Positions 1-53,124 of a stretch of 53,124 bases of DNA are shown here, piece by piece. The position numbers were made by a program, and so were the translations under genes. Where the stretch lies: IMG/VR virus record IMGVR_UViG_3300014572_000006. One strand, written 5' to 3'. This stretch comes from a virus. The notes below the pieces were generated by a model that was not told the DNA's origin, made no database searches, and was given only the letters and a program-made list of their open reading frames with translations. The number at the start of each line of letters is the position of its first letter. Position 1 is the stretch's first letter.

Positions 1-82
1 GAATTTTGTTATCATCTCCAGGCGCTTCACGGTACGGAAGCACGGGGCGAAGATTGCCCGCATCTCTTCCTCGGTGTGGCCC
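1..82. repeat. Terminal overlap, identical to 53043..53124 (assembly circularisation or terminal redundancy)
   Basis: Base-by-base comparison of the first 82 nt with the last 82 nt shows they are identical. Confidence 0.95.
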
Positions 83-1377
83 TTTTGGACCTTGGGGTGT
101 GCTCCGATGTCCCCCAGGATGGTGTTAGGTTCATAGTCCAGGTCAAAGGTCAGGATTTTTTCTGCGGCCATAAACTTTTTCTTTGTATTCACGAACTGCG
201 GGGCCTTGTTGCTCTGGCACCAGCAGACCGCCATCCCGTCCGGGGCGCACAGGGCCGCCGCGATGACCGCAATCTGCTTCCGGTCCGCCATAAAGGGTAC
301 GCTGTTGAACACGCTGGAGATAAAGACGCTGCTATACGGCGTCCCGGCCTCCACTTCGTCCAGGAAGCGGGCGGCAATCTCCAGGCTCTTTTCCTTGTGG
401 ATTTTCTCGCCCACGGTCACGAAGTACGGCTCAAAGGCTGATACCTGAATACCGGCCTTGCGGAGCGTCCGGGTGTTGTTGAGCTTCCCGGCTCCAAAGT
501 CTACCACGCTGGACCCGTAGTGTCTGCGCCAGGTCTCCAGGGCCGCGCCCTCCAGCTTGCAGAAGTCCCGCCCGCAGTTTTTCGGGAACACGCCCTTAAA
601 GAAGCCGTCCCCCAGGGCGGCGTTGCCCTCGGTGTCGGTCTCCCTGGTGTTCCGCTCCCGCATGAAGCTGTTGAAGCGCAGATCGTCGGCGTAGGTGCTC
701 TCCATGTCAAAGTCCATGGATAACAGGTTGAGCATGGAGGACGCGAAAGCCTCTTGCTCCGGCCTCACCTTGACGCAGGCGATGACCTTTCTGCCGGCCT
801 CCGCTGATACTTGCAGGCGGCCTATCCCGTTGATGACGTTCCCGGCCTCCCCGATGACTACCGGCATGGCGTTCCCGATGCGGCGCTCCAGGGATTTTGC
901 AAGCTGCTTGATGTGGGTGTCGAAGCTCCGGTGATTGAGCTTTGCCAGCTTCACGACGTCCATCCGGCGCAGGGCGTAGACGCAGGGGAATGATGCTTCG
1001 GTCCCCGGCTCGATGTCCGGCAGCTCCCCGGTCATGGCCTCGATGTCCATTTCATAGAGGCGGCGTCGGATGATAGCGCAAGTGTCCTGCTTCTGGAGGT
1101 CATTCGTGGCCCGGTTGAACAGGACGTTCACGGCCCGCCGCTCGCCCAGGGTCTTCCCGCTCACATACTCCACAGGTATCTGCTGGAAGCCCATGCGCGA
1201 GGCCACAAGATGCCGCTGGTGGCCGCTCAGGATTTCGCCGCTCTCATCGGCGTAGATCGGGAGCAGAAAGCCCAGCTTGCGGAGGGACAGCTCCGTGAGT
1301 GCCAGGCGCTTTTCGTCGTTGCGCCGGGGGTTATACTCCGACGCTCGCACGGCGTCGATGGGGACAAGTTTAATCAT
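1..1377 (-). CDS. ParB/Srx N-terminal domain fused to a class I SAM-dependent methyltransferase domain. This is the 5' part; the ORF continues across the circular junction to a stop at 52860 (519 aa in total).
   Basis: My own minus-strand translation from ATG 1377 reads MIKLVPIDAVRASEYNPRR...LSGHQRH (ParB-N motifs). Later come VVDFGAGK (SAM motif I), FEPY and ISSVFNSVPF. The ORF is missing from the ORF track because it runs off the window start. It is in frame with ORF 52860..53105 through the 82-bp overlap. Confidence 0.8.
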   Translation of the reverse strand, partial: MIKLVPIDAVRASEYNPRRNDEKRLALTELSLRKLGFLLPIYADESGEILSGHQRHLVASRMGFQQIPVEYVSGKTLGERRAVNVLFNRATNDLQKQDTCAIIRRRLYEMDIEAMTGELPDIEPGTEASFPCVYALRRMDVVKLAKLNHRSFDTHIKQLAKSLERRIGNAMPVVIGEAGNVINGIGRLQVSAEAGRKVIACVKVRPEQEAFASSMLNLLSMDFDMESTYADDLRFNSFMRERNTRETDTEGNAALGDGFFKGVFPKNCGRDFCKLEGAALETWRRHYGSSVVDFGAGKLNNTRTLRKAGIQVSAFEPYFVTVGEKIHKEKSLEIAARFLDEVEAGTPYSSVFISSVFNSVPFMADRKQIAVIAAALCAPDGMAVCWCQSNKAPQFVNTKKKFMAAEKILTFDLDYEPNTILGDIGAHPKVQKGHTEEEMRAIFAPCFRTVKRLEMITKF

Positions 1378-2053
1378 GGCGCAGCAACCTCCGTTTCATC
1401 TCCTGGGCGATTTCTCCCTGGTCGAAGATACCGGCGTCCCGGATGCTCTCGACCAGACGCTTGTAGCGCGGGACCTCGACCTTGAAGTGTAGGTGTCCAA
1501 TTCGGACAACCGTAGTCCCCATGGCAGGCTCATCGTCACCGCCGGCGGGTTCGTCCTCTTCCTCGCCGTCGGCGTCCTCGGCGTCCGGGTCTTCGTCCTG
1601 GTCCCAATCCGGGTCATCGTCGGCATCTTCGCCCTCGCCGTCCCCGCCGAGCTGCCGGTAGACCAGGACCTCATCGCGGTCAAAGCCGGTCTCAAACTCC
1701 AGGACCTCATCATCCCGCAGCAGCTCGCCCAGGCGGTCGGTGTCCCAGCGGCCCTCTATGCGGTTCAGGGCAAGGCAGAGTTTCTTCTCCTTGCTTTCGT
1801 CCGGCTGGTCGATGACGGAGCAGAGCACTTCTTTCCATCCCAGGTCCCGGAGGACCACAAGGCGCTGATTACCACCAATGCAGCGCATATTGTGGAGGTT
1901 CACGACCGGCGGCTCCACCATGCCGTTAAGCTCAATACTCCGGCGCAGGGCCTTGTACTCATCGCTTCCGCGCTCGATGTCCTCACGGGGGTTATACGGG
2001 GCGGCCACGATGTCGGAGAGCTTTAGCATCTCCAGTCTGGTTTCATACTTCAT
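1370..2053 (-). CDS. ParB-like N-terminal domain protein (paralogue 2) with an acidic Asp/Glu-rich linker
   Basis: 227-aa ORF with LSDIVAAPYNPRE and CIGGNQRL motifs. About 40% identical by eye to the upstream paralogue. Its stop overlaps the next ATG (ATGATTAA). Confidence 0.7.
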   Translation of the reverse strand: MKYETRLEMLKLSDIVAAPYNPREDIERGSDEYKALRRSIELNGMVEPPVVNLHNMRCIGGNQRLVVLRDLGWKEVLCSVIDQPDESKEKKLCLALNRIEGRWDTDRLGELLRDDEVLEFETGFDRDEVLVYRQLGGDGEGEDADDDPDWDQDEDPDAEDADGEEEDEPAGGDDEPAMGTTVVRIGHLHFKVEVPRYKRLVESIRDAGIFDQGEIAQEMKRRLLRHD

Positions 2054-2654
2054 CGAAAAGCCTCCCTTTCAGCTCCGCGCAGACAAGCTCCTGGGTAAAG
2101 CCCACCTTTTCCCGGACGTCTGCCATAAGGTCCTCAAACTCCGCTTCCTCCAGACGGAAAGAGAAGTCGCCCACGATACACTTAATGCCGTCGGCGGTGT
2201 CCTCTTTCTTGCCCAGGGAGGGCGGTTCCTCATCCTCGCCCAGCTCTCCGCCGATTTCCCCCAGGAGATCGTCAATGTCTGCCTGGGTAAAGCCGGTGGC
2301 GAGTAGGTTCTCCCCATCGTCGATGAGCTGCTGGATGATGTCGGCCAGTTGGCCGTAGTCCCATTCTCCATCCAGCTTGTTCAGGGCGATGCACAGCGCC
2401 TTGGCCTGGGCCTCCGGCATATCCACCACGACGGCGTTTGTCTCCGTCTCCCCGGCGGCCAGCAGGACGGAAAGCCGCTGGTGTCCTCCGATCAGGCAGT
2501 TGTCCCGGATGTTCACGATGAGGGGCAGGACCAGGCCGTTTTCCTCAATGCTCGCGTCCAGGGCTTTATACTCCTGGTCCTTGGGCGTGAGCTGCACCCT
2601 GGGGTTATAGGGGGCCGGTTTGATGTCGGCCAGCTTGATTACTCTGGTTTCCAC
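2043..2654 (-). CDS. ParB-like N-terminal domain protein (paralogue 1)
   Basis: Motifs LADIKPAPYNPR and LIGGHQRL. I prefer the GTG start at 2654, which lies 7 nt after AAAGGAG. The track's ATG at 2747 would overlap the upstream gene and its terminator. Confidence 0.65.
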   Translation of the reverse strand: METRVIKLADIKPAPYNPRVQLTPKDQEYKALDASIEENGLVLPLIVNIRDNCLIGGHQRLSVLLAAGETETNAVVVDMPEAQAKALCIALNKLDGEWDYGQLADIIQQLIDDGENLLATGFTQADIDDLLGEIGGELGEDEEPPSLGKKEDTADGIKCIVGDFSFRLEEAEFEDLMADVREKVGFTQELVCAELKGRLFDEV

Positions 2655-2682
2655 GCTTCCACTCCTTTCAGATTTGGGCAAT

Positions 2683-2710
2683 AAAAAAGCGGGGCGCTCT
2701 CGCGTCCCGC
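2683..2710 (-). terminator. Rho-independent terminator downstream of the 2729..3205 gene
   Basis: Minus strand reads GCGGGACGC-GAGA-GCGCCCCGC (9-bp stem with one wobble) followed by TTTTTT. Confidence 0.6.
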
Positions 2711-2728
2711 CTGGTGGCTGATATTCAG

Positions 2729-3205
2729 TTATCCGAATAAGCTGCATTGGTCGAAAGCCGGGACCCTCGCCATGCCCGCCGATTTGATGAAGCGGTCATA
2801 GGGGGCGGCCTCAATACCGAACCGCGCATACATGGCCCGCGTCTTCGGATTGCTCTCCACCGCGTAGTAGTGCGCCCCCTCCGGGCCGTTCTGTGCGCCG
2901 TGCCGGGGCAGGATGAAGCGCCGGAGAGCGCTCTCCTTGAAGATCGGAGGCTCCGCGTTGATGTCGTTGAAGTACCACTCCTGGGGCTGCCAGCCGGTCT
3001 TCCGCTTGATGTTCGCCATGGTCTGCTTCATCTGGTAGTCCGGTCTGGCCGTCACGATGATAACATAGTCATCCCGGATGGCCTCAATCAGATCGGCCCG
3101 GTACTCTTCGGCCTCCATGCGCCGGGAGAATGGCCGGAGCATTCGCGTGTCCGCCTGGTTTCCTACCAGGGTGTAGTTTAGATCGAGTAGGCAGATGTTT
3201 TTCAT
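2729..3205 (-). CDS. Hypothetical protein, possibly a HAD-superfamily phosphatase-like fold
   Basis: 158-aa ORF. N-terminal LLDLNYT resembles HAD motif I (DxDxT with the second Asp replaced by Asn), and VIIVTARP resembles motif II. This is a weak call. Confidence 0.35.
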   Translation of the reverse strand: MKNICLLDLNYTLVGNQADTRMLRPFSRRMEAEEYRADLIEAIRDDYVIIVTARPDYQMKQTMANIKRKTGWQPQEWYFNDINAEPPIFKESALRRFILPRHGAQNGPEGAHYYAVESNPKTRAMYARFGIEAAPYDRFIKSAGMARVPAFDQCSLFG

Positions 3206-3343
3206 AGGTTAGTTACTCCTTTGCTTTTTCCTACCGTAATTATACCACATTTCAGGGCTTTTGTCACAGGTTTTCCCAAAAAATATGCCGTGAACTTGGT
3301 ATTTATGACGGTTTTCTCTACCCACACTCTTTCATTGTGGATG

Positions 3344-3372
3344 AGTATAACACAGATAAATTGCACCGTCAA
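3344..3372 (-). promoter_or_regulatory. Sigma-70-type promoter (TTGACG, 17-nt spacer, TATACT) driving the 2729..3205 gene
   Basis: On the minus strand the -35 is at 3372..3367 and the -10 at 3349..3344. It sits in an AT-rich intergenic region. Confidence 0.5.
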
Positions 3373-3399
3373 ATTGTAAAATTGCACGGCAAAATTGCA
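3358..3399. repeat. Two tandem 21-bp repeats, each with two AAATTG(C/T)A half-sites; putative operator or activator site
   Basis: aaattgcaccgtcaaattgta followed by aaattgcacggcaaaattgca. The AAATTGCA-type motifs start at 3358, 3371, 3379 and 3392. The repeats overlap the -35 of the promoter above. Confidence 0.7.
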
Positions 3400-3404
3400 A
3401 GCCC

Positions 3405-3914
3405 TTATCTCAAGGCTTCCGCGCCGTATAGCCAGACTGCGACGCGCTGCACAAGCCTCTTTCGGTGCCGCCAGACGGTGGAGGTATCACACTCCAGGGC
3501 CTCAGCTATGTCCCTATCGTCCACGTCATCCAGGTACTTCCCGGACAGCGCCCGGTAATAGGGGTCATCCCGGACCGTGGCGAGCGCCCGCTCCAGGGTC
3601 TCAATCTCATAGCGGTCCGCCGCGATGGTGGCCTCCATGTCCATGAGAACGGCCTCCCATATCTCATCCGGGGTGAGCCGGTTCCCGTTCTTGACAAACC
3701 GGGTGATGCTCTTGCTCCGCTCTCGCGGCCCGTAGAGCTTGAACTCTTCCAGCCGCTCAAGGTCATCCTCCAGCTTGATTTTCAGGGTGGGCAGGCCGTA
3801 GAGACGGCGCTCGGTGGCCTTGAAAGCATCTTTGGCAGTGCGCTCGGCAGAGATGCGTCCGGCTTCAACGGCCTGCATGATGATGTCCCTGATGTTCTCC
3901 TGTGATTTGCCCAT
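3405..3914 (-). CDS. Phage transcriptional regulator with a sigma-70 region-4-like HTH (RinA/ArpU-like late activator candidate)
   Basis: 169-aa ORF. The C-terminal stretch DIAEALECDTSTVWRHRKRLVQRVAVWL looks like a sigma region-4 HTH. A GGGAGG RBS is present. Confidence 0.5.
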   Translation of the reverse strand: MGKSQENIRDIIMQAVEAGRISAERTAKDAFKATERRLYGLPTLKIKLEDDLERLEEFKLYGPRERSKSITRFVKNGNRLTPDEIWEAVLMDMEATIAADRYEIETLERALATVRDDPYYRALSGKYLDDVDDRDIAEALECDTSTVWRHRKRLVQRVAVWLYGAEALR

Positions 3915-3995
3915 TGATTTTGTCGCCTCCCATGTGGTAAAATAGCTTTGTCACGGGCTGTCTTCCCTCCGGGGGAGGCGGCTTTTTTTATTTGC

Positions 3996-4286
3996 TCAGG
4001 GCTTCCCGCCCTTTATGATCTGGAAGTTTCTCCGGCGCGTCTCTGCGGCCCTCGCTCTCCGCTGCTCGACTATCCTCTGCATCTCAAGGTACTTTTCCGG
4101 GAACTTGTGCCTTGGGCAGTCCGGGCGCCACTGGCTGCGCTTGGAGAAGTCGCCGTCGTAGTGCTTGCACTCATCGCAGCAAAAGCAGATGTCCTCGGCG
4201 TTCTGTACCTCGCCCGGCGTCATGTACCACGCCTCAAGCTCCGCATTGTAGAGACAGTGATTGCAGGCGCACCCATAGCAGCTCAT
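3996..4286 (-). CDS. Small Cys-rich (zinc-binding?) hypothetical protein
   Basis: MSCYGCACNHC...CFCCDECKH. I prefer the ATG at 4286, which overlaps the upstream stop (ATGA). Confidence 0.5.
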   Translation of the reverse strand: MSCYGCACNHCLYNAELEAWYMTPGEVQNAEDICFCCDECKHYDGDFSKRSQWRPDCPRHKFPEKYLEMQRIVEQRRARAAETRRRNFQIIKGGKP

Positions 4287-4600
4287 GGCAGATTGATGTC
4301 TACGGCGATGCACTCCACCCAGGGGAGGGCGTTGTAGGCTTCCTGGGCCTCCTTATCCGTCATGGATAGAAATTCATCGTACCCCTTTACTTCGATGAGG
4401 ACGGCCTCAACATCTTCATCGTCAAAGAAAAAGATGTGCTCTTCCGACACCAGGTATTTTGTGACGCTGGCCGCACCCCAGGCCCCCATCCAGCGAGCGC
4501 ACCCATCATCGCATACAATCTCGCTGTCCACCATCGGGACGATAGGCAGCTCCGGGTGGGCCTTAATCAGCTCCAGCAGATCGGAAATATACTTGTCCAT
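4283..4600 (-). CDS. Hypothetical protein
   Basis: ORF with ATG at 4600, 9 nt after GGAGG (MDKYISDLLELIK...). Confidence 0.5.
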   Translation of the reverse strand: MDKYISDLLELIKAHPELPIVPMVDSEIVCDDGCARWMGAWGAASVTKYLVSEEHIFFFDDEDVEAVLIEVKGYDEFLSMTDKEAQEAYNALPWVECIAVDINLP

Positions 4601-4619
4601 ATCTCTCATCCTCCGTAGC

Positions 4620-5105
4620 TCACTTGACGCCATTAACCGCCGTCTGGAGCAGAAAGCCAAGGAGCTGCCAAACGCGGTCCTTGATTTTCTTCATGCAGAT
4701 TTCGCGGCCCAGCTTCTCATCGTAGTTTTCAGGGCTTACGCAGGAAGACGCCTCCACCAGCTCAAAGCCATTCCGCAGCATGGCCCGGACGATGGTGGTC
4801 TTCTCCCCGGCGGTCTGCGTCCAGGTTTCCAGGATGAAGTTGTCCACCATCTCCTGACTGATGCTGGGCTTACTGGTCCGCAGCTCCTTGTTGGTCTCCA
4901 GGGGAAGATAGGCCCGCTCAAACGTGTCCTTGGGGGACCAGCTCACATACCCGTCCGCATACCGGACGCGGTAGCCGTCCTCCACGCTGGGGAAGTTGGG
5001 GAACGCCTCGGACGGGTCATCGGTGATGGTGACGCGCCCCTGACCGTCCATGCAGCGGTAGGCAGGCTCGGCTTCAATAATCTTGGTTCCGATGTACTGT
5101 TTCAT
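4620..5105 (-). CDS. N4 Gp49 / Sf6 gene 66-like phage protein
   Basis: 161-aa ORF. The C-terminal half (TIVRAMLRNGFELVEASSCVSPENYDEKLGREICMKKIKDRVWQLLGF) resembles that family as I remember it. Confidence 0.45.
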   Translation of the reverse strand: MKQYIGTKIIEAEPAYRCMDGQGRVTITDDPSEAFPNFPSVEDGYRVRYADGYVSWSPKDTFERAYLPLETNKELRTSKPSISQEMVDNFILETWTQTAGEKTTIVRAMLRNGFELVEASSCVSPENYDEKLGREICMKKIKDRVWQLLGFLLQTAVNGVK

Positions 5106-5326
5106 TTCTCATGTCCTCCAGTAAAGATATTTTTGAGCCGGTCCAGCAGGCTCAGCCGCTTGTCGGGGTGGGTGTCGGCTTCCTCCTTGCTCCACACGGC
5201 TTCCAAAACGTAGTCCTCCCCGCCGTCTCCCTTGGTGTGAATGAACACCGGAGTAGCGGCGATGGTCTCCAGCTCCGCGACCCGGCGCTCCAGGTTGCGG
5301 AGACGGTGCTCCCGGCGGGCGCTCAT
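5102..5326 (-). CDS. Hypothetical protein
   Basis: 74-aa ORF whose ends overlap both neighbouring genes, as in an operon. Confidence 0.5.
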   Translation of the reverse strand: MSARREHRLRNLERRVAELETIAATPVFIHTKGDGGEDYVLEAVWSKEEADTHPDKRLSLLDRLKNIFTGGHEK

Positions 5327-5550
5327 CTCTGACCCTCCATCAGCTCGCCCAGGCGGTTTTTCACCCGGACCAGGATGTCAAGCTCACGCTGGGCCGCTTT
5401 CTGTGCGGCCGGCATAGCGGCCCGCAGAACCGGCGAGATCGCGCCCATGATGGCGGTGCTGCCCTCCGGCGGGTTGACTTGCTTCTCCCGCTTCTCGATG
5501 AGGCCCTGGAGGTCCGCAAGAAGCTGGACGTCTTTCTGGAAATTACTCAT
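5323..5550 (-). CDS. Hypothetical protein
   Basis: 75-aa ORF whose ends overlap both neighbouring genes. Confidence 0.5.
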   Translation of the reverse strand: MSNFQKDVQLLADLQGLIEKREKQVNPPEGSTAIMGAISPVLRAAMPAAQKAAQRELDILVRVKNRLGELMEGQR

Positions 5551-6083
5551 GGTCTGTCCTCCAATCCCTCCAGGAACAGCAACACACCGGGGCCGCCGAT
5601 GCGGACCTCATAGGGCGCTGCCTCCTGGGGCGTGATGTACTTATGCCCAAACCGGCCTTTCATGTCCCGCCACACTGTCCAGGGGATGCGGTAAAATCCC
5701 ACGGACCCAAAGGAGCACAGGACAAAGGCCACGGCTCCGAATTGATGCGCCCGCTCCAGGCGCTCCGTCTGGTCCGCTGTCACGCGGTCCTGGGTCATCT
5801 TCTCAACGTCGGTGTACTTGGCCTCGAAGTTGACCGCCCGGCCTCCGAACAGAAAGCCCTTGTAGTCGGCCTGAGCCGTGCTGGTGTAGTGCGCGATGAA
5901 CTTCCCGCCGCCCAGGTCCTTAGTCGGCTGCATCGGCTCCGGCGTCTTCTCAATGTCCGCGATCTGGCGGCTCCGGTAGAAGTCGCAGGCCCCGTTTATC
6001 ATCTGCTCAAAAAAGGCTCCCTGGGCGCGGTTCTTCCGGTTCTGGTATCTAAGGGCTGCTTTCGCCCTCTCGCTTGGTGTCAT
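5547..6083 (-). CDS. recU: RecU-like Holliday junction resolvase
   Basis: 178-aa ORF with GAFFEQMI...DYKGFLFGGRAVNFEAKYT, matching the RecU catalytic core pattern (DY.G...FEAK.T). Confidence 0.7.
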   Translation of the reverse strand: MTPSERAKAALRYQNRKNRAQGAFFEQMINGACDFYRSRQIADIEKTPEPMQPTKDLGGGKFIAHYTSTAQADYKGFLFGGRAVNFEAKYTDVEKMTQDRVTADQTERLERAHQFGAVAFVLCSFGSVGFYRIPWTVWRDMKGRFGHKYITPQEAAPYEVRIGGPGVLLFLEGLEDRP

Positions 6084-6366
6084 GCTCTAACATCGTCCTC
6101 CCCTCAGCCTCGGTGGAGAATACGGTCTTTCCCCAGGCGTCCAGCAGGGTCAGGGTAAAGGTCGTAGGCTCCACGATGCGGCGCGGGGTGACTACTCGGC
6201 CAAAGAGGAATTTCTCAGCCTCCCGGACCCCATAGTGACAGGCCGGGTTATCCCGTACCCGCCATACCGTAGCCCCCAGGGGGACCGGCAGGCGCAGCAG
6301 CAGGCCCGCCGCCTCATCCCTCCGGTATTGCTCAAGCTCCCTCAGCGCCGCACCGTAGATGCCCAT
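6049..6366 (-). CDS. Hypothetical protein
   Basis: 105-aa ORF in the operon; I recognise no motif. Confidence 0.4.
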   Translation of the reverse strand: MGIYGAALRELEQYRRDEAAGLLLRLPVPLGATVWRVRDNPACHYGVREAEKFLFGRVVTPRRIVEPTTFTLTLLDAWGKTVFSTEAEGRTMLEHDTKREGESSP

Positions 6367-6384
6367 TGTCTACTCTCCCAACTT

Positions 6385-6576
6385 TTAAGGCTTATTTGTT
6401 TGCTTTTTGTGGTGTTTTCCACAAATTCCACACACTTCTCCACAGGATTTGGCCGCCCTCATCAGCTCATCCACTACGCGCCCAGGGGATATGCCCAGGC
6501 GCTCGGCCTCGGCCTCCAGGTGGTAGGCTGTCTGCGATGATACGCGGATAGTGATTTTCTTTCGGTGCTCGCTCAT
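6385..6576 (-). CDS. Small ribbon-helix-helix (CopG/Arc-like) protein candidate
   Basis: KKITIRVSSQTAYHLEAEAERLGISPGRVVDELM has a beta-alpha-alpha pattern. Confidence 0.4.
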   Translation of the reverse strand: MSEHRKKITIRVSSQTAYHLEAEAERLGISPGRVVDELMRAAKSCGEVCGICGKHHKKQTNKP

Positions 6577-6869
6577 GCCTCGCCTCCGCCAGTAGGCCGG
6601 AGGTAGCCATTTTCAACGGCCATGGCCCGAATTTTACGGATGGTGGCGTCGCTGACCCGCAGGCCGGTGTCGCTCCTGGTAGCCAGGCTGTCAATAAAGC
6701 CGTTGATGACTTTCTCAAGTTCATCCTGCGAGATGACGATAGGCTGGTTGCGGGCCTCCAGCTCATCCAGGTAGGCACAGAGCTGAGCGTCGGTCATCTT
6801 CCGCACCCGGATTGCCCGGTCGTGCTGCTCCTGTTCAAAGCCGGTCCTCCGGCAGCTTCGCTTCTTCAA
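6573..6869 (-). CDS. Hypothetical protein
   Basis: 98-aa ORF that overlaps the start of the downstream gene. Confidence 0.45.
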   Translation of the reverse strand: MKKRSCRRTGFEQEQHDRAIRVRKMTDAQLCAYLDELEARNQPIVISQDELEKVINGFIDSLATRSDTGLRVSDATIRKIRAMAVENGYLRPTGGGEA

Positions 6870-6884
6870 TAGTTCTCCCTCCAG

Positions 6885-7712
6885 TTATTCTCCGTCTACC
6901 CGCACCATGCCCTCGGGGTACTCCTGAATGAGAGGCCCGCCCCACAGGTCTTTCAGACTGTTTTTCATAAAGACGGGGACCCCGGCAGACTGAGCAACTT
7001 CCGTGATGGCCTCTACCCATTCCCGCTTCGGCTGCTTTCGCTTGCTTCCCGGTCCGGTCATGGCTCCGATGATGACCCAAAGAGGCTCGCCAAGCCGCCG
7101 GAAACCGGCGCAGTCATCCGCGCTGAACGGCTCCAGCAGCGGCTCAATGCTCAGGAACGTGTTGACGCAGGAAGCTCCAAAGTATTCCGTTTCAGGGCCG
7201 GTGATCGTGGTCCCGTACCAGAAGTTCCGCTCCATGGGGAGCTTCCCGGCGTGGCCCATGTCAAGATACCTCTGCGGGTTCTTGGTAAGGAACAGGTAAG
7301 TATGCTGCGGCGCTCGCTTGCAGGCGGCGAAGACATCCTCAATCCAGATGTCCGGCACCCACTCCCCGAACAAGTCTCCCATGCTGGAGACGAAGATCCG
7401 CGCAGGCGTCTTCCGCTTCTCAGGATAGTCCATGGTGTAGGCGTGATAGGTGGGGGCAAAGCCCTTGGGGTACGGGGTGGAGCGCACAGGCTCCCCATTT
7501 TCGTCGCAGAGCTTGGTAGGCTGCTCCACGTAGTAGCACCCGGTCCCCTTGGGTAGTACCTCCAGTGGCTCAATGATGGGCCGCTCGCAGGGGTGCGGGC
7601 CAAACCTGGACACCATGCGCCGGGCGTAGCAGTATTCGCACCCGTGCTTGCACCCCGTTACGGGGTTCCACGTGTGGCTGCACCACTCAATGTCGGTTTT
7701 GTGAATATTCAT
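6885..7712 (-). CDS. Phage Gp37/Gp68 family protein (DUF5131)
   Basis: The N-terminus IEWCSHTWNPVTGCKHGCEYCYA is the hallmark of this family. Confidence 0.8.
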   Translation of the reverse strand: MNIHKTDIEWCSHTWNPVTGCKHGCEYCYARRMVSRFGPHPCERPIIEPLEVLPKGTGCYYVEQPTKLCDENGEPVRSTPYPKGFAPTYHAYTMDYPEKRKTPARIFVSSMGDLFGEWVPDIWIEDVFAACKRAPQHTYLFLTKNPQRYLDMGHAGKLPMERNFWYGTTITGPETEYFGASCVNTFLSIEPLLEPFSADDCAGFRRLGEPLWVIIGAMTGPGSKRKQPKREWVEAITEVAQSAGVPVFMKNSLKDLWGGPLIQEYPEGMVRVDGE

Positions 7713-7715
7713 AGG

Positions 7716-7919
7716 TCAGTCTCCCTCGCGCTTGGGGGCGGTGGCCCCCATGTCAAATAAGCTGCATTGGTTCTCCATCATCTTCCGGTCGGCCTCTTCC
7801 TGCTTTATCTTCCGCAGGCAGCAGGGACCGTACCCATCCCGCAAGCCCTGGGAGGATGTCAGCAGACCTCCACACCGCTTGCACCGGCGGGCCGGGATGG
7901 TGAACACTTCATCGTGCAT
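7716..7919 (-). CDS. Small zinc-ribbon protein (DUF6011-like)
   Basis: RRCKRCGGLLTSSQGLRDGYGPCCLRK. Confidence 0.45.
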   Translation of the reverse strand: MHDEVFTIPARRCKRCGGLLTSSQGLRDGYGPCCLRKIKQEEADRKMMENQCSLFDMGATAPKREGD

Positions 7920-7922
7920 AGG

Positions 7923-8084
7923 CTACACTCCAAACGCGATTAGAATAGACAGGGCCAGTAGGCCCGCAGATGTAACCTTTGCGCCGTTGCTCCGGTCATT
8001 CATGGTCTTGCCCCCAAAGGTGTAGCAAAATCCAGAAAATGTAATCAGGATGAAGAGGGTCCACGTAAACAGCAGCATCGTCAT
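7923..8084 (-). CDS. 53-aa two-TM membrane peptide, translationally coupled to the MazG-fusion gene
   Basis: My own translation: MTMLLFTWTLFILITFSGFCYTFGGKTMNDRSNGAKVTSAGLLALSILIAFGV. Its ATG overlaps the upstream TGA (ATGA at 8081..8084). It falls below the ORF-track length cutoff. Confidence 0.35.
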   Translation of the reverse strand: MTMLLFTWTLFILITFSGFCYTFGGKTMNDRSNGAKVTSAGLLALSILIAFGV

Positions 8085-8995
8085 TCACCCAGTAGCTCGC
8101 AAAGGTGCTCCAGCTTGGCAATCTCCATGTCGGTGTTGTCACCGAAGATGACGTGGAGCTGGTTCAGCATGATTTCCACATCAGCCCTCTCTTCGGAGAT
8201 CGCCGCCAGGATTTCCGCCTCATCGCCCTGCTCATGGTCCTTGAAGCGCAGATACTTGAGTAGGGCCTTTTGCAGCTCGCTCATCTCTTCTACCGCCATG
8301 AGGATTTGAGCGCTCTCCCCGAACTGCTCCACGGCCTGCTCATAGAGGGCCATTTCCGCTTGCTCCGGGGTCTCATCCACTCCAGGCTGCGGACCGTCGG
8401 CGGGCCGGATTTCTGCCGCTCTCTTCTTGTCCTCGGCGTCAAGGATAGATGCCAAGATGTCAGATTTCAGAGTTAAAGCCGGGCGCACACCCCCGCTGCC
8501 GAAGTACGCGTCGCTGCAGTAGAGGCTCCCGTCCGAGTTCACGTAGCGCACGAAAGAGGTCCCGGAACTCTTCGGGGTCCCGTCCGGCGTGATGAGCCAG
8601 CGCCAATGCTCCTGCGCGGGGTGCAGATCGCGGGTCTGCCGGTACTCATCGGCGGTGAGCATCGTTACCTTGTCCAGACAGTTTCCGTAGTCCCGGAGGC
8701 CGTCATCGGCGGTCAGGTCGCGGTAGGTGGGGACAATGGCGTCTTTCAGGCCGGGGCATTCAGCGATGAGGTTATCCAGGAACTCGCCGTTGAGCCGCTT
8801 CCGCAGGCTCGCCTTGTTCCAGTCGTTGCAGTCATTCTCATCAAAGGGGGCCTGGAAGGCGTCTTCGGTGGCCTCGCAGAAGTAGAGATCGGAGCAGCCC
8901 GGCATCGGCGCCGGAGTGGTCCGCAGCACAATCCAGTCCAGACCGGCCACGTGGAACACGTCTCCGTACTTGAAAGTCCTCTTTTGCTCTTGCAT
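8081..8995 (-). CDS. Second DGR target: VR-bearing ligand-binding-type domain fused to a C-terminal MazG-like NTP pyrophosphohydrolase domain
   Basis: Contains VR2 (WRWLITP...VRYVNSDGSLYCSDAYFGSGGVRPALTL). The C-terminus carries LMAVEEMSELQKALLKYLR...ISEERADVEIMLNQL, a MazG-type pattern. Confidence 0.8.
   Translation of the reverse strand: MQEQKRTFKYGDVFHVAGLDWIVLRTTPAPMPGCSDLYFCEATEDAFQAPFDENDCNDWNKASLRKRLNGEFLDNLIAECPGLKDAIVPTYRDLTADDGLRDYGNCLDKVTMLTADEYRQTRDLHPAQEHWRWLITPDGTPKSSGTSFVRYVNSDGSLYCSDAYFGSGGVRPALTLKSDILASILDAEDKKRAAEIRPADGPQPGVDETPEQAEMALYEQAVEQFGESAQILMAVEEMSELQKALLKYLRFKDHEQGDEAEILAAISEERADVEIMLNQLHVIFGDNTDMEIAKLEHLCELLGE
8476..8554 (-). repeat. DGR variable region 2 (VR2)
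   Basis: Aligns without gaps to TR 31185..31263. There are 11 differences, all where the TR coding strand has A. The 3' GC-rich block is identical. Confidence 0.85.
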
Positions 8996-9014
8996 GGTAA
9001 ATTCCTCCTGATTT

Positions 9015-9197
9015 TTATTTCCCCGGCTTCTGGCCGTGGTTTATCTGTGGTGGCTTGACCTGTCCGCACCGGGTCGGGTGGTTCAAGCAGGGGTTCTTGC
9101 AATTCTTATCCCGGTAGCCGCAATCGGCGCAGCAGATGTTTCCGTGCCGCCGGTCACAGTTGAAGAGCTTACATCGGCGTGGTGCTGTCTTACTCAC
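9015..9197 (-). CDS. Small Cys-rich hypothetical protein
   Basis: 60-aa ORF with 10 Cys (CKLFNCDRRHGNICCADCGYRDKNCKNPC). Confidence 0.4.
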   Translation of the reverse strand: MSKTAPRRCKLFNCDRRHGNICCADCGYRDKNCKNPCLNHPTRCGQVKPPQINHGQKPGK

Positions 9198-9211
9198 GGG
9201 GCCTCACCTCC

Positions 9212-9469
9212 TTAGCGGATGCGCCTCGGACACCACCGGGGAGATGTCTTGATTTGCGGAGCACTTTCTCCCGGTGCAGTAAAGGCGATAAAACCCGGCA
9301 TACGTGGACTGCGCGGGCACGTCCTCTTGAACGTCTCCAGCGCGTCCGGGTGTCTGCATACACATTCACCCCGAGGGCCTTTTCTGTGCCAGCTATTTGC
9401 CGTGAGCTTTGCCCGTCCCATCAGTTCCATGTAATGGCACTCCGAGCATACAGGCGTATCTTTTTCCAT
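9212..9469 (-). CDS. Small Cys-rich hypothetical protein
   Basis: I prefer the internal ATG at 9469 (MEKDTPVCSECHYMEL...), which lies 10 nt after GGGAGG. The longer track ORF overlaps the upstream gene. Confidence 0.35.
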   Translation of the reverse strand: MEKDTPVCSECHYMELMGRAKLTANSWHRKGPRGECVCRHPDALETFKRTCPRSPRMPGFIAFTAPGESAPQIKTSPRWCPRRIR

Positions 9470-9476
9470 CCTCGGC

Positions 9477-10067
9477 TTACCTCCCAAAGTAGATACCGCA
9501 GTCCTCGCAGTAGATGACGTCGGCTCCCTGTTCAAATTCGGCCTGGTAGATGTACCCCTGCCCGTAAAGGTCCGAGTGCTCACCGCTCAGGACGTCCCGT
9601 GCGGTCTCCCAGGCCCGCGCAACGGCGTGGGCCTCTCCGGGCTTGACGGCCCGGTCCGGCCACACTACGCCAGTCCAATAAAAGCGCCCATACTGCCGGT
9701 AGGCCGTGAGCACTTCCTCCACGGTGTCCGGGAAACGGTCATCCTCCATCCGGTTCAGGATGACATCGCCCACACGATGGCGGCACAGGTCGCAGCAGGC
9801 GTCCCCGCCCGCCTCCTGGTAGATCGCGCAGGCCAGCATCTCAACCTCTTCCTCGGTCCAACCGGGATAGGGCGAGACGGTGGGGACCGGCGATGCGGTG
9901 AGGGTAGGCGTCGGGTCCACCATCAGGACCGGAAGCTCCGTCACGTCCGCAGGCTCAGCAAAGGCCGCACCTCTGGCCTGCCCTGGCGTAAACAGGGCGC
10001 TCACAAACACCAGGGCGCACAGGGCGCCACAAGCAAGGGTCATCGTCCGTTCTTTCACTTGTTCCAT
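9477..10067 (-). CDS. Secreted SleB-family cell-wall hydrolase (Hydrolase_2 domain)
   Basis: N-terminal signal-like segment (LACGALCALVFVSALF). Then LACAIYQEAGGD...VGDVILNRMEDDRFPDTVEEVLTAYRQY. Confidence 0.7.
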   Translation of the reverse strand: MEQVKERTMTLACGALCALVFVSALFTPGQARGAAFAEPADVTELPVLMVDPTPTLTASPVPTVSPYPGWTEEEVEMLACAIYQEAGGDACCDLCRHRVGDVILNRMEDDRFPDTVEEVLTAYRQYGRFYWTGVVWPDRAVKPGEAHAVARAWETARDVLSGEHSDLYGQGYIYQAEFEQGADVIYCEDCGIYFGR

Positions 10068-10750
10068 CCTCTCCGTTCATAGAATTTTTCTTCGTTTTCG
10101 TAGGCTTCCTCTACGGTTTTAATGCCACAGTCCCTAAGATTTTGCATGACGCTCTCAATGTACCCCCAAAAGAGCTTCCCACGCTTCCGGCCCTGTTCAA
10201 AGGCGTAGCCCAGCAGCTCCTTGTTTTCCTCCGGGAATGACATGGACCACTCTCCATCCTCATTCTGAGACTGGACCATGATCTGAAAGAACGTCCGCTT
10301 CTCATCGTATGGCCCAGGGGTCTTGCCTGGGAAGAACTCTGCCCACAGGTGGGCGGTGGTCTCCGCAAGCTCCACCCCCAGGGCCTCCGTGTAGCCGAAA
10401 TAGCTTGTCGGGTCCTCTTTGAACTCTGCCAGGAAGTCTCCCTCCAGGTCATCCGGGGGCGGCTGCCAGCCCTCCATCTCTTCCACTGAGCGGAGATGGT
10501 AGGTGCTGGGCCGCCCCTTGATGCCTGGGGTGAAGTCCAGATAGCCGCCGTCTATAAGCTCCTGTCGGGCCGCTATGGTGGTGGTCCTTGATTTAGTGTT
10601 TATCATCGCGCATAGCCTACTGTTGTCCAGGGCGAAGTGCTCCGGCCAGCGCAGGCTATTGGCTAAATCCATCAGCTTGTACCATAGGAGCTGCGCGGCC
10701 ATAGATAGAGGGGTCCGCCTCATGCGGTTGGCGAAAGCTCGGTGCTCCAT
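10055..10750 (-). CDS. Replication initiation / DnaD-domain-like protein
   Basis: N-terminal winged-helix-like region, and a C-terminal stretch YAFEQGRKRGKLFWGYIESVMQNLRDCGIKTVEE that resembles a DnaD domain. Confidence 0.45.
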   Translation of the reverse strand: MEHRAFANRMRRTPLSMAAQLLWYKLMDLANSLRWPEHFALDNSRLCAMINTKSRTTTIAARQELIDGGYLDFTPGIKGRPSTYHLRSVEEMEGWQPPPDDLEGDFLAEFKEDPTSYFGYTEALGVELAETTAHLWAEFFPGKTPGPYDEKRTFFQIMVQSQNEDGEWSMSFPEENKELLGYAFEQGRKRGKLFWGYIESVMQNLRDCGIKTVEEAYENEEKFYERRGWNK

Positions 10751-10810
10751 GATGTACCTCAGGCGGACCCCTCCTTTCCGTGGATTTGAGGCCGCCCGGC
10801 CTCATGGGTT

Positions 10811-13800
10811 TCACTCCATCGTTACAGAGCTACCGTCTTCGCCGCCGGTCACGATGATATTTTGACTGAACCGCGCTTTCATGGTCGGGTCATGGGAGAT
10901 AGCCAAAATCCGCATATTGGGGTTTCTGGCCGCCATGTTCACCAGCGCGTCCGCGTAAGCCTCCGTCCCGTCCGCGTCCAGGAAGGGCGGCTCATCAATG
11001 AAGAGCATACCGAGCTGGACGCCTGCCCTCCGTGCCTTGACGTCGGCCAGGCCCAGGGTGACGGCCAGGGCTATCTTCACCTTTTCGCCGCCGCTGTGGG
11101 ACTGATAGGGCCGGTTCCCGCCGGTGATGGTGTTAATCCAGACCTCCAGGCTGTTGACTACCGTTTTTGTGCTCTTCTGCTCGCGCTCGGTGCGGATGTC
11201 AACGGCCATGCGCCCGCCGGTCATGGCGGCCAGGATGTCGTTGCTCTGCCGCATAATCTCCGGGACCACACCCCGGATAATCATGTACTGAATACCGTCC
11301 AGGCCAAAGGCTTGAGTAAGCACCGTATAGTCATTCAGGGTGGCCGCCGCGTCCTCGATGTCCCGCCGGAGCTTTGCCGTCTGCGCCTCGGCCTCGGAGA
11401 TCGCCTCCAGCTTGGCCTTGATGACCCCGCGCTGGGTAGCAAATTCGGTGAGGCTCTTCCGGCGGCTCTCCAGGGCGGCCCGCAGGCCCTTAACGTCCCC
11501 AGGCGCTTTCGGTGCTCGCTGCCGGATGTCCTCGGCCTCCTGGTGCGCGGTGGTGACTTTCCGGGTCAGCTCCGCAATCTCCAGGCGCAGGCGCTCAAGC
11601 TGCGGCTCCAGGGCGTCGGCGGTCGCGCCGGCCGCTTGGCAGTCGGCCAGATGTCCGGCGATGGGTTCATCGTCTTCAATGCTCTTCTTCGCGGCCTGGT
11701 ACTCGATGACCGCCAGCCCCAGGGCCGCCCGCTCCGCGTCAATCTCCACAGTCCGCTCCTTGGCGTCCTGGGCGGTCTGTTCGGCGGCCTGGATGGAGGC
11801 GGTGATTTCCTCCAGCTTCGCTTCTGCCGCCGCGATCTGCGGCGCGATGGCGGTCATGGTCCGGTAGGTATGCTCCTTGGCCTCCAGCTCCGCCAGGTCT
11901 CCCGACGGATTACCCAGGGCCTCATGCGCTGCCAGGACCTCTTCATAGGCTTTCGTCAGCTCTTCATACCGGGCGCGGTCCTCCGCTTTCATGGTCTCCA
12001 GGGAGTAGGACAGCTCCGGGATAGCGGCCTGAGCTGCCACAGCGGACACCAGGAACTTGCAAGTAGCGGTCTCCGGCACAGGGCAACCGCTGTCGGCCAG
12101 CTTCCCGGCCTCGGCCTGAGCCGCCGCAAGGCGGGATTGAAGCTCCCCGATGCGGACCCGGCTGTCTGCCAGGTGCTTGTCTTTGGCCTCCCGTGCGGCC
12201 AGCAGCGCCTTAGTAGTCTCAAAGGACTTGGCAAGCCGCTCCTGGGCCTCCGCTTTTACCGGGGCCAGGGCGTCAAGCGCGGCCTGGGCCGCCTCCACGT
12301 CCGGCTTTCTGTCGATGATGTCCTGGTACTGCCGGAGCTTTCTCCGGGCCGCCTCCGCGTCCTGCTCCGCCTTGCCGATTTCATCCCGGAGGCGGGACAG
12401 CTCCTTTAGCAGCTCCTTGTCCCGGTCCACCTTGGGGGAGAGGTCCTGGAGTTTTGCCCGCGCCGCCTTGACCCTCTCAGCGGCGTCCTGGGCGTCTCGG
12501 AGACCGTTTGCAAGGTGGCGGGCGTCCTGGTATTGGCCCTCCAGTTTCTCCAGCTCCAGAGCCTTTCTGTCTCGCTCCCGGTCATATTCCTTGGCCTGGG
12601 CGTCCTTATCCTCGGCCTGCCGTATCACTTCGGCAAGCAGAGCCTCGGCACTCTCCAGCGCCCGGAGGTCCGCCTCGCCGGATGCTACGTCATGGACAGC
12701 TTCGTCCATCTCTTCGGACAGCACCATGTCCTCATCCAGTAGCTCATCCTTTTCGCTGATCTGCTCGCCCAGGACGTTGATACGCTCCTTGAGGGCGGCG
12801 ATGGTACGGCGCTGCTCCGTAGCGGATGCCTTGGCGATGTCCTCCATCCTGCCGTAGATGTCCAGGCCCAGGAGGGCAGATAGGACCTCCATGCGCCGGT
12901 CGCTGTCGGCGTCCAGGAAGAGGCCGTAGGCGTCCTGCCGGATGAGGGCGATGCTACAAAAGGTGTTGCAGTCCATACCGAGCAGCCGCTCAATGCGGGC
13001 CTGGGTCAGCTTCATGGTAGTGTCGCTCTCATCTGCCCAGGCGTCCCCCTCCGGGTTCCACCGCTGGAGGGCCAGGGTGCCGCGCCCGCTCTTGGTCCTG
13101 GTGCGGATGACCCGGTAGTCCTGCCCGCCCAGGGCAAAGGAAAAGATGATGCTGCCGCTTTTTGTCCCGTCGCGGACCCAGCCGCCGATGTCCTCTTTCC
13201 GGGTCTGCTCGTAGAGGCAGTCCGCGATTGCGTCCATGAAGAGAGAGGACTTGCCGACACCGTTCTGGCCGTTCACCATCGCCATGTGTACCGGGGAGAA
13301 GTCAAAGGCCGCCTCCGTGTAGCTCCGGTAGTTCTTGACCTCAATCGTCCGGGGCATAAAGGCTCCGGCGTGTTTGCTGTCCTCGCGTCCATCGTCGGCC
13401 TGCTTGATGATCGGCGCGGCCAGCTCCATGAGGCGGGCCGCTTTCTCGCCGGTGATGTCGTTGGTCTCCAGCCAGCGTGACAAGCACTCGGCGGGGCCGT
13501 CGTGCTCCGTGAGCTGGTCCTTGGCGTCCAGGGCCTCCACGTCATCCGGGATAATCTCGGCCACATAAAACGCTCCGGCGTCCATCAGGCGCTTTTGCAG
13601 CTCGGCCCGGTTAAAGGCTTTTTCCTGCTCCAGTGTGCAGGAATACCGGACCCGGACCACGCGCCCCTCCACATCCCCAGGATTGAGGGTGCCGCTGGAG
13701 ATGAATTCGGACACGTCCTGCTGCTTCATCGTCACCGTCCGGTGTACTCGCTCCGGGGTGCGCTGGAACTCCGAGGCCACGCTCCGGTCCCCGTCTGAAA

Positions 13801-14596
13801 ACTGGTGCAGCCAGAAGCCATGAGCGGTCCCCTCATCGTTGAAAGTGAGCTGGTTCACGCTTCCGCAGTAGTAGGCCGGTGTGGTAGAGCTGAGGCGCTG
13901 GGGCTTGTGGATGTGGCCGAAGCAGGCCAGGTCCACGCCCGCCGCGTCGATGGTGGCCGGGAGGACCACCACGTCCTGTCCGGCAAGGAACGTGCTGCCA
14001 TTGTCAGCCTCGCTCCCGCTTACCGTGTAGTGGGCCGTGAGGATGGATGGGAGGCTCCTGTCCAGCTCCGTAGCCAGCCCCAGGATGATGTCGTTGACAA
14101 GGGCGGTGGCGTTCCGGTTCTCCGTCTCCTTATCAGCACCAGGGCAGAAGAGGCGCAGCCGCGCCTTGTCGAAGCCGGGGACGGCCATGATCTGGACCGG
14201 CCCCTCCGATGTCACCAGGCGTTCCACCCTCGGCTCGGTGTAAATGTGTAGGTTCTTGAGGTCCGGCGTTGCCTTGCGGATGACCTCAAAGGCGCGGGGG
14301 TTATCATGGTTCATCGTGCCGAACAGCAGCACCACCGCGTCGCTGTACTCGCACAGAGGGACGATGAAGCGGGAAATGGCGTCGTTGACGTCATCCAGGG
14401 CGGTATCGGCCCACACGCGGGACCGATTGAAGAGATCGCCCGCGATGATGGTCACGGTCGGCCCCTCCGTCCGGGCCTTGTTCACAATGGCGTCCATGCA
14501 CCGCAAGGTGTCTTGGCGGCGCAGATTTGCGCCGTCCTTGGTGGGGCCTGCCAGGTCCCCCAGGTGAATGTCGCCGGTGTGCAGTATCTTAATCAT
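10811..14596 (-). CDS. Single-chain SbcD(Mre11)-SbcC(Rad50) fusion: metallophosphoesterase nuclease plus SMC-like ATPase
   Basis: Nuclease motifs: ILHTGDIHLGD, IAGDLFN, GTMNHD, FGHIHKPQ. ATPase motifs: Walker A NGQNGVGKSS, a long Ala/Glu/Lys-rich coiled coil, signature SGGEKVK, Walker B MLFIDEPPFLD, and ILAISHD. Confidence 0.85.
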   Translation of the reverse strand: MIKILHTGDIHLGDLAGPTKDGANLRRQDTLRCMDAIVNKARTEGPTVTIIAGDLFNRSRVWADTALDDVNDAISRFIVPLCEYSDAVVLLFGTMNHDNPRAFEVIRKATPDLKNLHIYTEPRVERLVTSEGPVQIMAVPGFDKARLRLFCPGADKETENRNATALVNDIILGLATELDRSLPSILTAHYTVSGSEADNGSTFLAGQDVVVLPATIDAAGVDLACFGHIHKPQRLSSTTPAYYCGSVNQLTFNDEGTAHGFWLHQFSDGDRSVASEFQRTPERVHRTVTMKQQDVSEFISSGTLNPGDVEGRVVRVRYSCTLEQEKAFNRAELQKRLMDAGAFYVAEIIPDDVEALDAKDQLTEHDGPAECLSRWLETNDITGEKAARLMELAAPIIKQADDGREDSKHAGAFMPRTIEVKNYRSYTEAAFDFSPVHMAMVNGQNGVGKSSLFMDAIADCLYEQTRKEDIGGWVRDGTKSGSIIFSFALGGQDYRVIRTRTKSGRGTLALQRWNPEGDAWADESDTTMKLTQARIERLLGMDCNTFCSIALIRQDAYGLFLDADSDRRMEVLSALLGLDIYGRMEDIAKASATEQRRTIAALKERINVLGEQISEKDELLDEDMVLSEEMDEAVHDVASGEADLRALESAEALLAEVIRQAEDKDAQAKEYDRERDRKALELEKLEGQYQDARHLANGLRDAQDAAERVKAARAKLQDLSPKVDRDKELLKELSRLRDEIGKAEQDAEAARRKLRQYQDIIDRKPDVEAAQAALDALAPVKAEAQERLAKSFETTKALLAAREAKDKHLADSRVRIGELQSRLAAAQAEAGKLADSGCPVPETATCKFLVSAVAAQAAIPELSYSLETMKAEDRARYEELTKAYEEVLAAHEALGNPSGDLAELEAKEHTYRTMTAIAPQIAAAEAKLEEITASIQAAEQTAQDAKERTVEIDAERAALGLAVIEYQAAKKSIEDDEPIAGHLADCQAAGATADALEPQLERLRLEIAELTRKVTTAHQEAEDIRQRAPKAPGDVKGLRAALESRRKSLTEFATQRGVIKAKLEAISEAEAQTAKLRRDIEDAAATLNDYTVLTQAFGLDGIQYMIIRGVVPEIMRQSNDILAAMTGGRMAVDIRTEREQKSTKTVVNSLEVWINTITGGNRPYQSHSGGEKVKIALAVTLGLADVKARRAGVQLGMLFIDEPPFLDADGTEAYADALVNMAARNPNMRILAISHDPTMKARFSQNIIVTGGEDGSSVTME

Positions 14597-14735
14597 GGTC
14601 CGCCTCCTTTCTCGCGTCTTCCTTGGCCTGAGCTAAGGCTCCATCCAGGTAGGCCCGCCAATAGCGGCAATCCCCGCCGTCCGGCTCCCGGCTTTCCTCT
14701 TCCATGCGCTGCCGGGCAAATTCAATCACGCTCAT
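14589..14735 (-). CDS. 48-aa hypothetical peptide
   Basis: My own translation: MSVIEFARQRMEEESREPDGGDCRYWRAYLDGALAQAKEDARKEADHD. It overlaps both neighbours (ATGA at its start). Confidence 0.3.
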   Translation of the reverse strand: MSVIEFARQRMEEESREPDGGDCRYWRAYLDGALAQAKEDARKEADHD

Positions 14736-15763
14736 CTCCTCTGCGCTCCTTTCATCTTCTCTTGGCACTCAGGGCAGAGGACCCGCCCAAAGGTGCGCTG
14801 ACTGTACCCCACAATGTCCTCCGCGCTCCACTTACGGCCATTCCTGCTCTGACCGCCGGTAATCTCCCGGCGGCACTCCGAACAGAACACGCCCTGCGGC
14901 TCCGGGTCCGCCCAATCCGGGACAGCTCCGTACTCCGGCGATCTGCTCCAGCTATCCTCCGGCTCTTCCGGTGCCTCATCCCAGGGCATAGGCCCCTCAT
15001 CCTCGTAGGGGGTGACGGTCTCGGCGGCCTGCGCCGCCGGGAGGCTCGCCCTGGACGCCTGGGTGGGCATCTCAAAGAGCATACCCATCGACTGGAGGTA
15101 GTTGCTCGCCACGGCCTGCTTGATTTCTGGGGCGTCCAGGTTGGGGACCACGCGGGCCACGATAAAGGGCTTTTTCAATTCCTCATAGGCGTAGGTCCCG
15201 GCCAGGCCCAGGGCGGCCCGGATAGCCCGCATAAAGGCTTTGCTCTCAGCCATGGCGGTGCGGTGGGGGAGGAAGCGCCGGAACTGCTGACCGTTGGCTC
15301 CGTCTTTCATCCCGGCGGCCTCCAGGGTGCAGTCAATCTCCTTGGTGGCTTTCATCAGCCGGAAGCCGCCGGACGGCTCCGGGACCCGGATAGTCACGGT
15401 GACGGCTACGTCGTGGACGTGCTCACAGGTGCCGCATACCCTGGGCTTTCCGGTGGCCCGCGCCATTTCAATGCACCGCTGGCAGCCCTCGGTCCGCTCG
15501 GTGGCGGTGTCCACGATGCTGATATTGGCCGCCGCAGCCAGCTTCATGCCGCCTACCTTGGTGATGGCAAAGGCGCTGCTGGACTTCTCGTAGTAGATGT
15601 CCTTGCTCGGCCCCCGGTTGGAGCTGTCCTGCCGGACGTCGAGCTGGACCTCGGAGACGGTGATCCGCTGGAGGTTGCTCGCTACCTGCATGGTGGTGAC
15701 GGGGACCAGGACGTTGTACTTGTCCTTGGGGTACTTGTTGAGTTGGACGATGGCATTTTCCAT
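14732..15763 (-). CDS. Hypothetical recombination protein, possibly a RecT/Red-beta-like single-strand annealing protein with Zn-ribbon inserts
   Basis: 343-aa ORF next to the SbcCD fusion. HRTAMAESKAFMRAIRAALGL resembles the conserved RecT/Bet helix. CxxC pairs are present (CQRC...CGTC and CSEC...CPEC). Confidence 0.4.
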   Translation of the reverse strand: MENAIVQLNKYPKDKYNVLVPVTTMQVASNLQRITVSEVQLDVRQDSSNRGPSKDIYYEKSSSAFAITKVGGMKLAAAANISIVDTATERTEGCQRCIEMARATGKPRVCGTCEHVHDVAVTVTIRVPEPSGGFRLMKATKEIDCTLEAAGMKDGANGQQFRRFLPHRTAMAESKAFMRAIRAALGLAGTYAYEELKKPFIVARVVPNLDAPEIKQAVASNYLQSMGMLFEMPTQASRASLPAAQAAETVTPYEDEGPMPWDEAPEEPEDSWSRSPEYGAVPDWADPEPQGVFCSECRREITGGQSRNGRKWSAEDIVGYSQRTFGRVLCPECQEKMKGAQRR

Positions 15764-15784
15764 ATTGGGTAATCTCCTTTCGGC

Positions 15785-15814
15785 TTGACAGGGCCGGTAG
15801 GAATGTGCTACAAT
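15785..15814 (+). promoter_or_regulatory. Near-consensus plus-strand promoter (TTGACA, 18-nt spacer, TGcTACAAT), antisense to the surrounding genes
   Basis: TTGACA at 15785..15790 and TACAAT at 15809..15814, with TG at 15806..15807. Confidence 0.45.
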
Positions 15815-15820
15815 AATTCC

Positions 15821-15876
15821 AGGTTAGTTATTTTCGCGCTTGGCCGCTTCCCGTTGCACCGGGGGCGGCCTTTTCC
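15821..15876 (+). ncRNA. Candidate ~55-nt antisense sRNA
   Basis: Predicted start ~7 nt after the -10 element. A GC hairpin at 15842..15870 (ggccgc..cccg ttgcac cggg..gcggcc) is followed by TTTT. It is antisense to the 3' end of the 15828..16334 gene. Confidence 0.3.
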
Positions 15877-16334
15877 TTTCCTAAGCCAATCAAGATGATG
15901 TCGTTGATACTCTCTTCCAGCTTCCGCAGGAAGTCCAGGGCCTCCATGAAGTCGGTCCGCTCGGAGGCATCTATCACGCCGTCAAAGGCGATTTCCTCCA
16001 GGCGGTCGGCCACGTCTTGACCGTCCTCGATGAGCCGCCGGACCCTGAGCGTCGCATGGGCAAGGGGGCGGTCGGTGGCCGTTCTCCCGATTGCCCGTCC
16101 TACCGGACAGGTAGCGCAATACCTGGGTAGGATGTCCGGGCTTTGGTAGCACTCCGCATAGACCAGGGCGTCTTCCGGCTCCATCTCCACGTCGCCGCGC
16201 TCATGGCGGCCTATGGTCTCCGGCGAAAACGGAACAACAGCCGAGGCCGTTCCACGGCTGACAAATCCGGCCCTCATCCTTGCCTCCCGCAGATACGCGG
16301 GGGGCTTTTTTGTTGCTGTGATAGCCACTCTCAT
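15828..16334 (-). CDS. XRE-type HTH regulator candidate
   Basis: YLREARMRAGFVSRGTASAVVPFSPETIGRHERGD is HTH-like near the N-terminus. 168 aa. Confidence 0.45.
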   Translation of the reverse strand: MRVAITATKKPPAYLREARMRAGFVSRGTASAVVPFSPETIGRHERGDVEMEPEDALVYAECYQSPDILPRYCATCPVGRAIGRTATDRPLAHATLRVRRLIEDGQDVADRLEEIAFDGVIDASERTDFMEALDFLRKLEESINDIILIGLGKEKAAPGATGSGQARK

Positions 16335-16368
16335 TCACCCGCTTTCTGGTATGATTTTGGTAGATGGT

Positions 16369-17271
16369 TCAGACCTGGGGCGCGATGCACTTCAACCGGC
16401 GGGCAGCTCTCATGGCGTTGTCGGTCAACTGCCGCTGCCATGCGCCCTGCGACGGCGCCCACCGGAAGCCCTCTCCCTTGAGTTCGGTTCGGACGTCCGC
16501 GTTGGGTTTCCCATCGAAGATGATCTGGAGGCGGTTCTCCGCGGTGTTCACCACAACCCGGCCCCCGTCGAACTCCCAGCCCTCCGGGGTGCTCTCGGTC
16601 CGTTTCTTGAGTTCCGCGATCCGGCCACGGATGCGCCGGATATTGGCGTTGTTGTTCTGGAGCGCGTAGGCCGGATAACCGATGCGCCCGCAAAAGTCCG
16701 GCGCTCTGAGCTTGGCGATGTCCTCCGGGGTGTAGCCCAGCTCCGCGAGCTTGGCGTCTCCCTTGGCCGGGTCTTTCATGCGGATGGCGGCGTTGGCCGC
16801 TTTCATCATCTCCTGGTGCTTCTCCAGGGTGGCGAGCTTCGCCTCCAGCTTCTCCACGGCCTGCGGGTCATCGGAGCTGATACCGCCGGTGCCGACGCTG
16901 CGGATTTTATCAAGCAAGCCCTGGATGTGCTTCCACTCTTCGAGCCTGCGCTCTTCGGCCGCATTCTGCTTCTTTTTCTTTTGAACTGGGAAGTTCGCTC
17001 TGCCAGATACCAGCATAGAGGGGCAGCGGGCGGCAATGGCATACTTGTCATTCAAATTTTCTGCCAATTTCCGACAGTAGAGGTCAAGCAGCCGGTCGAT
17101 TTTCTCATGGTACATGGGGTCCACGCGCTTCTTCTGGCGCTCGGCCAGCTCGGTAGCCTCATCCACCTGCCTCCGGTATGAAGCCGTGGCGCTTCCCTCG
17201 CGGTAGGTATAGTGGCTGTTTAAGTCGTTGGCGGTGCGGGCGGCCTCTTCATTGATGGTGTAGTAGCTCAT
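16369..17271 (-). CDS. Hypothetical protein (DUF3560-like?)
   Basis: 300-aa helical protein. The C-terminal GFRWAPSQGAWQRQLTDNA resembles the DUF3560 tail as I remember it. Weak call. Confidence 0.3.
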   Translation of the reverse strand: MSYYTINEEAARTANDLNSHYTYREGSATASYRRQVDEATELAERQKKRVDPMYHEKIDRLLDLYCRKLAENLNDKYAIAARCPSMLVSGRANFPVQKKKKQNAAEERRLEEWKHIQGLLDKIRSVGTGGISSDDPQAVEKLEAKLATLEKHQEMMKAANAAIRMKDPAKGDAKLAELGYTPEDIAKLRAPDFCGRIGYPAYALQNNNANIRRIRGRIAELKKRTESTPEGWEFDGGRVVVNTAENRLQIIFDGKPNADVRTELKGEGFRWAPSQGAWQRQLTDNAMRAARRLKCIAPQV

Positions 17272-17537
17272 TTCTTCGCGGCTCCTTTCTTAGTCTTCAC
17301 AATGCAGATCAGGGCCTCGCTTCGCCACATATCGTAGATGTCCTGGAGCTTGTTGGCGTTGCGGTAGTTCCGCATACTGTCATAGCGCTTCTTAGCCTCT
17401 TGCGGGGTATCGTACTCAAAGACCATGTTCTTTTTCTCGCTGTCCGCGAGGAATGCCTTGAGCGCGGTTGTCTCTTCGCTGTCCTTACGGCTATTCTTCC
17501 GCTGGGGAAGCACTTGCAGATTGTAGGTTATTTTCAC
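17268..17537 (-). CDS. Hypothetical protein
   Basis: 89-aa Lys-rich ORF that overlaps the start of the downstream gene. Confidence 0.5.
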   Translation of the reverse strand: MKITYNLQVLPQRKNSRKDSEETTALKAFLADSEKKNMVFEYDTPQEAKKRYDSMRNYRNANKLQDIYDMWRSEALICIVKTKKGAAKK

Positions 17538-17548
17538 GCTTATTCCTC

Positions 17549-17905
17549 CTATGCCGAGTACACAAGATGGTCCTCGGTGATGATGTCTTCCCAGGTCATG
17601 CCGTCCGTGCCTGGGATGGGGTCATCCAGGCTCACGGTCTTAATGCGCCTGGATTGCTTGCGCTGCTCGTTGCCGATTGCACTCCGCATGGCAGCACAGG
17701 CGATGGTGGTAAACTCATAACGGTAAAGGTCCGGGCGGGCAAACCACCGCTTCACAGCCAGCAGATAGCCGAACACGGCAACATCGAGGTATTCATCCAC
17801 CGGGAGGCCCCGATGTCTGACGTACCACTCCACAAGCCGGTAATGCTGCTCGGCTACGCTCCGTTCCGCCGGAGACAGGGTCGTGAGGGTCTGACGCCTG
17901 CACAT
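17549..17905 (-). CDS. Sigma-70 region-2-like protein that lacks region 4
   Basis: DVAVFGYLLAVKRW...YEFTTIACAAMRSAIGNEQRKQSRR resembles sigma region 2.1-2.4. The ORF ends after the linker, at 118 aa. Confidence 0.45.
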   Translation of the reverse strand: MCRRQTLTTLSPAERSVAEQHYRLVEWYVRHRGLPVDEYLDVAVFGYLLAVKRWFARPDLYRYEFTTIACAAMRSAIGNEQRKQSRRIKTVSLDDPIPGTDGMTWEDIITEDHLVYSA

Positions 17906-17948
17906 AGTACCCCCCCCCGCAGCTTCGCTTCATCGTTTCGGCCCCCTC

Positions 17949-18338
17949 TCAGCAGTAGATCGGGTCCTTGCCACGGGGGACGGTCTCGCCCTGGAAGCAG
18001 CAGCCGCAGAATTGCCAGATACCGTTAGGCCACTCTCCGGCCACACGCTTGAACGTGTAGTAAGTAGGCCGGAGCCGCCCGGTCTCCGGGTCCTCCCGGT
18101 GGGAGTACGGTTCGCCCATCTGAGCGCACCGGGCGCTCATCGAGGCCGGAGGCAGACAGTCCATGGCGTCATCCACAACGGCCTGCTCCACATAGTCGCC
18201 TATCTTGGCCTCGGAGTAGTTGAAGTTCTCCTGGGTGAAGATCGGCTTGCCGTTGTACTTGACCGGGCGGTCCTGGCAGTCGCACCGCTCTCCGGGGTCA
18301 AGCGCCGCTCCGCAGCGGTCACACTTGTAGGTCCACAT
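17949..18338 (-). CDS. Hypothetical protein with an N-terminal zinc ribbon
   Basis: MWTYKCDRCGAALDPGERCDC. A good AAAGGAG RBS is present. Confidence 0.5.
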   Translation of the reverse strand: MWTYKCDRCGAALDPGERCDCQDRPVKYNGKPIFTQENFNYSEAKIGDYVEQAVVDDAMDCLPPASMSARCAQMGEPYSHREDPETGRLRPTYYTFKRVAGEWPNGIWQFCGCCFQGETVPRGKDPIYC

Positions 18339-18565
18339 GATTTTTTCTCCTTTCCTTGACCGGTCCAGGTTCTCAGCTCCCAGCCGGTGAATACCAAGAT
18401 TGCCGCGCTCGCGGGGATTGAAAAAGCCCCGGCGGTCTGGATTTGAAGCTGGATGACATCAATCATCAGTAGAATGAGGCGGGCCGTTACCATGGCCGCA
18501 AGGCAGAGGACGGACAGCCGGTAGTAGGCGCGGGCATAGCTCCGGCGTCTCTTGCTCTTCTCCAT
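18200..18565 (-). CDS. Putative two-TM membrane protein (3' end uncertain)
   Basis: Hydrophobic segments LSVLCLAAMVTARLILLMI and AFSIPASAAILVFTGW. The last 139 nt overlap the next gene in another frame. Confidence 0.35.
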   Translation of the reverse strand: MEKSKRRRSYARAYYRLSVLCLAAMVTARLILLMIDVIQLQIQTAGAFSIPASAAILVFTGWELRTWTGQGKEKKSCGPTSVTAAERRLTPESGATARTARSSTTASRSSPRRTSTTPRPR

Positions 18566-18567
18566 GG

Positions 18568-18795
18568 CTACGCCCCCCGTCTCGCGGACGCGTTCAGCTC
18601 ATCCAGGCCGTAGCGCTCATGGAAATACCGCTTGATGACGCGCCCGTCACAGGTGCATTTGCCCTGGTTCTCCAGCTCGCGGTTGAGGCTCTTGATGACC
18701 TTGTAGCTCTTAGACTTGGAGTAGCCCAAAATCTGCATCACGTCCTCCACGAAGTAGAACATATCGTGGGCGGTCTTGAGGGGCTTCATCGCCAT
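18568..18795 (-). CDS. Excisionase/Tn916-Xis-like HTH DNA-binding protein
   Basis: FYFVEDVMQILGYSKSKSYKVIKSLNRELENQGKCTCDGRVIKRYFHERYG. Confidence 0.5.
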   Translation of the reverse strand: MAMKPLKTAHDMFYFVEDVMQILGYSKSKSYKVIKSLNRELENQGKCTCDGRVIKRYFHERYGLDELNASARRGA

Positions 18796-18798
18796 GGG

Positions 18799-19014
18799 TC
18801 ATGCCTCCTTTTGCTCGTAGTTCGCCATGTACTCCCGGACAATGGGGATGAGCTGGTGGCCTGCACAGCGGCCCGTGGTGGTCTCAATCAGCGTCGTGTA
18901 CTTGACGCCGGACCGCTCGGCCAGCTCTTTCACCGTCATTCCGGTCTGTGCGGTGAAGAGCCGGACCTCAATGCCGAAGTCGGTCTTCGGCTTAACTCGG
19001 TTTGCCGTTCTCAT
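18799..19014 (-). CDS. Small HTH (Cro/XRE-like) regulator
   Basis: GMTVKELAERSGVKYTTLIE helix-turn-helix; 71 aa. Confidence 0.5.
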   Translation of the reverse strand: MRTANRVKPKTDFGIEVRLFTAQTGMTVKELAERSGVKYTTLIETTTGRCAGHQLIPIVREYMANYEQKEA

Positions 19015-19077
19015 GCTTGGTTCCTCCTTGTATCTAATTTATACGGCTTGTTTTTTGGGACGTTCTGGTATATACTG

Positions 19078-19512
19078 TTACCAGGTGTCCCGGCGCGGAA
19101 TGAAGATAAAATCTCCATCTACCGGGTCGCAGGGTTCACCGTCAAAGGCGTTGCCCTGCTTCGTGCAGATGTCCGGTTTTCGGCCAGCTCGCGGGTCCAC
19201 GTCCACCAGGAGGCGGCCCGTTCCGTCATCGTAGACCGGGCGGCTCCAGCTATCCCGGCCACGGTGGAAGATGGGCAACAGTCCGCAAGTGTGGGGGTGG
19301 TAGGCCACACCCACGGCGTTCTCCAGCTTTCCAGCAGGCGTCCCGTAGATGCTTTCCCCGTTCGGGGTCAGCAGGGGTAACATCTCTGACATCGAGGCTC
19401 CATCCCGGACGCTCCAGTAGGTGATCGGAGCGGCGTCGCAAACGACGCTGCGCCCTCCTGACCGGATGCGGATGACTTCGCACCCACAGTTCTTGCACTT
19501 CATCGGCATCAA
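19078..19512 (-). CDS. Hypothetical protein with an N-terminal zinc ribbon
   Basis: MKCKNCGCEVIRIRSGGRSVVCD; 144 aa. Confidence 0.5.
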   Translation of the reverse strand: MMPMKCKNCGCEVIRIRSGGRSVVCDAAPITYWSVRDGASMSEMLPLLTPNGESIYGTPAGKLENAVGVAYHPHTCGLLPIFHRGRDSWSRPVYDDGTGRLLVDVDPRAGRKPDICTKQGNAFDGEPCDPVDGDFIFIPRRDTW

Positions 19513-20210
19513 CCTCCAATCATAAGCTGTCCAGGAACACCATCAGACAGGCGGGATGCGGGGTCAAACCGTCTGCCGTCCTGAAAGCCCAGGGCGCGGT
19601 AGGCGTCGCGCCAGCCGCCGGTCTGCTCAGTGCCAAACTGCGTCTTTTTCCCCATGTCGGCCATGCTGTCATCCACAGCTTGAGGGACTACCATCACAAG
19701 GCCCCATTCCTGGTGTTGCTCTTCCTGCTCCCGAAAAGCCTTGTTCACTCCCCGGGCAAACCCCCAGCCATAGGCGTTGCACTTCTCGCGGTAGGTTCCT
19801 GGAGGGTCCTTGGGGTCCCTGACGAATTGGGCCTTGATACCGGCCATGACACACTCATGGGCGTATATCACAATTCGCTGGGCAATCTCGAAGTCCTCTT
19901 CCAGCCCCACCAGGCCAATCTTGTTCTTCTTGCTACCGGCACTCCGGTAGCGGTAGGCTCGGCAGCAGTAATGCTCCGCAACAACAGCGGAGAGGGACGC
20001 GGCCCAGGGATTGGTCATGGCGGTGCAGGTGATGTCCAGGACCTTGCGGATGACCTTTTCCTTTTTGGCCTTTTTGACATCCTCGGGTCTGAGCTTGTGC
20101 TCGGCCATGAGTTCGCGGGCTTTGAGCAGCGCGGCCTTGGCCTCGTTCTCATTCGGGCTTTCTGCCAGGGCCAGTAGCTTAGCGATTTTGTCCTTGATGT
20201 TGATTGCCAT
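19509..20210 (-). CDS. DUF2786-domain protein
   Basis: KIAKLLALAESPNENEAKAALLKARELM is the DUF2786 signature. Confidence 0.65.
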   Translation of the reverse strand: MAINIKDKIAKLLALAESPNENEAKAALLKARELMAEHKLRPEDVKKAKKEKVIRKVLDITCTAMTNPWAASLSAVVAEHYCCRAYRYRSAGSKKNKIGLVGLEEDFEIAQRIVIYAHECVMAGIKAQFVRDPKDPPGTYREKCNAYGWGFARGVNKAFREQEEQHQEWGLVMVVPQAVDDSMADMGKKTQFGTEQTGGWRDAYRALGFQDGRRFDPASRLSDGVPGQLMIGG

Positions 20211-20212
20211 AG

Positions 20213-20662
20213 TTAGTTACCTCCAATCACGCCCGGGGCCATGAATTTCTCCAGGGTCAAGGGGGTCTGACAGTGCGGGTCCACCCGAGCACCGGTCTTG
20301 AGCACCACCGGCTTGTAGACCAGGCGCTTCACGCTGTCCACCAGGCACACCAGGATTTCCTGGTCCGGCTTGACAACGGGGACGTTGGCGTAGTCGAGCA
20401 TCTTCTCCATGTCGGAGTAGGTGAAGTCGGCGTGCAGGCAGGAGCCGTAGCTCTTGAACACCAAGCAGCCCTCGTCGCGGAAGGCCCGGATGGTCGCCCG
20501 GACGTAGTAGGGTTCGCCGGTGCGGAAGGTCCCGTTGTCGATGAGGACGTGGGTACCGACGATCCCGTAGTCGTCGGTCTCGCTCACGTCGATGCGGATG
20601 GTGGGGTACTGCTTGAAGTTGATCGCCTTGGCGATCTCGGTTCTGGTTTCGAGGAATTTCAT
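20213..20662 (-). CDS. Hypothetical protein
   Basis: I prefer the ATG at 20662, after AAAGGAG (MKFLETRTEIAK...). Confidence 0.5.
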   Translation of the reverse strand: MKFLETRTEIAKAINFKQYPTIRIDVSETDDYGIVGTHVLIDNGTFRTGEPYYVRATIRAFRDEGCLVFKSYGSCLHADFTYSDMEKMLDYANVPVVKPDQEILVCLVDSVKRLVYKPVVLKTGARVDPHCQTPLTLEKFMAPGVIGGN

Positions 20663-20703
20663 GGTTAGCTCCTTTCGCGTTTGGCCGCCGTTGCACCGGC
20701 GGG

Positions 20704-20913
20704 TCATTCCCTGTCGTGGATTTCCTGGAGTTCGTCGATAGTAGCCATATCGACCTCCAAGGCGTCAATCATGGCCTGGAACCCATCGGCAAGTTTCTTT
20801 GCCTCCGGGTAGGCTCCAGCCCCTTGCAAAGCCTTGCTCTGCATTTCGCGATTCTGCTCGATTTCCGCCCGTATGCCCCGACGGGCATAGGACAGGATTT
20901 TCAGATAAGTCAT
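20704..20913 (-). CDS. Hypothetical protein
   Basis: ATG at 20913, after GGGAGG (MTYLKILSYARR...). Confidence 0.45.
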   Translation of the reverse strand: MTYLKILSYARRGIRAEIEQNREMQSKALQGAGAYPEAKKLADGFQAMIDALEVDMATIDELQEIHDRE

Positions 20914-21119
20914 GTAGTTACCTCCCTCAGCCAGTCCAGGCACTCGACCTGGGTTCCAAACTCTTCCGTCCAGGCATGGCCGGTGCTGTTGTCAATCCCG
21001 GTCCAGGTGCCGCCGGCCTCTCCCACCAGGAAGAGGCCCAGCGGCTCATACCGCCCAGTCTCATAGCCGGAGGCCAGCAGTGCGGCGGCCTCGGTTTGGG
21101 TGATTTCTCTGAGTTCCAT
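20910..21119 (-). CDS. Hypothetical protein
   Basis: 69-aa ORF whose stop overlaps the next ATG. Confidence 0.45.
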   Translation of the reverse strand: MELREITQTEAAALLASGYETGRYEPLGLFLVGEAGGTWTGIDNSTGHAWTEEFGTQVECLDWLREVTT

Positions 21120-21124
21120 GTGGC

Positions 21125-21625
21125 TTACCTCGCATGGACGGCCAAAACCATTTCCAGCCCGTCAATCTCAGCCTGCATACGGTCTATGTACTCCACAAAA
21201 CTGTCATCATCGTAGAAGCGCAGCATCTCAGTCTCCCAGGACCCCTCCACGGTTTCGCCCTTTGCGCGGTAGCCGTAGATCACGTGGGCTACCTTGCCGT
21301 CCTGGAGCAGTTTTATTGCTCGCTCTCTGGGGGAAGTAGGCTCATCCTTGTCCATCCACCGGACACCCTTGTAGACCTTGCCGGTAAATCGGGTGATGAT
21401 TTCGTCAATCTCCGCTTCCTGCTCCCGGATGCTCTTGTTGACCGCGCAGCAAATGAAGTTGTTTTCCATTCCGCTGTCCTGCATGGCTTCGCAGGCGGCG
21501 ATGATCTGCTGGTAGCAGTTCCAGGCGATGCGCCGGTCATCGTTGGTGTCCTCAAAGTCCTTGAGGATGGTCTCGTACTTGCGAGCAAGGACCTCGCGCT
21601 GCAATTCATACTTGTTGCGTTCCAT
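21125..21625 (-). CDS. Hypothetical protein
   Basis: 166-aa ORF. The RBS context is AAAGGATAACTAACCTATG. Confidence 0.5.
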   Translation of the reverse strand: MERNKYELQREVLARKYETILKDFEDTNDDRRIAWNCYQQIIAACEAMQDSGMENNFICCAVNKSIREQEAEIDEIITRFTGKVYKGVRWMDKDEPTSPRERAIKLLQDGKVAHVIYGYRAKGETVEGSWETEMLRFYDDDSFVEYIDRMQAEIDGLEMVLAVHAR

Positions 21626-21672
21626 AGGTTAGTTATCCTTTCTGCCCTCGTAACCTCCGGGGCGGGCGGTCA

Positions 21673-21861
21673 TCACTCAGCGATGATGTAATCGCGCTTC
21701 ATGCAGTTGATAGTGGCCCTGGCTCTTCCGGCCACATCTTCTGCCTGTTCCCGCGCCTGATGCTCCAGCTTGGTCTTGCCGATAGGAACCGCACTCAAAA
21801 GCTGGTCGATTTCTTTCAGCAGCTCATCCAGGTCATCCAGGTAGGCTTCTCGGTTAGTCAT
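21673..21861 (-). CDS. Hypothetical protein; first ORF of the early leftward operon
   Basis: ATG at 21861, after GGAAAGGAAAACC (MTNREAYLDDL...). Confidence 0.45.
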   Translation of the reverse strand: MTNREAYLDDLDELLKEIDQLLSAVPIGKTKLEHQAREQAEDVAGRARATINCMKRDYIIAE

Positions 21862-22070
21862 GGTTTTCCTTTCCGCCGGTTGCACCCGGCCTTTTGGCTT
21901 CGGGATGGTCCAGAGGTTGCCGTTCGTACCGCCGTTACCGCCTGCCGGTCATCCCCGGAGCTATGCCCGCTTCCGACCCGGCTTTCACTGCCGCTTCCTG
22001 TTTTATCCTCTGGCCCGTTCCCTGGGCCGTTTGTTTTTGGGTTTTTACCTTATTCCTTTGGCTTGATTAT

Positions 22071-22098
22071 ATTATATCACATTTGGGGTGTAAGTCAA
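22071..22098 (-). promoter_or_regulatory. Consensus early (lytic) promoter: TTGACT, 16-nt spacer, TGaTATAAT
   Basis: On the minus strand the -35 is at 22098..22093 and the extended -10 at 22079..22071. It diverges from the repressor gene. Confidence 0.6.
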
Positions 22099-22174
22099 TA
22101 CTTTGGGAGCTAACGAATGAAAAATATTTACCTTATTTTTTGGGTACTTTGCATACCGCTTGGGAGGTGTTTCG

Positions 22175-22573
22175 ATGACAATTTGCGAGCGGCTTTTCCA
22201 TGAGCTTGACTCCAGAAACCTAACCGCATACGCGCTTTCTAAATTCATCGGCGTCAATACAACAACAACGACAAACTGGAAGCAGCGCGGCACCGACCCG
22301 CCTGCAAAGTATATAGCTCCCATCTGTGAATTCCTCGGCTGCTCTGTGAGCTACTTCCTGACCGGCAGCGACGCGGAGCCAGAAACGAAAAAAGCGCCCG
22401 CCCCCGGAATATCCGAGAACGGACGAGAGATGCTGGAGCTTTACGAGAAGCTGCCGGAACGGGAGCAGCTACTCTTGATAGGCCGCCTCCAGGAGATGAC
22501 CGCGCCCCTGCTGGGCGAAGTCAAAAAGAGCGGCGTTGCAGAGGCCAGGTCCTCTGGCGGGAAGGCCGGGTGA
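22175..22573 (+). CDS. CI-like XRE-family repressor
   Basis: LTAYALSKFIGVNTTTTTNWKQRG helix-turn-helix. ATG at 22175 after GGGAGG. Diverges from the early operon and lies upstream of the integrase. Confidence 0.7.
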   Translation: MTICERLFHELDSRNLTAYALSKFIGVNTTTTTNWKQRGTDPPAKYIAPICEFLGCSVSYFLTGSDAEPETKKAPAPGISENGREMLELYEKLPEREQLLLIGRLQEMTAPLLGEVKKSGVAEARSSGGKAG

Positions 22574-22576
22574 TCT

Positions 22577-23452
22577 ATGTGGACTTTACCGAATAAGCCT
22601 TGCTGCAAAACTCCGTTCTTGAGGTATTACGCAACCGGAAAAACCATTTGCCGTCGGTGCTTGGAGCTTGATGGGTTTTGCTTCAAGTGGGAGGATGCGG
22701 AAGCTATCGAGGCTACGCTTTCCTGCGGGTGTCCTCACGAGTGGATGACTTTTGATGCTGAGAACAACTCCCCAGTTGACGATCACGCCCGCGCCGGGTG
22801 GACCGTCGGGCTTTCTGCCTCCGGGGTTCCTTGCCTTGAGCTATGTCCGCCGGAGCTTTTGGCTCTGGTGGAGAAACAGAGGGCCGCGACTACTGCCTAC
22901 GAAATTGAGGCCGCGAAAATCGAAGCGCTTTTTAACGGCCCTCCCAGGGACGATATTGCCCCCGATGAGGTCGCCTTTTGGCATAATGTGAAGATGTCCG
23001 AGGGTGCGCCGTTCCAGGAAGCGATGCGCCAGAAGAACCGGGCAGATCGGGCCGTGTGGAACTACGTCGAGAATGTCCTCCGCGTCTCCCAGGGCCTACC
23101 GAAAGTGGGTGAGGGATGGGTCAATGAGATGCGCCTTTACCGCGCCGTTGAAGTGCTCTTCCCGGATGATGAGGTCATCCATCATTACCGGGCCGACTGG
23201 CTCGGGCGCCTGGAATTGGATGTGTATGTCGTTCAAGCGAACATCGCTTTCGAGTATCAGGGAATACAGCATTATGAACCGCTGGACCATTGGGGAGGCG
23301 AAGAGGCCCTTGAACGCAACCAAGAACGGGATGCCGAAAAGTCCAGACGGTGTGCTACGCACGGTACGCCTTTGGTCGAGGTTAAATACACAGAAAAGGT
23401 TTCTGTTGACCTTGTGACCGATAAGCTGCGCCGCCTTGGTCTGCTGGAATAG
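22577..23452 (+). CDS. Cys-rich N-terminal domain plus a C-terminal PD-(D/E)xK-type nuclease-like domain; lysogeny-module accessory gene
   Basis: C-terminus: GEGWVNEMRLYRAVEVLFP...LELDVYVVQANIAFEYQGIQHY...RDAEKSRRCATHG (ELD ... E.Q core). N-terminus: CCKT...CRRC...CGCPHEW. Confidence 0.45.
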   Translation: MWTLPNKPCCKTPFLRYYATGKTICRRCLELDGFCFKWEDAEAIEATLSCGCPHEWMTFDAENNSPVDDHARAGWTVGLSASGVPCLELCPPELLALVEKQRAATTAYEIEAAKIEALFNGPPRDDIAPDEVAFWHNVKMSEGAPFQEAMRQKNRADRAVWNYVENVLRVSQGLPKVGEGWVNEMRLYRAVEVLFPDDEVIHHYRADWLGRLELDVYVVQANIAFEYQGIQHYEPLDHWGGEEALERNQERDAEKSRRCATHGTPLVEVKYTEKVSVDLVTDKLRRLGLLE

Positions 23453-23505
23453 CCTGTGGAAAACTCCGTGGAAAAGCTGTTGAAAACTGGACTGCCAGAA
23501 CGGAC

Positions 23506-23602
23506 ACCCAAAAAATGAGGTCCTAATCAGGACCTTATTTTGAAAAATAGGGTCTTAATCAGGACTGAATACCCAAAAAATGAGGTCCTAATCAGGACCC
23601 AT
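23506..23602. repeat. Three tandem ~32-nt repeats, each centred on a 16-bp palindrome GGTCCTAATCAGGACC (the middle copy is degenerate)
   Basis: The 29-nt stretch acccaaaaaatgaggtcctaatcaggacc occurs at 23506..23534 and 23571..23599. The middle copy, ggtcttaatcaggact, is at 23551..23566. Confidence 0.8.
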
Positions 23603-23644
23603 AATAAGACAGTATGTATATAAGACTTAGTAATTATAATATTC

Positions 23645-23674
23645 CTCTATGCGCGTGCGCGTGCGCGAATAGAG
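23645..23674. repeat. Imperfect hairpin enclosing a (GCGCGT)x3 alternating pyrimidine-purine tract
   Basis: ctctat gcgcgtgcgcgtgcgcga atagag. The 21 nt from 23648 to 23668 alternate Py-Pu perfectly. Confidence 0.6.
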
Positions 23675-23702
23675 CGTACATCGGTATTGGAGGTTGTGAA
23701 CT

Positions 23703-23963
23703 GTGGAAAACTTGCCTATCGGCTATCTGAGCTGCCGGAGCTGCGGCTCCATCGAAAACTGCGCGGACCTGGTCTCCGGCCTCTGCCCTGTATGCCGGAG
23801 GGAGAGGGCGGCCCACCTTGCCCAGCTCCAGAGCGACTACCAGGAGGCGCTGCAAGCCGGGGACCCCGCCGCCTCTGTGGAGATCGCCCAGCTCATCCGG
23901 GACTACCAGCAGTCCGAGGGCGTCCGGCTCAAGAACGTGCCAGAGGCCTACCGGGTCTCCTGA
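23703..23963 (+). CDS. Small zinc-ribbon protein upstream of int (possible recombination directionality factor or regulator)
   Basis: GTG start 9 nt after GGAGG. CRSCGS...CPVCRR. 86 aa. Confidence 0.45.
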   Translation: MENLPIGYLSCRSCGSIENCADLVSGLCPVCRRERAAHLAQLQSDYQEALQAGDPAASVEIAQLIRDYQQSEGVRLKNVPEAYRVS

Positions 23964-24109
23964 AAAGGGGCCTGTGCGTATTTGGCCCGTGGGAGGCCCT
24001 ATAAGCGCTTCTCCGTTCTGGGGGTCCTGGTATATTCATAGACCCCCTATCGTGGCTCCTGGGCCGTCCTGCACCCGCTCTGGCATGAATTTGGGAGACT
24101 TCCGAAAGG

Positions 24110-25171
24110 GTGATTGAAATTCCAGCATACAAAGACGAACTGAGGAACACATGGTACGCGTCGTTTTACTACACCGACTGGCAGGGCAAGCGACGCCTCA
24201 AAAAGAAGCGGGGCTTCCAGCGCAAGAAGGACGCCCAGGCGTTTGAGGAAGAGTTCTTGCGGACCCGCGCCCGGAGCTGTGACATGACCTTTCGCTCTTT
24301 CGCAGAAATCTACCTGGGGGACATGGAGCCGCGTCTCAAGCGGACCACCATGCAGAACAAGCGGTATCTCATCGAGCACCGGGTCCTCCCGTTTTTCGGG
24401 GACCTCCCGCTCAACGAGATTACCCCGGCCCACGTTCGCAAGTGGCAATCGCAGCTTCTCGCGGACAAGGTGGCCCCGACCTATGCAAAGACCATCAACA
24501 ACCAGCTTTCGGCCATATTCAACTACGCCTGCAAATACTACGGCCTGGGTATCAATCCGGCCCGCCTCGCCGGTAGCGTGGGCAAGAAAGACGCCCAGGA
24601 GATGTCATTCTGGACGGTGGAGCAGTTCAACCAGTTCATCCCTCACGTCAAGAAACTGCCCGCCCGGACCGGCCTGTCCGTGCTGTTCTGGACCGGCCTG
24701 CGGATAGGGGAGCTGCTGGCCCTCTGCCCGGAGGACATAGACCTGGAGGCCCGGACCCTCACCGTCCGCCGGAACTTCCAGAGCGTAGAGGGCGAAGAGG
24801 TCATAACGGACCCAAAGACCCAGCGAGGCCGCCGGGTGATACCGCTGCCGGAAAAGCTGTGCGATGAGATACGGGCCTATGAGAACGCCCTATACGACCC
24901 CCAGCCGGATGACCGGCTCTTCCCGTTCACGAAGCACTACTTCCGGCGGGCGATGCTCAAGGGGTGCGCGGAGGCCGGCATGGACCCTATCAGGCTCCAT
25001 GATCTGCGCCACTCCCACGCCGCCCTACTCATCCACCTGGGGACGCCTATCCTGCTGGTGAAAGAGCGCCTGGGCCATGAGGACATACAAACGACGCTGC
25101 GGACCTATGGGCACCTATACCCCACCACCAGCGATGAAGCAGTCAAAAAGATGGATGATTTGATGCGTTAA
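24110..25171 (+). CDS. int: Tyrosine recombinase / phage integrase
   Basis: HDLRHSHAALLIHLG and LGHEDIQTTLRTYGHLY catalytic motifs (R..H.R..Y), plus an N-terminal arm-binding-like domain. Confidence 0.95.
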   Translation: MIEIPAYKDELRNTWYASFYYTDWQGKRRLKKKRGFQRKKDAQAFEEEFLRTRARSCDMTFRSFAEIYLGDMEPRLKRTTMQNKRYLIEHRVLPFFGDLPLNEITPAHVRKWQSQLLADKVAPTYAKTINNQLSAIFNYACKYYGLGINPARLAGSVGKKDAQEMSFWTVEQFNQFIPHVKKLPARTGLSVLFWTGLRIGELLALCPEDIDLEARTLTVRRNFQSVEGEEVITDPKTQRGRRVIPLPEKLCDEIRAYENALYDPQPDDRLFPFTKHYFRRAMLKGCAEAGMDPIRLHDLRHSHAALLIHLGTPILLVKERLGHEDIQTTLRTYGHLYPTTSDEAVKKMDDLMR

Positions 25172-25196
25172 TGCCAAAGTAATGCCACAGAAACAG

Positions 25197-25244
25197 AAAA
25201 AGCCCCGCAAACCCTTGATTTATCAGGGCTTGCGGGGCTTTTGT
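25197..25244. terminator. Bidirectional intrinsic terminator between int and the lysis genes
   Basis: AAAA-agccccgcaaacccttga ttta tcagggcttgcggggct-TTTT: a long GC stem flanked by an A-run and a T-run. Confidence 0.75.
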
Positions 25245-25389
25245 ACTTTATTCCCACTCGATTGACGGGGGCTGTTTCGCCTTATTTTTCGCGGTATTTC
25301 GGTCTATCTACCTGTCCTGCGTTGCGGTGTTTCTCCGTAGTCTCCACCGCTTTCAGGTGGCGTAATGCCAAAATAATTCCACGCGCAGA

Positions 25390-26415
25390 TTATACCACGG
25401 TCAGGTAGGACAGCGCAACCCAGGACGTGATTTCCTTGAGAAGCGCCTCCTGGACGCCCTTGTGGGTGGCGATCTGCTTCACGGTGTACCGGCGGTTCTT
25501 GCCGCTCACGTAGTCCGGGACCTTGGCCCCTCTGGAGGTGGCGAGGCCGCCGTAGACGGCTCCGGCCTGGATGGTGACGGTGCTGCCCACCGTCACGGCT
25601 TTGGACGCCGTAGAGCTGCTGGTGCCGGTCTTGGTGGCGTAGTCCAGAGAAATCCACCCGGCTCCGCTCTTGAGCTTGCCCCACTTGGAAGCGCCGGAAC
25701 CGTCGGCCTCTGCAACGATGGTATAGACGCCGGGCTTGATAGTACCCTTGGTGCCGTAGTTGGTGCCAGGGCCAGAACGGATATTGAGGTTCGTCGCGGT
25801 CACTTTCACCGTGTAGTTTACGGCGGTCTGAGAGCCGCCGGAAGTACCGGCGCTGGGGGTGGTGGCGGAGCTGGAGCCGCCGCTCAGCCGCTTGGTAACT
25901 TCGGCGGCAATCTCCCCGTGCAGGTTGTAGAGGTAATTGCCGGGGCAGCTCTTATTTGCGAACCAGCGATGAACGGTCATCACCATCTCACCGGCCTTGG
26001 GGGTATAGGCGAGCGTCTTTGCCTTGTCCCCGAACCAGAGCAGCTTCTTGGCCCCGTTCCGGCGGCAGATGTCCGTAACAAGGTTGAGAAGGGCTGCGTA
26101 GGCTTTGTCCGTGACGGCATAAGGCTCTTTGTTGTCGCTGGCCGTCTCGATGGTGACGGCACGGTGGTCGTTGGAGGCGCTGGAGGTACACCAGGCGCGG
26201 TCCCCCTCATCGACGCATAGGCCGATGCTGCCATCGTAGCCAACAACGTAGTTGCAGGACGCCTCCTTGCTGGTGGGCTGGAAGACCTCACAACCACGCT
26301 TTGCCGTTACCTGGCCGACGAAACAATGGATGCTGATGGTGTCGATTCTGTGATTGCGGGGGCTGTTCTTGTTCGGGCTGATTAGGGTGTAGGTAGCGAG
26401 GCTGCTGTTACTCAT
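25390..26415 (-). CDS. Endolysin: N-acetylmuramoyl-L-alanine amidase (Amidase_2/PGRP type) with C-terminal SH3-like wall-binding repeats
   Basis: IDTISIHC...HRAVTIETASD...KSCPGNYLY, then NLNIRSGPGTNYGTKGTIKPGVYTIV...WGKLKSGAGWISLDY. The ATG at 26415 overlaps the end of the holin gene. Confidence 0.9.
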   Translation of the reverse strand: MSNSSLATYTLISPNKNSPRNHRIDTISIHCFVGQVTAKRGCEVFQPTSKEASCNYVVGYDGSIGLCVDEGDRAWCTSSASNDHRAVTIETASDNKEPYAVTDKAYAALLNLVTDICRRNGAKKLLWFGDKAKTLAYTPKAGEMVMTVHRWFANKSCPGNYLYNLHGEIAAEVTKRLSGGSSSATTPSAGTSGGSQTAVNYTVKVTATNLNIRSGPGTNYGTKGTIKPGVYTIVAEADGSGASKWGKLKSGAGWISLDYATKTGTSSSTASKAVTVGSTVTIQAGAVYGGLATSRGAKVPDYVSGKNRRYTVKQIATHKGVQEALLKEITSWVALSYLTVV

Positions 26416-26776
26416 GGTCGCTGTCCTCCTTGCTCTCGGTGACTTCGGTGGTGGCCTCAATGGCGATGCCCTCCAGGGGGATGAGGCCCTGCTCCAGCTC
26501 ATAGACGGCGGCTTCGATGAGAGCGTCAAGCTCGGCCTCATCTACGGTAATGCCGCGCTCTTTCAGCCAGGCGATAACATACGCTTTCTTCTCTTCTCCG
26601 CGCCCGCTCCCGGTGAAGAGTTGCTCCGCAGCGGAGACGGCAATTTTCACCCAGGCATTGATTTCTTTCTGCTGCTCGGTGGTGGTCTTGCTCTTGATGT
26701 AGGGGATGAGTACGCAGGTGATGATGACGCCGATCAGAGCGGCCACAGCTTCGATGATAGGGGTAATGTCAAACAT
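26408..26776 (-). CDS. Holin, LL-H family
   Basis: N-terminal TM segment IIEAVAALIGVIITCVLIPYI, then AWVKIAVSAAEQLF..G.G..KKAYVIAWLKERGI...LDALIEAAVYEL, typical of Holin_LLH. Confidence 0.8.
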   Translation of the reverse strand: MFDITPIIEAVAALIGVIITCVLIPYIKSKTTTEQQKEINAWVKIAVSAAEQLFTGSGRGEEKKAYVIAWLKERGITVDEAELDALIEAAVYELEQGLIPLEGIAIEATTEVTESKEDSDHE

Positions 26777-26794
26777 AAAAAATCCTCCTTGTTT

Positions 26795-27115
26795 TTATCC
26801 GAGGGTGGGTCCGCTGGTGTCGGACCCGCCCTCTGTGTTGTTAGTCTGGAATGGGTTTCCGTCAGCGTCCAGCCCGTGGCGGTTTCGGCTGACTTTTTCG
26901 GTGGTGGATGCCGCCGCATAGCTCACCAGATAGCCGATGCAGGCGGTAAAGATGGTGGTGGTAACATCGCTCGCGGTCTGCTTGTCCAGGTAGGCGAGGA
27001 CGTAGGAAGCTACGGCGGTGGCCGTGGCAATAAGGACGGCCCACGCAGCGAGCTTCTTTTTGAACTCCCACGGGCGGCGCGTCTTGGCGCGTTTCCCCTC
27101 ATACTTACCAGCCAT
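26795..27115 (-). CDS. Two-TM membrane protein (lysis-associated?)
   Basis: LAAWAVLIATATAVASYVLAYL and TTTIFTACIGYLVSYAAA. Confidence 0.4.
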   Translation of the reverse strand: MAGKYEGKRAKTRRPWEFKKKLAAWAVLIATATAVASYVLAYLDKQTASDVTTTIFTACIGYLVSYAAASTTEKVSRNRHGLDADGNPFQTNNTEGGSDTSGPTLG

Positions 27116-27125
27116 AGCGTCCCCC

Positions 27126-27482
27126 TCAGTCCATCAAGGAGGAAACGCCTTGCCGGGTGAGGAAGTCCTTTTGCTTGTGTTTGATGTCGGCGGCGTAGTC
27201 CAGGGCGTCGTGCATATCCCCGTTGCAGTGGGCGTCAGGGATGCGCTGGACGGCCCTTGCAGTCGCTTCCCCCAGGGCAATAGCGGCATTGGTCCCCTGG
27301 ACAATCAGGACGAAGAGGTCCTTTTGGCCCTGTTCCTGGGCCGCCTGTTCCTTTTCCCGCTTGTCAATGCGGCGCTCCAGCCGCCAGATGATAAGGCCCA
27401 TGATCGCGCTCGGAATACCCATAGCCGCGACAAAGGCAAGCACCATCTGGCCCAGGCTGACGTTTACTTCCATTGGTCTCAC
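27126..27482 (-). CDS. Single-TM membrane protein (holin or lysis-regulator candidate)
   Basis: MVLAFVAAMGIPSAIMGLIIW, then a charged coiled region. Confidence 0.4.
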   Translation of the reverse strand: MRPMEVNVSLGQMVLAFVAAMGIPSAIMGLIIWRLERRIDKREKEQAAQEQGQKDLFVLIVQGTNAAIALGEATARAVQRIPDAHCNGDMHDALDYAADIKHKQKDFLTRQGVSSLMD

Positions 27483-27486
27483 CCCT

Positions 27487-28263
27487 TTACTCCGTCACGA
27501 CCTTGTAGTAGTCGTCCAGGAGCGCCGGGGGCGCCCAACCATCCTGCTTGGTGAAGACGCGCAGGACCTCATACTCCGTGCCGTCGTGGGTGAAATGGTC
27601 GCCTACCTGGAACGTGTGATTGGCCTCCAGTTCATCCCAATCCGGGACATCCCCCGGCTCCGGTCCCGGTTCGGGTTCCGGCTCTACCTCTTCGTAGAGC
27701 TTGTACTCAGAGGGGACCAGGTGGGGGTAGTGCGGCTCATAGAGCGTGACGCCCGCCTCCTTGATGGGGGTGTAGAGCTGCTGGTCCACGGGGTCCCGAC
27801 GTACCGCGCCATAGGGGACGTGCTCGCCCCAAATGAACTCCAGGTACTCTCCAGGTTCCTCCGGCTCGCTGCGGAGCGGACGGAACAACGTCCGTCCGCC
27901 CTCGCTACCAGGCGCCCAATTCGCCTGCGCCTGGTGCTGCGTGGTGCAGATGTAAAGTTCGCTGTCCGGCCCCACGATAGGTTCATCCTTGAAAATGGTC
28001 CCCATGGTGGCACTCCAGATACGGGCCCCATCTGCCGCCGCGATGGATTTTAGATCGGCGTCGGTGTAGTCTCCGCTCTCGACCTGTCCGGCGCGGATGA
28101 GGTTCGCCCGCGCCCGGTTCACATGAAGCTCCGGGAGGCCGGGGCCGCCCATCTCCAACAGAGCGTCATGGGTGGCAAGGATGGCCGCCCACAGCTCATA
28201 GGTGTCCACGCTCTTTTCCTGCTTCTGGTAGGCGCGGGCTTCTTCAAGACTTCTCATAGTCAT
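27487..28263 (-). CDS. Hypothetical tail-associated protein with CBM5/12-like motifs
   Basis: FQVGDHFTHDGTEYEVLRVFTKQDGWAPPAL and QHQAQANWAPGS resemble small carbohydrate-binding modules. Confidence 0.35.
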   Translation of the reverse strand: MTMRSLEEARAYQKQEKSVDTYELWAAILATHDALLEMGGPGLPELHVNRARANLIRAGQVESGDYTDADLKSIAAADGARIWSATMGTIFKDEPIVGPDSELYICTTQHQAQANWAPGSEGGRTLFRPLRSEPEEPGEYLEFIWGEHVPYGAVRRDPVDQQLYTPIKEAGVTLYEPHYPHLVPSEYKLYEEVEPEPEPGPEPGDVPDWDELEANHTFQVGDHFTHDGTEYEVLRVFTKQDGWAPPALLDDYYKVVTE

Positions 28264-28269
28264 TCCCCC

Positions 28270-29967
28270 TTAAATGTAGCTTGCGGACAGAGAGTAGCAG
28301 GCGATGCTTTCATACCCTCCGGCCTTGGTGATCTGGACGCGGACGCCCACGGCAAAGCTATCCGCAGTCTTCGCGGAATTGCTGAAAATGTGCTTGAGGC
28401 CGAGCTGGGCAGTCTCCCAGGTCGGCTCTTCGTCGTTGTAGTTGTTGCAGACCTGGATTGTCACGCCGTCCTCATGGGCGTTGTACCGCATGGAGACAAG
28501 GATTTTCTGCGCGGCGGCGCTGGTGTCATCCACTTTCCAGTCAAAGTCGATGATGGAGACGGACCGGGTAAAGGTGATGGTACGGGTGACGCTGTTCCCG
28601 GCGCTGTCCGAGACCTTGATAGTCATGGTGTGCGGTCCGGTGAGGGCGGCGAACTGCGCCGCCGTGAGCGCAAAGGTGTACTGATGGTTCCGCTCTGCCG
28701 GGGTGATAGTTTTAAGGGCCACACCGTCCAGGCTCTCTACGATGGTGAGCGTGTCTCCGGCGTCCCCGTCGTTGACCGTGTACTGGAACGAGGGCGGCGT
28801 AGTCACCACGCCGAGCTGCTGATCGCTGCCGCTCACCGTCGGGTCTACGTTGTGGGTGACGGTCCGGGTAGGGCTGGTGGTGTATGCGCTATACGCGGCC
28901 TTGCTGTCCTTGGCGCGGACCCGGTAGGCTACCGTGTTCATCGCCGTGGTGATCGTGTCGCTGAACTGCGTCGCGGCTCCGTCATAGATTTTGGACCATG
29001 CGCCGCTGTTGTACTGCCGCTCAAGCTCGTAGCTTACGGCGTCGCTGTCCGGGTCCACCGACGCCGCCCAGGAGACGGTGAGACCTTTACCGCTCCGCAC
29101 GTCCTCTGGCACGGTGATGGACGGGGGCGTGGTGGGGGCATTATTCCAGATGATGGTGTAGTACCCCTCGCTGTCCGGTGCATCAGATACCAAGATGTCA
29201 GATGACAGATTCAAAGCCGGGCGCACACCCCCGTGGCCGTAGTACGCGAGGACGCTGTTGAGGCTCCCGTCCGAGTGCACGCAGCGCACGCTGTTCGCGT
29301 ACGACGAATACGGGGAGCGGAGCCACCACCACCAATTCTGCGACGCGCTCAAGTCACCGGCGGTGTACTCGCTGTTGCTCACGGCCTGGGCGGTAGGCTT
29401 GCACAGGCGGCTTGCGCTGTCGCTGAACATAGCCAGCTTCGTGCCCTCTGCGACGCCGTTCTCCGAGCCGAGGCCGACCTCTGCCATGGAAAGCAAGAAA
29501 ATCTTGTCCTGGACAGTCTCGGACCCGCCGCCGTCCGTGCCGGGCTTTGCGACGGTCAGGGTGGTGGTGAGCAGGGCGGCCAGCATCTCCGCGCCGAAGC
29601 CGGTCAGGAAGCCGGATTGTGCGTCGTACTCGTTGTAGCCGCTCCAGACGTAAGAATTGGACGGGGGCCGGTCATAGCTGTGCTGGGCCTGATACCAGCC
29701 GGTCCCGCTCTTATTGAGCCACTGGCGGATGTTAGCCAGGGAATAGCGGTTGTTGCCGTATCTCTCCCGGTCCGTGTTGCCGCCGCTCTCCATAGCGTCG
29801 AAGCAGCAGATTTTGATGATGCTCTCGGCCACAAGGGTTGTGCTATTGGCGGGATAGCCGGAATGGTTCTTGTCACCGATGACCCAGCCGATGGGGACGC
29901 CGTAATACTTAGTCTTTGTGTCCCGCACTTTCGCCTTTACGGGTAGGGCGCTGATTTTCTGCGGCAT
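28270..29967 (-). CDS. DGR target 1: tail fibre / receptor-binding protein with an internal VR followed by FN3/Ig-like repeats
   Basis: Contains VR1 (WWWWLRSPYSSYANSVRCVHSDGSLNSVLAYYGHGGVRPALNL). An FN3-like segment follows (GLTVSWAASVDPDSDAVSYELERQYNSGAWSKIY). Lies downstream of the baseplate genes. Confidence 0.8.
   Translation of the reverse strand: MPQKISALPVKAKVRDTKTKYYGVPIGWVIGDKNHSGYPANSTTLVAESIIKICCFDAMESGGNTDRERYGNNRYSLANIRQWLNKSGTGWYQAQHSYDRPPSNSYVWSGYNEYDAQSGFLTGFGAEMLAALLTTTLTVAKPGTDGGGSETVQDKIFLLSMAEVGLGSENGVAEGTKLAMFSDSASRLCKPTAQAVSNSEYTAGDLSASQNWWWWLRSPYSSYANSVRCVHSDGSLNSVLAYYGHGGVRPALNLSSDILVSDAPDSEGYYTIIWNNAPTTPPSITVPEDVRSGKGLTVSWAASVDPDSDAVSYELERQYNSGAWSKIYDGAATQFSDTITTAMNTVAYRVRAKDSKAAYSAYTTSPTRTVTHNVDPTVSGSDQQLGVVTTPPSFQYTVNDGDAGDTLTIVESLDGVALKTITPAERNHQYTFALTAAQFAALTGPHTMTIKVSDSAGNSVTRTITFTRSVSIIDFDWKVDDTSAAAQKILVSMRYNAHEDGVTIQVCNNYNDEEPTWETAQLGLKHIFSNSAKTADSFAVGVRVQITKAGGYESIACYSLSASYI
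29214..29321 (-). repeat. DGR variable region 1 (VR1)
   Basis: 108-bp ungapped alignment to TR 31185..31292. There are 12 differences, all where the TR coding strand has A. Confidence 0.9.
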
Positions 29968-31015
29968 GGTTTGACTTTACACTCCTTTCAAAGATGGAGG
30001 CGCAAACCGCGTCGTACTTGGTGATGAGTTCCCGGCATTGGCCGTGGGAAGCGTGAGACCTCCAGCTCTGGTAGCTCTCTTCAATCTGCTTCCGGGTCAT
30101 AGCGCCGTTTTCATACATCACCGCGTATTTCCGCAGCTTGCGCCTCATACGGTCTTTACTGGAACGCCTAACTTTCCGTATTACCTTTCCGGTGTCGGTC
30201 AGGTATGTGTGGAAGCCCAAAAAGTCCAGGCCGTTCCGCAAGGGGAAGATCTGTGTCTTCTGGTTTAGCTCAAGGCCCCTCGGGGTCAAGAGCTGCTCGA
30301 CTTTCCTCCACGCTTCACGAAGCGCCTCCTTACTCTCGCAGATGATATAAAAATCATCCATGTAGCGGCCATAGTACCGCATTCGGAGGACTTCTTTGAC
30401 GTAGTGGTCGAGTTCATTCAGATACAATAGGGCGTACACCTGGGACGATTGATTTCCTATGGGGATGCCGACATTATCAGGGGTGCTATCTATGATAGCG
30501 TCGGACAAGGCCCGGCTCCGTGGGTCCGTGAGCAGCTTATTGACATCTCGCTTGAGAATGTCGTGCCGGATGCTGGCGAAGTAGTGCCGGACATCCGCTT
30601 TCAGGACCCAGCCGTCGGCGCTCCCGTGCTTCCGGTAATACTCCCGCATGAAGTCACGGAGGCGGTCGAGGCCGAAGTGGGTCCCCTTTCCGACTTGGCT
30701 CCCGTAGTTATCCAGGATAAAGGGGCGGCTCAGGACGGGGTAAAGGATGTTGTCACAAAAGGCGTGTTGCACGATTTTGTCCTTGACGCTGTTCGTCTGG
30801 ATGAGACGTCGCTTTGGCTCAAAGACGTAGAACTCATGGTAATTTCCGGGCTTGTAGAGACCGTCCCGCAGCTCAGCTTGCAGGACGGTGATCGCCTCCA
30901 GAGTGTTCAGCTCCACTTTGGCAACGGCGTCTTTCCATCGCTTACCTTTTCTGGTCGCCCGATACGCCGCATAGAGATTAGCGAAGTCATAAACGACTTC
31001 AAAATTCTGTTCCAT
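29909..31015 (-). CDS. DGR reverse transcriptase
   Basis: IPIGNQSSQ (the DGR-specific motif) and RYMDDF (YMDD box). I prefer the ATG at 31015 after AAGGAG; the track start at 31054 is a TTG. Confidence 0.9.
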   Translation of the reverse strand: MEQNFEVVYDFANLYAAYRATRKGKRWKDAVAKVELNTLEAITVLQAELRDGLYKPGNYHEFYVFEPKRRLIQTNSVKDKIVQHAFCDNILYPVLSRPFILDNYGSQVGKGTHFGLDRLRDFMREYYRKHGSADGWVLKADVRHYFASIRHDILKRDVNKLLTDPRSRALSDAIIDSTPDNVGIPIGNQSSQVYALLYLNELDHYVKEVLRMRYYGRYMDDFYIICESKEALREAWRKVEQLLTPRGLELNQKTQIFPLRNGLDFLGFHTYLTDTGKVIRKVRRSSKDRMRRKLRKYAVMYENGAMTRKQIEESYQSWRSHASHGQCRELITKYDAVCASIFERSVKSNHAAENQRPTRKGESAGHKD

Positions 31016-31184
31016 AATAGGCTCCTTGCGCCGCTGGTAGCGCCGAAGCTCCAATGGGCGAGCCTCAGCGCGTCGGCGCTATGTGTTTATCCCCGCCCTG
31101 TCAGGCCGGGACCGGATACGTCCTCCTTTGATGGTGGGCTTCTGCTTTCTCCCTTTCGGGTTACTCGGTCACGGTATTCCACCG

Positions 31185-31292
31185 AAGCCGGGCGCACACC
31201 CCTGTTGCCGTTGTACGCGTTGTTGTTGTTGAGGCTCCCGTCCGAGTTCACGTAGCGCACGTTGTTCGCGTTCGACGAATACGGGGAGCGGA
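31185..31292 (-). repeat. DGR template repeat (TR)
   Basis: AAC-rich reading (SNANNVRYVNSDGSLNNNNAYNGNRGVRPA). Donor sequence for VR1 and VR2. Confidence 0.9.
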
Positions 31293-31344
31293 CAAGGCAC
31301 ACCCAGGGGGATGCACGTACAGGACGCACCCGTGGCCTCTCAAA

Positions 31345-31773
31345 TCATCGCCGTGCGCCGCCGGTCTGAACTTGCTGCCGGAAGCGCTCGGCGTCCTTTT
31401 TGCGCCACGACGCGGCAAGGTTCTTTGCGTCGGTGGTGAGGCCCGTCCAATACTCACACCGCCTGATGTCGATATACCCCTGTTCCAGAGCTATATCCAG
31501 GAAGTTCAGGAAGACCTTGCAGTTGGTCAAGACCTCTTTCTGGAGGTCAAGGCGCGTGTTCATCTCAGCGACGGTCCGAGGGTATATCTCGTTGGCCGCT
31601 ATGATGTCATGCAGGATTTGGATTGAGAGGTTCTGCATTCTCTGGCAGAGGGTGAAGCGCACCTTTTTAGGGAACAGCTTAGTGTTGTTCGTGAGCTGCA
31701 AGGTATGGTTTACCAGGTCTTTTGCCTTGCAGATGATGGTGAGTTCACCGTGCCGGTTCTGCAAACAGGACAC
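31345..31773 (-). CDS. avd: Avd-like four-helix-bundle accessory variability determinant
   Basis: 142-aa basic helical protein immediately upstream of the TR (AKDLVNHTLQLTNNTKLFPKKVRFTLCQRMQNLSIQILHDI). Confidence 0.75.
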   Translation of the reverse strand: MSCLQNRHGELTIICKAKDLVNHTLQLTNNTKLFPKKVRFTLCQRMQNLSIQILHDIIAANEIYPRTVAEMNTRLDLQKEVLTNCKVFLNFLDIALEQGYIDIRRCEYWTGLTTDAKNLAASWRKKDAERFRQQVQTGGARR

Positions 31774-31988
31774 CTCCTTTCACGCAGGGCCTCCAGCTCA
31801 TCAGGCGGTACGCCGTCCACTTCGAGGACGCCGGGCCGGACGCGGATAGTGACCCTCTGGCCTTTATATCCCAAACCGCAGAGCACAAGCCCCTCCAGGC
31901 CCTCGCAGGGGCAAGGGGTCTCCAGCTCTGCGATAAGGTTCGGAATAAGACAGCTCGCCTCTTCGGGGCTGCAAAGTAGCCCCGTCAT
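31710..31988 (-). CDS. Possible 92-aa Cys-rich ORF coupled to the tail-fibre gene (uncertain)
   Basis: Its ATG at 31988 overlaps the tail-fibre stop (ATGA). Its 3' end overlaps avd by 64 nt. Confidence 0.25.
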   Translation of the reverse strand: MTGLLCSPEEASCLIPNLIAELETPCPCEGLEGLVLCGLGYKGQRVTIRVRPGVLEVDGVPPDELEALRERRCPVCRTGTVNSPSSARQKTW

Positions 31989-32713
31989 GCTGTAATGGAG
32001 CGTCCGGTCTGGCTCCAAACTCCATCGCGCATGGTGATACCGGCGAGGGTGGCAAAGTCGGCGGTCTTGTTGATGCCTCCGGGCATATCGCCGGACACCA
32101 GATCGTTGAGCAGGTCGATTGCGGCCTCATGGTCGCTCAGGGTGTTGGAGAGGCCGGAAATGTCGCTGATTTCATGACTGTGGCCCAGGAGCGCATATTT
32201 TTCCAGGTCCACCACGCGGGCCAGGGCGTCCGGGTCAATGATGGCCGAAACGCTCGCCGCCGCGCCCACAATGTTGATGATGTTGAAAGTCACCATCTTG
32301 TTTACCGGGCTGCCCTGGGGCCTCATCCACTCCGGCTTGCTCTGGAGGGGAAGATAGGAATAGGCAACGTCTCCATCGCCCTCCGGGTCCTTGATGTAGA
32401 GCATGACGCCTTTGACGTAGAAGCCGGTCTCGACGCCCACGCTGGTAGCCTGGACCACCACCGTAGCCTCGCCGGTGCCGGTGTTCTCGCACTTGGCAAT
32501 CATGGCGTCTCCGGCATATTCAACCGGGGCGGTCAGGTCCTCAACCGCCGTTCCCTCCGGGAGATCGCCGCTGTCCAGCTCCGCTTTTGTGAACTGGATG
32601 CCGCCGCTCCCGGCCATGACTTTGCCCAGGGCGGTGTAGCCGCTGTTGAGCAGCACCGCGCCCTCTTCGCTCTCCGCGATGTCAGGAGAGGCCAGGATTT
32701 CTCTGTTTGGCAT
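31985..32713 (-). CDS. Tail fibre protein with a phage tail-collar-type N-terminal domain
   Basis: LLNSGYTALGKVMAGSGGIQFTKAELDSGD resembles the P2 gpH-like / DUF3751 N-terminus. It follows the baseplate genes. Confidence 0.6.
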   Translation of the reverse strand: MPNREILASPDIAESEEGAVLLNSGYTALGKVMAGSGGIQFTKAELDSGDLPEGTAVEDLTAPVEYAGDAMIAKCENTGTGEATVVVQATSVGVETGFYVKGVMLYIKDPEGDGDVAYSYLPLQSKPEWMRPQGSPVNKMVTFNIINIVGAAASVSAIIDPDALARVVDLEKYALLGHSHEISDISGLSNTLSDHEAAIDLLNDLVSGDMPGGINKTADFATLAGITMRDGVWSQTGRSITA

Positions 32714-32717
32714 GGTA

Positions 32718-33407
32718 TTACCTCGCTTTCATAGATGCAGTTATCGACACGTCCTCCCACACGGCCAGGCCCACATAGCTGCGGGAGGTTGCCGTGCGGA
32801 ATGGGGTTGTCCGGGGTTTCGCCTCAATCTCGTTGTAGATCAGCGCCGGGACCGCGTAATAGCTCCGGGACCGTGCCGTGTGGTAGGTCCGCAGGAAAAC
32901 ACGGGTCCCGACGCCTGCCGCCGCGATGCGCTTCATCAGCTCCGCTATCAGGGGCGCGGCTTCCAGGCGCTCATAGTCCAGGACAGCTTCATCGACATAA
33001 ATCCAGATTTTCGCCGGGAACAGCTCTCGGACCTCTATCTCCGATACGTCCACGTTGAAGAGCGAGGCCGCAGCGGAGATGATGGTGTCGATGTCGCCGC
33101 CGGAAAGCAGCGCAATCATCTTGATTTTGATGAGCAAGCGGTAAAAGGTATCGTCCGCTCCACCGCGAGCGACGCCGAAATTGGCCCCGTAGCGGTCCAG
33201 GACGGACCCTCTGGCATTGTCTATGTCATCCCATAGCTTGAGCCGGTCCGCGTTCTCGTGGATGATTTCAAGGCCCCAGGCAAGGGTCCCGAATAAGCGC
33301 CCGATGTTCGTCTCCATGGGGAGGCTGTGTCGGCTGTTGCGGATGTCCGACCGGGCATAAGCCCCGGTCAGATACTCCAGCATTTGAGACAGGTAGCCGT
33401 AGCTCAT
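32718..33407 (-). CDS. Baseplate/tail protein, XkdT-like (DUF2313-type)
   Basis: Sits directly after the baseplate J gene. 229 aa. The call rests on position and weak similarity. Confidence 0.5.
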   Translation of the reverse strand: MSYGYLSQMLEYLTGAYARSDIRNSRHSLPMETNIGRLFGTLAWGLEIIHENADRLKLWDDIDNARGSVLDRYGANFGVARGGADDTFYRLLIKIKMIALLSGGDIDTIISAAASLFNVDVSEIEVRELFPAKIWIYVDEAVLDYERLEAAPLIAELMKRIAAAGVGTRVFLRTYHTARSRSYYAVPALIYNEIEAKPRTTPFRTATSRSYVGLAVWEDVSITASMKAR

Positions 33408-34594
33408 CAGCTCACCTCCGCAATGGTGATTTTGTCGGTCGAGGTCACGGCCTTTTCCCTGGTGTCAATGACGATGTTCTCTTCCCCGTAGTCACTGGCG
33501 GTCTCGCTGATGCCCAGGTCGAAGTCCACCACACCGGGGACAGACAGGATGACACCGGGCAAGGCCATATAGAGAACGTCCGAGCCGATAGTCAGGCCGC
33601 CCCTCACATCGCCGCCGATGTACTCCACCAGGGCCTCCTTGATGCGGTCCTGCCCATCGCCCGGAAAGTCGCTGTTGGTCTCCAGGTTCTTGATTTGAAT
33701 ATACACGGCAACGGTGGTCGGCCTGGAAAACTTGATATTGATGCTCTGTCCGCTCTTGGCGATGACGGCGATAGAAGAGCTGCCGGAGGTCTGGATGCCC
33801 GCCGCCTTGCGCCGGAAGATGGCCTGCGCGATGTCGGCGTCCAGGCCGCCGTAGACGATGGCCTCAATGCTGTGCGGGGGGAGGCCCAGGGCGTCGGTTT
33901 CGTCGGTGTCGTTCTCGTAGCAGATCGCGGAGTAAACCGCGTCCACGTTCTGCATGATTTCACCGGCGATGGCGTCCGCGTTGACGCCGCCCGCATAGTC
34001 CACGGACTGATAATAGCGGTCCCGGAACTCTTCATCGGTTTCCCGGCCCCGCCCGCCGTCGATGGCTGCCGGGTTCGTGCAGGCGCTCACGCCGTCCATG
34101 GGGTTTGTGATTTCCTTGACCGTCTCGGCGGCCACGTTGTAGTCCGCTCCGGTCTCAACGGCCTGGACCGGCAACGTGACTTTCCCGGTATCGTCGATGC
34201 GGCCGGCGGCCAGGACTGCATACTGCAATCCGGCCACGGTGCGGACCAGGAAGCCCACGGGGATAGGAGTACCGGCGGCGCCGGTGAACTCGACGTAGCC
34301 GGACGCCTTTTGCGCGGGAAGCAGGGACAAGCCGATAGCTTTCCCCAGGTTGTAGAGGCTGGTCCCTACCGCCGTATCAACGAAACGGCTATTGTAGACA
34401 TCTTCCATGAGGCTGAACAGGATGTTCAGCATCCATGCGAAAATCCGTAGGAAGATGCCCAGGGGGGACCGGACGGTCAGGTTGGCCTTGCTCCCGAACA
34501 GCTCCCGCGCCTTGTACTCGATGGCGTCCAGAAGCTCTACGTAAGTAGGCCGGTGGAAGCCGCGCTCGGTCACGCCCCATTCTTGATTGCTCAT
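33407..34594 (-). CDS. Baseplate J-like protein
   Basis: 395 aa. The N-terminal region (TYVELLDAIEYKARELFG...LYNLGKAIGLSLLPAQKASGYVEFTG) is typical of Baseplate_J / gp47. Confidence 0.8.
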   Translation of the reverse strand: MSNQEWGVTERGFHRPTYVELLDAIEYKARELFGSKANLTVRSPLGIFLRIFAWMLNILFSLMEDVYNSRFVDTAVGTSLYNLGKAIGLSLLPAQKASGYVEFTGAAGTPIPVGFLVRTVAGLQYAVLAAGRIDDTGKVTLPVQAVETGADYNVAAETVKEITNPMDGVSACTNPAAIDGGRGRETDEEFRDRYYQSVDYAGGVNADAIAGEIMQNVDAVYSAICYENDTDETDALGLPPHSIEAIVYGGLDADIAQAIFRRKAAGIQTSGSSSIAVIAKSGQSINIKFSRPTTVAVYIQIKNLETNSDFPGDGQDRIKEALVEYIGGDVRGGLTIGSDVLYMALPGVILSVPGVVDFDLGISETASDYGEENIVIDTREKAVTSTDKITIAEVS

Positions 34595-34965
34595 GCTGTG
34601 CTCACCTCCGTAGTGATGGTATTGCCGCTCTGGAGGCGGCCAGTCACAGAGACCTCCAGGCCCCGGCCCACAAGCTCATAGTCCACGGCGCTCACTTCGG
34701 CAACCTGTGGCTCCTGGAAGACGGCGTCCCGAATTACCTCCGGGATTTCGTCATCCTCCAGCTCGCTCCGCTTCTTGCCCATGATGCGCTCATACTCCGT
34801 GCCGTGGGTGGGGTCAAAGGGGAACTCCCCTCGGTAGACCTCCAGCGTCAGCCGGACGGCCTGGGCGGTGGTTTCATCGCCCGATATGGTCTCCAGCGCT
34901 CCGGCGTCATCGAGGATGAGGTCTCTGCTTTCGGGGTCAATTTTAAGGGTCCAGTTATCTTGCAT
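34591..34965 (-). CDS. Baseplate wedge protein (XkdS / gpW-gp25-like)
   Basis: 124 aa, lying between the PAAR gene and the J gene (AQAVRLTLEVYRGEFPFDPTHGTEY). Confidence 0.5.
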   Translation of the reverse strand: MQDNWTLKIDPESRDLILDDAGALETISGDETTAQAVRLTLEVYRGEFPFDPTHGTEYERIMGKKRSELEDDEIPEVIRDAVFQEPQVAEVSAVDYELVGRGLEVSVTGRLQSGNTITTEVSTA

Positions 34966-34968
34966 ATC

Positions 34969-35307
34969 TCACCCTCCGATCAGAACGTCCCCGCTGCCAT
35001 CAGAGACAGCCCCGGTGCCATTGTGGGCGGCCAGGGTGTCCCCGATACGGGCGGCGGGTTTTCCGTTGATGAAGACGCTGCTGCTGCCCTGGGCGATGCT
35101 CCCTTGGCTGCTCCCGCAGCAGGCGTCATTTTCGGTTGTGGTGCTTCCGACATAGGCCGCCGGTCGCCCGTTGATGAAAACGTCCCCGGAGCACCCACCG
35201 GAGATCGTTCCCGTGATAGGGAGGGGACCGTGCGGGGTGGCGTGTCCGTTGTGCTCCCCCGCTGTGGTGCCTTGTATGGCGTCCCCTTGCCGTGCAGCTC
35301 CAGGCAT
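34969..35307 (-). CDS. PAAR-domain spike-tip protein
   Basis: FINGRPAAYVGS and FINGKPAARIGD repeats. Confidence 0.85.
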   Translation of the reverse strand: MPGAARQGDAIQGTTAGEHNGHATPHGPLPITGTISGGCSGDVFINGRPAAYVGSTTTENDACCGSSQGSIAQGSSSVFINGKPAARIGDTLAAHNGTGAVSDGSGDVLIGG

Positions 35308-35321
35308 AGCGCATACCTCCC

Positions 35322-35858
35322 TCAGTTCAGGTTGACCGTTCCGCCGGTAGTGGTCAGGTCCCCGGTGATGGTCACATTCCCCTTGATGTCGATGCCGCTT
35401 GGCGAGATGGACAGGTACACGCCGCCGTCGGATGTCCCCAGGCTCAGGGACCCGGCGGGGAGGCCGGATATGGAGCTGCCGCCGGTGCGGATGCCGCCCA
35501 CAAAGACAGCATCATCCCCGCTGTGCAGGCGCTCGGTGTTGGGGTCTGCCTCCGCACCTCCAGCGATAACGGCGTCACTGTCCCGGTCCAGGTAGACCAC
35601 CACGCCGATGTCCCCGGCCTTGTAGACAGGACGGATGACAAAGCCGCCCCCGTAGATGGTAGCCACGGGGACGGCCAGGACCGGCGGCTTGGTCTGGAAT
35701 GTGTCTTCGTCGGGATAACGGGTGATCGGCTGAACATCGACGGTCAAGGCCGCCTCATCAAAGGCAAGGACCTTTACAACGTCCGCAACGCAAAGGCCCG
35801 CCGCGTCCGCCTGTTTCTTGGCGTCCTCATAGGCTTGCTTTCGGTTTTGTCTCGGCAT
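35322..35858 (-). CDS. Baseplate central spike protein (gpV / Mu gp45-like)
   Basis: 178 aa. OB-like N-terminal part (VKVLAFDEAALTVDVQPI) and a beta-helix-like C-terminus (GNVTITGDLTTTGGTVNLN). Lies upstream of PAAR. Confidence 0.55.
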   Translation of the reverse strand: MPRQNRKQAYEDAKKQADAAGLCVADVVKVLAFDEAALTVDVQPITRYPDEDTFQTKPPVLAVPVATIYGGGFVIRPVYKAGDIGVVVYLDRDSDAVIAGGAEADPNTERLHSGDDAVFVGGIRTGGSSISGLPAGSLSLGTSDGGVYLSISPSGIDIKGNVTITGDLTTTGGTVNLN

Positions 35859-35873
35859 GGTAAGGTCCCTCCT

Positions 35874-36719
35874 TTACGCCGGTTTCATTTCGATGGTGGT
35901 TTTCCAGTTGCCTTTCGGTGTGCCGGTGTGCTTCCCCTTGGCAACGATGAAGCGCCCGTTGAGGCTATGAGACTGGATGACAACTTGCTCAGCCGGTCCG
36001 ATGTGGTAATTGAGCAGGCACTCACGGGTCACATAGTTGCCCTCTTCGCTCTTGGTGGCGCTGCTTTTCTGGCTGTCGCTGCCCACGGCTATGACGGTTT
36101 CCTCAACCTCATTCCCGGACAGCAGCAAGCCGCTCTGAGGGGTAAGGACAAGGCCATTTGCGATGCCCTTAGTCGGGTCATTGATGAAGACGCTCCCGTT
36201 GCGTATAAGGAACCGGCTCTTGCAGTCGTTCACCACAATGCGCTTGAGTTCGTCCTTTACCTTGCCGTTGCACACCAGGCCCCGGTCATAGACCTTGTTC
36301 GTGGCGAGGGAAAAATCCCCGATTTCAACCCCAAAGATATTGAGCAGATCGGAGACAATCTCTTTCGCCGTGCTGCCCTTGGCATAGGTCTTGGAGACCT
36401 TGGAGTTGAGCCATTGGTCCATAGCGGCGGTTGCTGAGATTTCGGTGATCCACTCGGTATTTTGGTGCTTGTGGCTGCAAGCGCTCACTTGGCCGACGAA
36501 GATAGCCCCCACGTCGCCCTCGTAGCCTGCGTTGAGGATGATAACGTCCCCGCGCTTGATACCCTTTCGGGTGCTCTCAGACAGGTTGTAGGCTTTGAAT
36601 TTGGCCGTCTGGATGGTGTCGCTGTCCTCAAAGGGGACCTCAAACTCAAAGTACAGATTGTCCATACTGTACTTCTTGCTCCCAATCTGGAGACTGGCCT
36701 CTCTCATCCAGAAGCTCAT
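35874..36719 (-). CDS. Baseplate hub protein (XkdQ / late control D-like)
   Basis: The ATG at 36719 overlaps the upstream stop (ATGA). Position and size match XkdQ-type hubs. Confidence 0.55.
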   Translation of the reverse strand: MSFWMREASLQIGSKKYSMDNLYFEFEVPFEDSDTIQTAKFKAYNLSESTRKGIKRGDVIILNAGYEGDVGAIFVGQVSACSHKHQNTEWITEISATAAMDQWLNSKVSKTYAKGSTAKEIVSDLLNIFGVEIGDFSLATNKVYDRGLVCNGKVKDELKRIVVNDCKSRFLIRNGSVFINDPTKGIANGLVLTPQSGLLLSGNEVEETVIAVGSDSQKSSATKSEEGNYVTRECLLNYHIGPAEQVVIQSHSLNGRFIVAKGKHTGTPKGNWKTTIEMKPA

Positions 36720-37072
36720 TCCGTTCCCTCCCTGTCGAAGAGATAGAGCTTGACCTCTTCCCCCAGGTTCTCCCACGTCACGGCGTCCACATCGTCCCCC
36801 GTGAGGCACAAGGGAATGATGACCGGCAAAGGAAAGCGCTCATCCTCAATGGGGCCGAACAGTGGCCGCCCGTAGCGGATGGGGTCTCCGTAGGCAAGCA
36901 CTTCGCCGGTGGCCGTCACAGACAGGTCCAGGGTAAAGAAACCGCCGGTGTCGTTGTACCGGATGGTAAAGGAATAGGTCTTGTCGCTGAGTTTCGCGGA
37001 AAAGGTGTAGGGGACCTTGCTCACGTCGATGTCGATATACTCAACCTCTTGCCCAAGGTCAATAAGCTGCAT
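36716..37072 (-). CDS. Hypothetical baseplate/tail protein
   Basis: 118-aa ORF within the tail module; I cannot assign a family confidently. Confidence 0.3.
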   Translation of the reverse strand: MQLIDLGQEVEYIDIDVSKVPYTFSAKLSDKTYSFTIRYNDTGGFFTLDLSVTATGEVLAYGDPIRYGRPLFGPIEDERFPLPVIIPLCLTGDDVDAVTWENLGEEVKLYLFDREGTE

Positions 37073-37078
37073 GGTCCG

Positions 37079-37675
37079 TTACCTCCTCCCGGTGTTGCTG
37101 GGAGTAGCGCGGGACGTTGGCCCCGCGCTACTCTTCGGCTTGCTGTTGAAGCTGTTTACATAGGACATATAGGCGCTGGATGAAATCGTGGTGGAGACGG
37201 TGGTTTTCAGGCCGTCCGCCTTAGTGCTGGAGGTTTGGGAGGAAGACTTCTGCGCCGCCTTGGTGGTTGCCTTGGGCTGTGACGCGGAGGCCGCAGCGTC
37301 CATACCGGCCATAGTAGAGGCCGTTCCACTGTCCACGGAGCTGCCCAGGGTGACTTGCTTTAGGGTGGCCGTGAACGTGAAGCCCCCACGGTTCTTGGCG
37401 TCGTGGGTGCTCTGGAGCTGCTGGATGACAAGGTTGCTGATGCGGTTCCTCCCGGTGTAGGTGATGATGTCGCCGCTCTTCCACATCTTTTGCAGGGCGG
37501 CGATGGTGTCCGCGCCATTGATGGCCGTCCCGCTGATCTGGAAGCTCAACGGCTGAGTAAAAACATGGTCTTGGATATTGGAGCCGCCCTCAACCGGGTT
37601 ATCGGTGATCGTGCTGCTCCGGCTCACGCTCTCGGAGGTCACTACGCCGGTAGTCAGAGGCTCGAAGCGGACCAC
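37079..37675 (-). CDS. Tail protein immediately downstream of the tape measure gene (Dit-like N-terminal domain?) with a Ser/Thr/Ala-rich tail
   Basis: STITDNPVEGGSNIQDHVFTQPLSFQISG resembles Dit-like tail proteins. Confidence 0.4.
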   Translation of the reverse strand: MVRFEPLTTGVVTSESVSRSSTITDNPVEGGSNIQDHVFTQPLSFQISGTAINGADTIAALQKMWKSGDIITYTGRNRISNLVIQQLQSTHDAKNRGGFTFTATLKQVTLGSSVDSGTASTMAGMDAAASASQPKATTKAAQKSSSQTSSTKADGLKTTVSTTISSSAYMSYVNSFNSKPKSSAGPTSRATPSNTGRR

Positions 37676-37717
37676 TCCGCATTTTCTTCCCTCAAGTGTG
37701 TAGATAGTAGCACCCCC

Positions 37718-40210
37718 TTATGCAAAGCCAGCCTGCATAGCGCGGTCCGTGTAGTCCTGGGCCTGGGCCTCTTGGTAAAGCTCATCGAACAGGGCGCGAA
37801 GCTGCTCTTTCAGGTTGGCAACGGTGGAGCTGTCGGCATTACCCGCAATCGTGATTTGGACGCTGGGGGCAAAGCTGACGCTCCGGCTGCTTCGGTTGTT
37901 GGTCGTGTTGTTGGTGTAGGATTTCATCAGGCGGTCAGTCTGGTCCGCCGGAATGATGGCAGAGCCGCCGGGGAGGATGGCAAGCTCGCCGCCCTCTTCG
38001 TTCATCCACGTGGGACCGCCCTCAAAGTTATCCGTGCCTCCGGCGTTGTGCGGGATATTCGCCCCTATCTGGACGTTGGAGGCGTTGCTCGCTTCACGGG
38101 CCGCCGCCGTGATACGGGAAAACTGTGCGACGATGGCGTCCGTGCCGTTGGTGGCTGCGGTCTGCATGGCGCTCCAGGCCGTCTCCGCGTCGGTCTGCAT
38201 GGTCCCATAGGCCGCCGTAGCGGACGCGCCCATAGCCATGAAATTGACGTCGGTTATCTCGGCGGCCTGGTTGGAGCTTTCGGTGACGGCCTCGGTGGTG
38301 GTCTCCGCTGCTCCGGTGACTTCCTCCTTGTACTGCGACGTATCGACCACAAGGGAAGTCTCCTTGCTCGCGGCGTCATCAAGTCCATTGATGGACCCGC
38401 TCAGGTCATTTACCGCCTCTTCACTGTCCTTGGCTCCGCCGAACAGGTTAGAGAAGAAGCCTACGACCTTGCCCACGCCGTCGGCCAGCCAGCCTACCAC
38501 TTTTCCCAGGACCTCAGCGATGACGCCCAGGACATCTCCGATGACCTCAAGCACAGGGCTTACGGCCTCCAGGATGGGGGAGATCAGGCCCAGCAGTTGC
38601 GCGATGGGCGGTAGCAGCGCCTCGGCCAGCTTTTGAATGACCGGCACAAGGGGCTGAATGATGGAGGTATTCAGTGTGTTCAGGATGTCCACCAGGGGCG
38701 GCATGACGGTCTCGGCTATCATGCCTATGATGTCCGCCACAGGCGGTAGGATGGTCTGTGCCAGGTCTCCGAACACTTGCAAGAGTGGGAGGCCGGCCTC
38801 GAACACGGTCCCCAGCACGTCCGTTAGGACAGGCAACAGGGTCATGCCCAGCTCCGTGATGACCGGCATAGCCTGGGCAAGCCCGTTGCTCAGCATATCC
38901 ACGAACTGCATGAGCATCGGCTCTATGGTCGGCCAGCTATCCAGGATGGTGCTGAACAGGCTTTCGATGACCGGCGTAAACCGGCTGCCAGCGTCGGCCA
39001 TGAACTCGCTCCAGATGCCCTTGAGGTCTTTGGTGCTGTTCACCAGGCCGCCGGTGCTGTTGGCCGCCGATTGCTGGATTTTCTCGGTCTGCCCCAGCAG
39101 GGCATTCATGCGGACCTGGGCCAGAGTAGCATCGTCCATTTCGTCTATCTGGTCTCCCAGGCCCATTGAGAGCGCGGTATTTTTCAGGGCCACTTCATCA
39201 ATGTGGATGCCGTACTCTTCGAGCGCCGCATTGTTCCCGCTGATGTAGTCCTGGACCACGCCCAGGGCCTCGGTGTCATCCATGGCAAAGGCGTTGCCGA
39301 AGTCATAGGCAAGGGACGTGGTGGCCTTGGACAGCTCTGCGGCCGCGTCCCCGGTGATGCCCATTTCCCCGTAAAGGGCCTTATTGGACACCATGAAAGA
39401 CTTGACCTCATCGCTGCTCCGGTGGATGGCGTCGGCGTAGTTCTCTGCCCACTCCCCGGCGTCGGTGCCTGAGAAGTTGGCCTCAAACTTCCGGCCCACA
39501 TTCTCAGCGGCCCCGGCTGCTTCGATGGCTGCCGCGCCCAGCTCCTTGAGCATATCAATACCGGCCTGGATTGCCTCAAAGCCGATAAAGGCGGCGAGGG
39601 CGCCCTTGATGGCCTCTTTGATTTCGCCTCCGGCCTTGTCGCCCTCATCCCCCATATCGTCCAGGTCTTTTCGCGCATCGTCGGCCTCATCGCCCACATT
39701 GTTAATCCTGTCGGCGGCGGCCTCCACCGCGCTCAAGAACTTCCCCCGGATGGTGTTTATCGGGTGCGCGAACGCGGTCCCGATGCCCTTTACTCCGGTC
39801 TTCACCTTGCCCGTGAAGTCGGAAAATTTCTTTTGGGAGTAGCCTATGGCCCCGTCAAATCCGGCCTTGATGGTCTTGGAAACGCTATTGGTCTCTTTGG
39901 CCGCAGCGCCCATAGATTTTCCTACGGCAGCACCGAAGCTGTCCGCCTCTCTGCCAATATCCCGGAAGCTGGTGCCCACATCGTCGGCGTCATCCTCCAG
40001 GTCATCCAGGGCGTCGCCTGCATCTCTGGCTCCGTCTCTGATCGCGTCAGTACCGGCGCGGACGCGAGCACCCATATCCTGGGCGGCGTCCTCAACGTCC
40101 TGGGCGCGGTCCACAATCTGCTCCAGGCGGTCTATCGTCTCGCCCAGGCGGTTTATCGCGTCATCCAGGCCAAAGTCCATGCCAAAGGTAAGCTCCCGGT
40201 TGTCTGCCAT
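37718..40210 (-). CDS. Tail tape measure protein
   Basis: About 830 aa, helical and Ala/Gly/Asp-rich, positioned between the chaperone and the baseplate genes. I prefer the ATG at 40210; the track start at 40219 is a GTG. Confidence 0.85.
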   Translation of the reverse strand: MADNRELTFGMDFGLDDAINRLGETIDRLEQIVDRAQDVEDAAQDMGARVRAGTDAIRDGARDAGDALDDLEDDADDVGTSFRDIGREADSFGAAVGKSMGAAAKETNSVSKTIKAGFDGAIGYSQKKFSDFTGKVKTGVKGIGTAFAHPINTIRGKFLSAVEAAADRINNVGDEADDARKDLDDMGDEGDKAGGEIKEAIKGALAAFIGFEAIQAGIDMLKELGAAAIEAAGAAENVGRKFEANFSGTDAGEWAENYADAIHRSSDEVKSFMVSNKALYGEMGITGDAAAELSKATTSLAYDFGNAFAMDDTEALGVVQDYISGNNAALEEYGIHIDEVALKNTALSMGLGDQIDEMDDATLAQVRMNALLGQTEKIQQSAANSTGGLVNSTKDLKGIWSEFMADAGSRFTPVIESLFSTILDSWPTIEPMLMQFVDMLSNGLAQAMPVITELGMTLLPVLTDVLGTVFEAGLPLLQVFGDLAQTILPPVADIIGMIAETVMPPLVDILNTLNTSIIQPLVPVIQKLAEALLPPIAQLLGLISPILEAVSPVLEVIGDVLGVIAEVLGKVVGWLADGVGKVVGFFSNLFGGAKDSEEAVNDLSGSINGLDDAASKETSLVVDTSQYKEEVTGAAETTTEAVTESSNQAAEITDVNFMAMGASATAAYGTMQTDAETAWSAMQTAATNGTDAIVAQFSRITAAAREASNASNVQIGANIPHNAGGTDNFEGGPTWMNEEGGELAILPGGSAIIPADQTDRLMKSYTNNTTNNRSSRSVSFAPSVQITIAGNADSSTVANLKEQLRALFDELYQEAQAQDYTDRAMQAGFA

Positions 40211-40230
40211 TGGCTCCACCCCCTTTCTGC

Positions 40231-40265
40231 AAAAAGTAAAGCAGCGGGGTCACTCGCCCCGCTGC
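40231..40265 (-). terminator. Terminator-like hairpin/attenuator between the chaperone and tape-measure genes
   Basis: Minus strand reads GCAGCGGGG-cgagtga-CCCCGCTGC (perfect 9-bp stem) followed by TTTACTTTTT. Confidence 0.4.
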
Positions 40266-40445
40266 TTGCTCCAGTCTTCGTTGTAGAGTATGCGGGCCTG
40301 TACCGCCTCCTGGTACTCAGCCAGGTCCATGCCCTTGAAGTCGGCATAGCACAGGCCGCCGCCGGTGAAGATGAGGACCCACATATTCCGGTTTCGCTTG
40401 GCCTTTCTGATTGCGCGGTCTACGTTAAGCTCACTCTCGCAGAAA
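40250..40445 (-). CDS. Possible +1 (or -2) frameshift extension of the tail assembly chaperone
   Basis: The +1 frame stays open across the chaperone stop (FCESELNVDRAIRKAKRNRNMWVLIFTGGGLCYADFKGMDLAEYQEAVQARILYNEDWSKQRGE). There is no RBS of its own. A candidate slip site is TTT_C at ~40442..40445. Confidence 0.3.
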
Positions 40446-40700
40446 GGTTTCGATGGCCTTAATCAGCTTCTCCGGGGTCTTGATGTCATCCTTTTCATCG
40501 AAGTAGCTGATGCCGTCGGCCTTGACCTCGGCGGGAGAAATGACCACGTTCTTGAGCATGGTGTCAATGTACTTGGTGGTGTCCCGGCGTCCGCCGCCGG
40601 TCATGCCGCAATCGTCATTGACGCCGAAGTACCAGGTGGGAGAGACGGACTGGAGGGTGTATTCCTCGCCGTTGACGGTGACTTTCTTCTGCTTAGCCAT
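40431..40700 (-). CDS. Tail assembly chaperone (XkdN-like)
   Basis: I prefer the ATG at 40700 (MAKQKKVTVNGEEYTLQSVSPTWYF...). Lies between the tube and tape measure genes. Confidence 0.55.
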   Translation of the reverse strand: MAKQKKVTVNGEEYTLQSVSPTWYFGVNDDCGMTGGGRRDTTKYIDTMLKNVVISPAEVKADGISYFDEKDDIKTPEKLIKAIETFLRE

Positions 40701-40778
40701 AAATTTTCGGTAGCCCCTTTCAGATAGTGATTTTGGTTTGTTCGGCCAGTTGGGATAGCCTTTCATGGGTAGCCCCCC

Positions 40779-41192
40779 TTAGCGGGGGACTACCGACGGT
40801 GCATAGATGTTGACGGTGATCGTGCTCTGCTCCTTATTGCGGGTGAGGTCGGGCATTTTCATTACCCGGCAGTTGTCCGCGCTGAGGGTGAACGCGTCCG
40901 CGTCGTTCACGTCGGAGATCGTCACGTTGACGGCCCGACGCTTCGCCTCCAGCTCCCGAAGATAGGACAGGCTGGAAGACGTGGACATGAGGGTAATAGC
41001 GATGGTGCCGCTCTCGTTGGCGTTCTCGGAGTAGGTCACGTCGCCCTTTGCGCCTACGGCGGGGGTGATGCTGTCCTCGTTCTTGGTGACGGACACGACA
41101 CCATCAGCAGCAAAGCCGGTGATGGTGCGGCCCCCGACAATGACGTTGACCTTTTTAGGGTCATAGCTCGCAACTTCGATGCCTTTAGCCAT
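40779..41192 (-). CDS. Tail tube protein (XkdM / DUF3277-like)
   Basis: 137 aa, immediately after the sheath gene (VNVIVGGRTITGFAADGVVSVTKNED...GTIAITLMSTSS). Confidence 0.6.
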   Translation of the reverse strand: MAKGIEVASYDPKKVNVIVGGRTITGFAADGVVSVTKNEDSITPAVGAKGDVTYSENANESGTIAITLMSTSSSLSYLRELEAKRRAVNVTISDVNDADAFTLSADNCRVMKMPDLTRNKEQSTITVNIYAPSVVPR

Positions 41193-41211
41193 GATGAATT
41201 ACGCTCCTTTC

Positions 41212-42288
41212 TCACGCGCTCAGGGTGGCCCGCAGTACGCCCTTGACTTTGACGGTGTGGACCGCGCCCTCAAGCTGCGCCTCCCAGGTGATGTCCGGCA
41301 TTTGCCGGGCGCGGGCCTCTTCGTCGGTGGCCTGGGACCGCTTGGGGACTACAACGGTAAAGACGCCCTGCTCGCTCTCCGGGTCCAGGGCGATAATGCC
41401 CAGGTCGGTAGCGCGGTTCAGGGCGGAGAACACACCGGCAGCGACCAGGGCAAAGCCCGCGTCGGTGTAGCCAATGGTGGGGTTCTCCAGGAAGATGTCG
41501 TAGAGGTTTTCCCTCATGTTCTTGGCGATGTAGTCAGCGCCCATCTGGACGTCGATAAATTCGCCGTCGGCGCACACGCCGTTCTTCACATACTCCCGCT
41601 TGTACTCGACGGTCAGGAAGTTCACGTTGGCCTCTTCCAGAGCGTCGCGCTCGGCGTTGGTGAGGTCCGGGACGGTGAGGCCCTGGGGCCGCTTGAACTT
41701 CCACGTTACGCTCTCAGGATAGAACGGACCCACGTTGCCCACATAGGCGGCGTCGGGGTATTCCTCATCCTGGTCCCCGTAGATGACGATGGACCGGCGG
41801 TTGGTGACGGCAAGGCTCTTGTTCTGAGTGCGCCCAAAGTAGAGCTTGCGGTGGTCTTCCTCGCCCGCGCCCAGCTCCGCTTCGGTAGGCTCGGTAGCCT
41901 CGGCCCAGGCGCAGAGGGCTTTCACGGCCTCATCGCCGTCCTGGTCGGTCAGCAGGATATACCAATCATCATCGGTCTCCCGCAGGGTCTCCACGGCCTG
42001 CACCAGAACAGATGCCTTTTCGGTCTCACCGCTCCCGGAGGGGGCAGCGATACCGGCGATTTTCACTTTGCGGATAAGGGTCTCCGCAAGGGTGGTCTTG
42101 CCCTGCTCAAACAGGGCTTCGGCCATAGCAGCGACCTTTTTCCCGGTGAACGCCTCCTTGATGACGTCCAGATCGCGGTAGACGGCCACGTCCTTAGCGC
42201 CCTCGGTGGACAGCAGCAGAATGTCCAGGTTCTCCGTTCCGCTGGGCTTGGCGTCGATATTCACGACCACAACAACGTCTTTCGGCAT
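41212..42288 (-). CDS. Tail sheath protein (DUF3383-like)
   Basis: About 358 aa, upstream of the tube gene. ATG at 42288, 8 nt after AAAGGAG; the track start at 42297 is a GTG. Confidence 0.6.
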   Translation of the reverse strand: MPKDVVVVVNIDAKPSGTENLDILLLSTEGAKDVAVYRDLDVIKEAFTGKKVAAMAEALFEQGKTTLAETLIRKVKIAGIAAPSGSGETEKASVLVQAVETLRETDDDWYILLTDQDGDEAVKALCAWAEATEPTEAELGAGEEDHRKLYFGRTQNKSLAVTNRRSIVIYGDQDEEYPDAAYVGNVGPFYPESVTWKFKRPQGLTVPDLTNAERDALEEANVNFLTVEYKREYVKNGVCADGEFIDVQMGADYIAKNMRENLYDIFLENPTIGYTDAGFALVAAGVFSALNRATDLGIIALDPESEQGVFTVVVPKRSQATDEEARARQMPDITWEAQLEGAVHTVKVKGVLRATLSA

Positions 42289-42293
42289 TAAAA

Positions 42294-42836
42294 TCACTCC
42301 TTTACGTTTCCTTTGATTGTGGGTTTCTCAAGTTTGCTGACGGCCGCCGCGTCGGTCCGGGTGTACCGGAGCCGGACATCGAAACCGAACCGGCGGCCCA
42401 TTTCGTCAAGCTCCAGGGCGTCCCGGCTGGTGGCGTTGGTGACATCAACAACGACGAAACCGGCCCCCGCTATGGCGTCTCTCCCGGTATGCAGGAAAAA
42501 GCCCTGGGCCAGCGTTGCCAGCTCCAGGGCCTCATCTGCACCCAGGACTTGCACCTGGGAGCCTTTATCGTCGTAGCAGCGGTTCACGCTGCAAGCAGTA
42601 AATGACAGGGTGGCGGTGGGCTGCTCTTCCCGGACCTCCACCAGATCGTCTTGCGTCGCACCCTCACCCAGCGAGTAGTTGCCCAGGCCGCCGTCCGGGA
42701 TGTAGTCTGCGGTCACTGAGTAGACGATGAACGGGGGTTCTGCCTCCGGCTGGACCTGGGAGGCCAGCAGGACCGGGACGCCCACGGCCTTATGAAGCGC
42801 GGATATGAGGGCATTCCGCTTCGTGACGAAACTCAC
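42294..42836 (-). CDS. Neck / tail-terminator-type protein (hypothetical)
   Basis: 180-aa ORF between the head-completion genes and the sheath gene; called by position only. Confidence 0.35.
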   Translation of the reverse strand: MSFVTKRNALISALHKAVGVPVLLASQVQPEAEPPFIVYSVTADYIPDGGLGNYSLGEGATQDDLVEVREEQPTATLSFTACSVNRCYDDKGSQVQVLGADEALELATLAQGFFLHTGRDAIAGAGFVVVDVTNATSRDALELDEMGRRFGFDVRLRYTRTDAAAVSKLEKPTIKGNVKE

Positions 42837-43222
42837 GCCCCACCGCCCCCTTTCGGCGCCGCGCCGGTTCTGGCCTCTACCAGATACCGCTTCATCGGGT
42901 GGATGCTGTTGTGGCCCAGCTCCTGGGTCACGGTGTAGGTGTTTCCGCTGTCAGGGTCATAGACCTGTGCTCCCACCTGGAGCGCATGGCCGTTGGTATA
43001 GATTTTCTCGCTCAGATCGGACACGGTGCCGGTGATTTCACGCCGTAGGTCCTTGTCGCTCACAGGGAGGACCGCGCCCTCAAAGGGGACGCGAACAGGC
43101 TCACCGGCTACCCACTGGCCGCCCTTGTCCTGGTCGTAGTGGCCTCCCGCCTGGACCTCGTACATGGTATGCAGCAGGCCGCCCGGTATCATGGGCTGCG
43201 CCATTTTGAACGGGACGCCCAT
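42833..43222 (-). CDS. Head-tail joining protein (hypothetical)
   Basis: 129-aa ORF; called by position only. Confidence 0.35.
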   Translation of the reverse strand: MGVPFKMAQPMIPGGLLHTMYEVQAGGHYDQDKGGQWVAGEPVRVPFEGAVLPVSDKDLRREITGTVSDLSEKIYTNGHALQVGAQVYDPDSGNTYTVTQELGHNSIHPMKRYLVEARTGAAPKGGGGA

Positions 43223-43863
43223 TATTCCTCAACCTCCCACGTGATCGAATTTCGGAGCCGTCCGGTCACCATGAGAGGGCTGTCCGCATAGGACGGATAG
43301 CGCTCCCTCTGGATTTTTCCTTTCGGCTCAAAGTTGCTCGCGTCGCTCATAAACTGCTGGATAAGGCCCACGGCCTGCCCGCCTATCCACGATATGGCCC
43401 CGTCCGCCGTCTGCTGACCTTGCCAGATGCGGGCAACCTCATTCTGGACGATTTCGGCCAGCTTGTTCTTGTTGTGGTCGAAGCCCGCTCGGATGAAGCT
43501 GCGCTCCGGTATGGTGACGGAGGGCAGCAGCAGGAACAGGAACTTGAGGTTATTCGGATTATCCTTATCCCTCCGTCCCTTTTTGGCTACGACGCCGAAC
43601 AGGTAGCCGTCCCTGGACCGGATAAAGAAGAGGTCCTGGAAGTCCCTGGGGCTTTTGTCGTAGCTGTCCTTGTGGATAGGTATGCAGAGGTTCCGGGTGG
43701 CCTTGGGCGTGATGGTGGCCCCGTACTCATGGACACGGGCAATCATCAGAAGCTCGCTGTCGGCGTTGCCCTGGATGCCTATTTTTATCCGGGTGCCGTT
43801 CAGCTTCTCCAGCTCGGCCTTAACCCGCCGCAGATGCGGCAGTACATTGTCACGGACTTGCAT
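43222..43863 (-). CDS. HK97 gp10-like / virion morphogenesis-type neck protein
   Basis: VTIPERSFIRAGFD and VTGRLRNSITWEV resemble gp10-family motifs. Confidence 0.45.
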   Translation of the reverse strand: MQVRDNVLPHLRRVKAELEKLNGTRIKIGIQGNADSELLMIARVHEYGATITPKATRNLCIPIHKDSYDKSPRDFQDLFFIRSRDGYLFGVVAKKGRRDKDNPNNLKFLFLLLPSVTIPERSFIRAGFDHNKNKLAEIVQNEVARIWQGQQTADGAISWIGGQAVGLIQQFMSDASNFEPKGKIQRERYPSYADSPLMVTGRLRNSITWEVEE

Positions 43864-43867
43864 AGGC

Positions 43868-44521
43868 TCACCACCTCATGTAGTGGGCCAGGGTCTCCAT
43901 CCAGGAGACGCGGGGTTCCTTGTCAAAGGTCCACGACACGTCGGAGATGGAGAAAGCCGCAAGGCCCTGAGCGCCGTTCCGCAGGATGGAGAACTCCTGT
44001 TCCGCGATGCCCCACACAATCGCCACGATGTCCTCCGGCAGATCGGACGGCTCATCCTCGGTCGCGTCCTTGGGCAGCACATACCCGGCGGTGAACTTCA
44101 CTTCCAGGTAGCGCCTGGGGGCCGTGTAGTCGTTTGCAAGGCCGCCGATGTAGCCACGGAATACCCATCCCTCATCGCGGTACAGTACGCCCACGTCTCC
44201 GGTCATGGTAAAGTCGTAGCTGCTGGGGTCTATGCTCACGCCGTGCTCGGTGTCCCGGACGTACTCAACCACCCGTATGGGGTACTGAGTGAGCACAAGT
44301 TCCTGAGTGCCGGGGGCAACGTACCTGTGGGTGTAGGTGGCCTTGCCGAACTTCCGCCCGGTGATGGTCTCAATCCAGGCAGACGCCGAATTGATAAGCC
44401 GGATGATGTTGTTCTTTACGGCGGTGTCCGCCGCCTCCGGTGGGATGCCCAGGCGCTCCATCGTGTCCTCAAGAGTAGTCATGGCGTTTGCGGCCAGTTT
44501 TACAGTCGGTTCATTTGCCAC
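43868..44521 (-). CDS. gp6-like head-tail connector protein
   Basis: IIRLINSASAWIETITGRKFGKATYTHRY matches the connector N-terminal pattern. Confidence 0.55.
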   Translation of the reverse strand: MANEPTVKLAANAMTTLEDTMERLGIPPEAADTAVKNNIIRLINSASAWIETITGRKFGKATYTHRYVAPGTQELVLTQYPIRVVEYVRDTEHGVSIDPSSYDFTMTGDVGVLYRDEGWVFRGYIGGLANDYTAPRRYLEVKFTAGYVLPKDATEDEPSDLPEDIVAIVWGIAEQEFSILRNGAQGLAAFSISDVSWTFDKEPRVSWMETLAHYMRW

Positions 44522-44555
44522 GGTGTCGCCTCCATTCTCAGGGGGGAGGCGCGGG

Positions 44556-44678
44556 CTACTCGCCCGCGTCCTCTTTTTTGCCGTCGTTCTTGGGAGCGGT
44601 CGCTTTTTTCTCCTTGGGGCCTGCTTCCCGCTTGTTCTCGGCGGGTTTCACGGTCTCGGGGGGATAGTGTCTTGCCAT
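44556..44678 (-). CDS. Possible 40-aa Lys-rich peptide
   Basis: My own translation: MARHYPPETVKPAENKREAGPKEKKATAPKNDGKKEDAGE. A GGAGG RBS is present. Confidence 0.25.
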   Translation of the reverse strand: MARHYPPETVKPAENKREAGPKEKKATAPKNDGKKEDAGE

Positions 44679-44714
44679 AGTGAAAACCTCCTTGTAGGGC
44701 CTCTCAGGGCCAAA

Positions 44715-45131
44715 TTAGACGGGGACCTCGGAAGCGTCACCCAGGGCCAGGGCAGCAGTAGCCTCACACTCCGGGCTGGTGCCGCCGGAGCAGGTAATCT
44801 CCACCTTGACCTTGACGTACTGCTTGAGACCCACCAGGTCCAGGTCGAAGTTTACCAGCTCGCCGCCTGCGGCGTCGGTGGTGACGGAGATCGCGCCCGC
44901 ATCGTCCAGGGGCGCGTTGCCCACACAGACCAGCTTATCCTTGACGGGCGCATAGCCGGTGCCGCTCTGGTCGCTCTCGGTGATGGTCAGCTTCACGGCC
45001 ATACCCGTAGGGGAGCCGGAGGGGGAGCCGACCTTGACGGCCAGGATGCCGGAGAGGAAGCCCTCGCGGTTGATGGCGTCCTCGCTGGTGTACGGGGTCA
45101 CTTTGACACTCTGAATAAGTGCGCGTTTCAT
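44715..45131 (-). CDS. Hypothetical head protein (decoration-protein candidate)
   Basis: 138-aa beta-rich ORF directly after the major capsid gene. Confidence 0.35.
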   Translation of the reverse strand: MKRALIQSVKVTPYTSEDAINREGFLSGILAVKVGSPSGSPTGMAVKLTITESDQSGTGYAPVKDKLVCVGNAPLDDAGAISVTTDAAGGELVNFDLDLVGLKQYVKVKVEITCSGGTSPECEATAALALGDASEVPV

Positions 45132-45161
45132 AGCTGAAATTCCTCCTTGTTGAAATTATAG

Positions 45162-45184
45162 GGCCGGGGCGGTATGCCCCGGCC
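45162..45184 (-). terminator. GC hairpin after the major capsid gene (attenuator or weak terminator)
   Basis: GGCCGGGGC-atacc-GCCCCGGCC, a perfect 9-bp stem. The downstream T-tract is weak. Confidence 0.45.
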
Positions 45185-45189
45185 TCCGA

Positions 45190-46758
45190 TTAAAACGCCT
45201 TGATGTTCTTGACGTGCAGGAAGCTCTCCTTGTGACGGGCAGCGATGTCCACGTACATGAGGGCGCGGGTGGCAGCCAGGTTCTCTTCAAAGGCGTTGTG
45301 CTGGTTGCCCTCTTCATCGACCCAGGAGCCGTCCAGGGTGGTGTAGGTCTCAAGGCCCATCTGCTCGCCCACCAGGAGGTCCGCCCAGTTGCCAAAGGCC
45401 AGCTCAGTGAGGCCGCTGGTGTCGGTGGTGATCTGGTTGGACACGCGATAGGGGAAGCCCAGCAGCTTGCCGGTGTTCATCTCATCGCGGTAGATGTACG
45501 CGCCGGTGGTGGTCTTGAGGTTCATCAGGTAGCCCTCCAGGACGGAGTTGAACGCCCAGCCGAGCTTGTTATCGTCCACGTTCTTTGCCAGGACCTTAGA
45601 GCGGACGAACACGGGGAAGTCGGCAGTAATCTTGCCGTTGCTGTCGGCCAGGTCGTTGTTGCTCAGGCTCTTGGCGTCCACGTGCTCAACCTCCTTGTCG
45701 GTGAACACGCCGAGGGGCTGGAACTCGCCGCCCTTGCCGAACATAGCGCCGAAGTCAAGGCCCAGCTCCATGCGCCGGGTCAGGTCGTTGGCGAAGAGCT
45801 GATCGGCGGAGTAGTTGGTGCTCATCAGCAGCTCGCGGGTCTGAGGCACGATAGCCTCCAGGCGCTTTGCGGACAGACGGATGTTGCCGTAGGTGGGCTG
45901 GGTCTTCGCAATCTTGCGAGCCTCACCGCCCCAGGTAGCGCGGGCGCCGCCGGTCATCTTGGGGATGTTCAGGTTGCCGTTGGCCATGGGGACTTTCTGA
46001 GCGCCCAGCTCAAAGATGACGGTCTTGGAGTACAGCAGCTCGATGATCTGGTCCAGGTAGATTTCGGGGATGAGGTAGCCGCCGGCAGCAGGGTTGGTGG
46101 CAGACAGGGCCTTGAACTCGCGGGCCATGTCCGCATCGTCATACTTCCGCTGCGCGTAGAAAGAGGCGGCGTCGGGGTCATGCTTACCGAACACGTCCAG
46201 GCACTTGATAGCGCGGGCGAGCTGGATAGCAGGCGGGACGGACTTCTTGGCGGTGCTGGTTGGGGTGGTACGGCTCATGTAAATGGAGCTGTACTTCCGC
46301 TGGACGGGGGAGGCCGCGCTCTTGCGGGCGCTTTTGGTCTGGTGCTTGCGGGCGGCGGCCTTGCGCCCCTTGGCCTCATCAGTCACTTCCTCATCCTCCT
46401 TGACCTCTTCCTCAACGCCGTCATCCTCCTTGGCCTCGCCCTCGGTGGCGTCGATAATCTCACCGACGGCCTCCATGACTTCCTCGGCGGTGACGTCGCC
46501 CAGCTCTTCGCCGGCCTCCTTGCGGCTCTTGCGCTTCTCAGCGACAACGGCCATAGCGTCCTCAATCAGACCGGAGATGTCAGCGGGGGCAACCTCGGCA
46601 ACAGCGTCCTCGGTCCCCTCTTCGCCCTCGGCCTTGGCCTCGGCCTGCTCATCCAGGGCCTCCTTGACGCAAGCCTTGATTTTCTCGGTCAGCTCATCGG
46701 CCTCCATCTTCATAGACTTGCGGCCAGCGGGTGCAGTTCCTTTCTTGGGAATAGCCAT
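45190..46758 (-). CDS. Major capsid protein, HK97 fold, with a long charged N-terminal (delta/scaffold-like) region
   Basis: GGYLIPEIYLDQIIELLYSKTVIFELGAQKVPMANGNLNIPK...LSAKRLEAIVPQTRELL, typical of HK97-family capsid proteins. Confidence 0.9.
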   Translation of the reverse strand: MAIPKKGTAPAGRKSMKMEADELTEKIKACVKEALDEQAEAKAEGEEGTEDAVAEVAPADISGLIEDAMAVVAEKRKSRKEAGEELGDVTAEEVMEAVGEIIDATEGEAKEDDGVEEEVKEDEEVTDEAKGRKAAARKHQTKSARKSAASPVQRKYSSIYMSRTTPTSTAKKSVPPAIQLARAIKCLDVFGKHDPDAASFYAQRKYDDADMAREFKALSATNPAAGGYLIPEIYLDQIIELLYSKTVIFELGAQKVPMANGNLNIPKMTGGARATWGGEARKIAKTQPTYGNIRLSAKRLEAIVPQTRELLMSTNYSADQLFANDLTRRMELGLDFGAMFGKGGEFQPLGVFTDKEVEHVDAKSLSNNDLADSNGKITADFPVFVRSKVLAKNVDDNKLGWAFNSVLEGYLMNLKTTTGAYIYRDEMNTGKLLGFPYRVSNQITTDTSGLTELAFGNWADLLVGEQMGLETYTTLDGSWVDEEGNQHNAFEENLAATRALMYVDIAARHKESFLHVKNIKAF

Positions 46759-46772
46759 TTGTAATTTCCTCC

Positions 46773-47762
46773 TTATAGCAGAATTTCATAGGTGATGCCG
46801 GTAGTCGGCGCGGACTTCTCGGCTCTGGTGTTGGCGGTACGGGAGATGGATTTCTCGGTGTCGCTTGCCTCTCGGATGATGCCGTCAAGGACCTTGGTAG
46901 CGGCTTTCATGGACGCGCTCGCGTCCTTGAGGGCCTTTAGCCGGGTCCCGCTGATTTTCCGACCGGCCTTGACTTCGGCGGTGGCCGCCTCCAAAAAGGC
47001 GTCCAGGAAACCGGCGGCGTCGGTGGCCTGCTTGTAGTCGGTGATCGTCGCCTCCGGGTTCATGGCCCAGGTAACAACGGAGACCTCCCACAGCTTGACT
47101 TCCCGCAGATGCCGGATGCCGTTTTCGTCGTAGTCAAAGACGATGGGGTCATATCCGATGGACAGCTCAGTGAGAACTCCATCTTTCAGCAGCACTTTGA
47201 TGTCGCGTCCCATCGAAGTGTCGCTGATTTTGGCCTTAATGAAAAGGCCGTTGCTGTCTTCCCTCAGCTCCAAAGGTCTGCCAATGGGGAGCCAGCAGTC
47301 GTTGTGCAGGGCGAGTATCTTCACCCTCTCCCAGCCCTCGGCGATTGTCTTCGTGAAGGCACCAGGCTCAATTATGTCCCCGCCGCTGTCGATGTTGCCA
47401 TAGACGGCGGCGTAGCCACTAAAGATGCCGCTCTCTTCGTCGTACTCTTCGGTACGGAAAGACAGCGTTTTGTGCTCCGTCTTGGAGCTTTTCACTTTCA
47501 CCCCTCTACGGAGCGAAGCCTCCCACGCTTTCAGACCCCGCCCGGAGGCATAGTAAAACGGCGAGACCCGCAGATGTGCCGCTGCGAGCTTCGCCGTCAT
47601 AACGGGGTCATCGTTGGTAATATTCGTGTCCGGGCTTGCGGTGCCGTGTTCAAGCTCCGCATTCATCCCGGCTGTCAGGGCTTTCAGGTCGAACCGCTCT
47701 TTCTCCAGGTCGATACCCGCAGATCGGGCGGCCTCCTGAGCCTGCATCTCGGTAAATTCCAT
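46773..47762 (-). CDS. HK97-family prohead serine protease (S78) with N- and C-terminal extensions
   Basis: GIFSGYAAVYGNIDSGGDIIEPGAFTKT...LALHND...ELSIGYDPI...LWEVSVVTWAMNPEA. Confidence 0.9.
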   Translation of the reverse strand: MEFTEMQAQEAARSAGIDLEKERFDLKALTAGMNAELEHGTASPDTNITNDDPVMTAKLAAAHLRVSPFYYASGRGLKAWEASLRRGVKVKSSKTEHKTLSFRTEEYDEESGIFSGYAAVYGNIDSGGDIIEPGAFTKTIAEGWERVKILALHNDCWLPIGRPLELREDSNGLFIKAKISDTSMGRDIKVLLKDGVLTELSIGYDPIVFDYDENGIRHLREVKLWEVSVVTWAMNPEATITDYKQATDAAGFLDAFLEAATAEVKAGRKISGTRLKALKDASASMKAATKVLDGIIREASDTEKSISRTANTRAEKSAPTTGITYEILL

Positions 47763-47774
47763 CAGGCGTCCTCC

Positions 47775-50012
47775 TTATTTGTCGAATGTCAGGAAACAGT
47801 GACAGTTCACGACCTCGGCGGGGTCCGTGCAATCAGGGTCACAGGGACGCATGAGGCCGTTTGAGAATTTGGCGTCAATGGGGACCCGCTCACCGTTCAG
47901 GCGCTTGTGGGAGGGTCTGGCGGCGCTCATGTTGGCAACGTGCCAGGTCTTCCAGGCGGCCCCGGCCTTTCGCATCATGTCGTAGTGGCCGGTCAGGAGT
48001 GAGGTATTGCACTCTTGGGTAGCGATGGTACGCGCCCTGGATGCCGTGGTCTGCATCTCCTGTTCAATCTGCTTGGCGATGGCGGCCCGGCTGTCTCCGT
48101 GCTCCAGGCCAGCGGAGACGATACGGGCGATAGACTGCTGGGTGGTCTCTGTGATGCCTTTGACCCGGACGCCGCCCCGCAGCTTCGCCGTGCTGATAAG
48201 CTCCGGCCTCTGGACCGCCTGGAGGTTGTAGAGCTTGGCAGACACCCCAGCGCCCTTGTCGTAGCTCTCTTTCCACAGCGGCTCAAAGATATTCAGCAAG
48301 GCCGTTTCCTCCTTGGGCCAGTCGATGAGGCCCAGGGTAAAGGCGCTCACAATGCGGGTGCGGTCCGCCTCGCTCAAAGAGGACCACGCCGCCGCGCTCT
48401 GCTCCGCCGCGTCCTCGCTGTTTGGGTCATAGCCAGGGATGGCCCCCATGAGAATGTCCCAAACGCTCCGCTCATCCTTGGTGGTGCCGCCCATGGCGTC
48501 ACTCACCCGGCGGCCCTGCTCCCGCAGATACTTGAGGGTTGCAATCTCAAAGCGCTGGGTCTGCTCCCTCTCAGCTTGCAGCAGGGCGCGTTGTGCGGCC
48601 TGCACCTGGAGGTTTTTCCGTTCTTCCGGGGACGTACCCTTGGAGGACACGATTTCTATGCCCTCTGTGCCGTCTCCCGTCCCCTCTGAGCCGTTTTCGG
48701 CGTCCAGGGGTATTCCGTTATCTGTTATCTCAATGTCCTGCTCTCCGCCCGTCTCAAGCGGTGGTGCGCTCTCTGCATACTGGAGGTTGGCCGCCGCCGT
48801 GGAGATCGCCACAGGGTCATCGTCTTCCCGGATGTAGACGTCGGAGAACTGCGTCTTGTAGACATCGCCGCCCACCAGGGCCGGAGGCATACCCAGCTTC
48901 TCGCGGGCCTCATCCTTGGTGAGTAGGCCGGCATTCCAGCCGTCGATGCCCAGGGCCTTGTCAAACTCCTGGTTCCGGGGGATGATGTCATCGAAGCGCC
49001 ACACCAGGTCGTTTCCGAAATACGGGATGATCTGGTTGTTGATGGCCTCTTCCCGGCGGCGTAGGTTGGGCATGAGGACGTTTTGGGCATAGATGAACTG
49101 AGCCGCCTCCGACGTGGCCCGGTTGCTGCTCTCCGTGATACCCATAATCTCACGGGGGACGCCGAAGTGCTCAAGGACGGCATTCCGCAGGAATGTACGC
49201 CCGTTCACCATGTCCATGTCTTTCATGCTTTCTCCGACCTTGTTCACCGTGACCTCGCCGTTGACAGTAGCGACGCCGTGGCTCTGGAACACTCCCCGGA
49301 AGCGCTCAAGCCATTCAGACCGGAAGCGCTGTCGCTGCTCCGGGGTGGACTTGGGCATACCGATGATGAGGTTCGGCGTGGCGTCGTTGAAGAAAAAGCG
49401 CTTTTGGAACTTGGCCGCGTATTCGTCGGTCTCAATCTCATCTGCCAGGGCCTCAGCTTGCCCCAGGCCGCGCTTGAACGGGTCTATCGGGTTCAGGTCT
49501 TTCATCACGAACATATCATCTACGGACACGTTCATCAGCAGACCGTTGGTGAGCCGGACGGTGTAGTACGGGTGGTCCAGGTACGGGGTCATCTGTACCC
49601 AATGGACAGGGACCGGCCACAGCTCCACAGGGACGCCCAGGGGCGATTTCTCCATGATGAAGTACCCCTCTCCCTTGAGCTTGAGGTAAATCTCCAGGAG
49701 CCGCCACAGGGCCGCGTTGCTCATCTCATGCAGCGGGTTTGGGTTCGCCCAAAAGTCCAGGAACGGGTGATGAGTAAGCTCCTGTTCGTCTCCGTTCTCA
49801 TCCACCCGGTAGAGCTTGCCCTCTGCAAAAGACAGATCGGAGGCGATGCGCTCCACGACGGACAGGCGGGGGTTGGTGTGAAACGCGTCTATCCACTCCT
49901 GAGTGTTGCGCTCCGGCGGGTTGGTCCACCTGGGCAGCATAACGCTGTCGCTCCGGTAGGTCTGGCTTGCCCTCCCCGCACCACCCCCTCTAAATCGGTT
50001 CCAGAATGGCAC
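47775..50012 (-). CDS. Portal protein fused to a C-terminal MuF / SPP1 gp7-like minor head domain
   Basis: HK97-type portal in the N-terminal ~400 aa. The C-terminus ...ARPSHKRLNGERVPIDAKF...VVNCHCFLTF matches the MuF motif. GTG start. Confidence 0.85.
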   Translation of the reverse strand: MPFWNRFRGGGAGRASQTYRSDSVMLPRWTNPPERNTQEWIDAFHTNPRLSVVERIASDLSFAEGKLYRVDENGDEQELTHHPFLDFWANPNPLHEMSNAALWRLLEIYLKLKGEGYFIMEKSPLGVPVELWPVPVHWVQMTPYLDHPYYTVRLTNGLLMNVSVDDMFVMKDLNPIDPFKRGLGQAEALADEIETDEYAAKFQKRFFFNDATPNLIIGMPKSTPEQRQRFRSEWLERFRGVFQSHGVATVNGEVTVNKVGESMKDMDMVNGRTFLRNAVLEHFGVPREIMGITESSNRATSEAAQFIYAQNVLMPNLRRREEAINNQIIPYFGNDLVWRFDDIIPRNQEFDKALGIDGWNAGLLTKDEAREKLGMPPALVGGDVYKTQFSDVYIREDDDPVAISTAAANLQYAESAPPLETGGEQDIEITDNGIPLDAENGSEGTGDGTEGIEIVSSKGTSPEERKNLQVQAAQRALLQAEREQTQRFEIATLKYLREQGRRVSDAMGGTTKDERSVWDILMGAIPGYDPNSEDAAEQSAAAWSSLSEADRTRIVSAFTLGLIDWPKEETALLNIFEPLWKESYDKGAGVSAKLYNLQAVQRPELISTAKLRGGVRVKGITETTQQSIARIVSAGLEHGDSRAAIAKQIEQEMQTTASRARTIATQECNTSLLTGHYDMMRKAGAAWKTWHVANMSAARPSHKRLNGERVPIDAKFSNGLMRPCDPDCTDPAEVVNCHCFLTFDK

Positions 50013-50014
50013 GG

Positions 50015-50206
50015 TTATTCGCCTCCCTCGCGCTTCGGCTTTTTACCGAGCACCTGGGAGACAGCGGGGTTTTTGGGGCCGCCGGTCATCTTCTGCCAGC
50101 GGCGCCGGGCCTCTGCCGCCGTATTTGCCCGGATGTACTTCATCGGCCAGCCGTCAGCCGATACAAGGTAACTGCATTTCGCTTTCATGGTGTCCTCCTT
50201 AGTCAA
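50015..50206 (-). CDS. Hypothetical small protein
   Basis: 63-aa ORF between terL and the portal gene. Confidence 0.4.
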   Translation of the reverse strand: MTKEDTMKAKCSYLVSADGWPMKYIRANTAAEARRRWQKMTGGPKNPAVSQVLGKKPKREGGE

Positions 50207-51635
50207 TGCTCCAGTCGCTTACCAGCGGGTCATGCAGGGCCAGGGCCAGGGCGTCTCCCATATCCGGGGAGGACAGGCCGCGCTTTTTCATGGCCTCTTT
50301 CTTCTCCAGCTCTATCTTGCCTGCGCTGTTCACCACGTATTTCCGGTTGGAAAGTTGGCTTATCTGCTTATCATCGGGATATAGCTTGATGCTCTGCGTC
50401 CGCAGGGCCTCCCGGACCGCGCCCCACATAAGGCCGGTGCTGTTCTGGTAGTCGATGGGGTCATCGTCGCTGATGGTGCCGCCCTCGCCGCCGAAGTGAC
50501 ACTCCACGATGTCCAGGGAGAACGGGGGCGGGGTGTCCTCATCGTCGGCATACCGGCGGTCTCGCTGGGCCTGAACTTCCTCCACGATCTGCTCCCGCAG
50601 CTCCATGAGGCGGTCAAAGACGCCGACGCCCAGGCCGTCACAGTCGATTTTGACGTGTATCTCTGCCCAGGGCTGCTCCAGGGCATAGCGCTTGATGAGC
50701 TGGACGGCCTTGCCGCTCAGCTCCATGGTGTCGTTGTGGTGGTATATCTCCGGCTTTTCCTGGAGCTTCTTGTCCAGGACGGGGGATAGGACGCTGCTGT
50801 CATCGCCGTAGCGGGCGACGTCAATCCCGATGTCCACACGGGCCGCCCGGTCAATCTCCGGGGCCTCGGCCTCGCTTGCCCGCTCTGCCCACTCCATCGG
50901 TATGAAGCTGTCAGGCAGGGCCTTGGGGAACTCCCCGGCCACACGGACCCGAAAAACGTCGCTGTCCTCACCAAACATATCAATGATGGTGTCGATGAAC
51001 TGCTGATCTACTCGGCTGCTGTCCCGCCCATCAATGTGCATGGCGTTGTAAAGCTCGCGGGACTTGTGGTGGCTGTCATAGAAAAAGCCGGTAATCTTCG
51101 TGGGGTTCCCACACATTACCAACTTTGCGCCCTCCGTAGATAGTGCGCCGAGGACCGGCTCGAATATCTCATCTCGGACGCCGGAGGCTTCGTCGATGAT
51201 GTAGAGCACGTGCTCGGCGTGAAAGCCCTGGAGGGCGTCGGGCTTACTGGCCGTCCGGCCTACCGCGAACCACTCTTCCGGGTGGCCTCTCATGTAGACC
51301 TTTTCCTTGGTCCATATCAGCTCTTGAGACAGAGCCGGGTTACTGCGGAGCCATTTCGCAATCTCGGCCCACAGGATGTCCCATAGCTGGTGCTGGGTGG
51401 GGGCGGTGCAGGGTATCTTGGGATATGGCCTGGTAGTCAGGAACCAGATAGCAAGCCAGCTCTCCACCGCGCTCTTGCCGATGCCGTGGCCGGAGCGTAC
51501 AGAGGTCATGGGGTACTGAGCTACGCTGTTCAGGATGGCCCTCTGATTGCTGTCCGGCTTGGCCCTTATGATGTCCTCCACGAAGTCCACCGGATTGTCG
51601 GCGTAGTAGAGGATGGCGTCACTTGTCAGGTTCAT
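50199..51635 (-). CDS. terL: Terminase large subunit
   Basis: Walker A-like SGHGIGKS, YIIDEASG (Walker B) and a C-terminal nuclease region. I prefer the ATG at 51635 (MNLTSDAILYY...). Confidence 0.9.
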   Translation of the reverse strand: MNLTSDAILYYADNPVDFVEDIIRAKPDSNQRAILNSVAQYPMTSVRSGHGIGKSAVESWLAIWFLTTRPYPKIPCTAPTQHQLWDILWAEIAKWLRSNPALSQELIWTKEKVYMRGHPEEWFAVGRTASKPDALQGFHAEHVLYIIDEASGVRDEIFEPVLGALSTEGAKLVMCGNPTKITGFFYDSHHKSRELYNAMHIDGRDSSRVDQQFIDTIIDMFGEDSDVFRVRVAGEFPKALPDSFIPMEWAERASEAEAPEIDRAARVDIGIDVARYGDDSSVLSPVLDKKLQEKPEIYHHNDTMELSGKAVQLIKRYALEQPWAEIHVKIDCDGLGVGVFDRLMELREQIVEEVQAQRDRRYADDEDTPPPFSLDIVECHFGGEGGTISDDDPIDYQNSTGLMWGAVREALRTQSIKLYPDDKQISQLSNRKYVVNSAGKIELEKKEAMKKRGLSSPDMGDALALALHDPLVSDWSID

Positions 51636-52134
51636 TTTGCTGCTTCCTTCGTTCCCACGCCTCGGATATGACGGCGGCAAGGCTGCTGTCGGCCTGCTCA
51701 TTCGCCTTGCCCGGTGCGGTATCGGTCTCCAGCTCCATGCGGTTCTCACGCTCCAGCTTGGTAGCCTCCCGGATGAACGCCACAAGGTTCTTCGGGTCTA
51801 TCTCGCTGGGGTCCATGTCCTTGAGGGCCTGCAACGCCTTTTCCTGCAATTTCAGGGCGATGCTGATATGACGGTCAGCCATTTTCCGGCGCTTCTTGAC
51901 GGCCTGGGCATGGGCTTTCCTCTGGACGTCAACGTCGTATGCGGCGGTCCGCTCCACCCACTGATAGGTGCGGCTCCATCGGCCTATGAGTGTGGTACTT
52001 TTGTTTAACTGCTTAGCAACCGCCCGGATGCTGCGCTCTTCCCCCAGCTCCAGGTAGACCGAAAACGCCTCATACGCTTTGACACCCTCGCCCTCCAGAC
52101 GCTCCCACGGCTCGGTGTCTCTGTGCTTCGGCAT
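51619..52134 (-). CDS. terS: Terminase small subunit
   Basis: 171 aa with an N-terminal HTH (RSIRAVAKQLNKSTTLIGRWS), a coiled middle region, and position upstream of terL. Confidence 0.65.
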   Translation of the reverse strand: MPKHRDTEPWERLEGEGVKAYEAFSVYLELGEERSIRAVAKQLNKSTTLIGRWSRTYQWVERTAAYDVDVQRKAHAQAVKKRRKMADRHISIALKLQEKALQALKDMDPSEIDPKNLVAFIREATKLERENRMELETDTAPGKANEQADSSLAAVISEAWERRKQQNEPDK

Positions 52135-52167
52135 TCCGATCTACCCTCCTTTCGGGGCCGGTAGCCG

Positions 52168-52863
52168 TCACTTAACGGCTATCCAGCCACAGAAATTCAG
52201 GCAGCGCCAAAACATATCGACTTGCCGAAAACCGGCGGTCCGCATCATGTCCACGCTCCACTCGGCCTTGAGCGGAGACAGCACATTTTCCAGGCTGCGC
52301 CGCTTGGACATGATTTGCTCATCGGTATAGCCGTTCTCCCGCTTCATCTCGTAGTAGAGGTCCACCATCAGGTCATCCATGTTTTCACTGAGGATTTTCT
52401 CTACAAAGATGAGCGCCCCGCCGTCGGTCAGGCCGTCGTAAATCTGCTTGAGCATCCGGGGGCGGTAGGACGTCGGCATGAACTGCATGGACAGGACGGA
52501 GAGGACCAGGCTGCTCTTTTGCTCAAATGGCAAATACTCCCAAATATTCCCTTGCCGGACCGTGACGTTGACGTCTGCCCGGAAGCGCTTCTCGCAGGCT
52601 TCCACCATGGCCGGTGCGTTATCCACCAGCAGAAAGTTGTTGCTCTGGCCGTACTTCACCACGAATGGCTCCACGGCCAGGCCGGTGCTGCACCCCACGT
52701 CCACAATCAGGGTCTCCGGCTGGATGAAGCGCTCGCCCAGCTTGTAGGTAAGCGCCCGCATAGATCGGTAGTCCGGGATGCTGCGCTCAAGCATATTGGC
52801 GAAGCAGGCGGCCACTTCTCCGTTGAACTCCCATTTCTCCCCAGGGTGTACGTTGTCTCTCAT
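52168..52863 (-). CDS. cmoA: CmoA-like carboxy-S-adenosyl-L-methionine synthase homologue
   Basis: Resembles E. coli CmoA (as I recall its sequence) along the full length: WEFNGEVAACFANMLERSIPDY, VDVGCSTG, VDNAPAMVE, GGALIFVEK, KRENGYTDEQIMSKRRSLENV, AGFRQVDMFWRCLNFCGWIAVK. Confidence 0.75.
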   Translation of the reverse strand: MRDNVHPGEKWEFNGEVAACFANMLERSIPDYRSMRALTYKLGERFIQPETLIVDVGCSTGLAVEPFVVKYGQSNNFLLVDNAPAMVEACEKRFRADVNVTVRQGNIWEYLPFEQKSSLVLSVLSMQFMPTSYRPRMLKQIYDGLTDGGALIFVEKILSENMDDLMVDLYYEMKRENGYTDEQIMSKRRSLENVLSPLKAEWSVDMMRTAGFRQVDMFWRCLNFCGWIAVK

Positions 52864-53124
52864 TTTGCCTCTCCTTTCGTCGGAGGGGGCAGGCGAATAC
52901 CGAGCCGGTGCTCAAACGCTTCCCGCGCTCGCTGAGACAGTCCCATGCGTGAGCCGTCCGGGTAGGGAAGCTCAAATTCAAAGTCCAGCGCAGCGGCCAG
53001 GGCCGCAGGGTCCACAATCGGGTCTGCCGCCTCCATGTACCAGAATTTTGTTATCATCTCCAGGCGCTTCACGGTACGGAAGCACGGGGCGAAGATTGCC
53101 CGCATCTCTTCCTCGGTGTGGCCC
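52860..53124 (-). CDS. 3' part of the ParB-methyltransferase fusion ORF (continues from 1377..1 across the junction)
   Basis: In frame with the 1..1377 ORF through the 82-bp overlap. Its stop TGA overlaps the cmoA-like ATG (ATGA at 52860..52863). Confidence 0.8.
   Translation of the reverse strand, partial: GHTEEEMRAIFAPCFRTVKRLEMITKFWYMEAADPIVDPAALAAALDFEFELPYPDGSRMGLSQRAREAFEHRLGIRLPPPTKGEAK
53043..53124. repeat. Terminal overlap, identical to 1..82
   Basis: Same comparison as for 1..82. Confidence 0.95.

Follow-up and report, generated by a model that had tools for sequence, protein, structure and literature searches.

The phage genome studied here carries one DGR variable repeat (VR1) beside its DGR cassette and a second one (VR2) in a remote gene for a small protein. 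Is VR2 an active target of the DGR, and if so, what is diversified in this protein and where could it act? The window, i.e., the whole stretch of 53,124 nucleotides that was analyzed, is a complete 53-kb temperate phage genome of Pseudoflavonifractor/Flavonifractor from the human gut. Its temperate lifestyle follows from a 95%-identical copy within a 415-kb scaffold of the cultured Pseudoflavonifractor sp. Marseille-P3106. No close relative among GenBank phages was found by megablast with the first 25 kb. The features discussed below are compiled in Table 1.

Table 1. Positions (in the window), strands and supporting evidence of VR2, its host gene and the DGR cassette.
Feature	Position	Strand	Evidence or content
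53-aa ORF with two hydrophobic segments	7923-8084	minus	phrog_38445 (E 3e-36), hydropathy
VR2 host protein gene, 304 aa	8081-8995	minus	DUF6273 domain, acidic linker, MazG-like domain
Predicted MazG-like all-alpha NTP pyrophosphohydrolase domain, aa 210-304 (~95 residues)	8084-8368	minus	PHROG, fold, motif
N-terminal DUF6273 / phrog_9958 domain, aa 1-185	8441-8995	minus	Pfam, PHROG, model, Foldseek
30-nt flank directly 3' of VR2	8446-8475	minus	common to VR1 flank, not TR flank
A-free GC-rich 3' block GGGGTGTGCGCCCGGCTT of VR2	8476-8493	minus	identical in TR, VR1 and VR2
VR2, second DGR variable repeat	8476-8554	minus	68/79 identical to TR 31185-31263
Target 1, tentaclin-type, holds VR1	28270-29967	minus	Pfam DUF6273 (E 9e-38), Big_9; phrog_10993 (E 8e-253)
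DGR reverse transcriptase (RT) gene	29909-31054	minus	Pfam RVT_1 (E 2e-19); IGNQSSQ and YMDD motifs
Template repeat (TR), about 110 nt	31185-31297	minus	repeat family D1, three-way alignment
Avd-like accessory protein gene	31345-31773	minus	Pfam bAvd (E 1.5e-6); canonical place upstream of TR

One template repeat and two variable repeats

The TR is adjoined by a cognate DGR-type RT gene and by an Avd-like ORF, the latter being the weaker assignment since its bAvd match stayed under the curated Pfam cut-off (29 versus 40 bits). VR1 (29214-29326) differs from the TR at 12 adenine sites only. Its host protein, target 1, had been taken for a tail fibre in the preliminary description, which was not demonstrated: it fits the description of a tentaclin (DUF6273 at the N-terminus, three Ig-like domains thereafter), and its PHROG bears the name 'Hoc-like head decoration'.

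The hand alignment of VR2 with the TR was reproduced by a computed ungapped alignment, in which all 11 differences were located at TR adenines of the coding (minus) strand. Given 21 TR adenines among the 79 aligned positions, 11 positions drawn at random would all coincide with adenine with a probability of 3.9e-8. VR2 is separated by 20.7 kb from VR1 and by 22.7 kb from the TR; the 21 kb given earlier between the gene and the TR was wrong. While VR1 corresponds to the whole length of the TR, VR2 corresponds only to its 3' ~77 nt. The first pair of differences (TR AA versus VR2 TT, codon F148) was near-fixed across 33 genomes and probably marks the 5' edge of the rewritten tract. Therefore, the tract truly rewritten probably comprises positions 8476-8552 (~77 nt, with nine differences in the present genome), i.e., codons 149-173 of the host protein. 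Twelve of these codons are variable, and about 1e11 peptides could be encoded by them.

The preliminary description had proposed to look in populations for variation restricted to TR adenines at VR2, and such variation was found. The independent VR2 copies from public contigs were all distinct (33/33) and showed 362 differences at adenine sites versus 16 at non-adenine sites. Expressed as changed cells in these copies, 52% of the adenine-site cells were affected in comparison to 0.8% of the non-adenine cells (odds ratio of 130). Differences in the VR2 flanks of the recovered copies amounted to only 0.7-4%, and the TR was almost invariant in 30+ contigs. When VR2 was compared with its own TR in the 12 contigs containing both, 113 differences at adenine and 4 at non-adenine positions were counted. 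At the protein level, hypervariation among 30 near-identical VR2 host proteins was restricted to aa 148-168, and the 90%-identity cluster of the host protein contained 7,330 distinct sequences. In addition, two separate, non-mutagenic TR polymorphisms could be followed as markers. GTG>GTC was found in the TR of three contigs and GCG>GCA in that of one; the same contigs, and no others, carried the respective variant in VR1 as well as in VR2, and the number of discordant contigs was zero.

Thus, the copied TR markers and the variation at adenine sites confirmed VR2 as a real second target of the same TR, and its active diversification, which was observed directly, is practically certain. Chimeras at this repeat do occur in metagenome assemblies (P0084, P0120, P0135; L061, L072, L077), and the host gene might be regarded as such an assembly chimera, or VR2 as a fossil or chance repeat. 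The probability of these explanations is negligible. They were ruled out by the population variation, with every one of the 33 copies differing at adenine sites, by the transfer of TR markers into VR2, and by the occurrence of the same 304-aa architecture in an isolate genome and in many long contigs.

Two elements at the 3' end of the repeat may direct the DGR to its targets. The block GGGGTGTGCGCCCGGCTT, described before as A-free, GC-rich and identical in the three repeats, was indeed the same in the TR, in VR1 (29214-29231) and in VR2. It was invariant in all recovered copies, although the block itself was the search pattern by which these copies were recovered. It is likely the GC-rich part of a target-recognition (IMH-like) element. 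Directly 3' of the repeats, 24 of 30 nt were identical between VR1 and VR2, as compared to 7-8 of 30 between either of them and the TR flank, and past 30 nt the identity of the VR1 and VR2 flanks was at background level. Judged from this pattern, the VR-specific portion of the IMH-like element may lie in the 30-nt flank of VR2; this flank also codes for a conserved L-x-L-x-S-D-I-L motif. No hairpin or cruciform was detected 3' of VR1, VR2 or the TR, where the folding energies were no better than those of shuffled sequence.

Domains, neighbors and relatives of the VR2 host protein

The gene harboring VR2 is preceded by a ribosome-binding site (AGGAGG) 8 nt upstream of its ATG. Full-length homologues of its product with 59-96% identity were found in hundreds of contigs and in one isolate genome. 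Hydropathy analysis revealed no hydrophobic segment in the protein (maximum Kyte-Doolittle 19-residue mean of 0.84), in agreement with the earlier view that it possesses neither a signal peptide nor a TM segment. The ORF coordinates likewise bore out the ATGA overlap between its stop codon and the start codon of the downstream 53-aa ORF, and this overlap suggests translational coupling of the two genes.

The N-terminal domain was assigned by Pfam DUF6273 (PF19789; 32.1 bits at a cut-off of 23.5; residues 113-178) and by phrog_9958 (E 2e-78; residues 1-227). VR is located at the C-terminal end of the DUF6273 domain and was predicted to form a beta-hairpin with strands 148-152 and 158-162 (domain model with pLDDT of 83 and pTM of 0.82). 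Foldseek matched the domain to the T. ramosa IgA peptidase (chain 9qa6; E 2e-5), the N-terminal domain of which is DUF6273. A C-type lectin fold was not confirmed by Foldseek against the PDB. A PDB sequence search with the VR2 protein yielded no significant match, and the sole match to the VR2-family profile in the PDB was a weak one to a DUF6273-like IgA protease. The VR2 protein had been said to resemble target 1 over its first ~175 residues. The kinship through DUF6273 is real, but the similarity found by BLASTP covered only residues 106-191 (45% identity, E 6e-14). No Ig-like domain, as described for tentaclins, was present in the 304-aa protein according to Pfam and the structure model. 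The linker following the DUF6273 domain is acidic, of low complexity and poorly modeled.

The C-terminal domain matched phrog_2245 (E 1e-17) and was modeled as four helices (210-225, 227-254, 259-284 and 288-301; pLDDT of 84-96). With Foldseek against the PDB, the best 50 matches were all MazG-like enzymes, with probabilities up to 0.99 but E-values of 0.1-0.8, and against BFVD small viral NTP-PPases were matched with an E-value of 6e-6, a TM score of 0.66-0.78 and an rmsd of 2-3 Å. The acidic motif consists of E237-M-S-E240 and E269-R-A-D272, 28 residues apart, and conforms to the pattern EXXE(12-28)EXXD. In RS21-C6, EXXE and EXXD are also spaced by 28 residues. Among 19 fused homologues, E236, E240, E269 and D272 were invariant and E237 nearly so; the EE..E / E..D columns were invariant across 12 stand-alone or fused homologues, and the acidic residues were kept over more than 40% sequence divergence. 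The Pfam/NCBIfam MazG-type models matched neither the whole VR2 protein nor the isolated C-terminal domain at E-values up to 10. An annotated Clostridium phage NTP-PPase homologue was likewise without a match to these models, and one relative (alignment A3) matched PF03819 only at an E-value of 2.7e-4. A PDB search with the profile of the C-terminal domain returned six MazG-like chains, all sub-threshold (E 0.1-0.8). Thus, the MazG-type C-terminus put forward earlier was supported by the PHROG profile, the fold and the conserved acidic residues, but not by the Pfam MazG models. The architecture of a DUF6273 domain joined to a MazG-like domain was shown here with high confidence. As judged from its sequence, the VR2 protein is probably an active enzyme, with a predicted function as NTP pyrophosphohydrolase.

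The location of the gene among replication genes was confirmed. It belongs to a replication/recombination module, and its neighbors include genes for a DnaD-like loader, SbcCD and a Holliday-junction resolvase. It lies on the same strand as the replication operon, without an obvious promoter of its own, and no strong terminator was seen between it and the replication genes. A secreted SleB-like hydrolase is encoded near the VR2 gene, and a DUF5131 gene adjoining the VR2 region matches PADLOC candidate models. The VR2 protein was without a match to the defence proteins catalogued in PADLOC at E-values up to 0.01.

The fusion partners of the small-target DUF6273 domain were surveyed with 150 representatives, some of the predicted fusions being derived from short metagenome contigs. 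The MazG-like domain was fused at the C-terminus in at least six clusters at or below 50% identity. A different pyrophosphatase family was fused at the N-terminus of the same domain in at least five samples, and further partners were nucleoside 2-deoxyribosyltransferase-like, DUF3310 ('nucleotide kinase' PHROGs) and Lar-like domains. Most relatives of the N-terminal domain, including Toutatis gp24, Lelie orf58 and nd4_tgt2, lack an enzyme domain; hence, the family can fulfil its core role without the enzyme. Both halves were common as stand-alone proteins, namely phrog_9958 proteins of 200-235 aa and MazG-like proteins of 95-113 aa, and stand-alone homologues of the C-terminal domain in Clostridia prophages were 35-59% identical. 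In Clostridium phage phiCT19406B, a stand-alone MazG-like gene adjoins the gene of a DnaD-like loader, as does the fused gene here. A homologue search with Toutatis gp24 retrieved only close relatives of 215 aa and no new architectures. Lelie orf59, downstream of a stand-alone small target, was considered as a split-off MazG and rejected (no similarity; phrog_25385).

Possible roles of the diversified fusion protein

VR2 is best explained as a target acting in trans of the single DGR of the phage. From the TR, the Avd-TR-RT cassette (29.9-31.8 kb) would generate adenine-mutagenized cDNA, which would replace VR1 in the adjacent tentaclin gene as well as the 3' ~77 nt of homology in the VR2 gene. 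Targets would probably be recognized via the shared GC-rich block and the 30-nt flank of both VRs, which is absent from the TR. As an outcome, the 12 codons in the beta-hairpin of the DUF6273 (lectin-like) binding domain would be rewritten. The acidic linker joins this variable domain to the small four-helix domain with its conserved, putative metal-binding acidic residues. Most likely, the protein would function within the host cell, during infection or lysogeny, as an oligomer with nucleotide pyrophosphohydrolase activity, and the ligand of the variable domain might set the location, partner or activity of the enzyme in phage-host or phage-phage conflict. Taken as a whole, we consider this explanation probable. 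The MazG fusion and the nucleotide-enzyme partners in relatives favor an intracellular role, and an intracellular, non-virion protein is likely; the ligand-directed role in conflict is tentative. In the preliminary description, the protein had been read as a hypervariable effector within the cell, for example one directing MazG activity to a variable host factor or to a nucleotide-signaling defence. The pattern of fusion partners adds circumstantial support to this inference.

Alternatively, the small target could serve extracellularly in receptor binding or adhesion, either on the virion or upon its release by lysis, with the helical C-terminal domain as a mere oligomerization or attachment module. 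In favor of this, the DUF6273 variable hairpin is the same as in the virion-type tentaclin and the TR is common to both. MazG-like bundles oligomerize, and this would provide avidity. The secreted SleB-like hydrolase and the two-TM ORF are close by and may leave room for an envelope-related role. A receptor binder, with an Mtd-like role, was also the guess made for the small target in PMC10743442 and bioRxiv 10.1101/2024.10.15.618418. The MazG fusion argues against the role favored in these papers: catalytic acidic residues that are invariant over more than 40% divergence would be needless in a mere scaffold, and the other fusion partners are nucleotide enzymes rather than virion modules. Moreover, the gene resides in the replication module, far from structural genes, here and in nd4, Toutatis and Lelie, the VR2 protein has no signal peptide, and an Mtd-like beta-prism or beta-sandwich attachment domain (PMC10743442) is missing. 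A role outside the cell is, on balance, quite unlikely.

Two further explanations were considered. [quoted passage not shown] The common stand-alone forms of both halves, the gene order in phiCT19406B and the poorly modeled, low-complexity linker would agree with such an accident. We regard it as unlikely, since the MazG-like domain is retained at the C-terminus in six representative clusters with identities of 50% or less, the other end of the DUF6273 domain has been fused independently to another pyrophosphatase family, and several other partners are nucleotide enzymes as well. A prophage immunity or superinfection-exclusion module, in which the variable domain senses an incoming phage or mobile element and the MazG-like effector depletes or alters nucleotides, would suit a temperate phage and has parallels in cytoplasmic DGR-diversified CLec sensors joined to effectors in bacteria (PMC7159879, PMC10907252) and in the non-structural DGR target within a defence-related island of Quimbyvirus (PMC8008677). 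The match of the neighboring DUF5131 gene to PADLOC candidate models also speaks for it. However, the VR2 protein itself has no PADLOC match and lacks an NTPase switch or adaptor domain, its gene is embedded in the same-strand lytic-cycle replication operon, and small MazG-like homologues are ordinary genes of prophage replication modules. A dedicated immunity module appears quite improbable.

The second, remote DGR target of these abundant human-gut phages is a core gene, which was reported for 98.8% of Toutatisvirus genomes (bioRxiv 10.1101/2024.10.15.618418). For this class of targets, the enzyme-fused version together with the nucleotide-enzyme fusions of relatives provides the first concrete, testable clue to an intracellular working. 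If this class does work inside the cell, phage DGRs would diversify an intracellular activity in addition to host range, and a link would emerge with the DGR-diversified sensors that were proposed for the bacterial cytoplasm. It is conceivable, though unlikely, that an entire class of intracellular enzymes is diversified by phage DGRs. The small DUF6273 target would then be a programmable binder, repeatedly coupled to nucleotide-metabolizing domains (MazG-like pyrophosphohydrolases in two independent arrangements, nucleoside 2-deoxyribosyltransferase-like domains and DUF3310), by which these activities are aimed or gated at rapidly evolving targets in the cell, e.g., host defence proteins or competing phages. 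Unlike the tropism switching known for phage DGRs, this would amount to counter-defence, or immunity, of an antibody-like kind. Experiments are feasible because the cultured lysogen Pseudoflavonifractor sp. Marseille-P3106 possesses the 95%-identical copy.

Comparison with known systems

A remote, non-structural DGR target in a phage, the novelty of which had been implied, has precedents (PMC10743442, PMC11792537, bioRxiv 10.1101/2024.10.15.618418, PMC8008677). A large tentaclin accompanied by a small remote DUF6273 target was described for nd4/nd12 (PMC10743442), Lelie/CP11 (PMC11792537) and Toutatisvirus (bioRxiv 10.1101/2024.10.15.618418). Their small targets, i.e., nd4_tgt2 and nd12_tgt2 (Baykov et al. 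2023), those of Lelie/CP11, and Toutatisvirus gp24, belong to the same phrog_9958/DUF6273 family with 30-40% identity (tblastn). As in the VR2 protein, the VR of these Oscillospiraceae gut-phage targets is located at the C-terminal end of the domain, the TR is shared with a large tentaclin beside the RT, the gene lies far from the cassette (17.5 kb in Toutatis) and among DNA-metabolism genes, and the 90%-identity clusters are huge. In contrast, the small targets of nd4/nd12, Lelie/CP11 and Toutatis comprise 215-294 aa without an enzyme domain, with nd12_tgt2 carrying an N-terminal DUF3310, and the host genus of the phage studied here (Pseudoflavonifractor/Flavonifractor) differs from the hosts of nd4/nd12, Lelie and Toutatisvirus. 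New here is the MazG fusion, together with the fusions of the same domain to other nucleotide enzymes in relatives.

Outside this group, Quimbyvirus (Benler et al. 2021, PMC8008677) also combines one target in the structural module with one distal, non-structural target. The latter, a C-type-lectin protein encoded among nucleases and methyltransferases, was proposed to play a role in phage-host conflict. However, Quimbyvirus is an unrelated Bacteroides phage, its second target has no recognizable second domain, and its RT is frameshifted. The DGR of Bordetella phage BPP-1 shares with the present one the adenine-specific mutagenic retrohoming, the gene order Avd-TR-RT, the A-free GC-rich element at the 3' end of VR and a VR-side flank unlike that of the TR. 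BPP-1 differs in that its only target is adjacent and is the trimeric protein of the tail-fibre tip, in which VR occupies the extreme C-terminus, whereas VR2 lacks a detectable downstream hairpin and its target is remote and non-structural.

With regard to the C-terminal half, the best structural matches were RS21-C6/DCTPP1, iMazG, DR2231, Sulfolobus SSO3215 and 'NTP-PPase' proteins of phage replication modules, which consist of the same four-helix domain of ~95 aa. The VR2 protein differs from these small MazG-like enzymes in the missing Pfam MazG match and in its fusion to a hypervariable binding domain. Like the bacterial CLec sensors (Kaur et al. 2020, PMC7159879; Dore et al. 2024, PMC10907252), it is a predicted cytoplasmic protein that combines, in one chain, a DGR-diversified domain of putative lectin fold with another functional domain; in the bacterial proteins, this arrangement was understood as a variable sensor that controls an output. 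The bacterial sensors are chromosomally encoded and carry an FGE-type CLec domain at the C-terminus of STAND/vWA/MoxR-linked proteins with peptidase or TIR effectors, whereas the VR2 protein is phage-borne and combines, without an NTPase switch, a DUF6273-type domain with a putative nucleotide pyrophosphohydrolase.

VR2 is an active remote target of the DGR

VR2, the variable repeat remote from the DGR cassette, was aligned without gaps to the 3' part of the template repeat TR (8476-8554 versus 31185-31263), with 68 of 79 positions identical. The computed alignment confirmed that all 11 differences fall where the TR coding strand has adenine (21 adenines; P = 3.9e-8) and that the A-free block GGGGTGTGCGCCCGGCTT is the same in TR, VR2 and VR1, the variable repeat of target 1. 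The distance between TR and VR2, given as 21 kb in the preliminary description, was corrected to 22.7 kb. VR2 draws only on the 3' ~77 nt of TR, begins in frame at codon 148 of its ORF and contains 12 variable codons, equivalent to about 1.3e11 possible peptides. The first two differences, both in codon 148, showed almost no variation between genomes and probably lie at the boundary of the rewritten tract. The 30 nt beyond the GC-rich block were identical at 24/30 positions between VR1 and VR2 and unrelated to the TR flank, with background identity thereafter. This stretch resembles the expected VR-specific IMH-type element and is a candidate for it, and it also encodes a conserved peptide. 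A hairpin as part of target recognition was not detectable. Target 1, previously taken for a tail fibre, belongs to a family called tentaclin in the literature (PMC10743442) and labelled 'Hoc-like head decoration' in PHROGs; its role as a tail fibre is unproven.

Features of the DGR and of the VR2 gene region
Feature	Position	Strand	Remarks
Avd-like ORF	31345-31773	minus	
TR	about 31185-31297	minus	~110 nt
RT	29909-31054	minus	RVT_1 E 2e-19; IGNQSSQ and YMDD motifs
Target 1	28270-29967	minus	565 aa; VR1 in N-terminal DUF6273 domain, then Ig-like domains
VR1	29214-29326	minus	inside target 1
SleB-type hydrolase	9477-10067	minus	Pfam Hydrolase_2
Cysteine-rich ORF	9015-9197	minus	60 aa
VR2 ORF	8081-8995	minus	304 aa
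DUF5131 protein	6885-7712	minus	Pfam E 2e-41

Copies of TR, VR1 and VR2 were retrieved from many contigs by scanning IMG/VR and JGI/ENA metagenomes with the 18-mer of the A-free block, and differences were counted in the 33 VR2 copies whose flanks were genuinely those of VR2. All 33 were distinct. As anticipated, variation concentrated at TR adenines, with 362 differences from TR at adenine sites (52% of cells) and 16 elsewhere (0.8%; odds ratio 130), while the 300-nt flanks diverged by only 0.7-4%. When VR2 was compared with its own TR in the 12 contigs carrying both, 113 adenine-site and 4 other differences were found. On the protein side, 7,330 distinct sequences fell into the 90%-identity cluster that surrounds the VR2 protein's nearest homologue. 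Among 30 members, positions 153, 159-162, 165 and 167 showed 7-9 different residues each, and only sporadic substitutions (at most 3 alleles per position) were seen elsewhere in the protein.

Two independent, non-mutagenic TR polymorphisms served as markers. GTG>GTC, present in three contigs, was found again in VR1 and VR2 of these three and of no others, and GCG>GCA, present in one 204-kb contig, in VR1 and VR2 of that contig, with 0 discordant contigs. Since TR markers are present in VR2, information flows from TR to VR2, which is impossible for a fossil repeat. The fossil alternative was thus refuted, as was an assembly chimera as the source of the VR2 gene.

Irregular copies were also observed. 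An extra GGC codon occurred as a length variant in different contigs (L003 and L065, VR1; L015, VR2). At the position of codon 152, GTG had become GCG, a change not at an adenine, in several independent repeats (VR2 of L068, ORNG01000183, and of L147/L151, CEAP01006319; VR1 of L017), which may represent a minor hot spot of non-A misincorporation beside the TAC codon. In the 3.2-kb contig OQET01007346 (L104), a diverged TR (AACGTCCGCAACGTCAATTCGGACGGCTCTTTGAAC...) adjoins a VR1 that fits the standard TR and not its own, which points to a chimeric contig or to replacement of the TR. Public assemblies also included chimeras with the TR/VR1/VR2 repeat as junction (proteins P0084, P0120 and P0135; loci L061, L072 and L077; VR2 of VOFI01001013.1, L079). 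These combined the VR2 N-part with the tentaclin C-part or the reverse, attached a VR2 flank to the body of a TR, or duplicated a VR; one VR2 contained an indel and a stop. Such joins are most likely assembly artefacts arising from the repeat and VR heterogeneity, with real recombination the less likely source.

A protein of the replication module that joins DUF6273 to a MazG-like domain

Residues 1-185 of the VR2 protein matched phrog_9958 (E 2e-78) and, above threshold, Pfam DUF6273. The described likeness to target 1 was real, with BLASTP covering residues 106-191 only and not the first ~175 residues. In the predicted domain model (pLDDT 83, pTM 0.82), VR2 lies on a beta-hairpin. The sole significant Foldseek match of this model in the PDB was the T. 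ramosa IgA peptidase 9qa6 (E 2e-5), whose N-terminal domain is DUF6273. Of the folds suggested previously, DUF6273 was recovered by profile search, and the C-type lectin fold, an assignment published for these domains (PMC10743442), was unconfirmed by Foldseek against the PDB, where animal C-type lectins matched weakly.

The proposed C-terminal MazG pattern was upheld by profile, fold and conserved acidic residues, but not by the Pfam and NCBIfam MazG models, which did not match the VR2 protein. The domain matched phrog_2245 'nucleoside triphosphate pyrophosphohydrolase' (E 1e-17), and four confident helices were predicted in residues 210-304. The top 50 Foldseek PDB matches were MazG-like enzymes throughout (RS21-C6/DCTPP1, DR2231, iMazG, E. 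coli MazG, Sulfolobus MazG), with probabilities up to 0.99 and E-values of only 0.1-0.8; small viral NTP-PPases in BFVD matched with E 6e-6 and TM 0.66-0.78. A PDB sequence-profile search returned MazG-like chains below threshold only. The residues E237-x-x-E240 ... E269-x-x-D272 (28-residue spacing) showed little or no variation across 19 fused homologues, and the core acidic columns did not vary at all in the stand-alone homologues (95-113 aa) of Clostridia prophages. No hydrophobic segment was found in the VR2 protein, in agreement with the described absence of a membrane segment.

The VR2 gene lies inside a tightly packed minus-strand block, with genes for a DnaD-like helicase loader, an SbcCD-type nuclease and a transcriptional regulator upstream and for the DUF5131 protein and a Holliday-junction resolvase downstream, which bears out its placement among replication genes. 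Its stop does overlap (ATGA) the start of another ORF, whose 53 aa include two hydrophobic segments, and no convincing terminator or promoter was found between the gene and its neighbours. The DUF5131 protein, three genes downstream, also matched the PADLOC candidate-defence models PDC-M41B (E 3e-40) and PDC-M30B (E 2e-37). The cysteine-rich ORF directly upstream matched nothing in Pfam, PHROGs or PADLOC. The SleB-type cell-wall hydrolase, within the same module, has an N-terminal hydrophobic segment, and its gene overlaps that of the DnaD-like loader; elsewhere, DUF6273 is itself joined to a SleB-like hydrolase (P0401).

Phage, host and possible role of the fusion

The window begins and ends with an exact direct repeat of 82 bases (1-82 and 53043-53124), so it represents a complete phage genome of ~53.0 kb (~53,042 bp) with either circular permutation or terminal redundancy. 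The isolate Pseudoflavonifractor sp. Marseille-P3106 has a 95% identical copy of the VR2 gene within a scaffold of 415 kb, and a Flavonifractor MAG has another, which indicates that the phage is temperate and has its hosts among gut Oscillospiraceae. A megablast search with the first 25 kb found no close DNA-level relative among GenBank phages; the nearest named phages at the protein level were the Faecalibacterium phages Toutatis, Lelie and Brigit and phages nd4 and nd12.

The preliminary description was supported wherever testable; its functional part we infer. The VR2 protein would be an oligomeric (d)NTP pyrophosphohydrolase of the cytoplasm, and what the variable hairpin binds would set its partner, place or activity. 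It would probably do so in a phage-host or phage-phage conflict. A neutral fusion of neighbouring genes appears unlikely, although it is in line with Clostridium phage phiCT19406B, where the C-terminal domain has a separately encoded homologue one gene downstream of the DnaD-like loader. A receptor binder using the C-terminal domain as a helical scaffold is about as improbable. The enzyme fusion calls the assumed receptor-binding role into question and lends itself to a tractable assay, which matters to DGR and gut-phage specialists. A sensor-effector of prophage immunity is likewise improbable.

Fusion partners and published relatives

An exhaustive HMMER search with residues 1-195 yielded 919 clusters at 50% identity, and partners were surveyed in the best 150. 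Among these, the MazG-like C-terminal domain occurred in six clusters, nucleoside 2-deoxyribosyltransferase-like domains (DUF7768/DUF4406) in two, and a different pyrophosphatase family at the N-terminus in one (at least 5 samples, beside a Dam methylase). DUF3310 (a match to 'nucleotide kinase' PHROGs, and likewise part of nd12_tgt2), a Lar-like restriction-alleviation domain and a SleB-like hydrolase were found in one cluster each, and three clusters were tentaclin-like. Thus, the identifiable non-structural partners in the best 150 clusters were mostly nucleotide enzymes. Small DUF6273 proteins with a common C-terminal extension (P0311, P0340, P0356, P0359, P0364 and P0397; motif like 'A-x-DM(I/M)RHIAAAW') revealed another frequent, unannotated partner. 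In Clostridia MAGs, the MazG-like domain was also joined to a ~135-aa domain and to a Cys-rich zinc-ribbon-like segment (L033 9590-10318; L037 6514-7011), so fusion is common for this small enzyme in general.

An arrangement with a single TR, a tentaclin beside the RT and a small, distant DUF6273 target amid DNA-metabolism genes has been published for nd4/nd12 (PMC10743442), for Lelie and CP11 (PMC11792537) and for Toutatisvirus, where the second target lies 17,480 nt from the TR and is present in 98.8% of 173 genomes (bioRxiv 10.1101/2024.10.15.618418). It was confirmed here that nd4_tgt2, Lelie orf58 and Toutatis gp24 share the PHROG of the VR2 protein; their neighbours are methyltransferase, polymerase-exonuclease and replication genes. 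A second, non-structural DGR target is known from Quimbyvirus (PMC8008677), and for bacteria, sensors with a DGR-diversified lectin fold, located in the cytoplasm and fused to other domains, have been proposed (PMC7159879, PMC10907252). Full-text searches returned no link of a DGR target to MazG or a pyrophosphohydrolase. The remote small DGR target is of a kind already published, and what is new is its fusion to an enzyme.

Follow-up and report, generated by a model that had tools for sequence, protein, structure and literature searches.

A phage gene pair encoding a CmoA homologue and a ParB-methyltransferase fusion as a candidate carboxy-SAM-dependent DNA modification module

Does a phage that encodes a homologue of the carboxy-SAM (Cx-SAM) synthase CmoA immediately downstream of a ParB-methyltransferase fusion use Cx-SAM to modify its own DNA, and could it do so by a route other than the one already described? 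This question was raised by a first-pass annotation of IMG/VR record IMGVR_UViG_3300014572_000006, whose complete stretch of 53,124 nucleotides is hereafter called the window. That annotation had taken CmoB-dependent tRNA modification as the natural use of Cx-SAM and had known of no natural DNA carboxymethylation system, and both statements are outdated. Other natural users of Cx-SAM are TglF, which acts on a peptide, and the MccS system, which acts on a nucleotide antibiotic (PMC10491745). In phages, CmoA together with CmoX, a homologue of C5-cytosine methyltransferases, makes 5-carboxymethylcytosine (5cxmC), to which CmoY adds glycine (Yang et al., Nat Commun, December 2025; PMC12783734). 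CmoX is recognized by an SPPC motif and by an Arg (R350) in place of the motif X Asn, and a preliminary search in the same paper gave no CmoA-associated N6-adenine or N4-cytosine carboxymethyltransferases (PMC12783734).

Natural Cx-SAM-dependent DNA modification has thus been shown only since December 2025 and only via CmoX, and the locus described here and ~150 relatives pair CmoA with a transferase that is unrelated to CmoX in fold family. If this enzyme uses Cx-SAM, a new DNA (or RNA) modification would probably come to light, and the enzyme would provide a new case in which DNA modification is under the control of a ParB-fold protein as well as a new scaffold for placing carboxyl handles on nucleic acids. 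We consider it about an even chance (probability roughly 0.5) that the locus is a self-contained phage Cx-SAM modification module that acts on phage DNA, is independent of CmoX and is expressed with the packaging genes. Its chemistry and target we infer from gene linkage and domain logic.

Genome and locus layout

The source of the window is a temperate phage of a gut bacterium. The start and end of the window are identical over 82 bp (positions 53043..53124 are a copy of 1..82), which makes the contig circular (53,042 bp), the repeated 82 bp being an assembly overlap. Plain circular joining of the window ends introduces an in-frame stop that is caused by this terminal overlap; once the overlap was removed the 519-aa ORF of the fusion was intact, running on the minus strand from an ATG at 1377 to position 1 and then from 53042 to 52860. 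The pair had initially been placed in 52168..53124, a segment that contains the cmoA-like gene and no more than the final ~88 codons of the fusion gene, whose remainder is at 1..1377 (Table 1).

Start and stop overlaps join five genes. The TGA stop of the fusion gene (52860..52862) overlaps the ATG of the cmoA-like gene (52861..52863), so that the ATGA reported earlier at 52860..52863 was recovered, and this ATG is preceded by a AAGGAGAGG ribosome-binding site. The stop of the standalone ParB-like protein A gene overlaps the start of the fusion gene, and the ORFs of ParB-like proteins A and B, both carrying ParB_N and both noted before, each overlap their neighbor. The module as first drawn (cmoA, the fusion and the two ParB-like ORFs) was retained, to which a conserved and previously missed protein with a predicted HAD fold, orf158, was added. 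The block lies directly upstream of terS, as had been stated, with 33 nt between the end of cmoA and the start of terS, and terL follows. No minus-strand terminator-like site was found between the promoter-like site upstream of orf158 and terL; this site is a possible start of an operon running into terS and terL, and the module genes appear to head a late packaging operon.

Table 1. Features of the putative modification module and the adjoining packaging genes in the window.
Feature	Coordinates	Strand	Basis
cmoA-like gene, 231 aa, predicted carboxy-SAM synthase	52168..52863	-	TIGR00740, 4gek; phrog_4752
Fusion gene, 3' end (last 60 codons and stop in 52860..53042)	52860..53124	-	ORF rebuilt across the junction
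Fusion gene, 5' 459 codons (predicted ParB/Srx 1, ParB/Srx 2 and start of class I methyltransferase)	1..1377	-	phrog_5475, E 5e-198, unknown function
Standalone ParB-like protein A, 227 aa	1370..2053	-	PF02195; phrog_620, E 7e-45
Standalone ParB-like protein B, 234 aa	2043..2747	-	PF02195; phrog_620, E 5e-46
orf158, predicted capless HAD-fold protein	2729..3205	-	AF2 pLDDT 90.4; Foldseek
Promoter-like site GTGACA-17-TATAAT, preceded by TG, upstream of orf158	3239..3267	-	Consensus match only
terS	51619..52134	-	phrog_6299, E 1.5e-54
terL, terminase large subunit	50199..51785	-	phrog_2, E 5e-45

The CmoA homologue and the fusion protein

The assignment of the 231-aa protein to CmoA along its whole length was borne out by profile and structure database searches. 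TIGR00740 (CmoA) matched model positions 14-239 of 239 with 164.5 bits (E 3e-48), the next family (BioC) reaching 34 bits, and the PDB search returned E. coli CmoA (4gek) with an E-value of 6e-38 at a full-length identity of 33.5%. The score is below the NCBIfam equivalog cut-off of TIGR00740 (193.3 bits) and on par with or above those of phage CmoAs encoded beside C5-methyltransferases (119 and 166 bits). Since the latter fall below the cut-off too, it seems to set bacterial orthologues apart from the phage homologues of CmoA, among them that of S-CRM01, which is encoded beside an enzyme with the CmoX signature (SPPC, G-R-x-V-P). The closest relatives of the 231-aa protein are phage CmoAs with 44-48% identity; in Erwinia phage Y3, cmoA adjoins an asparagine-synthase gene.

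In E. coli CmoA the carboxylate of Cx-SAM is held in a salt bridge by Arg199, and further cofactor contacts have been listed (Byrne et al., 2013; PMC3663124). Ten of these 13 contact residues are kept in the 231-aa protein (E. coli numbering: Y39, D62, G64, S66, A70, D89, N90, F137, E164, and R199, which aligns to R188), and the other three (D117, I118, N132) fall in a badly aligned stretch. The protein can be assigned from these comparisons as a full-length CmoA-family member that retains the residues for binding Cx-SAM. Across the fusion-linked CmoA homologues a basic residue at position 199 is missing in about one quarter.

The 519-aa protein joins ParB/Srx and class I methyltransferase parts as described in the first-pass annotation, whose motifs VVDFGAGK, FEPY and ISSVFNSVPF are all present and whose fold assignment agrees with the structural matches; the N-terminal ParB/Srx domain is, however, followed by a second one in tandem that had been overlooked. 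The domains comprise aa 1-118 (ParB/Srx 1), aa 125-226 (ParB/Srx 2) and aa ~280-465 (methyltransferase). An AF2 model (pLDDT 87.7) retrieved in Foldseek class I SAM methyltransferases (E ~1e-5, target-normalised TM 0.5-0.63) together with Noc/ParB structures (7nfu, 7bnr), and the family profile searched against the PDB matched Noc/Spo0J N-terminal domains (E 1e-8) and UbiG (E 1e-4). The Pfam match to PF02195 reached 23.9 bits, slightly below the gathering score of 26.3, and PF13489 (Methyltransf_23) was matched weakly. The two ParB domains aligned to each other in hhalign with a probability of 97%, which identifies them as homologous tandem copies. In domain 1 the residues G52-x-x-R55, N84, N88 and T91-N92-D93 are kept in at least 97% of the family members, and the GxxR motif of domain 2 is G184-x-x-R187. 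The N-terminal part is accordingly modeled as a ParB-CTPase (ParB/Srx) fold with GxxR and Box III-like residues retained.

For the C-terminal domain, a class I (Rossmann) SAM-dependent methyltransferase fold is predicted by the same model and by the family alignment, in which D293-x-G295-x-G297 and E316 are kept in 95-100% of 99 members. Conserved family-wide are DxGxG, E316-P317, N358-S-x-P-F362, D365-R366, K429, Q431 and K432, as well as R234 and R240, which precede the Rossmann core. CmoB recognizes the S-carboxymethyl group through K91, Y200 and R315 (PMC4482062). By analogy with K91 and R315 of CmoB and with R350 of CmoX, residues R234, R240, R366, K429 and K432 are candidates for carboxylate binding, which should be read as guesses.

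The closest sequence and structural relatives of the methyltransferase domain are of the small-molecule type, as the first-pass annotation had judged (UbiG, CcbJ, glycine and sarcosine N-methyltransferases), and neither Foldseek nor the PDB profile search revealed likeness to any DNA or RNA methyltransferase. Since the domain resembles small-molecule enzymes and not nucleic-acid methyltransferases, it is the ParB fusion alone that points to DNA as the substrate. Such relatives, which include O-, N- and C-methyltransferases, would suit a small molecule, a free nucleotide or a protein (e.g., a packaging or ParB protein) as the target better than a polynucleotide, an option that the first-pass annotation had named too; TglF and MccS pathways are among the known Cx-SAM users, and the HAD-fold partner could be a nucleotide phosphatase. 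Phage ParB/Srx-methyltransferase fusions are nevertheless generally read as DNA-directed, the window contains no nucleotide kinase or phage DNA polymerase through which a modified nucleotide could be channeled, and the locus shows no likeness to a biosynthetic cluster. A target of this kind is therefore regarded as quite improbable, and phage DNA is kept as the preferred one.

The earlier view that the transferase is neither a canonical amino- nor a canonical C5-methyltransferase is in line with the Pfam search, in which PF01555 and PF00145 were absent from the fusion. The motif after strand 4, N-S-x-P-F, is one residue longer than the (D/N/S)PP(Y/F/W) motif IV and falls within profile positions 279-393, which HMMER aligned to UbiG. 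We take it to be the common EHVPD segment of UbiG-type methyltransferases; its interpretation as a degenerate NPPY amino-methyltransferase motif was set aside, and since it matches EHVPD and not NPPY it gives no clue to the target atom. A TrmA/RumA-like C5-pyrimidine mechanism with a catalytic Cys, considered from the strand-5 end CWCQSN of close homologues, was rejected because Cys385 is not conserved family-wide. Together these observations support, at the sequence level, a ParB-fused class I methyltransferase distinct from the canonical DNA amino- and C5-methyltransferases. Because the enzyme has neither the catalytic Cys nor the fold of C5-methyltransferases, it is unlikely to produce 5cxmC in the manner of CmoX.

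Enzymes known to accept Cx-SAM were also searched for in the remainder of the genome. No CmoX, CmoB or CmoY gene was found elsewhere in it: tblastn with two cmoA-neighboring phage C5-methyltransferases gave no C5-methyltransferase in the whole circle (best E 0.3), Pfam returned neither PF00145 nor PF01555 nor ligase domains among 30 ORFs, and regular-expression matches to SPPC and GPPC all lay in non-coding frames. The NCBIfam CmoB model had no match on the six module ORFs, which agrees with the earlier failure to recognize a cmoB-like gene, and CmoB structures were absent from the PDB profile search up to E 10 and from the best 50 Foldseek matches.

The locus thus resembles the CmoA-CmoX-CmoY system of Synechococcus phage S-B43 in that a phage CmoA homologue is encoded beside a Rossmann-fold transferase without CmoB, ParB-domain proteins are common in both neighborhoods, and an anti-restriction DNA modification is presumed for both. 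It differs in that the fusion lacks PF00145, SPPC, a family-wide catalytic Cys and a counterpart of motif X R350, carries two ParB domains, has a HAD-fold partner and is not accompanied by a CmoY-type amide ligase. With the bacterial CmoA/CmoB pathway of tRNA cmo5U synthesis it shares a CmoA homologue that keeps Arg199 and SAM-contact residues, whereas a CmoB homologue is missing and the genes lie in a phage packaging operon and not in a tRNA-modification operon.

Linkage of the fusion to cmoA

If the two proteins act together, their genes should stay together in related phages, and a survey of co-occurrence had been suggested earlier. Of 78 IMG/VR loci, with fusion identities of 42-99%, 77 have cmoA as the next gene downstream of the fusion. 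In bacterial genomes it adjoins the fusion in 74 of 80 loci, which span Clostridia, Verrucomicrobiota, Alphaproteobacteria, Cyanobacteria, Chloroflexi, Vibrio and Desulfovibrio, and four of the six loci without adjacency are contig ends. Over all related loci adjacency amounts to 151/158, and five of the seven exceptions are contig ends, so that the co-occurrence expected under the first-pass proposal holds strongly; in two untruncated prophage loci the fusion is present and cmoA absent. Three lineages of cultured phages carry the pair as well, namely Gordonia phage Evaa, the Pseudomonas Samunavirus phages (SM1 and relatives, with PaMx31 and UF_RH6 among the cultured Pseudomonas carriers) and Aeromonas phage HJ05, which make the prediction directly testable. 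A literature search on DNA modification in Samunavirus, PaMx31 or SM1 yielded nothing relevant. The transferase domain has 298 relatives among 1.84 billion cluster representatives, nearly all of the same ~510-aa architecture.

Two further configurations were examined in these loci. C5-methyltransferases encoded near the fusion in eight loci were rejected as CmoX, having the canonical 5mC signatures GYPCQPFS and GNAVVP and neither SPPC nor the Arg. P0042 (546 aa, with ParB and Methyltransf_25 Pfam domains), a candidate transferase-CmoA fusion, proved to be an internal deletion chimera in which half of each protein is missing.

The linkage bears on whether the two proteins share a reaction or merely an anti-restriction role. 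In the latter case the fusion would be an ordinary SAM-dependent DNA methyltransferase and CmoA would act separately, for example by draining SAM or making Cx-SAM against SAM-dependent host defenses. SAM depletion by CmoA has been raised by the CmoX authors (PMC12783734), the usual SAM-binding motifs (DxGxG, motif II acidic residue) are present in the methyltransferase domain, and the two loci with the fusion and no cmoA are compatible with separate functions. However, in ~97% of untruncated loci, from different phyla and at protein identities as low as ~31%, the two genes are direct neighbors in one and the same order, and neither this arrangement nor the translational coupling would be predicted from separate functions; moreover, other phage methyltransferase families do not travel with cmoA, and the methyltransferase domain is essentially never found outside the fusion-cmoA context. 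We therefore consider separate functions unlikely and favor a joint Cx-SAM-dependent reaction.

Among ParB-fused phage methyltransferases, the closest parallels are the ParB_N-N6_N4_Mtase fusions (phrog_498) and the ParB-CTPase-Methyltransf_23 fusions, the latter reported to be enriched in phages (PMC12704722). An N-terminal ParB/Srx NTP-binding fold, a SAM-type transferase and an enrichment in phages and prophages are common to all of them, but the present protein has a catalytic domain other than PF01555 and a tandem duplication of the ParB domain, and its gene is essentially always paired with cmoA. The link to cmoA is unmentioned in that survey of ParB-CTPase folds, in which the term "CmoA" occurs 0 times (PMC12704722).

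Proposed route and accessory proteins

In the joint reaction that we favor, the CmoA homologue would turn SAM and prephenate into Cx-SAM, as its strong homology and residue conservation suggest. The C-terminal Rossmann domain of the 519-aa protein would then use Cx-SAM to carboxymethylate a target, a step proposed because of the near-obligate adjacency across bacterial phyla, the translational coupling and the near confinement of the domain to the fused architecture. Replicated phage DNA would be the most likely target. Together with the one or two standalone ParB-like proteins, the paired ParB/Srx domains of the enzyme may serve as NTP-gated partners that load onto DNA or activate the enzyme, by analogy with ParB-fused DNA methyltransferases and ParB-dependent phage thymine dioxygenases. 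Because the module apparently stands first in the late packaging operon, the DNA would be modified shortly before or during encapsidation and would enter the next host protected against restriction.

A wider proposal, which we advance only tentatively and hold with less than even confidence, is that natural DNA carboxymethyltransferases using Cx-SAM include a second class of independent evolutionary origin, with phrog_5475 as its founding member. Its members would make a base other than 5cxmC (e.g., an N-carboxymethylated purine or cytosine) and would be loaded onto DNA, or activated there, by NTP-gated ParB-fold partners at packaging. Prophages of gut Clostridia, Verrucomicrobiota, Cyanobacteria and Proteobacteria would commonly carry such a system, which would also be present in phages of Pseudomonas, Gordonia and Aeromonas that are in culture.

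Standalone ParB-like proteins are usually encoded alongside the fusion-cmoA pair. ParB-like protein A is built of ParB_N, an acidic linker and a short C-terminal domain, ParB-like protein B was detected by tblastn in 69 of 81 related loci, and P0234 is a natural fusion of an extra ParB domain to the transferase protein. ParB-like proteins are known to activate phage DNA dioxygenases (the 5mYOX thymine dioxygenases; PMC13229309). The standalone proteins here are similarly composed of a nucleotide-binding domain and a C-terminal domain with no evident DNA-binding domain, and in both systems ParB-like genes lie beside a DNA-modifying enzyme and near terminase genes; the chemistry is oxidation there, as opposed to the alkyl transfer proposed here.

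The remaining accessory, orf158, was found in 70/81 and 71/80 fusion loci in two locus sets. The best Foldseek match of its model was 2ia5, the phosphatase domain of T4 PNK (E 3e-5), Pnkp1 being matched too, and orf158 is accordingly modeled as a capless HAD-fold protein resembling the T4 PNK 3'-phosphatase domain and as a conserved accessory of the module. Such a HAD-like partner may be a sign that RNA or the ends of nucleic acids, and not bulk DNA, are acted on. The pair might then modify RNA, for example host or phage tRNA, with the fusion acting as a functional CmoB analogue that gives tRNAs a carboxymethyl-type modification. Apart from orf158, whose nearest matches are polynucleotide 3'-phosphatase domains of RNA-repair enzymes (T4 PNK, bacterial Pnkp1), an RNA target would be in keeping with the ancestral role of CmoA in tRNA modification and with the fusion of ParB-CTPase folds to RNA-related domains (PMC12704722). 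Cx-SAM-dependent cmo5U synthesis is described for Gram-negative bacteria (PMC6158493), so that the Clostridia host of the phage probably lacks it.

Several observations speak against RNA as the target. The fusion has no similarity to CmoB, and the hydroxylase TrhO/TrhP was not found in the module. The module is also present in phages of Pseudomonas, Aeromonas and Vibrio, hosts that as Gram-negative bacteria are expected to own CmoA and CmoB already. Up to four ParB/Srx domains and the position at the head of the packaging operon suit DNA better, and the sole demonstrated phage use of CmoA is on DNA (PMC12783734). We therefore rate an RNA target as the least probable of the alternatives considered, and DNA remains the target that we favor.

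In orf158 motif I reads D-L-N-Y-T, and D8, T52, K90 and E117 are conserved, but the general acid/base position D+2 is an invariant Asn, with His in phage Evaa, so that the protein is at most a putative phosphatase. It is 40% identical to gp4 of Gordonia phage Evaa.

Genome form and layout of the locus

The first and last 82 bp of the window form an exact terminal direct repeat (1..82 = 53043..53124), which shows that the contig is no fragment and closes into a circle of 53,042 bp. The gene of the 519-aa fusion spans the junction, so that each end of the window holds a part of it, and the frame upstream of the 231-aa ORF is open up to the window's final base. Nearly every gene lies on the minus strand. 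Within the module orf158, ParB-like B and ParB-like A each overlap the start of the next gene, the stop codon of the fusion and the start codon of the 231-aa gene share bases (ATGA), with a good ribosome-binding site ahead of that start codon, and a gap of 33 nt downstream of cmoA is followed by terS and terL, with the portal, prohead protease and major capsid genes also downstream. All elements of the locus as described in the first-pass annotation, including the quoted motifs, were borne out.

Module and terminase features in the window
Feature	Position	Strand	Basis or context
orf158 (158-aa ORF)	2729..3205	-	upstream of fusion
ParB-like protein B	2043..2747	-	upstream of fusion
ParB-like protein A	1370..2053	-	upstream of fusion
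519-aa fusion ORF	ATG at 1377, via position 1, to TGA at 52860..52862	-	ORF after removing overlap
cmoA-like gene (231 aa)	52168..52863	-	ORF call
terS	downstream of cmoA		phrog_6299, E 1.5e-54
terL	downstream of cmoA		phrog_2, E 5e-45

Directly upstream of orf158 there is a promoter-like site close to consensus (GTGACA-17-TATAAT, with TG in front; a consensus match only), a phrog_36 transcriptional regulator gene is found immediately upstream, and consensus matching revealed no minus-strand terminator-like site between this site and terL. Going by these consensus matches only, the module appears to open the packaging operon.

Genes for an integrase, for RecU and for an endolysin of the amidase type were also identified in the window. 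Pseudoflavonifractor sp. Marseille-P3106 carries a copy of the fusion locus at 99% identity on a scaffold of 415 kb, which fits an integrated prophage, and the window is therefore a temperate phage of gut Oscillospiraceae.

The CmoA homologue

The assignment of the 231-aa protein to the CmoA family was confirmed by NCBIfam model TIGR00740 (CmoA), which matched across its entire length (164.5 bits, E 3e-48) against 34 bits for the second-best family, BioC, and by the best solved-structure matches, E. coli CmoA (4gek, E 6e-38; 4iwn, E 2e-36) and H. influenzae YecO. Among the cofactor-contact residues listed for CmoA, Arg199 is the salt-bridge partner of the carboxylate and sets CmoA-type proteins apart from ordinary SAM enzymes (Byrne et al., 2013; PMC3663124). 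When the carboxy-SAM-binding residues were checked by alignment, as proposed at first pass, ten contact residues proved to be retained (Y39, D62, G64, S66, A70, D89, N90, F137, E164, and R199, which is R188 in the 231-aa protein). The score lies under the equivalog cut-off of 193.3 bits. Since phage CmoAs adjoining C5-methyltransferases fall below it as well (S-CRM01 with 119 bits, Staphylococcus phage F1 with 166 bits), the cut-off appears to divide bacterial orthologues from phage homologues and not to signal that function has been lost.

In 124 distinct fusion-linked CmoA sequences Y39, D62, G64, F137 and K198 were near-invariant and position 199 was Arg or Lys in 89. Glu replaces Arg at this position ('SKELSLSG') in about 15 sequences from Vibrio, Photobacterium and Desulfovibrio prophages (e.g., loci L165 and L161), and several others have Ala at 199 and an Arg one helical turn further on ('KAxALRG'). 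Glu at 199 is also seen in the CmoA of S-CRM01, the partner of an enzyme with the CmoX signature, and the residue that binds the carboxylate may therefore have shifted its place in phage CmoAs.

The nearest CmoAs among sequenced phages (44-48% identity) belong to Alcaligenes phage Afa-NA1 and Erwinia jumbo phages. In Afa-NA1 (L004) cmoA is accompanied by NUDIX, dTMP kinase and what is annotated as a 'DNA adenine methylase' gene, whereas the Erwinia jumbo phages have an oxygenase and an asparagine synthase there, the latter directly beside cmoA in Erwinia phage Y3 (L005). Neither context has an adjacent C5-methyltransferase within 5 kb, so additional arrangements using carboxy-SAM (Cx-SAM) may exist.

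The fusion protein and its linkage to cmoA

The AlphaFold2 model of the fusion was confident (40 homologues; pLDDT 87.7, pTM 0.79). Its N-terminal part matched Noc and ParB in Foldseek, and its C-terminal half resembled generic small-molecule-type class I SAM methyltransferases (E ~1e-5, target-normalised TM 0.5-0.63). The comparison with methyltransferase and CmoB profiles proposed earlier was run with a family profile of 56 diverse members, which matched Noc and Spo0J in their N-terminal domains (E 1e-8) as well as UbiG (E 1e-4), and no DNA methyltransferase and no CmoB among solved structures. These nearest relatives of the methyltransferase domain would fit a small molecule, nucleotide or protein as the target, a reading that we consider quite unlikely.

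Profile-profile comparison showed that residues 1-118 are homologous to residues 125-226 (probability 97%, E 3e-11), and the fusion thus has a tandem pair of ParB/Srx domains, both of which contain a GxxR motif. Across 99 representatives of 50%-identity clusters the ParB part conserves NTP-type motifs (N16-P-R18, S51-G-H-Q-R55, N84, N88, T91-N-D93) and the transferase part conserves D293-x-G-x-G297, E316-P317, N358-S-x-P-F362, D365-R366, E416, K429, Q431, K432, E438 and E481-F482, with R234 and R240 conserved ahead of the Rossmann core. Cys385 is kept in close relatives and variable over the wider family, which argues against a covalent C5-pyrimidine mechanism with a catalytic Cys; this mechanism was set aside, as was an NPPY-like reading of N-S-x-P-F. 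The fusion was assigned to phrog_5475 (unknown function). Just 298 relatives of the transferase domain were found among 1.84 billion cluster representatives, nearly all 500-520 aa long with the domain at the same place, indicating that it occurs essentially only as a ParB fusion.

The proposed co-occurrence survey found a cmoA-like ORF directly downstream of the fusion gene in 77 of 78 loci on IMG/VR viral contigs (fusion 42-99% identical to the window protein), the only exception being a contig that stops 32 bp past the fusion gene, and in 74 of 80 loci in GTDB species genomes (E < 1e-10). Four of the six GTDB exceptions are contig ends and two are prophages truly without cmoA. The latter, Verrucomicrobiota-type MAG contigs (L112, L122) with the fusion and a HAD-like gene, are the sole untruncated loci of this kind and may be decaying prophage ends or mis-assemblies. 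The genome loci came from Clostridia, Verrucomicrobiota, Alphaproteobacteria, Cyanobacteria, Chloroflexi, Bacteroidota, Planctomycetota, Vibrio/Photobacterium and Desulfovibrio. Full-length homologues (32-38% identity) also occur in three groups of cultured phages, namely Gordonia phage Evaa, the Pseudomonas Samunavirus group (SM1, PaMx31, FBPa45, PA_L9, UF_RH6, BHU phages) and Aeromonas phage HJ05, and in all three the next gene has CmoA as its top NCBIfam match (92-121 bits). The linkage is as tight as gene-neighbourhood evidence can be, and it is mainly for this reason that the fusion is regarded as a putative Cx-SAM-consuming enzyme. If the fusion were an ordinary SAM-dependent methyltransferase with CmoA acting separately, both the near-obligate adjacency and the confinement of this methyltransferase domain to this context would be left unexplained, and we regard this as unlikely.

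Candidate function and partner genes

Phage DNA carboxymethylation with Cx-SAM is an already known kind of system. Cx-SAM made by phage CmoA serves CmoX in forming 5-carboxymethylcytosine, CmoX being homologous to C5-cytosine methyltransferases, with an SPPC motif and with Arg (R350) at the place of the motif X Asn; CmoY joins glycine to the carboxymethyl group, and ParB-domain proteins often neighbour the CmoA/CmoX/CmoY genes (Yang et al., Nat Commun, December 2025; PMC12783734); other Cx-SAM users are TglF and the MccS system (PMC10491745). The earlier interpretation is supported in part, as regards CmoA identity and co-occurrence, and NCBIfam gave no CmoB match among the six module ORFs; its statement that no natural DNA carboxymethylation was known is out of date.

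When 30 ORFs that cover the regions of modification, replication, lysogeny and head genes were searched with Pfam, no PF00145, PF01555, asparagine-synthase or AMP-forming ligase domain came up, and tblastn with two phage C5-methyltransferases neighbouring cmoA found none in the whole window (best E 0.3). Besides CmoA, the fusion was the sole SAM-type transferase found in the window. C5-methyltransferase genes lie within 6 kb of the fusion in only 8 of 158 loci, and these carry canonical GYPCQPFS and GNAVVP and lack the CmoX signature. The CmoX system employs a C5-methyltransferase homologue; in place of this sole DNA transferase known so far, the module would use a non-homologous enzyme fused to ParB, and it adds a HAD-fold partner.

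We give a probability of about 0.5 to the module being a CmoX-independent, Cx-SAM-dependent system for modification of phage DNA. CmoA would make Cx-SAM, the fusion would move its carboxymethyl group onto phage DNA, and the ParB folds would load or activate the fusion by analogy with ParB-dependent phage thymine dioxygenases, for which this has been shown (PMC13229309); the same role is generally assumed for ParB-methyltransferase fusions (PMC12704722). The module is widespread, and its function is directly testable in cultured phages.

The HAD-fold partner, orf158, has no Pfam family and belongs to phrog_32036 (unknown function). It was present in 70 of 81 loci (76 IMG/VR, 4 genome, and Gordonia phage Evaa, whose gp4, annotated as a phosphatase, is 40% identical) and in 71 of 80 genome loci, accompanying the fusion/cmoA pair in about 88% of loci, in many distant ones between the two genes, and it was absent from all four cmoA neighbourhoods examined without a fusion gene (L004-L007). 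Its AF2 model is a capless HAD fold (pLDDT 90.4) closest to the 3'-phosphatase domains of T4 polynucleotide kinase and bacterial Pnkp1, with the nucleophile Asp, motif II Thr and motif III Lys kept and an invariant Asn at D+2 (D-x-N-x-T in place of D-x-D-x-T). Such a PNK-like partner and the ancestry of CmoA would suit an RNA or tRNA target, which is nonetheless quite unlikely given the lack of similarity between the fusion and CmoB, the lack of a hydroxylase in the module, and the presence of the module in phages of Gram-negative hosts, which would be expected to have CmoA and CmoB already.

Standalone ParB-like proteins (ParB_N, acidic linker, short C-terminal domain) accompany the fusion in most loci. 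In P0234 (706 aa), a distant member of the fusion family, a standalone-type ParB domain with acidic linker is fused in-frame N-terminally, which ties the standalone proteins functionally to the transferase. P0234 and P0003 (730 aa), which shows the same arrangement, have three ParB domains each; P0234 is a distant, independent case of extra ParB fusion, and P0003 may owe its form to a frameshift or a faulty assembly.

Two further ORFs of the window are recorded here. A DUF5131 (phage Gp37/Gp68 family) protein of the early region (6885..7712, minus strand; E 2e-41) was found by tblastn in just 11 of 81 related loci and is therefore placed outside the module. A 1261-aa ORF (10811..14596, minus strand) combines calcineurin-like phosphoesterase (Metallophos) and SMC/RecF-type AAA ATPase domains and has the appearance of an SbcCD/Mre11-Rad50-like nuclease in one polypeptide, here carried by a temperate phage.
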